NCBI GenBank assembly: GCA_013115145.1
Contig: JAAPAO010000272.1
Location: 1-44,214, forward strand
Origin: Perkinsus chesapeaki ATCC PRA-425
Taxonomy: Eukaryota; Protista; Perkinsozoa
Reading direction: 5' to 3'
DNA length: 44,214 nt
Part shown: piece by piece, positions 1 through 44,214 of the stretch
Layout: each line of letters begins with the position of its first letter
Position numbering within the stretch: the first letter of the stretch is position 1
The notes under the pieces: model-generated
The model's input: only the letters and a program-made list of their open reading frames with translations
Told to the model about the DNA's origin: nothing
Databases searched by the model: none
Made by a program: the position numbers and the translations under genes

Positions 1-424
1 CTCTACACACTCAATCATTATGCATGCACCCTTCAACGAGTTGCGTCAAGAGAATGAACGTGATATCTTAACAATATTTACTAATGCTGTTTGGGATTCC
101 CAAATGTCGCACTTCAATAACAGGATTTTCTTAGTGGATCAAAGTTCTACAATCACCTCTGAGCTTCGATAAGTTATTAAATTATTCGATAACCCGATTA
201 ACCGAAAAGGCGGCAATCAACTGAAAAAAACAAGACATGTTAATTAACTCAATCAAGGAATCACATTTCGGGTCACTAATTTCCGAGACATTTGGTTACC
301 AAATTTTGGTATGTTTGTACAAATTGAATAGCCCATATCCAGTTTGCAAGAAGCACAATGGCGCTTCTCGTTCCGTTAGCAATGCAATATTTATTAGTCC
401 TCAAAGTTAAACACATCTGAAAAA

Positions 425-497
425 TGGAGAACCCGGGCATCGATCCCGGTGCCTCTCGCTTGCTAAGCGAGCGCTCTACCATTTGAGCTAGTCCCCC
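425..497 (-). tRNA. tRNA-Ala (anticodon AGC)
   Basis: Reverse complement is GGGGGACTAGCTCAAATGGTAGAGCGCTCGCTTAGCAAGCGAGAGGCACCGGGATCGATGCCCGGGTTCTCCA (73 nt). It forms a cloverleaf with the G3:U70 Ala determinant and anticodon stem CTCGC/GCGAG around AGC. A T5 Pol III terminator follows directly. Confidence 0.97.
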
Positions 498-1393
498 GAT
501 GACAGATACGTCGTACCTCGGCGGTTTACGAGGTGAAGCAGTATACGCAAGCCAGACGCAATCACTGTTCTTTCTAGTATCCTGCTTTCCTATAGTCCTC
601 ACTCATCAATAAGTGTCTAACATCATCTTTAGGTAGAAATCCTTATATTATATGGCTGCCATACTATGGCATCATCACAACTCTATATACAGATGAAGAC
701 TGGAAAGCCAGTAGACTTTTACTCTTTGGCCTGGCTGCTTCGGACTCCCTACCACTCAGTTCGAGCTTCGAACTGGTTTATTGATCCGTCAACAGCAGTC
801 CGTAGCACGAGTATACTCTTGAGAACGCCAGTGGGCTTTAGTTACTTATACTCGGTAAAAGGAAAGCTTCACCAGAACCACTTGACTACTTTGCCTAATA
901 CTAGAACCACTCTTCCCTACAACTCTATCCGTTTCACCGTTCTTCACGTGTACAATTTCATATCACGACTGCTGTATTTCACCGTCGCTGTACAATAATA
1001 TACAGCTTATTACTCATCCGCTGTCTTTCCTCATACTAATTCTAATCGCCAATTGCCGGTACCCACTACCTCCACTTATCAACTCGACACCTTTCAACTC
1101 TTGAAGAAAAAACTGCAAAACAAACGCAGTGCTGAAATCTTAAGATAAATATACCAAAACCTGGCATCAACTAGGCCTAAACTCGATTACACAGAGCAGC
1201 GAGTGACATGAGAGACAGTGCTAACTCCCAGGAGTAAAGGACCATCCTTAGTTACCCTATCAAAGAGTACCACTTTTTGTAGCAGCATTACGGGAAATGA
1301 AAATGGTTTGGATGAAGCCATATTGGCGTCATATACGAGACCAGATTCGGAAAATACAACCATGCCAACTTGTACGCACAACAAACGCCACTA

Positions 1394-3507
1394 TTAAGCA
1401 TCGCCAACCTCCTCCGCCCTCTCTCGCTTAGCGCTCCTTAAGTACGACTTCAACTTCGCCAGTGCACTCAAAAGCTCGGACTTTACACAAGCAATGCATA
1501 GACGGATATAAAGAAAAGCTACAATGCCAATAATAGCCCACGCGTACCTGAAACGATAATCAAACAGCTAGGATTACTCCATTCTATCACCATGGCCATC
1601 CTAGCGGCACCAAGGTCTCTATTATGAGATAAAAGTTAACACCAATAACTAAACATGCCAACATCCACATAATAGACGTCCAAACGTGCCCGATCGCAAA
1701 CCTAAAAGCATAATTGCTTAACACTGTTAATTGTTCTTGGAATGACGAGTAAACCCGCACAAACCTACCTCCCCATAACTTCACGACTCATTGAGAAATG
1801 CAGTACGGGAAGTAAAGCGAAAGGCAATTGGATAGACTGAAGTATATTCAACCAAGCATTCACTCCATTCATAGCTGTTATCTCGCCCTAAAGTACACAG
1901 GATAACTGGAGAAAGTAACGCATAAAAACAGGAGGCCGCACGTGCTCTTGGGAACACTAACTTACCTGAAGTATTGCAAATGCCAACGCAGGCCCGAGGG
2001 CTATAGATCTGGTAATAAGTACACGAACCCACATAGGAATCTGCCACTGCATGAACCCTTCCATAACATATTGACCCGCCAGTGTACCTATAAGACATAC
2101 AAACAATAGCCGCTTCATAATTATCAAGCCTCACCTGTGAGAGTACTAGCCTGACCAGCTGCCAACACTCCCACTGCAAAAATGTACTTAACTCCAGAAG
2201 AGTACCTTACAAGGTAATTCCCACGGACAAAATGCATTAGATGTTTCGCTGCCATAATTCAATAAGTACGAAACACGCCTCTACCTACATAACAGCGGCA
2301 AGAGCACCAGCTGCATTTTCCAGGCCGATATTAGAACAAACACCAGCCATGCCTTCGGGGGTGTGACATTGACAAGCAGGGTCGCTCGGGCTGCATACGG
2401 AGGAATCCCAATCTAAACATAAAGTGAGATAAATGGATGAAGACAAAACTCACCCTCGGGACTTGCTAGGCAGGCAAGAGGACCATTTTGAAGTGTTGCG
2501 CATTGACGGGAGAACATACCATGAGCAAAAGCAGACACCACCGCCAAGTTAATAAGGAATGATACAGATAAAGACGATGTTGAATCGATGAGGAAATATC
2601 TAAAAAAAGAGAATCTAACAGTTTCAAAAGATACCAGTGGGAAAAGAATCCTTGCGAGTGCGCACTTATTAGCTTGTTTGATGTTCCTTTCCTCGCTGCG
2701 ATCAATCTGCCTCGATCGAGTAAGAGCTGAATGTAGGTATAAGTTATGGGGCATAATGACGGCACCAATAAGGCCAACCATTTGCATTACAGCATAACTA
2801 GCAACCAAAGGGATAAAGCCCTTGAAGATATCTTCAGCTGGTGGAGCCGAGATACCCATATCGACAAAGAAGCATATCATCATGGTTAGAATTAATACAA
2901 ATATAAAAGCTTCTAAGACTCTTATACCATGAAACAAATGTAGTGTTAGAAATGTTAAAGTATCAACAGCGGTTATAAGTGTACCAGCCCATAATGGTAT
3001 ATTAAGCAACACTCTGAAGGCTATCGCTGTGCCCAGAACCTCTTGAATGTCTGAGCCTATAATAGCTATCTCGGCCATTATCCACAGAACTGTTGCTGTA
3101 CTTCTAGGATAACGAGCTCTACAATGCTCAGCAAGGTGTACACCAGTAACAGCAGCGATACGGCAAGCAAGCACTTGAAGTAATAAACCAAATATATGTG
3201 CAAGCAACAAAACCCAAAGCATTTGATAACCAGTAAAGGCACCTGCTTGCAGATCAGCTTCAAGGTTACCAGGATCTAGATAGGCTAATGACATTAGCCA
3301 TCCAGGACCAGTATATTTAAAGAATGTACGAAATGAGAACTTAACCCCTGGTGGATCGACCGGGATAACGACTGATTTCTCCTTGCCAAATACTCTTGAA
3401 GATGACGGAACAACTTCCTTTTCTTTAATAGGGCTATTCCCACTCATGGAGGACGCCTGCTCCTCAGTGTCGATAGTGAATTGATCTAAAGGTTTTTCAG
3501 TGGACAT
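1394..3507 (-). CDS. NRAMP: NRAMP/SLC11 divalent metal (Fe/Mn) transporter, multi-exon
   Basis: [24 protein letters not shown] (TM1 DPGN) and [15 protein letters not shown] (TM6 MPH) signatures, with many hydrophobic helices. Downstream exons continue to [16 protein letters not shown]...EEVGDA* (stop at 1394-1396). ATG at 3507 is preceded by a pyrimidine tract and AG. Confidence 0.95.
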
Positions 3508-4366
3508 CACTGAGGGAAACTAAATCTGCGGTGAGTTCGTCTATATGCTAAACCGAGGCAATCGGGATTCCCAGCAACGCATCATTAAATACAGCAAACA
3601 TGAAACTTGAACTATACCGTTCCATAGAGACACAGAATGTCACATTCTGAATGTGCAACGAACAGCAGCAAAGGTTGAGAGATAGAGACGCTCTTTACCA
3701 CCCTACGAAAAAGTGCGCCATTCCTCGGGTTCGTGGAGCGGAGCTGGTACGCCCACACAACGTGCAATTATGAAGTGATACTCTACTGTGAAGTCTATAA
3801 TGTCGCCATAGCATTTCGTCCGCGATTCTCAACAGGTTTGAATAGCTCTACCATGCAGTACTCCTTAACGCGGGGACTCGAACTCGAGTGGGATGCGGTA
3901 CAAGCCTTGTAAAGCGTGCAATGTACACGTGCTGCTGCATGTTAAATAATAAAGAACCCAGGGGAGGAAAGTACAGCTTCATAGAGGAGGAGTTTTGATA
4001 CGCTCTGTATTAAGCCTCTCGATGGCTCTGAGGATCTACAATCATAACTAAACAGCAACTACGAATAAGTTAGAATTCAACCATATAGGCTCCCGAAGAG
4101 AATAGGTGACGTGGCATACGGTAATGGTCCATGCTGGCAAGTGTACCCTAACTTACTTAATATGTTGTAACTTACCTATCAACGCCACATATGTGGACAT
4201 TATCATGGACATCCACATATTATTGTTCTCCATGCTATTGCTCGTGGCATTCATTCGTCCAAGCTCGGCATGGAGCCGTGACGCCAAATCTTGAGTTAGG
4301 AAAGACGCGAGATTTTGCAAGATACGCAAGATTACCCTCACTCTCATCGACACCTTTGTTGTTGTT

Positions 4367-5086
4367 ATGGTTCACCATCGTCTAGGAGCATTACTCCTTG
4401 GCATTACCCTCCTCCTTGTCCTCCTGAACTTCACCTATACCTTCCTTTATCCCTCTACTTTACACTCTGTTGCCCAGCAGCATCAGGCAGCAGCCTCTCG
4501 AACAAACGTCTATATCACTTCTACTGGCATCACCGCCCTCAAAGGATGTGCATTCCTCACCTCAGCGTGGTTGCTCATCACCGCTCTAGTTCGTAGATCG
4601 GCTGCACGGAGACCTTCCACAGAGGACAAGGTCAAGCAAGCAGAACGCACGATTGCAAGATTCGCCGAAAAATATGCCCGAAGGACCGGTACCAAATTTT
4701 GCCGAGATCGGAGGGTAACAGCGCGAGTCATCAGAGGGCTTGCTGAGGTAGGCTTCGGCTTTGGCGGCTCTATCAGCCCTTCTCTTCAGCACAAGGTAGA
4801 ATTAGGCGCTCCGCTGTGCCCTTGTAGAGATTATGAAGATAAAAAAGAGGAAGTAAGGAGGGCCTATTGGAACTGCCCTTGCGTGCCGATGAGGTAAAGC
4901 CAAGGGTCTCCAACTAACCTATTACGAATCTTTTCCAGAACTCAAGGCCATTGTCATTGCATGTTATTCGTTCAACCCGACAGTCCGTGGGCATCTGACG
5001 CCCCACCGAAGATCACGACCGACGATATAGAAGATTTAGGAAACTACTTTGATACCGATGTTTCATGCCTCCTTCACTTGTGTTAA
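4367..5086 (+). CDS. ftrC: Ferredoxin-thioredoxin reductase catalytic (beta) chain with N-terminal hydrophobic leader, 3 exons
   Basis: After removing introns 4748-4789 and 4894-4938 the protein reads RFAEKYARRTGTKFC...VIRGLAEHKVELGAPLCPCRDY...YWNCPCVPMRTQGHCHCMLFV. This is the CPC/CPC/CHC [4Fe-4S]-plus-disulfide signature of FTR-c. Start and last codons are uncertain. Confidence 0.9.
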
Positions 5087-5115
5087 CAGTACACCATCCC
5101 AACAGCAGCAGTTCA

Positions 5116-8100
5116 ATGGACTTAGACTCTCTATCATCACACTCTTCTGACATAACTCTTGTGGTTGATCAAGATGACACCCATAATACTGATCGACCAC
5201 AATGGTCATCTCACCAACAACCACTACAACTAATCAGTCTTGCATCTGGTGATGATGGTCGAGACACTGTACGTTTGTTATCAACCTTCCCACTGAATTC
5301 GTAAATCGACTTAGGTTACAGTATCCTCCGAAGCCCGTGATTATTTCACAAATACTATTGGCAATAGGCCAGTAGCGGTTATGGTGGTCTGTGGGCTCTA
5401 CCGTACCCATCTCATCTTACTAGCCTTACTCTTTGAGTTAGGTACCGGCAAATCCTTCCTATTGAACTTACTGAGCAACACCAACAATCAAGCCTTCACC
5501 GTTGGCTCTACTGTGAATGCATGTTCGAGCCGGGGGGAGTGGTAGTCATTGTATGTGTTGTTATAGGTACTTCGGGCATATGGATGTTAGTCAGCAGCAT
5601 CAACAACGGTAAGGGGGAGGGGGGAGGCCAAGGAGTATCCTTTAACTCGTAAGAGCAGGCGGTCCGATATACGTCCTACTGGACTGTGAGGGGTCCGGCA
5701 ATGTAGAGCATGATAGAGAGCATGACTCCACTCTGTTCGCTCTGGCAACGCTGCTCAGTGGTTACTTCATTTACAACAGTAAAGTGAGTATCCAACAGCA
5801 GCCTCCCTTTTAATAGACGTCTCTTATAGGGTGTAATCGATGAAGGGGCAATCCAGACATTGTCGGTCGTGACGTCCCTGGCACAACACATTCAGCAGGC
5901 CCAAGGAGATGATGACAGCTCTGTTCAACGGAGCTCTATCACCGCCCCTCACTTCCTCTGGGTTGTAAGGCTGTCCCTCACACACAGCCTCAGCAACCCT
6001 CTTTGTTAGTTACGGGATTTCGTATTGTCTTTGGAGGATCAGAACAGCCGTCCAATCAGCGCCCAGGAGTAGGAGTTAACTTTGATGAGGTGGAGGCATT
6101 CCATGGTATCAGATATCTGGAGATCGCTCTGTCCGACAAGAGCAGCGTAGCAGCCTATCGCAGCCAGGAAAGTCGAGATTGTCGAGAAAAGCTCTGCAAG
6201 TATATCTGGCGGAATGGATATCCTCTCATCCCTTCATATAAGAGGTCCAGGGTTCTATCCCCTCCTCAGGCTCTTTACCCACCGAGATTGCATAGCCTTG
6301 GTAACTCCGGTTGTCGATGAGGACCAACTGCAGACTCTAGACACTGTACCATACAACCAGCTTCGACAGGAGTTCCGAGATCAAGTCAGAACCCCACGCT
6401 CTTCTTATCTGCCATGCGGTTTAGGTGGAGCTATTGAAGCGGAAAGTGTATCGCGACTGCGAACCGAAGAGGATCAACGGTGTTCCTGTCACTGGGGTTA
6501 CCTTTGCCAAGTTGCTTGACCAATACGTCAGTTCAATAAACAATAAAGAGGTCGGGGGAGTGAGGTAGAGTACTTCAGGCGTCTCTTGGCAGATACCAAA
6601 AGTTGGCTCTGTCTGGCAAGCGTTACAGGCACAGGAAGGAGAGAGGGTGAGCATGCAATATACACCCGTCACTTTTCTGACACCTCTAGCTGCTGCTGCT
6701 GTATTCAGCTCGTAGATGAATGTTCAGCTGAATACAGGCGTATGATGGATGATAAGGTTAATAGTAAGCTGCCAATATCAGAAGTAGACTTGAGTGCCGA
6801 TCTGAAGGAACTAAGGCATGAAGTATGAATTAGCCATTATCTCTCATCACAGCCTAGAGACTGGCAGATATATGGTAAGTTCAAGAGATGTGCCTTGGGG
6901 GAGAAGAAGGTCGTGATGCAGTATCGTGAACAGTTGAAGGATATCATGGATGGAGTTGACAAACAGGTGAAGGGCGGCGGCGTTGGATTACTGTTGCAAT
7001 ACCTATGTATGGTCGCCACGTATGTACAGTATGTCGACGGATGAAACTGTCAGGGAATCTAACTACGAAACATGCTTTATTTCCTGGGTGAAGTAATATG
7101 AGGCTCAACTTGAACTTCTGTGCTTTGTTCGATCGACTCGAAGTAGTTGTGATTTAGTTGTCATAACTTGTTCTAATCTAGCACTACATTATAGCGGTAT
7201 TACCTCCCCAGTTCGCTGTGAATAGAGGACGAGTAGATTGTTAGGCATACGGTTGGAAAACTAACTCAAGGACTACGGAATCCGCTCATTTACTACACCT
7301 TCGAACCAAGACACTAATACGCTCATAGTAAACATCAGGTGAAAAGCAGCAATGATAAGCTCGCCAATAAGGAGTGTTTGAGGGTATTAAAGGCATTATG
7401 GCGGCCTATAGTAGATCGACTGGATGCGTATGATGATGATAATAATGGTATCGTGGGAACCTTTCAACTGCTCTTGAAGGCTCTCTTCAGCTTATAGTAT
7501 CGATGACGGTATCACTGAGTTTACTAGAGACCTCTCCCACTTGCGGGAAGCCTATCAAAAGGAGGCCAGAGGTTGGTAGATGTTCGCCCTAGAACTACGG
7601 CGGCCAGGCTTCTCTCAGGGCCATCTACTGTGGTAATGGACGTGTATACTAAATGGATGACACCTAAACAAGAGCAAGGGCTATTAAAGCTGACACTAAG
7701 GCAGCAAGAGGCAGCAGCACAGCGGGCTGTAGGGCAATAGGGATTATATGGCTTGATGGGTGTATAGGTGATGGCAGAACGTGAGCGAGCTATTGAGGAG
7801 GAAAAGCGAAGGGCTGAGAAGGAACTAGAGGAACGACGCGCTAGAGAGAAGGAGGAGCGGGAGGTCAGTTGCGGAAATGCGTCGATCGAAGGTTATTCAA
7901 GGTGGGCTCAGAAATACCGTGAAGAGCGAACGGAGAAAATGAGGAATGATGTGAAGCAGTTAGTGGTCGACATTGAAGGTATAGACACACCATCATCAGT
8001 AGAGGGGACGGACGATGACGGCAGCCAAGCCATGGGAGATACTGGAAGGATGCAGGTAGAGTTGATAGAAGTTATGGAGGTAAGGTGCCCATTCAGGCCG

Positions 8101-8187
8101 AAGTCGATGATATACGATTGGCTCTGGACGAACAAGATAGAAAGAGAGCTTCGTCGGCTTCAGCGAGTTGTTGTAGATGCACGATAA
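5116..8187 (+). CDS. Guanylate-binding protein / atlastin-like (GB1/RHD3) large GTPase with coiled-coil C-terminus, multi-exon
   Basis: Spliced G1 VAVMVVCGLYR|TGKSFLLN, G3-like LLDCEG, DSTLFALATLLSGYFIYNS, LWVVR/DF, PKRINGVPVTGVTFAKLLDQYVSSIN (GBP helical region) and an E/R-rich coiled coil at 7768-7860. Confidence 0.85.
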
Positions 8188-8434
8188 TGTGATTCACTCA
8201 ATTAGGAATTGTACACTGATCCACATGAACAGCAGCAGCATCAGCACGATAGGCCATTGGCTTAGGTGTTGTGTTTAGAGACAGTATCGCCTTGAACGTT
8301 ACGTCGACTAATGTAAGGGATGCACATAAAGCGGATGCTTATACACACGGAAATAAGTTTGAGGAGGACATTACAGTATGCTAACCGATTGAATGCGGCT
8401 AATTAACAGAACACAACCGCGTTAAGGAAGGACA

Positions 8435-9256
8435 TTACATAGATATTATGGGCTCAACAACTTTCAGCTTTATCAGCTCAGCGAAGAGGAACCGCATAGT
8501 GATCGAACCTAAGTAGGGCAGCGGCCGCCGGCCGTCGTCTGGGAAATGCTCAGAATCGTCTTCTGGACCGAAGGTGTAAACAAAGTTACAGAACTGACCT
8601 TCTTCTATTCCTGGCAAGTCACCTATTATCAACACCAAAGAGCTTCACTTTTCTCACCAGCGTTGGCGAATCCAGCTTCGAAGTACGCTGACATTGCTGA
8701 TCTATTCGAGCACTGCACCCTCATCCAAGCACCAATGATGTCGGGCTTCTTTTTGTGAACCTGATCACAGGATACTTCACCATGGCTCTTGCATGGTGTG
8801 TACATATCCAAGAAGCTTCCTCAACAACTGAGGTGCCACGCCTTTACCACGACAATCGCTTCGAGTGTCCACGTGTGCGATGTACAGCCATTCTCCATAC
8901 TGCGGGATAACGACGACGCCAAACTCAACAGATCCCACAGCAATCTGAGATGATAAAGCTCCCACTAGCTGAACACTTCAGGCAAAATCTGCGTTCAATG
9001 GCAAATTCGCTCTACAATAGTTAATACGAGGGCCTTAGGTACAGGAGACTACTTCTCCTGGTGTCCTGTTACGCTTCACTGCTACGAAGAAATCGGTGCC
9101 CTCGAGCTCGCGATGTAAACCCATCATGTCTTCTTCCGTTGCCGGGCGATAGTCCAGTGTGGAGATAAATGAGGACTCAGGATGATGATGACTTCCCAGT
9201 GCGAGAGTGACCGGGCAGAATACAGCAAAGACGAGCAGTGGCTTGTGGCCTTTCAT
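8435..9256 (-). CDS. Signal-peptide GNAT-family N-acetyltransferase, copy 1 (4 exons)
   Basis: MKGHKPLLVFAVFCPVTLALG signal, LDYRPATEED, FFVA...PGE|IAVGSVEFG, motif A HVDTRSDCRGKGVAPQLLRKLLGY and motif B NRSAMSAYFEAGF. Three introns lie at the same positions as in copy 2. Confidence 0.75.
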
Positions 9257-9616
9257 AATGAAAAAGCAGGGCTAACAGACGACCCTTGGGAGTGATGTTT
9301 TCGGGCAGTATAACTTGCTCTGAGCAATCGATGAAACCAACGCGAGAAACACTTGGGTTAGCTTATGCTTAGCGCTTTAGACCGCTACGGTAACCCTTGT
9401 CTACCCGGCTTGCACGGAGAATCCGTCTCGTCTCCATGATGGAGACTCCATCGGATGGAGTCCATCCGCAACGGAACAGAGGGCGCGCGGGAGCCGCGAC
9501 TCTTGACGCTGAGTATGCGATAATGTCCCAGTGTGTCTTGGAATTTGCCTATCAGTAAGACGGCAAATGCCGGGCGTGTAGTGCTGCGCTCGGTGCCTCG
9601 AGGAAGTAGTCTGGCC

Positions 9617-9684
9617 GCCATGCTGGTGCAATGGATAAGGTGGTGCCCTCTCGAAGATTCCGGGTCCGATCCCCGGGCAGGGTA
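9617..9684 (+). pseudogene. Decayed tRNA-Arg(CCT) copy
   Basis: GCCATGCTGGTGCAATGGATAAGG...AGATTCCGGGTCCGATCCCCGGGCAGGGTA aligns to the intact tRNA at 11251-11323. It is 68 vs 73 nt, the anticodon arm is destroyed and the T-loop is changed from GTTCGA to GTCCGA. Confidence 0.85.
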
Positions 9685-9916
9685 GTTCGAAATCTAATGT
9701 CACGACCTGGAATATATGTCAAGGCATCTGGTAGATTTCAATGTTCAAGACATCAGAGGCATCTTTCGACTATATTGGAATCATTTCAATGAAATGCGTC
9801 ACAATCATCCGGCGTACCAGCGGTACGGCATAAGACACTAAAGTTGTCATGCTGTCTGGGTTGATCATCCTCTCTTCAATCTATCCATATAGTTACTAAA
9901 CTCGAAGCAATAAATA

Positions 9917-10797
9917 TTAGCTGGACATTGCCATCACACGAGAGTACACTTCATCAACTATGCCGTTAAGAAGGAAATCCTCGAAGAAGCGAGTAACACG
10001 TGGTGACGTTAGATACGGAATTGAATCATCATCTCCCTGGAATGCTGTTGTGGAATGGGTTGTTGGTGAGAATATGTAAATAAGATAGTGGGAATCGCCA
10101 ATCTTACCTGACATATCGGCAAGAAGCGATCTGTAATACACAGCCTCACCTTTGTCGACGAATCCGGCCTTGAGGAACGCTTTCCTCGCGGCATTATTCC
10201 CCATAAGCGTTCTCGTCCAAGCTGCAATAGTGAGAGGTCGTTTATAGTGAATCTGATCGCCTTCGTCCGACACGGAGCTCCAGAGGTCCCCCTCACATAG
10301 CCAACAAGCCTATTGAGCAACTTCGGTGCTATCCTGTTCCCTCGGTATTTATCATTGACGAAGATGCTCGTGATATACGCCCACTCGCCGTGCTTCATTG
10401 TCCTCACCATACCAAACTCGGCAGATCCAACGATCTTCTGGGAAGCAGAAAGTGTTGAGATATCGTAAAGAGCATTCATCGACCGGAGTCGACTTTTAAG
10501 TTCACGTGAGTACCCTTGTGAAGTCAAGGTCCCCCGGCATGGGGCCCCGGAGGCTGCCCTAGACCCCCGTTTGGGATCCTCCCACTTGCTTACATGGCCT
10601 TCCTCAGCACTGGAGTTTATCGCTAGAAAAGTGACTTCATCATCGAGAGCCCAATCAAGGACGCCGTCAGAAGGCTCTGCTGGGCGGTATTCCAAAGCCT
10701 CGGCGAGTGGATGGAATGCGGACTGGCGGCTCGTGGCAGACTGTGTGGTGACAAGGAGTGTTGCACCGATTACGATTTTCATGCCATGACTTGGCAT
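9917..10797 (-). CDS. Signal-peptide GNAT-family N-acetyltransferase, copy 2 (4 exons)
   Basis: MKIVIGATLLVTTQSA signal-like start (ATG 10782 or 10797), LEYRPAEPSD, TFLAIN...GH|KIVGSAEFG, motif A SIFVNDKYRGNRIAPKLLNRLVGY and motif B NNAARKAFLKAGF. Paralogous to 8435-9256. Confidence 0.75.
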
Positions 10798-11250
10798 TCT
10801 AATAGACACTGATGACTGATATCGCAGGGCTGACTATGGGAATGATGCCGAGCTCGAATTGTGGCGAGCCGCTACTTACGGAGAACTACCGTGACTGGAA
10901 TTGCCATTCTTCGAGCGAACTTCAACTGTTTGCGCAATCATAGCAAACATGCAACCGTTTGGTAACTTCCTGCTCTTTACCGTGGAGCCGCCTGACCTGT
11001 CCTACTCCACTGCGCAAACCGACATAAATGACTTCTCATTTACGGCTCGTTTCACCATTGCCGAAGGTGCATTTCCATCGCTTGGAATCACTTGTCCATC
11101 ATATAGGACACTTGTGAACTACAATTACTGTGATTACAGTGCTTCGAAACCTTGTCCCACTTTAGCTTCAGTTCATCGGGTAAGCCACAGCCGCACTGCT
11201 GTAAAGGACAGGTACGCGTGCACTCTATGCACAATTCATATATATTCGTC

Positions 11251-11323
11251 GCCCTGCTGGCCCAATGGATAAGGCGCCACCCTCCTAAGGTGGAGATTCC
11301 GGGTTCGATCCCCGGGTAGGGTA
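11251..11323 (+). tRNA. tRNA-Arg (anticodon CCT)
   Basis: GCCCTGCTGGCCCAATGGATAAGGCGCCACCCTCCTAAGGTGGAGATTCCGGGTTCGATCCCCGGGTAGGGTA (73 nt). Anticodon stem CCACC/GGTGG, loop CT-CCT-AA, canonical GGTTCGATCC T-arm. Confidence 0.97.
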
Positions 11324-11517
11324 AATATTGTACCCCCTATATTCAAAACCCATCGCAACAGTAGTTCGCACGCGGAGTCAACTCTCCCTTTGCAAGAGCG
11401 ACAAGCAAATGTCCATCATCCTCCATCTATCCACCTCTTGCGCGAGTCTTTATCCATGTAGCCCTCCAACTTCACAAACACAAATCAAAGTAGTATTGTA
11501 AATATAGAAGTATACGT

Positions 11518-12375
11518 TCAGTCAAAATCATTTCGCATTTTCATCCACAGCTCGGGCTTCCAGGATCGGCCAGCATGATCCTCACCTATCAAAGTCACCA
11601 ATACTATTGCCAACAGATAGAAACAATTCTTCCTACCGCTCTGTCCTTTAAACCTCTTCATCCTTGTGCGATCTTTACTTGAATACCTGTGCGAGTTTTG
11701 TCGTTCCTTCTTCGACATGCTGGTGAATGTTGGCCGAGGCTCTGCCATCCCTGAGTATTGCCTTAACGAGAGCTACCTTCCCTATCGACTGCTTACCTTT
11801 GCCATGAGGCGGGACCGGCGGCTCTACCGCTTTATCACCATCGGTGACTCGCTGAGTTTCTTCTATATGTTTTTGCTCTGCCGCCCGTCGACGGGCCTCT
11901 TCTCTTTCCCTCTCTAAATCGAATGCCAGCGTTGGCCTGCAACCCAAGACCATCAATTGCCTTATCGCCTGCTTATCGCGCAGCGCCAAGCATGATGGCT
12001 GGGCACTCTTCCACACAATCCGCAAATCATCCAACAGCTTGCCTACCGCGCTTTGTTGGCGACGAAGTTCTTATACGTGAGATCTTCCTCGCCGACCGCC
12101 TCAAAGATGGAGTCGAACGACGGTAGTAGCTTTCCGCTTCCTTCTTCTACAACTTCACCCTCCTCCGTCTGAGGGGTGCAAAGCGATAAACACAACTACC
12201 AAGAGATTCCTACCTCATTCGATTTCTTCACAGCTTTGTCCTCGTCACTATCATCATCACTGTCACTACTGCTGCTGTCGCTATGTCGCCGCTTCTTGCT
12301 CGAGGCCGCTTCAATAGTCTCTACCTCGGATTCCGACGAGGATGAATCGACATCTGAGTATCCCGACGGCAACAT
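11518..12375 (-). CDS. Conserved hypothetical protein, C1orf52/DUF4660 (UPF0690)-like, multi-exon
   Basis: Acidic Ser-rich N-terminus, KLLPSFDSIFEAV segment and a spliced C-terminus KDRTRMKRFKGQSG|EDHAGRSWKPELWMKMRNDFD. This resembles, from memory, the K-R-x-K-G-Q-S...W-K-x-E-x-E-M-x-L-R-Q-x-F-D end of that family. Confidence 0.45.
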
Positions 12376-12482
12376 CGTTACCACCCTTCTGATAGGCATT
12401 CCCTACTGTAACACAACAACAATAATCCTCGACAAGGTCGTCATGTTTAACATCGATAAAGCGATAATGCATCACAGTGATT

Positions 12483-14619
12483 CTATTCCGCATCCTTATT
12501 ACCAGCCAACTTCTCCAAAGCAGAGCTCCATCGACGATTGGCCGGTGATGCCAGCAGGCCCTCAGTGGATGCCGGGGCTCCTCTCTCCCCTAGTATAGCA
12601 GCTGCAGCTTGCACTAAAGACTTCCTCCTCTCTTCCATCTTCTCCCCCAATATGCTATCGAGTGCGCTTGGTCTAGGCTGTCCACCACTCCCCATTAATT
12701 TAGTACCCACCCCTGCCCCTATAATCCTCGCCGCTCCAGCTGCCGATATCGAACCCCTGGAGGCAGCAGCTGGCGAATGGAGTATATGAGCTGCCCTGTT
12801 ATTCGGTGATGGAGCCAATGCTGTCAAGTCAGATGGTAGGGCTGTATTGATTGCACCGGATAGAGTCCTGTTTCCTGTCGAGCCGGTAGTGTGCCTTCTC
12901 CCCGCCATAACATGTGCAATTGATTTTAATGCTTTACGGTGCAGTACAGCATTATTAACAACGTCAGCTAGCGCGTCCTTATCCACCGACTTCAACGAGT
13001 GTTTTCTCGATTCTCCTATTGAAGGTAAGATATTAGACCCAGCCGATGCACGGGACCCTTTACGGCTCCCTGGCATGGGAATTGCGTCCGAGTTCTTCCG
13101 GCTGCTACTCGCGGAGTCACTACGACTGTTCCGTCGACTGCTCCTATGCGATGAGTGCCCACTAGCTCCTCCACTTTCCACCACGCCCCGCGGTGTCATG
13201 TACTCTCTCGGAATCGAAAACTGTCGACTAAAGCGCCTCGGCTTGCCCTCGGCGGCATCCTTGTTGGCCGTTGCTCGCGACCTCTCCTCCGCCTCAATTT
13301 TATCAAACATTTCCTCAGTAAGCGTATTTGATCGTTCTGTTTTCATTAGTGTCCTCGAAGGCCTCCTCCTGCCAGTATTAGCCGCCGACGCAGCTCCTTG
13401 CTGCTGCTGCTGTTGATGATGACTATTCTTACGCTGCTGCTGATGCTCCATCAGTGCAGCAGTAGCGATGCCGCTATCACTCACCACGCCCGAAGCAGGC
13501 TTCTCTTTCACAAAGGTCGACTGAGCGTACGACTCTTTATCAGTAGTTGCCGCCCAAGCCAACTCAGCCTCTCGCATCCTTTTCTCTGTCTCTTTAGCAT
13601 TCTTCTTTTGTTCAGTCCGCAGCTGCCCTTTCTTCCACTCCTTCCCCACCGTGAACATTTTACAATCGATTCTCTCCACAGGCTTGTCTTCAATTGAAAA
13701 GCTGTCGCCCCAGTACCCCTCAGGCCGACATGCCTCGAGATCCACCCTGGAGGCCGCTTCCCTCGGCGTTGCTAAGACCTCTTTAGTATACAGAGGGAGG
13801 GAGCCAAGCCGGTTAAACTGTTCTATTTCATTTGTTCTCCGACGCCTTCGCAAAGGAGGTGCCTGATTGCCCGGAAGGACCGTCGTCCATCTGTCGAAGG
13901 TATAAAAGTGCTTGAAAGTTCGAAGCCTTTTCAGATACCTAAGGACCCACATAACACTTCCCTTCAACAGCAGTCGCTATGCCCACCAGCCGTTTATCGC
14001 ATTGCATTTACTGCAGACAGCGTTGGACATGGTAAAGCCTTCAATGATACCTTTGCGGGGAGGCAGCACACCACCCCAAGGAGCACGTCTCACCGCTGGT
14101 TCAAGGTTACATCGCCGTAATGATATAACCTAATCAAGAACAATCAAGACAATTGTTGCGAATTTTTATTAAATTAGTGACCAATTGCCCAACAAACTCG
14201 CTATTAAGTTATCCACTCGTGATCAACCCCATAATCTGCCCATTGCCATTCACCTCGCTTTTGACACCTATTCCATTGGGGATGACCATGATGGGTGCCA
14301 AGCCCGCCGCCGCCGCCACTGAATCGGGCAGTCGAAGGGTGTTCGAGCTGCTGGCTACGTCAACACATGGTTGATGATGATGATCAGGTTCAAATGGAGG
14401 GCTTGATGGAAGAGATGGTATCACTGACGCCACTGATGGTGACGCGGAGGGTGTCTGGCATGTCGAATCCACAGCAAATTTGGTATAGGCACCCAAAGGC
14501 AAGGGGTCTCCAGTGACGGGGATGCCACAACGTGTACAGTGAAGTGATGGAATGACTGTGAAATGAGAATAGTCATAATTATCGGATGGCAAACCTACCC
14601 GAGGGATCAGCCTTGCCAT
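12483..14619 (-). CDS. Protein with N-terminal CULT/Yippee/Mis18-like Zn-binding domain and a long disordered Ser/Arg-rich tail
   Basis: SLHCTRC in exon 1, then PNGIGVKSE|VISLRRCNL...IIEGFTMSNAVCSKCNAINGW|YLK after splicing, followed by a ~480-codon final exon (ORF 12483-13967). Confidence 0.55.
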
Positions 14620-14955
14620 TAGTAGCCCCTCTTGCCTTGGGAGGGATAACCAAACAAATAGCAGACGGTGGACGGAAGGGGGTATCCTCCATTGATAAAG
14701 CTGATAAGAGATATATGCAATGAATAGGGCACAACAGAGGGGCTTGCTTGAAAAGGGCTATTGAAACGACATGGGCTGCGATGATAGAGGAGACTAATCC
14801 ATAAGCTCATTGTAGAAGCAGAAGCTACTACCACAGTCAGGCTCACCGGCGGTGGTCACTGGACTTAACTCACCACTACTCTGATCACTACGATGAGAGA
14901 ATGATGAAGATGATCTTAGTACCTATCACCAATCCGTAGCCGCCACCATCACCTA

Positions 14956-16813
14956 TCATGCTTTGGGTTTGCCTACCGTGAGATGGTTAAACTTAACTTG
15001 TTTAGTGCGAAGATAATCGATATTATTCTCGTTAGGTCTGGCCGGTACTGCTTTAACTTCTTCAACTAAATCGCCCAAAGCTGCCACCTTGGCTGGGTTG
15101 TTAGTGTATAAGACAACAGACTTGATGCCCAAATGGCGCAGGGCCTGCCCCAGGCAGCAGCAGCAATGAAAGCCTTTACTACGGCACTAGCTGGCCTACC
15201 CTTCGGGCATCGGTGAAATCACGGCAGTCGGGAGCGTATCCGAGCTTCAAGTTAGACTCAACAGTATCGAGTCCTTTCCTATCCTGTAGGTTATACGCCT
15301 TAATCTTATTAGCCAGTCCAATCCCTAATAACACTATTTAGTGTAAACAACAACGACAATACCCCTTCTTTACTACCTCTCCCTTCATGACCTCTGATAT
15401 ACAGTAGGACCCCTCTCGCCTCCTCATCAATGGTGACAAGGAAGTCCAAGAGCTGATCACCACAGTCACACCTATCGTATGGTGATGGCTAACTCCATTC
15501 AAGCTAGTTGACTGTAGCCTACTTCATGCTCCTTAAGACATCACCAGTGAAGCATTCCGAATGAACTCTAACAGGTACGTGAGATCCTAAAAGAGAGTTA
15601 TCCTTTACAGAAAGGTGAATAGACCACTGACGTCCGTAGACATCTCCTTTAATAAGGGTAACTATCTCTAAGGACGGATCAGAGCATCCTCTATAGACAC
15701 GGAGATCACAGTGGGTAGTGGAGCGAACGTGATGTAGAGGTACACGACACGAGGATAGCTGACAAGGGATAAGGGAAGGGTAAACGAGGAGCACGGGCTA
15801 CCAGTTTGATATCTGGCTTGGCAGCAGCTTGAGGCGTGGTAGGAGCATTAATATAGATATCACTGCACTTCACGGCATACTCTTTAAGCATGACCGTGCT
15901 AATCTGATAGAAAAAGCGTAAAACACAAAGAGTAAGGTTGAATAGGTGACCAGAGGTATCCCATGTTCTTTGGCGAATGCCTTGCATTCATCTAGACGCA
16001 TCATGTCACCTTCATCGGTCATCATTTCAGCAATAGCAGCAACAGTCTCAAGACCGGCTAGCCGGCAAAGATCGTATCTAATCTTCAAGCTTGCAAGATA
16101 CTTCGAAGGTTACTAGTTACGCCGATTCAGTATGCCCATCTCTTTCAATAAGCCCATTTGGTTTAGCACATAAAGGGAACATATGACCTAATTCAACAGC
16201 CTCTACTAAGCCTTCTTCTTCCACCTCCTTTCTCAACCTACCCGGCTTGCTAAAATCCTCAGGTTTGTTACTTATATCCGAGAAAGCTTTCAACGTATTA
16301 ACCCTAACCGAGCCCGACGATAATCAACTCTACACTGGTAACCCTCACCTATCTTGCGCGCTGACGCCTGTTGTGGTTGTAGGTATATAATCGGTTGCTA
16401 CATGAAAGTTAGTGCCATTAGAATCAGTGTTGTTAGGTGTTGCAACATGGAGTCTGATGAAGGAGGTTAAAGGGGGGCATGGGGGAGGAGGTCGGTTACC
16501 CAAACGCATCCAACCTCTCTTTATCGGTAACAATACAGACAATGCCGGTTGAATGGCGAATCATAAATGACATATCCTGACCTCACAAGTATCTTGCATG
16601 GTGAACCTCATAGAGTATCTTATAACCTTTTTGGTGCATCCGTGAGCGCTTATTATAAAATCACATTCGTTTTCCCTATCAAGTCTATCCATAACCATAA
16701 CCTACATTACCAACCTACATCACTTCACAGCATAACACCATCGCCCTTACCATTCGACCATCCTTAAAAGCTCTAACTGCAGCCTCAACAACGGAGCGTT
16801 CCTCTACGTCCAT
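14956..16813 (-). CDS. ribBA: Bifunctional 3,4-dihydroxy-2-butanone-4-phosphate synthase / GTP cyclohydrolase II (riboflavin synthesis), many exons
   Basis: N-terminal [21 protein letters not shown]|[27 protein letters not shown] and [16 protein letters not shown] (RibB). Then [12 protein letters not shown]|CDCGDQL, GHEGR|[15 protein letters not shown] and YTNNPAKV (RibA). The C-terminal exon may extend to about 14800. Confidence 0.92.
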
Positions 16814-17072
16814 GTTGCAAGGAAAACTGCTCGGAATGGCTTGCACATAGGAAAAGACATTTCGCGTCAAATCGCAATCCACGCCTTCTCTCAGATTTAG
16901 CTCAACAATGAAATGACTCCCTCAGCCGACGTTCATGAAATCAACCTTTGCGCATCTTAATTTTAGGGCGCTCGCAGTTTACCAGAGACGGTGACGCGTT
17001 TTGGGGGACAATTACGGTCGTTAGGGAATTGGCTGTGTTGCGGTATGGATTATTGGTAGGTTGTTTTAAGTG

Positions 17073-17589
17073 ATGGCATCTGAACCCTCTGAGACAGTTG
17101 GCAATAGTCTATCACCTCAACTTAAAGATACTTCAGAGGTTAACAATGGAGCATCTATAGCAGCTGTGGTTAATGTAGCAACATTGGGAAGGAGGCTTAG
17201 TCGGAGGTCTGTGAAGCCTATAACACCTGTATTGAAGAGGAGGAGTAGCGCCCCTGGTGAGGGCCCGCGGATAAATCAAGCATTAAAGGGCACGGTCACG
17301 CATAACTTACCTCCAGAAGCTATGGGAAGTCGAAGAGGATCGGCTGATGCATTTGTGTTGCCCAGGAAGCATCGTGAGAATCAAGTGAGTATCTTAGGTT
17401 CAAGCATGCAAGATACGCCATAGGTTGATTCGTGGTATACTTTCTTCTCAGTCCGAAATTAGTGCACCCAAGTCTACTACATCATATTCAGTGGAGTCCA
17501 GTGCCCAGCGTCTTATCGACAGCTCTGGCATGATCAACTCTGGCAGCCTCACCCGAACCTCCTCGATCCCTCGACGATTGAGCAATTAG
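17073..17589 (+). CDS. Hypothetical low-complexity Ser/Arg-rich protein (2 exons)
   Basis: 117-codon first exon MASEPSETVG... with a GT donor after ENQ and an AG acceptor near 17450. It is transcribed divergently from ribBA. No recognisable domain. Confidence 0.35.
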
Positions 17590-17703
17590 ATGTCATGTTG
17601 TAACATCATCCTCATCAAGTATAATGTAATCATCTCATAGCCCCCAGTATTGAGTTGTTGGTGTTGCTCTTTATTATCCTTCGTCAGCTATTACTTCAAC
17701 TCC

Positions 17704-19091
17704 ATGCTAACCTTTTCTTTATTGCTCCTATTAGCAGCTACTACAACAACCAAGGCTTTTGACGGCATCTTCGAGGGCAGTCAGGTTATACAGGACAATG
17801 GTGACTCATTTCTCACCATCCTTGTCAAAGTAGTATTATTCAGTAAAGGGGGTATCATTTGCTCATCAGGTCGGTGATAAGATTATCAAGGTTATCCCTG
17901 ATAGTGGATCTTTTGATCTCTACCTAATAGACCAAGGAGCATGCTCTAAAGGATTAGGCCTTTGCAGTCTGGCTTACAACTCCAAACAGTAAGCAACACC
18001 AGCAGCAGATATCTAACAAGATTGAGAAACACCTATCGATCAGGTCAAATACTCATACATGTCCATCAAGTGAAGTGATAAAGGATGTAGTGTTCGGTAG
18101 TGGAACGGCAAGATGCCGTCTAGGCTTCGATAAAGCCGAACTGGTAGGGGGGATCAAAGGCATTTGGCAGGTATAAAGTTCATTAGGTTAATAATGCTGA
18201 GGCTGCCGCTGAAGTTGCTGCTACTACTTCTGCTGAGAGCCACACTAAACCCTCGTCACTTGCCGCCCGGCAAGATAAACAGATCCCAAAGGTCCTCTTC
18301 CCGCTATGGCAGATATTTGCCCTTGATGAAGGATTGCTAAGAATGTAAGGATGAACCGCCTCCTCCGCCTGTTGCTGATAGATGTCATTTCAGTTGGGGG
18401 GATGGTCAAGGGTTCCAAGGTATACTGGGAATGGGGTATAAAGCTGGAGAGGATGTCAGCCCCGATGAAGTAAGACGAATCTTACTCACCAATTTCAGAG
18501 GCTCTTCAAACACCATGCGCGAATCTATGGACGTCTGCGGACTGCATCACCTTCTGCATTGATCGTGTATCATGTTCAGGCCATTAAGCAACTTAACGCT
18601 ACCGAAGGCGTCTCCGCTGTGACAGGCATATCAACACTTGCACCCGGTGAAGGGGCATCTGAACTATTTACCGATAGATTTGCTGTTTGCCTGCCCAGAG
18701 GGTCTAGGGTGAGTAGAATCATTCGATAACGAACCTCGAGAACTATGGTCAGCAGGCTAAGAAACTCGTACTTGCCGAGACAGGAAGCCGCCTGCGGAAG
18801 AATCAGAAGGCGATGTCGCTGGCCGCGGAGGGTGAGAAATCAGTACCAGAGGAGACTGGTGGATCTGATGATAAAGGTAATAACGGTAATGATAGTACAG
18901 GAGGGAGAGGTAGTCGTGCATTCTCAGGCATGCTGTGGTGGGGCCAAGCTATACCGAGATCTAGGAAGTTTGCCATCACTACTCCAGTCATTGGGGTGAG
19001 ACATTGGACTATAGATGTTAAAGGAATTGAGGTGAGAATAACGAGAAGCTGTTGGGCTAGAAGGATGGGAAATAGGGACGCAATGTTATAA
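17704..19091 (+). CDS. Hypothetical secreted multi-exon protein
   Basis: MLTFSLLLLLAATTTTKA signal peptide followed by short exon-like segments bounded by GT/AG. The 3' end is uncertain. Confidence 0.35.
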
Positions 19092-20874
19092 TGGTATTAT
19101 CTGCATTGAACCTTTAATAGTTTATTAGTCTGAATCAAATTAGGAACATTCCTTAATCTTCAGTTTTTAAGCAGGCGCTTGTTGGCATTTATATATAAAA
19201 CTGTATATAATGGACCATAAGGAGATATTAGACCTTATTTATAATATATACCATTATATAAAATATCTAAGTAGATCACACAATCAAGGCACTTTAGAAT
19301 TTTATGTATTAATATGAAATTATGAGCCTCTAATAGTAAAGCTTGATCACACCTGGTGAGTAGTCGTGCTTTAGCGCCGGCGGCGGCGGTGGCACTACCG
19401 CCGGGGGGTGTATGGTTTTGGTAAGATGATGTCATCCGGGTCGATGTAGGTGGCGATGGTTGATCATATTGGTTATTGGAATGTATTCGAGGCTGATGAT
19501 GTGTAGATAATTATAACATGTTTGTTATCTATCATAATCTCCGTGGTCCTCAGGTTGTTGATTCTTCTAAGAAGGGCAGCAGCAGCAGTACCCCCCTCAC
19601 TTCATTCTGTGATAAGTCATCCTGTGCTGCACTGGTTGATAGTGGTAAGCAACTTTAACAGTAGGCTTAAGAAGAACATGCATGAATTTTCAATTTCATT
19701 GTCTCCATCGTTATAAAGACTCTAACTATGTGAGACTAAATAAAGATTCTTTCTAGGTCGGTATGCTGTTACCCACTATCCCACTCGCCATATTGTTATT
19801 GTGCTGTTGTTGTTGCTGCTGCTGGTGTTAGGCACCTCTTTATTCGCTTTACCAGCCCCAAGAGTGAAGCAGATATTCGCCAGTTTGGGCGATCTCAAAC
19901 TGGACTGCTCCAATGTTCAAGATTTACCCGATATCAAGTACTATCGACTTGAATCGCTTTGGGAATAATTTCGTGGCGCGCAGGATTGCAGTTGGAGATT
20001 CGAAACAGCCGTTGGTGATCACACCAGAGTCATATGTTATGAAGATTCAGTCTCATGACCTTCACCTGTATGAGTCGCTCGGCCAGAGCCTCATGCTTGG
20101 AGGGAATCTTGAACAGTTCAAGAAGAATGGCGGCGCTCAGAACATTACACTGTGTAGGCTGACACGTTGATGATGATGATGTTTCTTCTCCTTCACAACT
20201 CCCTCTTCCTCAGGTCTACCAGCTTTCATGTCCTCACCTGTCTCGCAAGCAACAGTTCGAGACTTGCCATCATTCGCTGAAACTAATGATCACCTGACTG
20301 AGATGATGGTCAGCGGAGGGGGGCTGATAGTGTTAACTTTAGCTCTGTCGATTTAGATCCTTGGTATTCCGATATTTAGAGAATACACCGTCCTCTTCGA
20401 TAGAGAAAGGAGTACAATAGGATTTGACAGGTAGTAGGCAGCCATCAATTGGTCGTTCTTCGTGTCATATCACCGACTATCATCAGGAACCCTGAAGATG
20501 GCCCAAGCTGCGGCGGCGTTGCTGCTGGTGGTAGTAGTAGTGGCACCTCGCTCATTCATCGTGGACGTGCCAATGGCGGCAGACCTCTGACTGTAAGGCC
20601 GCGCGGGGTCGTGGCAACACTGCGGCGATTAAGTTGTTGTTGTCCTTTTAGATCCGTGAAATGCCGCGTCCAGAGCATTTGGTATTCCCGAGCGGATTGG
20701 ACTCAATAAAGAAGATGGCGCCGCCTCTCAGTGGCGCTGTGATAGGCTCTGAGATGATCCTCTGAGTCATGCTGCATGGTCGTGGCCGTGGTGTTAATAA
20801 TCAGCGATATTCAGGCAACTTGAATTCACAGTGTCAAAATTGATAACTCTGTCAGCAGCAGCATCAGTTTCACA

Positions 20875-22223
20875 ATGTTTAATCATCGGTATCGTCTCCT
20901 TTCACCATCTATGGTGTCTATTTTAATTCTCGCAGCCTTCCGCTGCTGCTGCACCACCACCACGCCTGCCGCCTACTCCGCTACTTCAATCGCCTCCTCC
21001 ATGAACTCGACGTCTCTGAAGACCGAAGACGACGACGATGCTTCGATAAATGTTGGGGAAGTATCCAATTCCGCAAGAAATGCTTCCTCGGGCTTTACAA
21101 TCGATATTCCTGCAATGCTTCTAACACCCCCGATTTTCATCGTCCCTGCTGCCCGCCGGTACGAGTGTGCCCAGCGCTCGGTCACCTGCAACATCGTAAC
21201 GGACAGTGCTCTTCTTTTGCCTGACAATGCAGACGGTTGGACTCTGGATGACCTGATGGAATACGTTCTAGTGGGAGATCCAGTAAATATGGCGCCTGAA
21301 GGAGATGGGCCCTCTGACCCAGTTCCGTCGGTGTCATCTAGTGCTGAAAAAAGGAAAGAGATCACGTACTGGGTCATCTCATTCGCTTTTACCCACTAAC
21401 AGTCGTCGTCTTTAACAGGTTCGAATCTTTCGGTTCCTTCTCCGCCCCAACCGCTACTGATGGTCCTACAATTCTGTACAGGGTATGTTTTATCATTAAT
21501 TATACCATAGATATCTTGTTTGTTGTTTAGGTTTGGCTTCTGAGGAATCTTTCCCAAATGGCTTTAGGTTGGTATAATGTGAACCTGCGTGATCCCAGGA
21601 ACTCCTCACGAGGCACCCTTACCATCGGACTCTTGAACATCACTGATTTCGGTAAGGTATAAGTGCTGCTGCTGCTATTGCCTATTCACATCTTTCCTTC
21701 CTGTATCCCATCACATCACCCTTTAGATCTCCCCGTTCCCACTAATATTGGCCAATTCGGCTTCGGCTTCGGCAGCGCCGATGGTAGGAATAATACTAAC
21801 TATCAGTTCCAGTTCATATTAATAATATTATTCCTCTCAGTTGACCTACCAAATGATCCTTGCCAAGTTCGTCTGATAGTTCTAACTACATTTTTCGGCA
21901 CAGCTTTAGCGGTGCTTGTTATATTAATACTTGTCTCCATTATTGGAACGCTTAGATTGCCCAAATTTGACCACCTTTTCTGTGGGATATGCTGCGCTAG
22001 ACCATCGAATTCCCCTCCAACGGATACGCCAGTTATGGCTACAATGGTACGCGAGGAGGAGGAGGAAGGTGAAGATGAGAGAAGGACAGCACTCATCATC
22101 GGAGATCATCACACTCAACGAACACTGCGGCGATCGTCATCTGCTGCTCCTGCTTCCAGTGATGGTTCACCACCTCTCGAGCTTTTGGCGGCGGCTGCTG
22201 CAGCGGCTACCGGTAATCGGTGA
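20875..22223 (+). CDS. Type-I membrane protein A (signal, ectodomain, one TM, acidic/Ser-rich tail)
   Basis: Signal-like MVSILILAAFRCCC, exon FWLLRNLSQMALGWYNVNLRDP, TM LIVLTTFFGTALAVLVILILVSIIG and juxtamembrane FCGICC. Confidence 0.55.
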
Positions 22224-22455
22224 CAGCTCCCCTTGTTGTTAGTATAATTTATCTTTATATTCTTTATAGATTTGTTCTAACAGATACTTGTCGTGTTTCT
22301 TCCCGCTACCAACAACGAGATCAACAGTTGTTACTCTTGTCAGTTGTTGTTGTTGTTTTTGTTGTCCTACAGCATTCCTCCACTACCCCACTGCTGCTGC
22401 GGCTGCTGCTTGAGAATAACAACACCATAGATTTGCAATAAGGCCCTTCTACTTC

Positions 22456-23719
22456 ATGTCATCATCATCATGCTGCTGCAGCACTCCATCATCTACAGCT
22501 TCGTCGTCGATGATGAAAATGATATTATTGTTCTACCTCTTTGTTGGTATCACTACTGGAACCATAGACTCGCCCTCGATAGCAACAACCACAACAGGGT
22601 CACCGTCATCATCATCATCGGCAATATCAGCACGGCGGCAACCTCATGGATCATCACCATGGATGACGATGGCACCACCAGGCGATGGCGTCGGATCAAG
22701 TTCTCGTGCAACCTACTGTCCGAAAAAGACAGAAGTATGCACCGTTATGTTTATTAACCTTGATTTCACGATAAATTACACTCTCATAGCTGTGCCGACT
22801 ACATTTGATACGAAGGAAGGAGTTGGACCAGTGCTACTATCGTAATATCCTGTGCACTATCTGTATTACTATTAATGCTCGTGTATGGTTAGGTTTAAAC
22901 CATATGTTGGAGCAATTGATAGCGCTGAGGCCTACCCAGCTCCTGAGGTGCAATATATGTGGGTAAGTCAGGCAAAGGAGAAGAAGGAGGGGCGCTATGG
23001 TTTTATATTATTATCATCGCTTAGATATTCTGGTTTAAAGATATGAGCTACGGTACGTACACGCTTTATATATCCAAAGAGTCTGCCAAGACAATGACGC
23101 CTGTAGGCATACTCATCAACGGAGGCTGTAAGGGAGAGAAGACTGATGACACTATATTACCTCGATTCATGCTGTTAGATAGTCCTGAAGGTTTATTACC
23201 CTCGATAGGAGGTAATGATAATACTGCCTGCAATAAGCAGCTACAGACAATGACAGCACTTCTCATCGCAACCAGTGTTGCTATAGCTGTCATTGGACTA
23301 CCTCTCTTTATCGTATTGAGAATTCGAAGACAACGTCGAAAACACAGCGTGGATCGTATCGATGCTGAAGAAGCGACAGCAGCCGGTATCTCATTGCTCG
23401 CCTCCCGTGGATCAGTGACACCACGTCATCGGTATGGACGGAGGTCAGACGACAGTGATGACATGTACTCTGAAGGCTCGGACTTGGTAACACTATATGC
23501 ATTAGACCCGCTACAGGTAGACAGCAGGTGGTGTTGATATTCATTATTATTATTTAATCATTATTTTAGGATCTTGACGACGGCGGCGGGAACATGCTTC
23601 ATTTCGCTCATTCTCAACTTGCAGTTTACGACGCTCCCCCACCGAGCGTTGCTGGATCTGATTCCACTTTGGCGTCGAGTCAGGCAGCATCTCCGCGGTT
23701 TTTAATAAATGATAACTGA
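22456..23719 (+). CDS. Type-I membrane protein B
   Basis: Signal MMKMILLFYLFVGITTG, a Thr/Ser-rich mucin-like stalk, exon IFWFKDMSYGTYTLYISKE, TM ALLIATSVAIAVIGLPLFIVL followed by stop-transfer RIRRQRRK, and a cytosolic tail. Confidence 0.6.
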
Positions 23720-24370
23720 AAATGGCAGCTACCGAGCAGCTGTTATTATTATATTTTTTCCGTTCATCGGTCTGAACGGATCCCTTACTATTTACCTGTA
23801 TCTCTACGTTTTTACAAAAACGTTAATATTTTTATAGTATCGGTGTCATAGTATGGAAAGTAGCAGCATCAACAGCATGACCATATGTGACATCGTCATT
23901 ATTACTATTAATACTAAGAAGACTGTAACATGACCTTCGTCAGCAATTGACTCGTTGATACATCTTAACCGGCAATAGTCGTTACTGGACGACCTCTTGA
24001 ATACTTCATCATCATCACCGCTCTCTCTGTAGGCGTCATCATCACTTAACAGCAACAACAGAAGCTTGTTAATTTCGCAACGAAACCTTCATTGGCTCTG
24101 ATTACAGCAACTTGTATTTATTTTTCTCAATTCATTTCGATGTTGTGTTCTTCATCGGTACTGGAATATCGTTGTCACCTCAAATGATAGTAGCGGGCGC
24201 TGTCTGTCCTCGTCCTGCTTCTATCGGTTTGCATCATACAGCCGCCGCCGCACCCTTACAGAGTGTCCCTTGCGGATAGGAACCGTCGAGATCGTTTCAG
24301 ACCTTGTGGGCTTGTGTCTGGCTCATTAGAGATATCTCACCTCAACTGTTTTGAGAATTTGCCGAGCGTG

Positions 24371-25961
24371 ATGATGAGTGTTGACGGGCCTGCCGTCGGG
24401 CTTCACTTACGCCGTTGGTTGCATTATATAACTGTTCTAATGCTGGGCTTTATAATAAATCAGTACTCCTCGGTACTAGTAAGTAACAAATGATTGATGA
24501 TATACGCGCTGAGCTCTCGTATCGGAAAACACGCTGAATGTGCCGCCACCGCCGTTGCAGTTGTTATGTAAGTTGTAAGTCCGACTTGGTCAGGTTGGGT
24601 TAGCTCGACTGCTGTCATACACGCAAGTTTAATGTATACGTTCCCACGTGATTAGTTGGTCTGGGGTCCGTCTAGAGCAGCAGTGGCGGTGCTGGTGAAC
24701 CACTTTTAACGACCTCGTTCTTGTTATTAGAATCGATGGAATGCCTCTTCAGCTTTGCTAATATTATTAAATAATATAATTATCTATCATCAACATCATC
24801 CAGCTACATTATCGGCAACGGTTGCTAAAAACAGTTGTATTATTGCTCGTAACATTCTCTGTCTTTCAAACTGTCTCATCGTGGGAGATCAGAAGTAAGG
24901 GGTGGACCTGCCCCCACTGCATCTATACCTTTATTCAGATCATACTCGTTCTCCTCTATGGCAGTACGATATCGAGCCGGGTCGGCGCCTGATCAAGATC
25001 TTTGCCTGCTTTGTCAACAGTTCACATTGCTCGATCATTCTAACTAATACAGGACAATTCCGCGGCCTTAATGTTGTTTCTGTGGACGGAACGCAACCTT
25101 ATTCGGTGAAGTAGGCGGCGGCATACCAAACAGATCCATAATTGCATGTGAATATCCAATTCCAGGTTACCTGGTTCCGAAGTGTGCATAGGAGACGGAG
25201 TTACATTCACTGTGATGTATAATGGGATACTTCCTATCATAACCGCTGTTGTTCAGATATGGTTTATACCATCATCTATCCCCTCCGGCACCTACAGTCT
25301 TTACCTCTACTCCGAATGCGGTTCATCACTATTGCTAAAGTGGGGGCTTTTGCATATTCTTCAACTTGCTAGTCGTAATAGTAAGTACTACCGCAGGCAA
25401 CAACGGCTACTTTGATTCATGCTCATTTTCAGAAGACCCGATGCCCAGCAACACCGAGTCCTCGACGCCCCTAAATGAAAGTGATATAGTTAAGAACATC
25501 GATTACGTACATTACTCCCTATAGGTATTCATCATGACCGCCAAATCCAGCCATGTGCTAAATACACGAGCCTCGTCACGGGGTTGACCGCGGCCGCCAT
25601 TTCCTTCTGCGGCACGATGGGAATGTCCGTTTGTATTTTTTTCTTTTTTTTCTGTTGCTGTCATAAAATGTTCACGCGTTCACGTCCGCCGAGAACATTC
25701 CACCCAACGGTACCATATCATACTGGCTCAGAAGCGAACAGTTTTAGGACTAATAGAAACTCGGACGACCCCAATCATCGAGGACCATCACTAGTTTCTC
25801 TGGAGTCTATTTCAATGGTAGGGAATCTAGCAGCTGCTGCAATCGCTCCTGTTTTCGAAAGTCTTGGCAGGTCGGTTCTCCACTGCCTAGGGTGTCGTCG
25901 GTTTATTCCTCAACCGTCATCACGCGGGAGCCCCTATAGCAGAGCTCCGTTCACTCAGTGA
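24371..25961 (+). CDS. Type-I membrane protein C
   Basis: Signal-like RRWLHYITVLMLGFIINQYSS, exon QIWFIPSSIPSGTYSLYLYSEC, TM AAAISFCGTMGMSVCIFFFFFCCC and a cytosolic tail to the stop at 25961. The start is uncertain. Confidence 0.5.
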
Positions 25962-26159
25962 CCGGTATTTTGTTCCATACGCATTTCCCCACGAACCATA
26001 CAATGGTGTGAGATAATCGTCGTTTAACAACATGGTGCTTTTGCCTTCGCACCGTTATCATTAAAGTATGTTCAATACTAAACGGCTTGCTTTCGGTTGA
26101 TATTAATCTGTAGCGTTCAACTCCTTTGGCGTTTGTTATCGGTAGAAGTGCGATAGAGA

Positions 26160-26683
26160 ATGTCTCTCTTCCCGTCGGATACGGATGATGATGTGAAGCA
26201 ATTGAAGGGAGCTAGTTTGAGCGATGTAGCCGCTCGCAGTAATGGATAACTGTTATATCTACTTTAGGTTATTAATTCAAGAGAATGCATCATATTCTCA
26301 ACACCGGCTTGCGGGTGGTGCATTAAAGCCAAGAGATTCCTGACAGAAGATTTGATGGTCCGTTGTAGCTTTTACAGCTTACATGAGTAACATAAAGGCA
26401 TTCTTGGTGAAGTGTAATTTTCATAAGTAGCTCCCCGATACTTGCTCGAGAGCTTATCAACACGACTGGAATGAAAACCGTGCCGAATATCTACATTAAA
26501 GGACGTCATGTTGGGGGCTACGAGGAGCTACTAAAGATGTAAGGGGATCACAGTCCATGAGCCGAGCAGCATTCGCTACACAGTTACAGAAGGTGTCGAA
26601 GTGGTGATCTCGAAGGGGATGATGAACCAATATGCAATTACATGGCGCGCGGTCATGAGGCCGTTATGAGAGCCTCTGAGTGA
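26160..26683 (+). CDS. Dithiol glutaredoxin (CGWC active site), 4 exons
   Basis: Spliced: D|VINSRECIIFSTPACGWCIKAKRFL...SLHD|SPILARELINTTGMKTVPNIYIKGRHVGGYEELLK. This contains the CxxC, TVP and GG motifs of glutaredoxins. Confidence 0.88.
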
Positions 26684-26756
26684 AGGACAGTTTCCGTGTA
26701 TTTGATTATTGGGTTTACAATGGTTTATGTTGTCACATCTTAAGTTCTACACTGTC

Positions 26757-27822
26757 ATGTCATCATCATCATCAACGGCGGTGGCGGGGGCGGTTGTTGC
26801 GGCACCTAAAGAGAATCAGGCCGAGGCCGCGGCTCCTGAGTTTATATACCATCAAGATCGAGTAGATGGACGGCAATGTAGATAAAGCTGATGCCTCCAG
26901 CAAAGAAGATGTTGTTAATTTCAGGCACGACAATGAGACCTCCTACATTAGAGCTGGGTCTACTACCTCATAAGGATGGCAGCGCACGACTTGGATTTGG
27001 TGAGACTGAAGTCCTAGTAGGCGTGAATGGCCCAGTGGAGAACAGGTAGACGTCCCCTGAGTTACACTCAATCATAGGAGGATGATCTGTCAGGTTCCCT
27101 ATGGGTGTCACCACTCCCGGCTACCCGGTAGATGTAACAGTACGGTTGGCCTCGGGTATGCCGACTGCTAGTGAGAAAAGTGCCGAGTATCAAATTATAA
27201 AACTAGTAAACAGCATCATTGATCCTCATCTCATGGCTGGCAATACTATGATCACCATCGCAGTAATAAGAAAAGCTTCAATAGTAGTTAATAATCCCCC
27301 TCAGGTGGAGGTGCTCAACAATGATGGTTCGATGTTATCCACCATACTTAACGCTGTCGTTCTGGCTATCCTTGACGCAGGTTCGATCCCCCTCAGAGGT
27401 ATTTTACTGCTTCAACGCTTTGTCTTCTATGCTACTTCAGGTACAGTATTTGCAGCTTCGGTGAGTAAACGATATCAACGAGGGAACGCTCAGCTCTTGG
27501 TTGATCCAGATCGATCGGAGGAGGAGGTGCGTTGGCTCAAGAATATTCCCCGCTGACAGTTCTCATTTTAGTCTTCTGTTTTCAACGATACTTATGTGAT
27601 CGATGTGCATTCGGAAGATATCGTCATGTTGGTGAAGGATGTCGCCATTGGATCGGCTAATACCGAAAAAGACGATGAGCTCTCACCGATTGGAGTCGCC
27701 GCCGTGAAGGTAACTGCATTACTCAACCCTCGATAATGATTCTTCTTTGTTAGGCATTCGAGAAATACGTCCGTTCTTGTTTGGCTGTCCATTACCAAAA
27801 GATTCAAGCTCTCAGTGCTTAA
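26757..27822 (+). CDS. RRP46: Exosome core RNase PH-domain subunit, Rrp46/EXOSC5-like
   Basis: RVDGRQC|TTMRPPTLELGLLPHKDGSARLGFGETEVLVGVNGPVE, VEVLNNDGSMLSTILNAVVLAILDAGSIPL and LLVDPDRSEEE. Rrp46 rather than Rrp41 is inferred. Confidence 0.8.
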
Positions 27823-28176
27823 TGTTACGTTTCGAGTTTCATTATGTCTTGTTTATACGTAGTTGTTGTGGAAGAAACGCTAAATACGGTTATGATTGGT
27901 ATCATGGTCGTAGTACAACAGCAATGAGCTTATTGTGGTACAGTGTTCTTACTAAACCTATTGAGATATTATCATCAAAGCATAGAACCATTTGATAAGA
28001 CACCCACCCACCAGTGAAGCAGTTCTGTCTTGTAGCTTCGACTCCACTCTAGCAGAGACCTTACCAAACCCAAAACATAGTAGTAGAAAAGCAGTGAAAC
28101 TATCAACATTTGCCTGCTGATCGGCAATCATCTCCTCGAGGGAAGTTCTCTACACAATTATGATGCCCTAAAAACA

Positions 28177-30857
28177 TCAAGTCAGATTCGTAGACGTGAC
28201 AGAGTCACCTGGTATGCTACAAAGCATCTCGTTGTCGGAGTCCTCAACCCGGCCAAAGAACACACTTCTGAGTCCATTACGATAAAACAGCGGCCCATAC
28301 CACGATGTCAGATTAATCTGAGTAGTGCTGCTATTGACAAACCGCTCAGCTGCCTTCATCACCACCACCTCTGGATGCTGTAGAGTATTATAAAGCCGAT
28401 TATCGACAGGAACTCTCCAAGAGTCATCAAAAGGCTCTTCTCTCAAGTTGTATTCGATATACAAATGATTGTGATCATTCGCTTGAAGGATCCAAGACTG
28501 AGGGAATGCTCACTTTCCACACTCCCTCGAATGCATACCCGTCCGTTGTCGTGCTTTCGTAAATAATAACCGTCTTGAAGTACTGTAGGGAGTACTTCGG
28601 TCTCTATGCGATAGAAGTCCTAAACAAGGCATGTTGCTCATTCATGGCAATAATTAAACCATACCTCTGTATGGATATGAAGATCAATATCACCGTCCCA
28701 GTCTAAGAGCTTCCCGAACTTGAGCGATCCGAGGAGCGCACCGTCGGTTATCATGTATCTGAATATTCCCTATTGCCAGCTACTGATAATGAGACCTGAA
28801 GCCTAGACGTTTAAACAGATCGTGAGTGTAGTCCATCAGTCTTCGAAGGGTTCTCTGACAGCATGGAGGTATCGAGAAGCCTTTGTACCTGATGTTAAGG
28901 TAAATAGTATGATGCCACCACCGGTGCTCACGCACATCCACGTCATGTCGCAGTTGGTCGACTGGATGGTGCAGCCGAAATTTATTGATCGTCCGTCGAC
29001 TGTTTCGAAACTGTGCTCACGATAATAGTACGGCATTTCACTTCAGTGCTACATTTTCAAATCATTATGGCGCATGAATAGCTGGCCTTGAAGATATGGA
29101 GTGGTCGTGATGTTACCAGCAGAGTCACCAGTGTCGAAGTACCCCTGGCGGGGTGGTCCAAAGTAAAATGATTGCACTTCAGGGCTGAGGACTGGCTATT
29201 CTTATAATGCTGTCATCCGCGTCCACCTTTGAAGAAAGTCCTTCCTTCCCCAAAGATGTGGATGTACTTGATCCTCGGCAGGAGAGATGTCCTCCATGTA
29301 GGCCGATGCACATCTGCATTGGCGAGTCTACAGGCGAAGTTGGCAAGGATGTTACGTGGCGAATCCAAAAGGCATTTTATCATCTTTCGGTCCCCAAGCT
29401 TGAAGGTCCCTCATGTGCAACATAAAATCGAGTATAACCCACTCACTAGTCATCTCTGGATGAAAGTAATGAGATGCCTGGAGAACACCAAGGGACATTA
29501 GAAAACTTGGTGATGTCGTGGCTGAAAGTTTGCATGGCGGACGAACAAAACCTAATTGTCATACTCTACAACAGGTGCTGAGTCTTCTATACCATCCGGC
29601 ACGGGCTGGAAACTCCAGGTGTAAGTCGGGTCGAAAGATAGATGCCAATGCTCAGTTCTCAACTTGTACGAGTAATCCACGTAAACATTGCCTTTATCAA
29701 TGGAAGGGCCACCGACAAAACCAACCTTGGTAGTGGACAGAGTCTAACGGTAACATTAAATAACATCTGTAGGAGTATCGGAGTCACATCAATCATCAAC
29801 TTCAGCGAGTCCCTCGATCTCGGCAGCATAGACCCTGTGACGATGAAGACAAACGGCGTGCTGACCAAACCAGACCTAATCATATTATTAAGCACCTAAA
29901 CTCAAACTTCCTGTCAAACATGTTGATGCCAAGTTTCTTACCCTGCCAGATGGCGCTCCCTCGTATCCGTATACGACTTTCCATCTTTCGCGCTGCGCAA
30001 CGATTTCATCTTCTTCTTGGCAGCCACCTCTTTGCAATACAACCGCGGACTCTGGGAATCTCTCAAATAGGGTCATAAGGAACTGATATGCTGTCATCAA
30101 CGGGCTGCTGCTGCTTCCAGTACCCTTAAAGAGGGGCAACCCTCGGGTATAAGGAAACTAACATCTGCGAAGGGGTGAGCTCCGTCAGATACTGCATGCT
30201 CGAATTTAAACCCATCATAGTAGGCGTGTTGCAGTATAGTCTGGCCGTATACAGCAAGCATTGGCCAATGGCTAGCATCCAATAGGTAACTGAACCTCAC
30301 TACAGTACCTGTGTTGTCTGAGCCATCACCTCCCTCACCTATGTTCAAGTGCCTCCTTAACAAGTGCTCTGATGGTCCATAGTGATATATCACAACCAAG
30401 GTTACGGAAGGCAAGCTGCCAGTAAACTAGTATCTTTTTAAGCAACATTGCTGCAGTGTACTGTTGGATGCATTATTGCTACTATTCCTCCTGCCGTTGC
30501 TATAGCGTTGTAACACTGGGGAAGATAGTCCGCCCTTTGGGACACAACTTCCTTCATCAATGACACTGCCAAGGCAACACCTTCAACTGCGCATTCGTAA
30601 GGGTAGCTGGCGTGTGATATCGACCGCAATGATTGGTTACCCAAGTCGGTTACCTACAACAGGTTGCTGAGAACTAGTGGCGTCTTAAGGGTCACCTCGA
30701 CACGGGGACAGAGCCGACGCAAATCTCGCATGGCCTGTGGCCAATCTATTCCATCCATTGTGGAAGTGCATGACGTGAGCTCCTCGATATAATTACTGCT
30801 AGACACCGGAAAGCTTATTAACAGCAGCAGCAGCACGCATGCTTTTTTTATAAACAT
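28177..30857 (-). CDS. Hypothetical secreted multi-exon protein (possibly two genes)
   Basis: [21 protein letters not shown] signal at 30857, then a series of GT-AG-bounded open segments on the minus strand (e.g. [15 protein letters not shown]..., [15 protein letters not shown]...). No family recognised; the 3' end and gene count are uncertain. Confidence 0.4.
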
Positions 30858-31115
30858 GACAGCTACTTTTGAGCCTCGTGAGCCTCTCGACAAGCCGGAC
30901 TGAGTTCGCACTGGCTTGCAAGGAGAAGCAGTCTCGTTTGAACTTCATGCTATGCCACGCCGATGACGATCGCCTTGTATGGGAAAAGACCACTCAGTGC
31001 TGCTTTACTTTCCACCGCCGAGGTTTCTGGGCTATTTTTCCTATTGACTGCGCAATACAGTGAAGACTGTTAAGAAATATCACGAAAAGAAGTGACACTA
31101 TCATTCTCTCTTCAT

Positions 31116-32428
31116 CTACTCCCGCGGACCATCTGCGCTCGGCTCGTCGTTCATCGTCATCGCACCAAACTGCGCACCTAAACGACAGCGTGCTAATCGG
31201 CTGAAAGCGGAATACAAACCTTGTGGAGCGTGATGTCTCTTCCTTCCGAGGACCAAGCCCCTGAAGTGAAACTACAATACACCTAGCACTCAAGTGGCGC
31301 CTTGCTACTTCTTAGGAGCTCCAGAAGGGAAAGACTGTTGCTGTTGGTAATAGGAACTTGGCGATCCTTCCGAGGATGCCGCCGCCGCAGCTGCTGATGT
31401 GAATCCACCACCTGATGAAATTGCTGTACGGTGTTGAAGAAAGCACCTCTCCGTTGAGCTCACCTTGGAATTGCTGGCGAGATTGTGTACTAGAAGCTGC
31501 CGGGTAATCTCCACCGGCCGTTGAATAATCTCCTATGGTAGAGTCATTACCAAAGCCAGTGGGGCTTGATAACGAATCAACTGTCGAATACGCCTGTCGA
31601 CTGCTACGAAGTTTCGCTTCTGACAAGATGTTATTTGCATGAATCGAGCTAAGATACCTCCTACCTCTGGCTTGCTGGGCTCTTTGCCTTGCCAACTCCA
31701 ACTGCTTCTTTTTAGCAACTTCCTTTGCCTCATTCATCTAATAATATATTTATTATTTATATTATTATTGTTATTATTATTACTTTGCTTTGTTCTATCA
31801 TTTGGGCTAATCTTTCCTCATGTGAATCCATCTCGGTATATGTCTTTATTTGGGATAAAGTAACAGCCTCACGATATCTAATTAATATTAATAATAATAT
31901 CGTCATCCAATCCCAGCCTACCCAAAACTAATAATCTCATCAAAGGCAAATACCAAATCGAATGCATTGTCCAATATAGCATCTTCCGTCACCGAGGTTT
32001 TCACCACATCCTGGACGACCTGAACAACACGCAGAAGAGTAACCGACCAGTCCGACTTCCGGTCTACTACGTTGGTAAAAAGTTTAAGTGTATCAAGATC
32101 CTCTAATATATTAGATTGTCTAGTTGTTATTAATACCTAATAATATTTAATATACAATTATTATTAATAATATTTCACCAAATATAATTGTTCAATTGGT
32201 TGATAAACATATCGGATATTCTCCGTCTCAATATAAGTATGATCAGATTTCTGTGATTCAACCAACTTCATAAATGCCCCCAGTAGACCTGATTAACACA
32301 CATCTTAGCGGAGCGAAGCATTTCATGTTTCACATTTTACCTTCCATTCTGAGCCTCGAGACATCTACAAACTGTCTGGCCAGAAGCACCTTCTGCTTGG
32401 AGACCACCGCTGCTGATAAAACAACCAT
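31116..32428 (-). CDS. ARCN1: Coatomer delta subunit, copy 1: longin domain plus linker only, no mu-homology domain
   Basis: [29 protein letters not shown]|GLLGAFMKL...[21 protein letters not shown]|[20 protein letters not shown]...[14 protein letters not shown]|[21 protein letters not shown], linker K|GLVLGRK, then [20 protein letters not shown]. The stop position is approximate. Confidence 0.85.
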
Positions 32429-34104
32429 TTAAATGGCCCTTCGACAGTAAAGAAAAAACAATAGGAACCTTCTACTAGATGATGATACAGAGGAAAAGTG
32501 AAACACTACAAAGGGAAATATGGGAAAAATATCTTCAGATTTACGAAAAAATGAATGATCCCTCATCACTCCAAACCTTGGCCTTGTGAACTCTGAGGTG
32601 GATTGTTCATCGCTATCATCTCACCAAGTGTGGGAGGGATCGCTGATCGATGATGCGCATGCGTGCAAAACAACACAAAGTACCATACTTACCGCTTGTC
32701 CCCGGTTGCTGAGCTTTCTTCCGTCCCAGCACCAAACCCCTAATTAAATAATGACCCTCTCGCCACAAGCCATCCTTACTTCTTCGGGCCTCCCATGACA
32801 GGATACGCATCTTCATAACGATAGTCATCCGATCCTCCTCGGCGCGTTGTAGGTAACTCAGGTGCGGCACTGGTGAACCCACCACCTACCACATGGCAGC
32901 ATTGATGAGCTACAGTGTGAATAAAACCAAAGGGCACTAGGGAGAGCACGATACCTTCGATTGAAGAACACCTTGTACTTGGACTTTGCCACTGTTCTTA
33001 CAACTCTCCAATAGCAGGCTGGACGGTATCACTCAGGAACGGGAGGACACCATTTAGGAGATTGCCCTCAGGTCTTTCGAAATGAAGGAATGCATTCAAG
33101 GTCGTTGGTGATGAAAAGCAGAAACAGGTTTCTTGAACACCTATAGGTTGGTCCCAGGTGCTTCCAGTGGAGTGATTGCCAAAGTATGAATTTAATACGG
33201 TAAAGAGGGAAGCTATGAAGTGTAATCATCTATATAATGAGTTTACCAGATCCCACACCAATAATTGTACAATATCTCTCCACTTTTCTTCTACCTTCAA
33301 ATCTTCCCGCGCTGGTTGATGCCCCAACCGGAGATGAGTCGCCGTCCCCACCAAAGCCAGTAACTGCACTACCGCCAAATCCTGTCGGAGAGCTATCGAA
33401 CGCCATGCCAGCACGACCTCGAAGCCTTTCCTCTGAAATGGGCCAGAGTCAGCAATCGACGAGGGAAAGTGACTTACGTTTGGCGAGCAGGGCTCTTTGC
33501 CTTGCCAACTCCAACTGCTTCTTTTTAGCAACTTCCTTTGCCTCATTCATCTTAATAATATATTTATTATTTATATTATTATTGTTATTATTATTACTTT
33601 GCTTTGTTCTATCATTTGGGCTAATCTTTCCTCATGTGAATCCATCTCGGTATATGTCTTTATTTGTGATAAAGTAACAGCCTCACGATATCTAATTAAT
33701 ATTAATAATAATATCGTCATCCAATCCCAGCCTACCCAAAACTGATAATCTCATCAAAGGCAAATACCAAATCGAATGCATTGTCCAGCACTGTCCCTTC
33801 ACAGACTGTATTTTGGACCACTTCTGGTACCACCTAACTCAACTATCATGTCCACCATGCATTCAGAGCTGATTCATTACCGTGGTAAAAAGTTTAAGTG
33901 TATCAAGATCCTCCAATATATTAGATTGTCTAGTTGTTATTAATACCTAATAATATTTAATATATAATTATCATTATTAATAATAATTTACCAAATATAA
34001 TTGTTCAATTGGTTGATAAACATATCGAATATTCTCCGTCTCAATATAAGTATGATCAGATTTCTGTGCTTCAACCAACTTCATAAATGCCCCCAATAGA
34101 CCTG
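31677..34104. repeat. Near-identical direct repeat tracts shared by the two delta-COP genes
   Basis: 31677-31973 matches 33490-33787 and 32073-32291 matches 33883-34104 with only a few differences, including in AT-rich introns. The intervening ~100 bp and the flanks are divergent. Confidence 0.95.
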
Positions 34105-34230
34105 CCACCGATCCCCATTTTTCTGACACCTCTAGCTATTACCTTCCATTTTCAGTCTCGACATATCGACAAACTGACGGGCCAATAAGACCTTTTGTTT
34201 CGATACTATAGCAGCCGAAAGGACCACCAT
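32566..34230 (-). CDS. ARCN1: Coatomer delta subunit, copy 2: longin domain plus linker only
   Basis: [29 protein letters not shown], same exon layout as copy 1, GGGFTS...GGPKK|GLVLGRKK...|[25 protein letters not shown] (stop at 32566-32568). Confidence 0.85.
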
Positions 34231-34321
34231 TCTATGAAAAGCAGCTTGCTGCTGTCTGTCACTCCAAAGTCACGCGCCACTAAACTCAACATAAACTTCT
34301 TATTTAGAAAGTCTTCCAAGT

Positions 34322-36863
34322 TCATCTTCGCCTCGGATATCCGGCGCCACCATTTCGCTTCGCTTTTTTCGTAGCCGTAACGGTAGCACTTTCAACCTTC
34401 TCCTGCTTCTCACTAGTGCCAGCCGTAGGCTCACAGGTGCCTCGAATCATCTGAAACGGCAGGAAGTTAACTTACCACGCCGGAATGGGCGGCATCTTAC
34501 CTGGTCAAGTTCACTAGCGAAATGATCCAAGCCGAATTTATCTCGAACCCACTCTTCGCAAGCTTTCCCTCTGGTGGCCTAAACTCTCTATAAATAATGA
34601 ATACCGCTCCTTCGCTACGTCTTTATGTTGGAACTCCTTCATGGCACGGCAAAACTCATAGGGTTCAGCAGGCCCCTCGGCACACAGTCGACCTGTTTTA
34701 CCATCACATATGCTCTCCAGGGGACCACCGCTACTAGGAGCGATAACCGGAGTACCTTGAGTATCCAAAGGTTGACCATGCAAGATACAAAACAGGCCAG
34801 CTCACCTAGCGCCATACTTTCACATGGAACAATACCGAAATGCTCTCGACTTGGCGTGTACAGAGTGGCCAATGCATTCCGTAGCAGCCATAATCTCACA
34901 TTATCAGATACTGATCGCATAAACACTACTTCTGGTACCACATATTGGGCTTGTTTCTAATAAAGGTAAGTTCAATACCACTACCACACATCATCCCAAC
35001 CTTCAGCTCCTTGTAGTGCTCAACATTCTCCGGCACTCTAGAGTCGTATCCACCAGCAATGACCAGACGTGGTGGCATGGGGCCAGTGGCATGGCCATCT
35101 GCCTTAGACGAACTCAAAAACAGCTTATATGCTTCCACAGCAAGGCCTATATTCTTCTTCCTCTCGTATCTGAATGTAACATAGGAGCCACCAATGGATA
35201 TACGTATTATTATATAATGTAATAGCAAATTAGATCTTCTATCAGTAAATATTTACCGCTAGTCTCAGTTAAATGACACAATTCTCACAAGACTTAACAA
35301 TAATATTCTCATAGTCGCCAAAAAAGCATCACCCACCTGCGAGAGTAACCCAATCTCATATTACGCGATGTAATGTCATTTACGGATGGAGAAATCGGAC
35401 CCTGGTGAGTTTTAAACTCACCACATTACGCCGTGATAGCGTCACTGGAGATCTACCAAATCTGTTTTACTGTTATACCAGTGCGCCCAACGTCTTATGA
35501 ATAACATTTAATACCAAACTTCCGTCAAATCCCTCCTATTACTACCTATTCAAGGATACATAGAATCCACTTTTAATAAGTTCTGCTGCTATACTAGGAT
35601 CCATCTCATCCTTAGATGGTATCTTAGGTCCATCCTTCAAGAAGGCATCTGTCGCTGATAGGTCCACAGGTGGATAAACCACCTATATAGACAATATAGG
35701 GCCATTTACCGTGTATTTTGTTACCCTAAGTTCCATGTTCTTCAACGATGGAAATGTCGCCCTTGTTGTCTGTCTAGTGAAGTTACTATTAACTGCTATA
35801 CAGTCCGCCATACCAGTAGTTAACTCCTCCATACGGTCAACAGGGTATCTAATCAACCTCGAAAATATCTTTCACTTATGGCAGCCCGGAAATGCGCACC
35901 ACCAAGCCCAGCATAGCCTTTGATAACCGATTAGACCGTAGAGTCATTGGCAAATAGTCTCATTAAGAGCGTATTGACTATAAAGAGACTATTAGTAATA
36001 CTCAGATTTTCGACCATATAACGGTTCCTGCCTACTGGATACAGCACCCATGTCCCTTATTACCTATACAAGCGTTTAATGGCAAGCTTCCTATCAGCAC
36101 ATAGAAGCTGATCTGGAAAATGACAATAGAAGACAACACGAGGAGCTATCAGATGGAGGAGTGGGTTAATAAAGGATACCTGGGGGGGCAAGATTGAGGG
36201 AAAAGTCGGTATGAGAAGTTACTTGGTCATTTATGGCGACGTCAAATCTGGCACCAGAGAGAAAGGCGTATACACAAAGATAAATCATGCGGATAATCGC
36301 ACATACCACAGTAAAGTGACCGAGTACAGTACCTGACCTTTTTTGTATCTTGCACGCTCAACCTAAAGATTCCTACGTGGTAGCCAGTCCCCCGCTACAG
36401 TGACCTTTAAGGTACCATCTTTAGTAGATTGAAAGCAATGGTTAACGTCATGATGGGACGTATAAAACTCCACATGGTGGCCAAGTCTAACCTTACAGCT
36501 CTTCCTTATCACACCTGTTATTTACCTTTGTAAGCCTTCTGCTGCAGACACTACTAGATTTTCGGCACCCCCAATACCGAGGTCAAGATGGAAGAACACC
36601 TATGAGATTACTAATGATAAAGCACCACGGTGGCAGATGACAACCCTGGTAAAGATCAGCGCACAAATGGGTTGCTAATGGCGCTCTACTATAGTGGCCT
36701 TTTTCCATATGGTTTTTCACTGCCAAATGGTAGTGTTTTCTCAATCACCAGCTTAGCTCGCTTATATAGCCGTTCAATATCACTATTCAACGTAACGATG
36801 CCTTCCCATTTCCCTTACAACTCGTAATGGTTCCTTTCCTTCCTTTGCCATATCTGCCACCAT
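34322..36863 (-). CDS. ALG2: Alpha-1,3/1,6-mannosyltransferase ALG2 (GT4), many exons
   Basis: KEPLRV|[93 protein letters not shown] and GGPLESI. Confidence 0.93.
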
Positions 36864-37117
36864 CAACAATAATCGATCACCAGGGCGCGCGCTTTTTTCA
36901 AACCTGATCTATAAGGCCGTGCGCTGTGAACGCGTGTCACAAGTCTTTAGATGAAATCGGATGTGATGGCGATTTAACGACGTTGAACTGAGTCCTTCGG
37001 ACGATGATGTGACATGTATTAGGCTAGGGTATTATTAATCCCACTGTGATTTGAGATATACTAGCCCTTAACGACGCCATTGCATCTTTGATTTCCAGTG
37101 ACTTTGGTTCTAGAACT

Positions 37118-38119
37118 ATGAAAGGTGGCAGCTTTGGCAAGGGTAAAGGCAAGGGCAAGGGCTCTGGTAAAGGCAAGGGCTTCAGCGGCAAAGGCGGCAA
37201 GGGAAAGGGTAAAGGAAAAGGAGGAAAAGGAAAGGGAGGAAAAGGAAAGGGAGGACCTAAGGGAGCCAACAAGGTCATCGTAGAGCCTCATCGTTTCGAA
37301 GGCTGCTTCGTGTCCCGAGGCAAAGATGAGGCCCTTCTTACCCGTAACATGGTCCCTGGTGAGAGTGTCTATGGTGAGAAGCGTATCACTGTTGAGAAGC
37401 CAGTAGAAGGTCAAGATCAACCTGAGAAGATTGAATACCGTGTCTGGAACCCATTCCGTTCCAAGCTTGGTGCTACCATTGTTGGTGGTGTTGCTAATAT
37501 GCCTATTAAACCTGGTAGCAAGGTTCTCTATTTGGGTGCTGCTTCTGGTACTACTGTATCACACGTCAGTGATATGGTTGGCCCCACTGGCTGTGTCTAT
37601 GCCGTTGAATTTGCTCATCGTCCTGGTCGTGATTTAACCAACATGGCCAAGAAGCGTCCCAATATTGTAAGGCAGTGTATTCTTTATATAACAACATGTC
37701 TCTTCTTCTCAGGTGCCTATCATCGAGGATGCTCGTCAGCCTCTTCGCTATAGAATGTTGGTGCCTATGGTTGATGTGATCTTCGCTGATGTTGCCCAGC
37801 CCGATCAAGCTCGTATTGTAGCTGTTAACGCTCAGAACTTCCTCAAGAACCACGGATGGTACATTATATCCATCAAGGCTAACTGTGTTGATTCCACTGC
37901 CGCTCCAGAGGCTGTTTTCGCCAGTGAGATTGAGAAGCTTAAGAAGGATAAACTGAAGTAAGTGTGCCGTTGTTGTTGTTGTTGTTGTTAAAGATGTTGA
38001 TGATTGCCTCCTTGTTTATTATTAGGCCTAAGGAACAGCTTACTTTGGAGCCTTATCATAGAGATCATGCTGTTGTTATTGGCCAATACCAACCATTGAA
38101 GCATAAGAAGGCTGAGTAG
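37118..38119 (+). CDS. NOP1: Fibrillarin (box C/D snoRNP 2'-O-methyltransferase), 3 exons, Gly-Lys N-terminal repeat
   Basis: [71 protein letters not shown] and [17 protein letters not shown]. Introns at about 37668-37712 and 37959-38025. Confidence 0.98.
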
Positions 38120-38173
38120 TTGCTGCTGCGATTTACCATAATCATCCTCAATACCGCCTAAGTCACTATCTGC

Positions 38174-38211
38174 AGCTATCTGGAGGTTAGTAATAACCTC
38201 CAGCCTTGGCT
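38174..38211 (+). other. Stem-loop with GNRA (GUAA) tetraloop downstream of fibrillarin
   Basis: Perfect 10-bp stem CTGGAGGTTA/TAACCTCCAG (38180-38203), extendable by AGCTA/TGGCT across a small internal loop. Confidence 0.5.
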
Positions 38212-38585
38212 AACGTTTCTACCATTAATAATACTAATGACATTGGGTTGAATAGTCTTATTATTATTGTTGTCAATGTGACGGCTGGTTTCTTCTTGAT
38301 TTTCAGGGAACTTCTCCCAGACCCTCTCCGCTGTAACTATCAACACCTAACCCTTAACAGATGTTACAGCCCTAGCAATTGGCTAATACCAAGTTTAATA
38401 ACATATATACTGTTCAACGTCAATGCACTGCTCTAGGACCCAGACAGGATACCTGGCAGGATATATTCATGCTCGAGTAAAGCAGCCTAAGGGAAAGCTT
38501 TAAATTATAGTTGACCACAGTTTACCTATTTTTTATTCCAAGACTGGCAGAAGCATTATGGTATTTATTATTAATAGTTTTGATA

Positions 38586-41500
38586 ATGTCAACAGTGGCA
38601 GAGTTTCCACCAGAGAGATCAGTCCCTCTGAGTAGCGAGGCGACTGCTCTCGAGAAAAAGCTCATAAATGATATAAATGATACAAAGACAACACAAGACG
38701 CATTACAGTTATTAGGAAAGATCAACGTAAATTGCCAGAATTAATAGCAGTAGTAATGGTTAACCTTTAGTCCGAGCTAAGGACCAATACAACACTCCGT
38801 CAAGTGGCCCCAGGCCTGCTGAGCCCTATGATGGACCTGGCTAAGGGGGGCCTGTTAGAGAGCTCTCGTGAAGGAAGGAAGCTTCTTAATAATACCATGT
38901 AGAAGCTGACGGACTTAGAAAAAGCTTATAAATGTTGTCAGATGTGAAATTTGTGTAGTGTCTCGACCTCGAGAGTGCTACACATTCCTGATGGAGGCAA
39001 TGTCCTTATTACCTGATAGAGCTGTAGGTGTTAGGATAGAGGCTATTACGATGTAATGGGTATCTTAGGAAGAGGTAGCCAATACTAGCACCTTTATGGC
39101 AGCTGCTGGGCTGCTTAGAGGCTTATCACGGTTAATGTCAAGTGTACAGACTGGAAGGATGAGAAGTGATAGAGCAAGGTAGAAGAGGGATAAACCCTAT
39201 GCGATAGAATTGTGGATGTAGATTGGTAAGAAAATTGTCCAGCGCCGACCTGAATGAGTTATGGATCGAATTTGAGAGCGAGTCGTATACCCACGAGAAG
39301 GGCTACAAATTTACAAATAACTCATTCACTTTGCCGCTGGACAGATTTTCCGGGACCAGTCTTCTGCACACAAGCAATGCTTGATAGAGATACGTGTAGT
39401 GTCATTGGTAGTTCAGTTGCAACTATCATTGGTATCAAGGACATTTGGAACAACTCCATGGAAGCAATTCACTTGAAATAATTGAATCCTTGAAATCCTC
39501 AATGACGGCAGCTTTAGGCCCCTTTTTATTAGCTCCCTCATAAAAGACTGATGAGGACTATTTATCAAAGATCCACACCACCCTCACCTGTCAGGTATCT
39601 TGTCGGCATAGTTGCCCTCATACAACGCAAGTTCTTTGCTGAACCATCTGACCGTGTGAATTCATCCTGGAATACCAAGAATGATTCCGAGCTTTTAGAG
39701 GAGCTCACAGGGGCCTGTCTGGAGCTCATAAGAACATACGGTTATGACTTTACCGTTGGTGCAGATATGCAGGAGGATTCTAAGGAGGCTTCGTGTCGAT
39801 TAGAGGTAGTCTCTCTTACCTTTGTTTAGGTCTGTTGGTAGGCCTAACAGGTACTAACATCTTTAGCATGCTTAGTGTCTGAGGAGCTATGTCGAAGGGT
39901 CTCTGACCATAGGCTTCATATGCCTTTATTGGGGGATGCTCCTGAGGAGTATCAACTGCAGGAAGGATTAATAGGGAAGCTTCTGGCAGATGGTGATATA
40001 TAGACACGGGGGCTCCGACTATTAGCGGAATATGTTAATAATAATGATCTGAGTGGCACTGACCTCACAGTGGCCTTCTTATAGTTGACTTTGTCATCGG
40101 TTAATAGCCCGAAGTACCTGGAAGACCCTGGGGTTTCGAAGAGGGACAATTACACATTCCACTATGGCACTGAAGAGTATTGGCACGTGTTCTCTTCAGT
40201 TAATAATACCGTGTCATCATCTTCTGGTATACAGCAATACGCCTATAGTAGAGTCCTTACAATGGTACCACATGAGGAGACTGGGTAAGAAGAAGTCAGA
40301 TTAGCAATCTTTAAAAGGATGTTATTATAGGTTAATGCAGAGTAGTGATGGTGTTAGTGCTTTGGATATGGCACAGTGCAGGCTAGGTTGGTTGGTTATT
40401 GCATGTGTTGAGCGTCCTAAGGCAGCAGCATCATCATCAGCAGCTGGATGGATGCCATTAGTTTGGTCACATGCTACTTACACTCATGTTTATGCATGTA
40501 AGCACAACGAAGGGCTTTAGTGGGCACTGACAACGAAGAAGAATAAGCAGATGATCGCAATCCTAGTCGGGTTTTGGTATGCAAAACTCCGCGAGCTAAT
40601 AAAAGGCACCGTGGATGAATGCCTCTCTGTCAGTGAAATCCGATACTCATATCAGTATTGAAAAAAGGCAATATGTCAGGTACAGTTCAGCTCTTATTTG
40701 AGATAAACGATGTTGTGGCTATACGTACTGGACTGTAGGCTACGATCACGTCTCTGTTAACGTTTATTTCTATGCTCTTTAGACGGTTATATGGCAAACA
40801 GCTGCAGGAGCATCTACCATGCCAAACCTACCAAGAGTCAGGGAGACAGCAAAGATGGAATCCTCCACAGCTGTTCAGGCATGTGTTGGAGATATCTGTT
40901 ACTAGTGATGAGCTTGTGGTAGGTTGTGGAGTCGTCGTTAAGTATCTGAAATCGGCTTTATATTGTTGCTTTATATACAACAGGAAGTCGGCAAATTTTG
41001 AACCGGGGCTAACATTCCTACTATTGGAATTGGCTACTCTTATGACCTTCTCATCATCAGGAGAATGCATTTGCCAAGTCAAACCATCAATAATTGAAAA
41101 ATAATCAATCAATCGGCTGGAGCCCTTTCCACATAGTCTAATTGACTCTGTATTACGGTGACATAAGTTCCATGGACCGTTTGCAGTGTTAATTTGAAGG
41201 CAGATGCTAGGCTTATGTATGTTAGATGACATTGAAGGAGCGTCAGACCATCTATACCATAACAGAGATGGACCTACGAACTTTACCGATAGAGGAGAGA
41301 TTCGATGTAACTGCACGGCGGCGCAGCTCACATGGATATGCTTTATTTCAGACATATTATCAAATTGAGAAGTCGAGCGGAGTAGACCAAGTAATTGGTA
41401 TTATATTAAAACTGTATAAGGATGATTGGTGGTCTGAAGTACGTGTTATTCTTCAGAGTTATTTCCTATAGATATTATTATTAGGTTTTGAAGCAGCCTC

Positions 41501-42005
41501 ATGTTGTTCGGCTTAGTTTGGTTAATCGTTTTAGAGATGCTGTTACTGCAGCTTTATCGGGAGACTTCAAAGTAGCCATCTGCACTCTGCTGCACTTGAA
41601 CAATTTGGGCGTTCTTTACAGGTTGTCGATGGCACCGATACGATAATAGGGGCAGCTAATTGGTGTAGACTAGTCTGGCTTGCTGATCCTACTACCAATG
41701 CCACAGCCAGGCATATAAGGTCATCTCAATGGCTTACTGGTGTGGTAACGTCTATGGTGGAGAATGTTGCAAATCAAATAGATGCTGAATTGTCAATTGT
41801 GAAGCGACAGGGAGGAGATGATCAGCAGCAGCAGCAGCAGCTAAAAGGTGTGGAAATTAGCAGACTGGAACTGGTGGCCGATACTGTTGCAAGATTAAGG
41901 GAATTATTAAATACTAATAGCCTGGTGAAGAAGGAGGCCAATACCTCCGAAGATACTATTATGAAGAGTGATGCTGGTAACATTGATAATAATAACACTG
42001 TTTAG
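38586..42005 (+). CDS. Glomulin/ALF4/Ybp1-like HEAT-repeat protein, many exons
   Basis: Helical exons and family-like segments recalled from glomulin/Ybp: WMPLVWSH, LRTLPIEERFD|TYYQIEKSSGVDQVIGIILKLYKDDWW, VVDGTDTIIGAANWCRLVWLAD and terminal RLELVADTVARLRELL. Confidence 0.5.
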
Positions 42006-42526
42006 AATAATACTGCAGTTTCTATTGTTTCTATTCCATTATGTAATTCGCGTTGATTGGTAAGACCTTTTGTTAATGATCTCGGTGTTTGTTGGGGTTG
42101 GTGCTTGTAAGCATCCAGAAAACCTTCCAGTCATGATATATCCGCCATAAACATTGTGGGTGTCGTCTATACTTACTGCAGGGCAATTCAGAGGTATCAT
42201 CGGAGGTAAGAATGTTTGTTGGTCAGACGTTGGGAGATAGTTTTACTGCCGAAGTGCTTCCTTCGTTGTTTCACTGCCTCCGACCTTGACGAGACGAGTC
42301 TCGAGGCATGGAATAGGAAGTCCTCAGTTTTATTCGGCTACAGTTCTTTGTGTTGTGTTACAAGCAAGTTATTGAACACAACAGATACACTTTTCGGCCG
42401 AGTGATCAATGAAAGTCTATATAAATGGTTTCAGACGCTCCAGTAAAAAATAAAAGGCAACTGAATAAAACCGCGGTGATATCAATAAACCTCAATTCCT
42501 TCGCTGAAGGCCTTGAGCTTCCTATC

Positions 42527-43612
42527 CTACTTCAAATATTCAGCAATAGTAATAGTTCGTGAGTCTAGATCGAAAGACGAGAAGAACGTTGTGAAGAAAG
42601 AGCTACCGAGAGTGGCTTGTGAGCCATCGCAAAACCGAAGAGCAAGTTCACACAATGTACCATTACATCCATTGATATATTTCTCGGGGGGAATGCTTAT
42701 AACAAAAGGACGCTGCTGATCTCCGACATTGAACGTGAGTGTCGGGAAGTATCTTTGCCCTTTGTCTGTGATATACCAAACTCCATTCGTGGACTCGAGG
42801 TGCACCCCGGGCCCAGCGAAAGATAAGATCTTAATAAGAAGGCCTTGAAATATATACCTCGGGATAACAAAAGGAGTTGACCCAGAGTCGAAGATAACAC
42901 CGCCATTTTCTGCTTGCCGCACGAATGTTTCCCCGGTAGAGCTGACTAGACCATAAGAGAAGAGATTCGATTCGAAGTGACTATCCTCACGGGGTTCTGT
43001 CATCGGAATTGTAGTAACAGGCCCCTCGAAAACACACAACCAAAACCATAAACCGAATATTATATATCCGGTAAATGAACTCACATCACCATCGCAACAT
43101 ATCGATACTGCGTACTTGCTGATTATATTATTCTTGTAAAGGTGGCGCGTCAATGTGTCAGGATTAGCGTAATCATCGAAAGCAAGACCAAGAAGATTCA
43201 CCGGCCTCCAGTTTGGCAATAGTGGGCTAGGAGCGTAACCTATAATTAAACGGATCTTCATGTTCAGCTGGTATTCCCCGACTACGACGGTGCTTTCATG
43301 CAAGACAGTGATAAGCTTCCCACCATTAGCGAGTGTGACGATGTATGTATCTTCAGCATAAGGATTACATTTGCCAGGGCAAGAATAGCAGCCTGTTTGT
43401 AAATGCTCGCAGGCACACTGACCGTAGGTTTTCTTATACCAGTCTTTATAAACGAGATAAATGCCACTGAGCCTTGTATCGATATGCATTTTCAAAGGCT
43501 GTCCATCGAACGACACTCCAGTAGCAATACCGTCTTCGAAAGGTAAAAGCACCTTGCTGCATGCCAAAGGATACCAACCACCTAGGACGATCAAGATAGT
43601 CGATGGTTGCAT
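42527..43612 (-). CDS. Pepsin-like (A1) aspartyl protease homolog, intronless, with signal peptide; first catalytic motif altered (DTR)
   Basis: Signal MQPSTILIVLGGWYPLACS, MHIDTRLSG (DTG expected), Cys insert CACEHLQTGCYSCPGKC, NLLGLAF, IFDSGST, PTLTF, ATLGSSFFTTFFSSFDLDSRTITIA. Confidence 0.88.
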   Translation of the reverse strand: MQPSTILIVLGGWYPLACSKVLLPFEDGIATGVSFDGQPLKMHIDTRLSGIYLVYKDWYKKTYGQCACEHLQTGCYSCPGKCNPYAEDTYIVTLANGGKLITVLHESTVVVGEYQLNMKIRLIIGYAPSPLLPNWRPVNLLGLAFDDYANPDTLTRHLYKNNIISKYAVSICCDGDVSSFTGYIIFGLWFWLCVFEGPVTTIPMTEPREDSHFESNLFSYGLVSSTGETFVRQAENGGVIFDSGSTPFVIPRYIFQGLLIKILSFAGPGVHLESTNGVWYITDKGQRYFPTLTFNVGDQQRPFVISIPPEKYINGCNGTLCELALRFCDGSQATLGSSFFTTFFSSFDLDSRTITIAEYLK

Positions 43613-44063
43613 GACAACTTGAACACTAACTACTTTAACCAACTCTCTGTAACGCAATTCACGACCTCAAAGAGACTTTATATCCTTCGGGTCATTTGAA
43701 AAGTGACTATAAACCGAAACTGTCTGTCCGCCAGTTAGAAATAACTGACGAGCACGCATGCGCAAGGGGAAGGCACGCATTGGATGGAGCGGCGGGGCGT
43801 AGTTCATGACGCTCCACCAACGAAACCATTAGAATGCTGTGCTTTACGGACGTATGACAGCGCAGAAGCTTACTCTACGTAAGCTTATGTAGATCAGATC
43901 AGATCACTCATAGACTCACATTGATTGCAAGCTGAATGACAGCATATCCAAAGCTTAGCACTACATTTAAAGAACGTGTGCATGCGTGCTGGGGAGCTGT
44001 TAAAATACTTGATACACTTCGCAGCGTTGTGTGCGCAACGGTGAGCTTCATAGTTCGAACAAA

Positions 44064-44214
44064 ATGCGATACTTGTTCGTTGAGATCGCTTTTACCAGCT
44101 GGTATCTTATGGCACGTGGCGAGATATCTTTGCCTTTCGGGGACGGTGTTATCAATGGAGTCAGATTCGACGGACAACCGATCCAACTATACATGGATAC
44201 TGGCCTTAGTGGAA
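44064..44214 (+). CDS. Pepsin-like aspartyl protease, 5' part (truncated by window end), intact DTG
   Basis: MRYLFVEIAFTSWYLMARGEISLPFGDGVINGVRFDGQPIQLYMDTGLSG, colinear with the N-terminus of the 42527-43612 protein. It is too short to appear in the ORF track. Confidence 0.85.
   Translation, partial: MRYLFVEIAFTSWYLMARGEISLPFGDGVINGVRFDGQPIQLYMDTGLSG

What the first reader, a model, noticed from the sequence alone, without database searches (positions are those of the whole stretch)
4367..5086. Ferredoxin-thioredoxin reductase with a tripartite-looking plastid leader in a probably non-photosynthetic organism
Seen: intact CPC/CPC/CHC FTR core preceded by about 90 aa: hydrophobic stretch 1 (ALLLGITLLLVLL), an S/T/A/Q-rich acid-poor spacer, a second hydrophobic stretch (GCAFLTSAWLLITALV) and basic RRSAARRPS. 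Known: FTR normally passes photosystem-I electrons from ferredoxin to thioredoxin in plastids and cyanobacteria; peridinin dinoflagellate plastid proteins often carry signal + transit + second hydrophobic domain; Perkinsus has a cryptic plastid. Inference: this is a light-independent NADPH->FNR->Fd->FTR->Trx relay in a relict plastid, imported by a dinoflagellate-style route.
Basis: partly seen in the sequence, partly recalled or inferred. Interest (0 to 1): 0.7.

Follow-up and report, generated by a model that had tools for sequence, protein, structure and literature searches.

The report
Perkinsus plastid-type ferredoxin-thioredoxin reductase gene
A three-exon gene of a Perkinsus-like oyster/clam parasite encodes a normal chloroplast-type ferredoxin-thioredoxin reductase behind a conserved dinoflagellate-style import leader. 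This suggests the parasite's colourless relict plastid still runs a thiol-redox switch, though the location and the partner proteins remain untested.

Summary
Window 4367-5086 (+) is a three-exon gene with introns at 4748-4789 and 4894-4938. Its product is a canonical catalytic subunit of ferredoxin-thioredoxin reductase (FTRc), with the CPC/CPC/CHC motifs intact, behind an ~87-aa leader.

**Organism.** The locus is syntenic (Nramp / FTR / GBP / GNAT) with P. olseni and P. marinus-like contigs, so the organism is a third Perkinsus-like species.

**Leader.** All three species keep the same intron positions and the same leader plan. That plan is a hydrophobic helix, an invariant FLYP, a variable acid-free spacer, an invariant KGC, a second hydrophobic helix and an Arg cluster. 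Symbiodiniaceae FTRc and its unlabelled relatives carry the same class I layout (FLSP/FVA, second helix, Arg-rich). Other algal FTRc have one hydrophobic segment or none.

**Domain.** It is 54-73% identical to cyanobacterial and plastid FTRc, against 22-26% for archaeal/bacterial FDR. Its exact position in the tree is unresolved.

**Not shown.** Transcript 5' end, localisation, FTRv, Trx and targets are untested.

**Prior knowledge.** No paper in the searched library links FTR with Perkinsus. The P. marinus reference annotation hides the gene inside a chimeric "GBP" model.

First-stage notes of this scan (unchecked) report similar leaders on FNR, SPP, SufB and CMP kinase elsewhere in this genome.

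Verdict: a new member of a known kind, of moderate interest.

The parts
4367..4747 (+). Exon 1: leader (residues 1-87) plus the first helix region of the FTRc fold (residues 88-127)
   Evidence: Translation. PDB phmmer match of residues 88-127 to FTRc residues 6-44. Orthologous exons in L001 and L002.
4382..4426 (+). Hydrophobic stretch 1 (LGALLLGITLLLVLL, residues 6-20): signal-peptide-like h-region
   Evidence: KD peak of 2.9. The P. olseni ortholog is modelled as helix 8-31. Present in all orthologs.
4442..4453 (+). FLYP motif (residues 26-29): FVAP-like phenylalanine motif after the first hydrophobic stretch
   Evidence: Invariant in the window, the P. marinus-like ortholog and both P. olseni alleles. 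Collinear with FLSP/FLP/FVA in Symbiodiniaceae-clade FTRc.
4454..4540 (+). Transit-peptide-like spacer (residues 30-58): S/T/A/Q-rich, no acidic residue, poorly conserved
   Evidence: Composition. Variable columns in A1. pLDDT ~50 in the ortholog model.
4541..4591 (+). Invariant KGC followed by hydrophobic stretch 2 (GCAFLTSAWLLITALV, residues 59-75): candidate stop-transfer membrane anchor
   Evidence: KD peak of 2.1. K59, G60, C61, S66, L69, A73 and L74 are invariant. The ortholog is modelled as helix 60-83.
4592..4612 (+). Arg-rich stretch RRSAARR (residues 76-82) directly after stretch 2
   Evidence: R76 and R77 are invariant. The same R-rich, acid-free tail occurs in the class I FTRc of the Symbiodiniaceae clade.
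4748..4789 (+). Intron 1 (42 nt, GT..AG, phase 0, in frame, no stop)
   Evidence: Its removal gives an uninterrupted match to FTRc. There is an intron at the same position in L001 and L002, differing in length and sequence.
4790..4893 (+). Exon 2: both CPC motifs (4817-4825, 4874-4882)
   Evidence: Pfam E 4.4e-13. PDB E 2e-15.
4894..4938 (+). Intron 2 (45 nt, GT..AG, phase 2, inside the Arg codon of PMR)
   Evidence: Sequence. Same position in L001 and L002.
4939..5086 (+). Exon 3: CHC motif (4952-4960), the C-terminal part of the fold, a species-specific tail, and stop TAA 5084-5086
   Evidence: Translation. Pfam match to profile positions 77-96. Alignment A2.

Best explanation
The gene encodes the catalytic ([4Fe-4S] plus redox-active disulfide) subunit of ferredoxin-thioredoxin reductase of a Perkinsus-like alveolate. 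It is made as a precursor with a dinoflagellate class I-type plastid presequence.

Inferred route:
1. The first hydrophobic stretch takes the nascent chain into the ER.
2. The FLYP-headed, acid-free spacer acts as the transit peptide.
3. The second hydrophobic stretch, with its Arg cluster on the cytosolic side, acts as a stop-transfer anchor while vesicles carry the precursor to the relict plastid.
4. The leader is removed in the plastid.

Inferred function: with no photosystem I, plastid ferredoxin is reduced by NADPH through FNR. FTR then passes these electrons to a plastid thioredoxin, which reduces disulfides of target proteins.

Shown: gene structure, family, intact catalytic residues, strong purifying selection on the domain, and conservation and dinoflagellate likeness of the leader.

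Inferred: the import route, the location, the partners and the direction of electron flow.
For: Family and fold:
- All three exons match PF02943.
- Exons 1 and 2 match solved FTRc end to end across the junction.
- All six Cys, the His of CHC and the Arg after the first CPC are present.
- The P. olseni ortholog domain is 58-73% identical to cyanobacterial/plastid FTRc.
- Its model (pLDDT >90 over the domain) superposes on FTR catalytic chains at TM 0.90-0.94 and rmsd 0.8-1.1 A. FDR of Methanosarcina and Desulfotalea reach only TM ~0.35-0.38 and 22-26% identity.

Orthology and selection:
- The gene order matches the P. olseni contig.
- Both introns sit at the same positions in three species.
- Between the P. 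marinus-like and P. olseni genes, dN/dS is 0.04 for the domain part of exon 1 and 0.47 for the leader. The frame stays open in all three although synonymous sites are saturated against the window.

Leader:
- FLYP, KGC, the second helix and RR are invariant amid a variable spacer.
- Two 24-residue helices are modelled in the ortholog.
- 65 FTRc homologs have >=55-aa extensions. Two hydrophobic peaks followed by an Arg-rich, acid-poor tail occur only in Perkinsus and in P0131, P0144, P0149, P0151, P0175/P0279 and P0199.
- The P0131 cluster carries Symbiodinium FTRC names. P0131, P0144, P0149, P0151 and P0175 form one starred clade.
- These features are the published definition of class I presequences (PMC4217693, PMC3055265).

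Start codon: the only AUG that can give the complete fold is 4367.

Context from the literature:
- Perkinsus expresses plant-type ferredoxin and FNR with targeting sequences, and a plastid was seen by immunofluorescence (PMC2868825, PMC5756292, PMC4010437).
- An FTR/Trx pair in a colourless plastid has a precedent in Euglena longa (PMC7580956).
Against: - No RNA evidence covers the gene, so neither the 5' end nor the splicing of the window's own transcript was seen.
- No signal-peptide or TM predictor was available. In two orthologs Arg stands at -1 of FLYP, which is a poor signal-peptidase site.
- A predicted plastid leader is not proof in Perkinsus. PmSOD2 was predicted plastidial but localised to the cell periphery and to single-membrane compartments (PMC2868825).
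- FTRv, a plastid Trx and Trx targets were not searched.
- Plastid-type HCF101, which loads the cluster on FTR in Arabidopsis, is reported absent from P. marinus (PMC7980591).
- The tree does not place Perkinsus with dinoflagellates. In one tree it joins an unlabelled leaderless sequence (P0130) near cyanobacteria, flagged as a long-branch join.
- Perkinsus has CPCRDY and PMRT(K/Q)GHCHC where nearly all others have CPCRHY and PMRERKECHC. The effect of these changes is unknown.
- Leader similarity to Symbiodiniaceae is one of plan and motifs. BLASTP finds significant similarity only from the Arg cluster onwards.
Confidence: 0.7

Rival explanations
1. The two hydrophobic stretches are permanent membrane anchors, either a helical hairpin or a cleaved signal plus a type I anchor. 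The FTR domain would then sit on a membrane of the endomembrane system or of the plastid envelope rather than free in the stroma, and might serve a different acceptor there.
For: Two helices of TM length are modelled. KGC and the second helix are more conserved than expected for a mere spacer. PmSOD2 shows that plastid-like leaders in Perkinsus can end in single-membrane compartments.
Against: The same layout is the standard, cleaved class I presequence of soluble plastid proteins in dinoflagellates. It precedes FTRc in Symbiodiniaceae, where FTR is a plastid enzyme. FTR needs plant-type ferredoxin, which Perkinsus literature places in the plastid.
Confidence: 0.15
2. The gene is not a vertical heirloom of the dinoflagellate/perkinsid plastid. 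It was acquired separately from a cyanobacterium-like or other donor and later fitted with a leader.
For: In the free trees Perkinsus does not join the Symbiodiniaceae clade. Once it joins leaderless P0130 next to Pleurocapsales (97/85).
Against: That join is flagged as a long-branch meeting and dissolves to 52/49 support on domain-only columns. AU tests do not reject Perkinsus+dinoflagellates (p 0.34), Perkinsus+Chromera (p 0.40) or Perkinsus+Chromera+dinoflagellates (p 0.14). They also do not reject Perkinsus+cyanobacteria (p 0.17). The collinear leader motifs with Symbiodiniaceae FTRc favour common descent of the whole precursor.
Confidence: 0.12
3. The gene is a decaying relic of photosynthetic ancestry with no present function.
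For: No expression data were obtained. Two near-universal motifs are altered.
Against: The frame is intact, the splice sites are conserved and all catalytic residues are present in three species whose synonymous sites are saturated. Domain dN/dS is 0.04.
Confidence: 0.03

Closest known systems
Ferredoxin-thioredoxin reductase catalytic chain of cyanobacteria and chloroplasts (Synechocystis 1DJ7/2PVG; Arabidopsis 7BZK)
   Same: Same fold, with TM 0.90-0.94 and 54-59% identity for the P. olseni ortholog. Same CPC-X16-CPC-X8-CHC pattern. Exon-by-exon matches of E 2e-15 and 2.6e-06.
   Different: Sits in a non-photosynthetic parasite. Carries an ~87-aa two-helix leader. Has CPCRDY and PMRT(K/Q)GHCHC variants. 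A variable subunit has not been identified.
Symbiodiniaceae FTRc precursor (P0131; cluster members named FTRC of Symbiodinium spp.) and unlabelled clade mates P0144, P0149, P0151, P0175
   Same: Same order of parts: hydrophobic N-terminus, F(L/V)xP-type motif, acid-free spacer, second hydrophobic helix, Arg-rich tail, FTRc domain.
   Different: These belong to photosynthetic hosts. Their leaders are 100-150 aa, often with an acidic stretch before the domain. Leader sequence similarity to Perkinsus is not significant by BLASTP. The domains do not cluster with Perkinsus in the free tree.
Fd/Trx system of the colourless plastid of Euglena longa (PMC7580956) and, from my own knowledge, of cereal amyloplasts (Balmer et al. 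2006)
   Same: FTR kept in a plastid without photosynthesis. Electrons are presumed to come from NADPH via FNR and ferredoxin.
   Different: In E. longa the targets are Calvin-Benson enzymes with known regulatory cysteines. No such targets are known for the Perkinsus plastid, whose documented roles are the MEP pathway, Fe-S assembly and the ferredoxin system.
Archaeal/bacterial ferredoxin-dependent disulfide reductases (Methanosarcina FDR 4TPU; Desulfotalea Grx-FDR 7PWE)
   Same: Distantly related FTRc-like core.
   Different: Only 22-26% identity and TM 0.35-0.38 to the Perkinsus model. The window's protein is not of this type.

Membership tests
FTR catalytic subunit (Pfam PF02943, EC 1.8.7.2) | CPC-X16-CPC-X8-CHC: four cluster ligands, the redox-active Cys pair and the His of CHC | tested here: met
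   CPC 4817-4825, CPC 4874-4882, CHC 4952-4960. These are invariant columns of A4.
FTR catalytic subunit (Pfam PF02943, EC 1.8.7.2) | Profile match above the curated cut-off | tested here: met
Exon 2 scores 49.6 bits against a cut-off of 22. Exon 1 scores 22.0 and exon 3 scores 19.2, each scanned alone.
FTR catalytic subunit (Pfam PF02943, EC 1.8.7.2) | FTRc fold | tested here: met
   Tested on the P. olseni ortholog only: pLDDT >90 over the domain, and Foldseek TM 0.90-0.94 to 7BZK/2PVG/1DJ7 chain A.
FTR catalytic subunit (Pfam PF02943, EC 1.8.7.2) | Heterodimer with a variable subunit (PF02941) | not tested
   No tool-derived FTRv query was available, and there was no access to the rest of the genome.
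FTR catalytic subunit (Pfam PF02943, EC 1.8.7.2) | Ferredoxin-dependent reduction of thioredoxin | not testable with these tools
   Needs a biochemical assay.
Dinoflagellate class I plastid presequence (as defined in PMC4217693 and PMC3055265, after Patron et al. 2005) | N-terminal hydrophobic signal peptide | tested here: inconclusive
   A hydrophobic peak covers residues 4-29, preceded by basic MVHHR, and the ortholog is modelled as a helix there. No signal-peptide predictor was available and the cleavage site is unclear.
Dinoflagellate class I plastid presequence (as defined in PMC4217693 and PMC3055265, after Patron et al. 2005) | FVAP-type phenylalanine motif after the signal peptide | tested here: met
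   FLYP is invariant in three species. The counterparts are FLSP, FLP, FVA and FVG in the Symbiodiniaceae clade.
Dinoflagellate class I plastid presequence (as defined in PMC4217693 and PMC3055265, after Patron et al. 2005) | Hydroxylated/Ala-rich, acid-poor transit region | tested here: met
   There are no D/E in residues 1-85. Residues 1-95 hold 19 S+T and 12 A.
Dinoflagellate class I plastid presequence (as defined in PMC4217693 and PMC3055265, after Patron et al. 2005) | Second hydrophobic (stop-transfer) domain before the mature protein, followed at once by an Arg-rich hydrophilic stretch | tested here: met
   Residues 60-75 followed by RRSAARR. Conserved. Helix 60-83 in the ortholog model.
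Dinoflagellate class I plastid presequence (as defined in PMC4217693 and PMC3055265, after Patron et al. 2005) | Demonstrated ER/Golgi-to-plastid routing and removal of the leader | not testable with these tools
   Needs localisation and processing experiments.
Complete Fd/Trx system of a non-photosynthetic plastid | Plastid ferredoxin and FNR in the same organism | not tested
   Literature for P. marinus only (PMC2868825, PMC5756292). Scan note s1-218270 on FNR is unchecked.
Complete Fd/Trx system of a non-photosynthetic plastid | Plastid-targeted thioredoxin and Trx-regulated targets | not tested
   Word searches of the scan's notes for this genome gave no plastid Trx. A blank there means little.

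The most novel reading that the evidence does not exclude
The whole precursor, leader included, descends from the common photosynthetic ancestor of perkinsids and dinoflagellates. On this reading the class I (stop-transfer, vesicle-routed) import route predates their split and still serves the genome-less Perkinsus plastid. That plastid would also keep a ferredoxin-driven thiol-redox control layer, not among the functions so far described for Perkinsus (MEP pathway, Fe-S assembly, ferredoxin system), possibly acting on MEP-pathway enzymes, peroxiredoxins or protein import.
Probability: 0.4. Interest if true: 0.6.

Novelty: new member of a known kind. Interest (0 to 1): 0.42.

Why it matters
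The Perkinsus relict plastid is described as housing the MEP pathway, Fe-S assembly and a ferredoxin/FNR couple. A conserved, strongly constrained FTRc adds a fourth ferredoxin client. It implies that thioredoxin-regulated proteins exist in this organelle.

The gene is easy to miss. The P. marinus reference model fuses part of it to the neighbouring GBP gene, and ORF callers read through intron 1.

The leader also gives a clean comparative case. The same enzyme carries the same class I layout in Symbiodiniaceae. This bears on when the dinoflagellate import route arose, and so on how many membranes surround the Perkinsus plastid.

For a shellfish pathogen, a plastid-specific Fe-S redox enzyme is also a possible drug-target lead. 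All of this depends on localisation and partner data that are still missing.

Tried and rejected
1. **RNA evidence.** The only runs holding any of window 3900-5500 were four spliced-leader RT-PCR 454 metatranscriptomes. They cover 3900-4060 only, which is the 5' end of the neighbouring minus-strand gene, and nothing over the FTR gene.

2. **Phylogeny.**
   - The 81-row tree (140 columns) and the 57-row domain-only tree (103 columns) both leave Perkinsus on a long, unplaced branch.
   - AU tests reject none of the four groupings tried.
   - Rows left out of the second tree: near-duplicates and surplus unlabelled representatives (24 ids listed).
The P. olseni orthologs stood in for it.

3. **P0130.** This was the apparent sister in tree 1. 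Its Logan contig (L003) did not translate to the query at the given coordinates and the upstream ORF had a stop. I did not pursue it.

4. **Literature.** No paper in the held library combines Perkinsus with ferredoxin-thioredoxin reductase other than in passing. Fernandez Robledo et al. 2011 (PMC6810647) is not held. The EST paper's supplements have no FeThRed entry.

5. **Scan notes.** Searches for thioredoxin and ferredoxin gave no plastid partner.

6. **Rejected readings.**
   - Mitochondrial presequence: the N-terminus is a plain hydrophobic helix rather than an amphipathic basic one.
   - Archaeal/bacterial FDR-type enzyme: excluded.
   - Spliced-leader gene in the window: none found.

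7. **Not used.** The third homologous-protein search was left unused. A leader-only query could not have reached significance in a database of that size.

Full report
**Observation**

Window 4367-5086 on the + strand holds a three-exon gene:
- Exon 1 is 4367-4747 (127 codons).
- Intron 1 is 4748-4789 (42 nt, GT..AG, in frame and without a stop).
- Exon 2 is 4790-4893.
- Intron 2 is 4894-4938 (45 nt, GT..AG, inside an Arg codon).
- Exon 3 is 4939-5086.

The junctions are exact. Residues 88-127 of exon 1 match residues 6-44 of Arabidopsis FTRc, and exon 2 matches residues 45-78 (46-79 of Synechocystis 1DJ7). Each exon hits Pfam PF02943, and exon 2 alone scores 49.6 bits. The two CPC motifs and the CHC motif are intact.

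The 176-aa ORF that a mechanical ORF list gives reads through intron 1.

ATG 4367 follows an in-frame stop 25 codons upstream and is the only Met codon of exon 1. An internal AUG therefore cannot yield a leaderless protein with the full fold.

**Organism and orthologs**

A search with exon 1 found two relatives. One is a P. olseni protein, and the other is a 141-aa Logan product that reads into intron 1.

The P. olseni contig has the same gene order as the window: Nramp (-), FTR (+), GBP (+), then an acetyltransferase.

The Logan contig (L001) carries a gene whose product matches the N-terminus of P. marinus ATCC 50983 EER06166.1. That reference model, named "interferon-induced guanylate-binding protein", starts at an internal Met of FTR exon 1, runs through exon 2 and then jumps into the GBP gene. 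The P. marinus reference annotation therefore hides the FTR gene.

All three species have introns at the same two positions, with different lengths and sequences.

The window is neither of the two named species, because its synonymous sites are saturated against both. It is a third Perkinsus-like lineage. A guess at the species would be inference only.

**The domain**

- The P. olseni ortholog's domain is 58-73% identical to cyanobacterial and plastid FTRc.
- Its AlphaFold model has pLDDT above 90 over the domain.
- The model superposes on FTR catalytic chains at TM 0.90-0.94, rmsd 0.8-1.1 A and 54-59% identity.
- The archaeal and bacterial ferredoxin-dependent disulfide reductases reach only 22-26% identity.
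- dN/dS for the domain part of exon 1 between the P. marinus-like and P. olseni genes is 0.04.

Perkinsus-specific changes are CPCRDY for CPCRHY and PMRT(K/Q)GHCHC for PMRERKECHC. Their effect is unknown.

**The leader**

Kyte-Doolittle profiles show two hydrophobic peaks in the window and in every ortholog. The P. olseni model shows two 24-residue helices (8-31 and 60-83) separated by a low-confidence spacer.

Across three species the leader is only 33-44% identical (dN/dS 0.47), but several features are invariant:
- FLYP (residues 26-29 in the window)
- KGC (59-61)
- S66, L69, A73, L74
- R76, R77

The window's leader has no acidic residue before position 86.

**Comparison with dinoflagellates**

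The exhaustive representative search returned FTRc precursors with long extensions. P0131 belongs to a cluster whose other members are named FTRC of Symbiodinium species. Its leader reads: hydrophobic N-terminus, FLSP, Ser/Thr/Gly-rich spacer, HKGY, second hydrophobic stretch, Arg-rich tail. This is collinear with Perkinsus.

I examined 65 homologs with at least 55 residues before the domain. Two hydrophobic peaks followed by a basic, acid-poor tail occur only in Perkinsus and in P0131, P0144, P0149, P0151, P0175/P0279 and P0199. The first five form one starred clade with P0131. Only P0131 is taxonomically labelled, so "dinoflagellate" for the others is inference. All other homologs have one hydrophobic segment (bipartite type) or none (primary-plastid type).

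The published definition of the class I presequence is a signal peptide, an FVA/SP motif, a transit region, and a stop-transfer anchor followed by an Arg-rich hydrophilic stretch (PMC4217693, PMC3055265). The window meets each sequence feature.

The likeness is one of plan and motifs. BLASTP similarity to P0131 becomes significant only from the Arg cluster onwards.

**Phylogeny**

Both trees leave Perkinsus on a long branch inside canonical FTRc. One tree joins it to unlabelled, leaderless P0130 near Pleurocapsales, and this is flagged as a long-branch join. The domain-only tree gives that join 52/49 support.

AU tests reject none of these groupings:

| Grouping | p |
|---|---|
| Perkinsus + Symbiodiniaceae clade | 0.34 |
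| Perkinsus + Chromera | 0.40 |
| Perkinsus + Chromera + Symbiodiniaceae clade | 0.14 |
| Perkinsus + labelled cyanobacteria | 0.17 |

About 100 columns cannot settle the origin.

**Mechanism**

The best reading is a plastid-targeted FTRc. The first helix enters the ER. The FLYP-headed spacer is the transit peptide. The second helix, with Arg on the cytosolic side, holds the precursor in the vesicle membrane until delivery. The mature enzyme then takes electrons from NADPH-FNR-reduced ferredoxin and reduces a thioredoxin.

Supporting literature:
- Perkinsus expresses plant-type ferredoxin and FNR (PMC2868825).
- Their genes carry bipartite targeting sequences (PMC5756292, citing Stelter et al. 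2007).
- A plastid was identified by immunofluorescence (PMC4010437, citing Matsuzaki et al. 2008).
- Euglena longa keeps FTR and Trx in a colourless plastid (PMC7580956).

Cautions:
- PmSOD2 was predicted plastidial but localised elsewhere.
- Plastid HCF101, the cluster donor for FTR in Arabidopsis, is reported absent from P. marinus.
- No RNA evidence, FTRv, Trx or targets were obtained.

**Novelty**

No paper in the held library connects FTR with Perkinsus. UniRef names the P. olseni proteins automatically as ferredoxin:thioredoxin reductase, so the family assignment exists in databases.

FTR in a non-photosynthetic plastid and class I presequences are both known kinds. This is a new member of each, in a lineage where it had been overlooked.

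First-stage notes of this scan (unchecked) describe similar leaders on FNR, SPP, SufB and CMP kinase on other pieces of the same genome. I could not read those sequences.

**Limits**

The whole-protein fold and the trees used the P. olseni orthologs instead. No signal-peptide or TM predictor was available.

Noticed in passing
window 3900-4060 (- strand): This stretch is 100% identical to contigs of four spliced-leader RT-PCR 454 marine metatranscriptome runs. At 4060 the contigs continue with the reverse complement of the dinoflagellate-type spliced leader (CCGTAGCCATTTTGGCTCA). The minus-strand Nramp gene (large ORF 2413-3510) therefore appears to be SL trans-spliced at about 4059/4060, and this organism or a near-identical one is present in those samples. 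There is no SL gene in the window.
   Followed up: partly
window 5084-5118: Only 29 nt separate the FTR stop codon (5084-5086) from the ATG (5116) of the next gene, a GBP/atlastin-like GTPase on the same strand. The spacing is 68 nt in L001 and about 100 nt in L002. The 3' end of the FTR mRNA must abut or overlap the trans-splice acceptor of the GBP, which suggests co-transcription.
   Followed up: no
L001:243-1200 and protein P0219: P. marinus ATCC 50983 EER06166.1 ('interferon-induced guanylate-binding protein, putative') is a chimeric gene model. It consists of an internal Met of FTR exon 1 plus exon 2, followed by GBP exons. It lacks the leader and the CHC motif.
   Followed up: partly
window 4748-4789: Intron 1 is 42 nt, in frame and free of stops. 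Intron retention or naive ORF calling would therefore insert 14 residues (VGFGFGGSISPSLQ) into the FTRc fold.
   Followed up: no
window 5041-5086: The C-terminal tail of the window's protein (GNYFDTDVSCLLHLC) is about 10 residues longer than, and unrelated to, the APDEP end shared by the P. marinus-like and P. olseni orthologs.
   Followed up: no
proteins P0143/P0280 (JGI metagenome) and P0173 (Chromera velia): Like Perkinsus, these FTRc lack the His of CPCRHY (they have CPCRSY). P0143 also has PMRT..DCHC and GTKFC as in Perkinsus, but a different long leader with a single hydrophobic segment and an acidic stretch. Its organism is unknown.
   Followed up: no
L003 (Logan SRR21700166 contig, 1376 nt): Leaderless FTRc P0130 shares TKFC, VELGAPLCPC and FLQPD with Perkinsus and joined it in one tree. 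The contig's gene did not translate to the query at the listed coordinates, and GC rises from 32% to 51% along the contig.
   Followed up: partly

Follow-up and report, generated by a model that had tools for sequence, protein, structure and literature searches.

The fibrillarin of the clam parasite Perkinsus chesapeaki carries, where other eukaryotes have a GAR domain, a tail built of Gly and Lys that includes no Arg. This tail is real and, on the literature searched, it is a new variant on the GAR domain theme. RGG/GAR domains are the standard example of how arginine drives RNA binding and nucleolar phase separation under regulation by PRMTs, and exchanging R for K in the laboratory usually impairs or eliminates their functions. 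We consider it likely that the tail of this fibrillarin, which is expressed from a spliced-leader mRNA, does the work of a GAR domain with lysine instead of arginine and that it arose in an ancestral and coordinated swap.

A single-copy fibrillarin gene with a Gly-Lys tail

The gene lies on the forward strand of the window (the whole stretch of 44,214 nt that was analysed) and consists of three exons (Table 1). The Pfam Fibrillarin profile (PF01269) is covered contiguously across them, with bit scores of 177, 118 and 20 (cut-off 27 bits) and E-values of 3.5e-52, 4.6e-34 and 4e-4 for exons 1, 2 and 3, respectively. Exon 1 shares 100 % identity with the database protein P0001 (FOL47_004818, P. 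chesapeaki, 295 aa), and the three exons together encode 295 residues, the length of P0001. Related sequences were sought with the individual exons or with P0001. Exon 1 also includes a Gly-rich methyltransferase motif of 17 residues, which we take to be the S-adenosylmethionine-binding motif of a Rossmann-type methyltransferase. Contigs from three runs (X1, X2 and X4) span the first splice joint and confirm the end of exon 1 at 37666, and record 6 of contig X1 ends exactly on 37957, the end of exon 2. The repeat at 37961-37999 in intron 2 was skipped in read matching, and the joint of this intron is a predicted one. Searching the whole 41.7 Mb P. chesapeaki assembly with PF01269 revealed one fibrillarin locus; hence, the RGG-bearing main copy that the earlier note had allowed for was not found in the assembly, nor was any other second copy. 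Judged by its sequence, the gene is a single-copy fibrillarin (Nop1/FBL), the 2'-O-methyltransferase of the box C/D snoRNP.

Table 1. Features of the P. chesapeaki fibrillarin gene (positions are those of the window)
Feature	Position	Strand	Basis or remark
AG acceptor for spliced-leader trans-splicing	37097..37098	+	Transcript contig X1 record 1
5' UTR 3' of the spliced leader, 19 nt, without ATG	37099..37117	+	Sequence and contig
Exon 1, 183 codons	37118..37666	+	Tail, Fibrillarin profile positions 1-122 and SAM-binding stretch
Arg-free Gly-Lys tail, codons 1-49	37118..37264	+	In the GAR domain's place; translation, composition
Intron 1, 46 nt, GT..AG	37667..37712	+	Joint 37666->37713 in contigs of 3 runs, 0 mismatches
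Exon 2, ends in a split Lys codon	37713..37957	+	Profile match, Fibrillarin profile positions 123-203
Intron 2, 68 nt, GT..AG, with a (GTT)n run	37958..38025	+	Predicted from sequence and profile continuity
Exon 3, stop TAG at 38117-38119	38026..38119	+	Profile match, Fibrillarin profile positions 205-226

Translation gives exactly the 49 Arg-free residues that had been quoted earlier, and the proposal made with them, a fibrillarin in which an Arg-free Gly-Lys stretch stands in for the GAR domain, is borne out by the contiguous profile, the absence of Arg and the position. The tail includes 25 G, 17 K, 3 S, 2 F, 1 P and 1 M (51 % Gly, 35 % Lys, net charge +17), a composition that fits a Gly-rich basic disordered extension, and it runs unbroken into PF01269. 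Gly is encoded by GGA, GGC or GGT and Lys by AAG or AAA, and the GC content of the tail is 53 % versus approximately 45 % for the window. With 0 Arg in 49 residues there are no repeated RGG/RG motifs and nothing for PRMT1 to dimethylate asymmetrically, and the tail is thus not a GAR domain by definition, though it occupies the same position. Conservation of its composition in two further Perkinsus species and approximately 100 related proteins indicates that it is not the product of chance.

The tail is part of the mRNA

Record 1 of transcript contig X1 matches 37097-37275 without mismatch and the match is preceded by TCCTTTACCGTAGCCATCTTGGCTCA, which equals the Perkinsus spliced leader PmaSL1, ACCGTAGCCATCTTGGCTCAAG (PMC3101222), with the last AG of the leader overlapping the genomic AG. 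Between the leader and the ATG of the tail, the first ATG in the mRNA, lie 19 nt, and intron 1 is absent from the contigs of three runs. Exact matches across 37190-37587 were also found in an environmental metatranscriptome (run X3). Hence, the Gly-Lys exon, the presence of which in the mRNA had been in question, belongs to transcripts that are capped by the spliced leader and spliced at intron 1.

If the tail were an annotation artefact, it would be an untranslated leader followed by a protein that begins at a later Met. We find this scarcely credible because the ATG of the tail comes first in the mRNA only 19 nt from the leader, the next in-frame Met (residue 78) is already within the conserved fibrillarin domain, and the complete transcript ORFs of many dinoflagellates carry an in-frame tail of conserved composition.

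Distribution and composition of the fibrillarin tails

Lysine-rich (K-type) tails were found in P. olseni, P. marinus, Amoebophrya, Noctiluca, Karlodinium, Symbiodinium, Polarella, Biecheleria and Scrippsiella, and most of the K-type sequences come from marine metatranscriptomes. The replacement, which had been suggested to be lineage-wide, is thus present in Perkinsus species and in dinoflagellates including Amoebophrya and Noctiluca. The tails of Toxoplasma, Cryptosporidium, Babesia, Vitrella and the cryptophyte Baffinella are of the RGG (R-) type. In the 101 K-type tails (4464 residues), there are 7 Arg versus 1720 Lys, and Lys makes up approximately 39 % of the residues with a two-residue period, compared to approximately 20 % Arg in the RGG tails. 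In the folded domain, the Arg content is 6.2 % for the K-type and 6.4 % for the R-type proteins.

Two further groups are relevant here. The tail of Theileria is K-rich and degenerate; in the related Babesia, RG persists. Pelagomonas calceolata and its marine relatives, which form a separate, well-supported group in the tree that is unrelated to Perkinsus, have GK or mixed RG/KG tails. Gly-Lys makes up a part or, as in Perkinsus, the whole of these tails; that of the Pelagomonas cluster has RG repeats first (GGGRGRGGKGRGRGGG) and KG repeats last, and it retains 7 Arg. Because this lineage is unrelated, the feature is convergent rather than unique, and the swap in the pelagophyte is similar but partial, a partly intermediate state. 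The earlier note had allowed that KG-type extensions might be common in unrelated fibrillarins and already described; they do occur in the Pelagomonas cluster and, in degenerate form, in Theileria, but a description of a Gly-Lys fibrillarin tail was not found in the literature searched.

Some of these observations are what neutral drift would produce if Lys and Arg were interchangeable and AGR to AAR transitions, together with replication slippage, had made RGG into KG with function unchanged. The tail in Theileria parva, the genome of which is AT-rich, is degenerate and K-rich while that of the Babesia relative is still RG, the grading from RG to KG within one protein in the Pelagomonas cluster indicates that intermediates are viable, and the tails of the Perkinsus species differ by insertions and deletions, as expected of slippage. 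However, under drift Arg should often reappear, as AAR to AGR is one transition, and it makes up only the 7 residues noted above; the GC content of the tail exceeds that of the window; Arg in the folded domain is unaltered; and the period has also shifted from RGG to GK with charge density almost doubled. In addition, human fibrillarin with R-to-K changes is not equivalent to the original, as yeast was not complemented and import and nucleolar accumulation were altered (PMC7194090). We regard drift as improbable, and the scarcity of Arg, the unchanged folded domain and the GC-richer tail point instead to selection.

One possible form of selection is for nitrogen economy, with nitrogen-limited marine plankton exchanging Arg (four N) for Lys (two N) in abundant nucleolar and snRNP proteins and Perkinsus inheriting the result. 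That marine microbes keep the nitrogen cost of their proteomes low is an established idea, marine metatranscriptomes supply most of the K-type sequences, and a second lineage of marine plankton, the open-ocean P. calceolata cluster and its marine relatives, arrived at the swap convergently. But Arg is not lowered in the folded domain, the density of basic residues in the K-type tails is approximately doubled, so that most of the saving is lost, and Vitrella and Baffinella, though marine algae, keep RGG. Hence, this explanation seems very improbable.

Other RGG/RG proteins of P. chesapeaki

The replacement of Arg by Lys, which the earlier note suggested for nucleolar low-complexity domains, reaches further well-known RGG/RG proteins of this genome, both nucleolar and spliceosomal: GAR1, a nucleolin-like protein, SmD3 and LSm4. 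The C-terminal tail of GAR1 (24 residues) is of the Gly-Lys type, and in GAR1 relatives from metagenomes (L057-L059 and L087) GK stretches flank the core on both sides. The nucleolin-like protein combines two RRMs with an acidic region and GK tails, the end of NOL10 is (GK)8, and an RRM-RRM protein has a GK linker. In SmD3 and LSm4, the tails (16 and 18 residues, respectively) are GK/KGG where RG/RGG is usual. The N-terminus of LSm7 is HRGKGKGGYRGGKGKGGRGG, and Arg thus persists in at least one Gly-rich tail. SmD1 was not located among 15 LSM matches or the GK loci examined; the (GK)8 locus C3118, considered as a possible SmD1, turned out to be NOL10.

The comparison of RGG with KG repeats that the earlier note had called for was made across the assembly, and strict repeat patterns alone were useful for it. 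There were 51 matches to (GK)5 at 19 loci (6 for the control) and 10 matches to (KGG)3 at 6 loci (1 for the control), while (RGG)3 had 0 matches genome-wide versus 8 for the control. Three matches to (GR)5 were found, one of which codes for Gly-Ser; the two Arg-coding loci, C3 and C200, lie in simple repeats of the (GGTCGT)n/(TGC)n kind, which translate as GRGRGR and then CCCCCC, and they were taken as non-coding microsatellites. Looser patterns (RGG-N{0,15}-RGG, 756 matches versus 974 for the control; KGG-N{0,15}-KGG, 137 versus 100) gave counts that are uninformative as they are close to those of the controls and dominated by chance matches and Ser codons.

With rather less confidence than we have in the fibrillarin tail itself, we lean towards the view that the Perkinsus and dinoflagellate branch replaced Arg by Lys in the whole RGG/RG set (fibrillarin, GAR1, nucleolin-like, hnRNP-like, NOL10, SmD3 and LSm4), with nucleolar assembly and snRNP biogenesis proceeding without RG motifs or their methylation.

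Arginine methylation and lysine modification

The inventory of PRMTs, also called for earlier, revealed PRMT1-like and PRMT5 genes in the genome. Hence, the swap is not explained by loss of the arginine methylation machinery. No match to an SMN-type Tudor domain was found in the genome, a result that cannot prove absence because the domain is short, the genes are intron-rich and no control genome gave a match either.

These findings bear on whether the swap rewired regulation, moving the tails out of the reach of PRMTs and of readers such as SMN-Tudor and placing them under lysine acetylation, methylation or ubiquitin-like tags, the lysine code suggested in the earlier note. As the PRMT1-like and PRMT5 genes remain, loss of Arg would strip specific substrates rather than mirror the loss of an enzyme, and SmD3 and LSm4, classical PRMT5 substrates, are likewise without RG repeats. 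The lack of a Tudor match would fit this, within the limits of that search. In mammalian DNMT1, GK repeats reportedly undergo acetylation and bind USP7 (PMC5828336). On the other side, a review records symmetric-dimethylarginine antibody labelling in dinoflagellates that its authors credit to proteins including Sm proteins (PMC12787238). Such labelling fits poorly with Sm tails that are all lysine, unless SmB or others carry the mark. Rewiring of this kind may have occurred, but at present we consider it doubtful.

A probable lysine counterpart of the GAR domain

A tail that acts as the lysine counterpart of the GAR domain, the reading we prefer, would be a flexible, polycationic disordered arm that binds rRNA and snoRNA non-specifically, targets the enzyme to the nucleolus and retains it there, and provides multivalent electrostatic contacts to the dense fibrillar phase. 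PRMTs would be unable to methylate it, nuclear import would rely on a lysine-type signal and not a methyl-RGG signal, and the greater charge density may offset the weaker RNA and aromatic contacts of each lysine. The earlier note suggested that condensation driven by cation-pi contacts may be weaker in consequence. The swap would have affected a set of RGG/RG proteins together, namely GAR1, the nucleolin-like protein, NOL10, SmD3 and LSm4.

The methyltransferase domain of the Perkinsus protein is 75-80 % identical to those of the apicomplexan and Vitrella proteins and, like canonical fibrillarin (human FBL, yeast Nop1, and the proteins of Toxoplasma, Cryptosporidium and Vitrella), it is preceded by a Gly-rich, basic, disordered N-terminal tail of approximately 40-65 residues with an occasional Phe. 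However, compared to the canonical GAR domain, this tail is without Arg and hence without a PRMT substrate, its period is the two residues GK rather than RGG, and its share of basic residues is approximately twice as high. Phe accounts for approximately 1 % of residues when all K-type tails are pooled (in P. chesapeaki, 2 of 49) versus approximately 3 % in the R-type. Archaeal fibrillarin shares the methyltransferase fold and the Pfam family but has no N-terminal basic tail (PMC7608942), unlike the Perkinsus protein, in which a full-length one is present.

The closest engineered equivalent is GAK-FBL, i.e. human fibrillarin with all Arg of the GAR domain changed to Lys (Shubina et al. 2020, PMC7194090). 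In HeLa cells, nucleolar accumulation of the GAK domain was above that of the GAR domain and import was below it, and GAK-FBL did not rescue yeast nop1 (PMC7194090). The Perkinsus protein follows the same plan, with Gly and Lys ahead of a fibrillarin methyltransferase domain, but here the organism is viable with no other fibrillarin, and the partner proteins are swapped too. The joint swap of the partners would account for a lysine tail functioning in Perkinsus when the engineered all-Lys human protein failed in yeast.

A lineage that lives with lysine-only tails on a single fibrillarin, GAR1, a nucleolin-like protein and Sm/LSm proteins would imply that arginine is not strictly required. The K-type (Perkinsus and dinoflagellates) and R-type (Vitrella and apicomplexans) proteins make up matched natural pairs, with which one may ask what Arg, its methylation and the readers contribute and what compensates for them (charge density, acidic spacers or import route). 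If the whole set was indeed exchanged, nature would have carried out an R-to-K experiment on a proteome-wide scale and repeated it, convergently and in part, in pelagophyte algae. Culture and transfection are established for Perkinsus marinus, and the role of arginine is therefore directly testable.

Number of origins

In our explanation, the swap would date back to the ancestor that Perkinsozoa and dinoflagellates share and, because Perkinsus has it too, would predate the dinoflagellate loss of nucleosomal chromatin. A single clade of all myzozoan K-type sequences was not rejected by the AU test (p = 0.167; test and tree of 46 rows). In the tree of the fibrillarin domain, the Myzozoa form a polytomy, and two RGG-type sequences, P0116 and P0138, fall near Perkinsus with weak support; hence, two independent swaps, one in Perkinsus and one in the dinoflagellates, may have taken place instead.

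The contigs that encode P0116 and the GK-type P0018, both of which lie near Perkinsus, belong to eukaryotic genomes that are compact and poor in introns.

The fibrillarin locus

The observation of an Arg-free Gly-Lys tail on this fibrillarin is confirmed: the 49 N-terminal residues quoted in the earlier note are the exact translation of positions 37118-37264 (+) and comprise 25 Gly, 17 Lys, 3 Ser, 2 Phe, 1 Pro, 1 Met and 0 Arg. The frame runs unbroken into the fibrillarin methyltransferase domain. Three successive stretches match PF01269, which gives a gene of three exons separated by two GT..AG introns. The summed exon length of 295 residues equals that of the database protein P0001 (FOL47_004818, a 'hypothetical protein' of P. 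chesapeaki), which has 100% identity to exon 1 in a word search and is named fibrillarin in UniRef. A six-frame PF01269 search of the whole 41.7 Mb assembly matched only the window locus, so that no second, RGG-bearing copy was found. The two further genes listed in the table bear no relation to the tail.

Features of the fibrillarin locus and neighbouring genes in the window
Feature	Position	Strand	Evidence
PF01269 profile positions 1-122	37118-37666	+	Pfam profile match
Fibrillarin intron 1	37667-37712	+	GT..AG
PF01269 profile positions 123-203	37713-37955	+	Pfam profile match
Fibrillarin intron 2	37958-38025	+	GT..AG; Lys codon split across intron
PF01269 profile positions 205-226	38027-38116	+	Pfam profile match
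Fibrillarin stop codon	38117-38119	+	TAG in sequence
Nramp metal transporter exon	2416-3510	-	E = 2e-67
Eukaryotic aspartyl protease	42530-43657	-	E = 4e-9

The tail occupies the place of the glycine-arginine-rich (GAR) domain in a member of the fibrillarin family, yet does not fit the definition of that domain. The protein sequence is already public, but a natural lysine-type fibrillarin tail is apparently undescribed: neither it nor a loss of RGG in this lineage was found in the full-text literature, whose coverage leaves out most subscription journals, and an earlier mention may exist. Lysine is not mentioned in a tree-of-life survey of fibrillarin (PMC7608942), nor is either RGG or lysine in a 2026 review of dinoflagellate RNA-binding proteins (PMC12787238).

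Transcript evidence

Contigs of public sequencing runs were aligned to window positions 36900-38300. One matches 37097-37275 with zero mismatches and carries directly ahead of the match TCCTTTACCGTAGCCATCTTGGCTCA, which is the Perkinsus spliced leader PmaSL1, given as ACCGTAGCCATCTTGGCTCAAG in PMC3101222, joined at the genomic AG 37097-98. Hence, the mature mRNA begins 19 nt upstream of 37118, where its first ATG lies, and the tail is followed by no in-frame Met until residue 78, within the conserved fibrillarin domain. Intron 1 is cleanly spliced out (joint 37666->37713) in contigs from three runs. Together with the spliced-leader contig, which covers the tail, this places the Gly-Lys exon in the mRNA, a point on which the earlier note had made its claim depend, and the spliced-leader junction excludes an annotation artefact in which the tail is untranslated. 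One contig stops at 37957, precisely where exon 2 is predicted to end, and exact matches across 37190-37587 were found in an environmental metatranscriptome (run X3). Intron 2 carries a (GTT)n microsatellite and 37961-37999 was left out of the matching, so its joint rests on sequence.

A second coding version, approximately 10% divergent and chiefly at third codon positions, is present in runs X1 and X2 (window 37333-37892, the 5' end lying outside the coverage); intron 1 is spliced out of it too, at a joint that is displaced but equivalent. This version may represent a diverged allele, a gene copy absent from the assembly or another Perkinsus species of the same study.

Distribution of lysine tails

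Relatives were sought with single fibrillarin exons or P0001. Of the 120 top-ranking relatives of exon 1, nearly all carry Gly-Lys tails that lack Arg (K-type), among them those from P. olseni, P. marinus, Polarella, Symbiodinium and Scrippsiella; K-type tails in Noctiluca, Karlodinium and Biecheleria were identified by cluster look-up. Because the exon 1 search may favour GK tails through shared words, it was repeated with the domain only (residues 52-295), which added a K-type tail from Amoebophrya (Syndiniales; 26 G, 19 K, 0 R) and RGG/RG (R-type) tails from Toxoplasma, two Cryptosporidium species, Babesia ovis, Vitrella and the cryptophyte Baffinella. The suggestion that the swap might be lineage-wide is thus borne out in three Perkinsus species and in dinoflagellates, Amoebophrya and Noctiluca included.

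The domain search also yielded Theileria parva (P0155), in which the tail has degenerated and become K-rich (10 K, 1 R, few Gly repeats), whereas RG is retained in Babesia ovis. The Theileria tail is a third, separate shift away from arginine.

Origin of the swap

Trees of the fibrillarin domain (152 rows in a quick and 46 in a careful analysis) contain a single well-supported myzozoan group (100/99), within which Perkinsus, the dinoflagellates (all K-type), Vitrella, the apicomplexans and further sequences form an unresolved polytomy. One clade of all myzozoan K-type sequences was not rejected by the AU test (p = 0.167). In the multi-protein trees reported in PMC3101222, Perkinsus branches basally to the dinoflagellates, Amoebophrya among them, so that a single swap in the ancestor shared by Perkinsus and dinoflagellates is the simplest interpretation. 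Independent swaps are also conceivable, given that two RGG-type proteins (P0116 and P0138) lie near Perkinsus, with weak support, as do the GK-type P0014 and P0018.

P0116 and P0018 are encoded on compact, intron-poor metagenome contigs. These (L053, ENA ERZ27280268, and L055, ENA ERZ27280207, of the same ENA series) represent very compact, apparently intron-free eukaryotic genomes whose fibrillarins are 84% identical to the Perkinsus domain, one with an RGG tail (P0116) and one with a GK tail with Phe spacers (P0018), and in both the fibrillarin gene has kinesin and ferredoxin-like genes nearby.

In a separate, well-supported group outside the Myzozoa, the tails range between mixed RG/KG and pure GK. 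One of the mixed tails belongs to P0097, whose cluster contains the fibrillarin annotated in the pelagophyte Pelagomonas calceolata, and the tail there has RG repeats at its start and KG repeats at its end. The objection that KG-type extensions occur in unrelated fibrillarins therefore holds in part, as convergence in the Pelagomonas group though not as a common state. The Gly-Lys tail is convergent and not unique to the Perkinsus lineage. The interpretation in the earlier note is largely supported as regards the swap and its spread, whereas the functional effects proposed there are predictions.

Lysine repeats in other proteins

Strict repeat patterns were counted over the whole P. chesapeaki assembly, with the reversed pattern as control. 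(GK)5 gave 51 matches at 19 loci (control 6), (KGG)3 10 at 6 loci (control 1), (RGG)3 none (control 8) and (GR)5 five (control 2), at two Arg-coding loci and one Gly-Ser. The only two Arg-coding (GR)5 places (C3:76840-76874 and C200:17797-17831; L029, L030) are (GGTCGT)n runs adjoining (TGC)n, and are most likely non-coding microsatellites.

The swap extends beyond fibrillarin, though not throughout. GK/KGG stretches of 24 and 19 residues replace RG/RGG in the C-terminal tail of GAR1 (C3254) and at the end of SmD3 (C3392), and a nucleolin-like protein (C2838; acidic region, two RRMs, RRM_1 E = 8e-44) has GK repeats after each RRM. A 19-residue stretch in a nearby downstream frame is a putative LSm4 tail (C431); the human LSm4 tail at the corresponding place is GRGRGGIPGTGRG. 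NOL10 (C3118) ends in (GK)8, and a Mtr4/Ski2-like helicase (C2980) contains (GK)8. However, the N-terminus of LSm7 reads HRGKGKGGYRGGKGKGGRGG, so arginine is not barred from every Gly-rich tail in this genome. The closest GAR1 relatives (metagenome contigs, 78-80% core identity) have GK on both sides, a 19-residue N-terminal stretch and C-terminal FGGKGGFGGKGG, as has, on both sides, a more distant marine metatranscriptome GAR1 (56% identity); RGG is retained in one equally close relative and in more distant fungal-looking ones.

An RRM-linker-RRM protein is encoded by two near-identical inverted copies approximately 9 kb apart (C619:21415-21462 (-) and 30405-30464 (+); L008, L009); YWDWGNDWG comes after the linker, which is (GK)8 in one copy and (GK)10 in the second.

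The earlier note proposed that lysine modification had taken over from that of arginine in regulation. The retention of PRMT1-like genes (PRMT_C; C189, C3 and C3270) and a PRMT5 gene (C2183), and the loss of RG from the classical PRMT5 substrates SmD3 and LSm4, are compatible with this, but symmetric-dimethylarginine antibody labelling in dinoflagellates, which its authors ascribe to Sm proteins among others (reviewed in PMC12787238), needs to be reconciled with it. No match to an SMN-type Tudor domain was found in the assembly, although one may have escaped the search.

Composition and possible role of the tail

The 101 complete K-type tails contain 45% Gly, 39% Lys, 0.1% Arg, 5.5% Asp and 1% Phe (net charge per residue +0.33), and the 12 R-type tails 55% Gly, 2% Lys, 20% Arg, 0.5% Asp and 3% Phe (+0.22). 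Neutral drift or mutation bias finds partial support in the degenerate tail of Theileria and in Pelagomonas, whose RG/KG intermediates are viable. Against it count the 7 Arg versus 1720 Lys among the 4464 residues of the K-type tails, a tail GC of 53% against ~45% for the window, and the equal Arg content of the folded domain (6.2% versus 6.4% in K-type and R-type), which limits the swap to the low-complexity tail. A single transition turns Lys into Arg, yet Arg is nearly absent from ~4500 tail residues; the sequences thus argue for selection against Arg and not just for Lys being tolerated. Only the convergent swap in a pelagophyte suggests nitrogen economy in marine plankton, an idea weakened by the doubled number of basic residues in K-type tails and by the presence of RGG tails in Vitrella and a cryptophyte.

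With about twice the basic residues per length, a two-residue period, fewer aromatics and, in dinoflagellates, regular Asp, interactions of the tail would be charge-based, not arginine-aromatic. We infer that it serves as a lysine-based counterpart of the GAR domain, a flexible polycation that would bind RNA non-specifically, make multivalent electrostatic contacts and retain fibrillarin in the nucleolus. In the only pertinent experiment found, in which all GAR arginines of human fibrillarin were changed to lysine (Shubina et al. 2020, PMC7194090), the altered domain accumulated more in the nucleolus and was imported more poorly, and the full protein did not rescue yeast without Nop1. In view of that failure, a viable lineage such as Perkinsus with a lysine tail only is surprising; it suggests that partner proteins and the import route adapted jointly, a view supported by the multi-protein swap.

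Further Gly-Lys repeats

A 298-residue open frame at C256:53228-53665 (+) (L005 1678-2571) combines a long acidic D/E region with numerous FG-spaced GKGKGK blocks downstream of it; the frame has no Pfam match, and its layout bears only a resemblance to nucleolar chaperones of the Nopp140/SRP40 type. Two other runs look like parts of mobile-element proteins, namely a (GK)6 run that precedes an aspartic protease motif of retroviral type, LLDTGSS (L011, C998:1-1523), and a KGG/GK run at the N-terminus of a 381-residue frame without a Pfam match (L024, C341).
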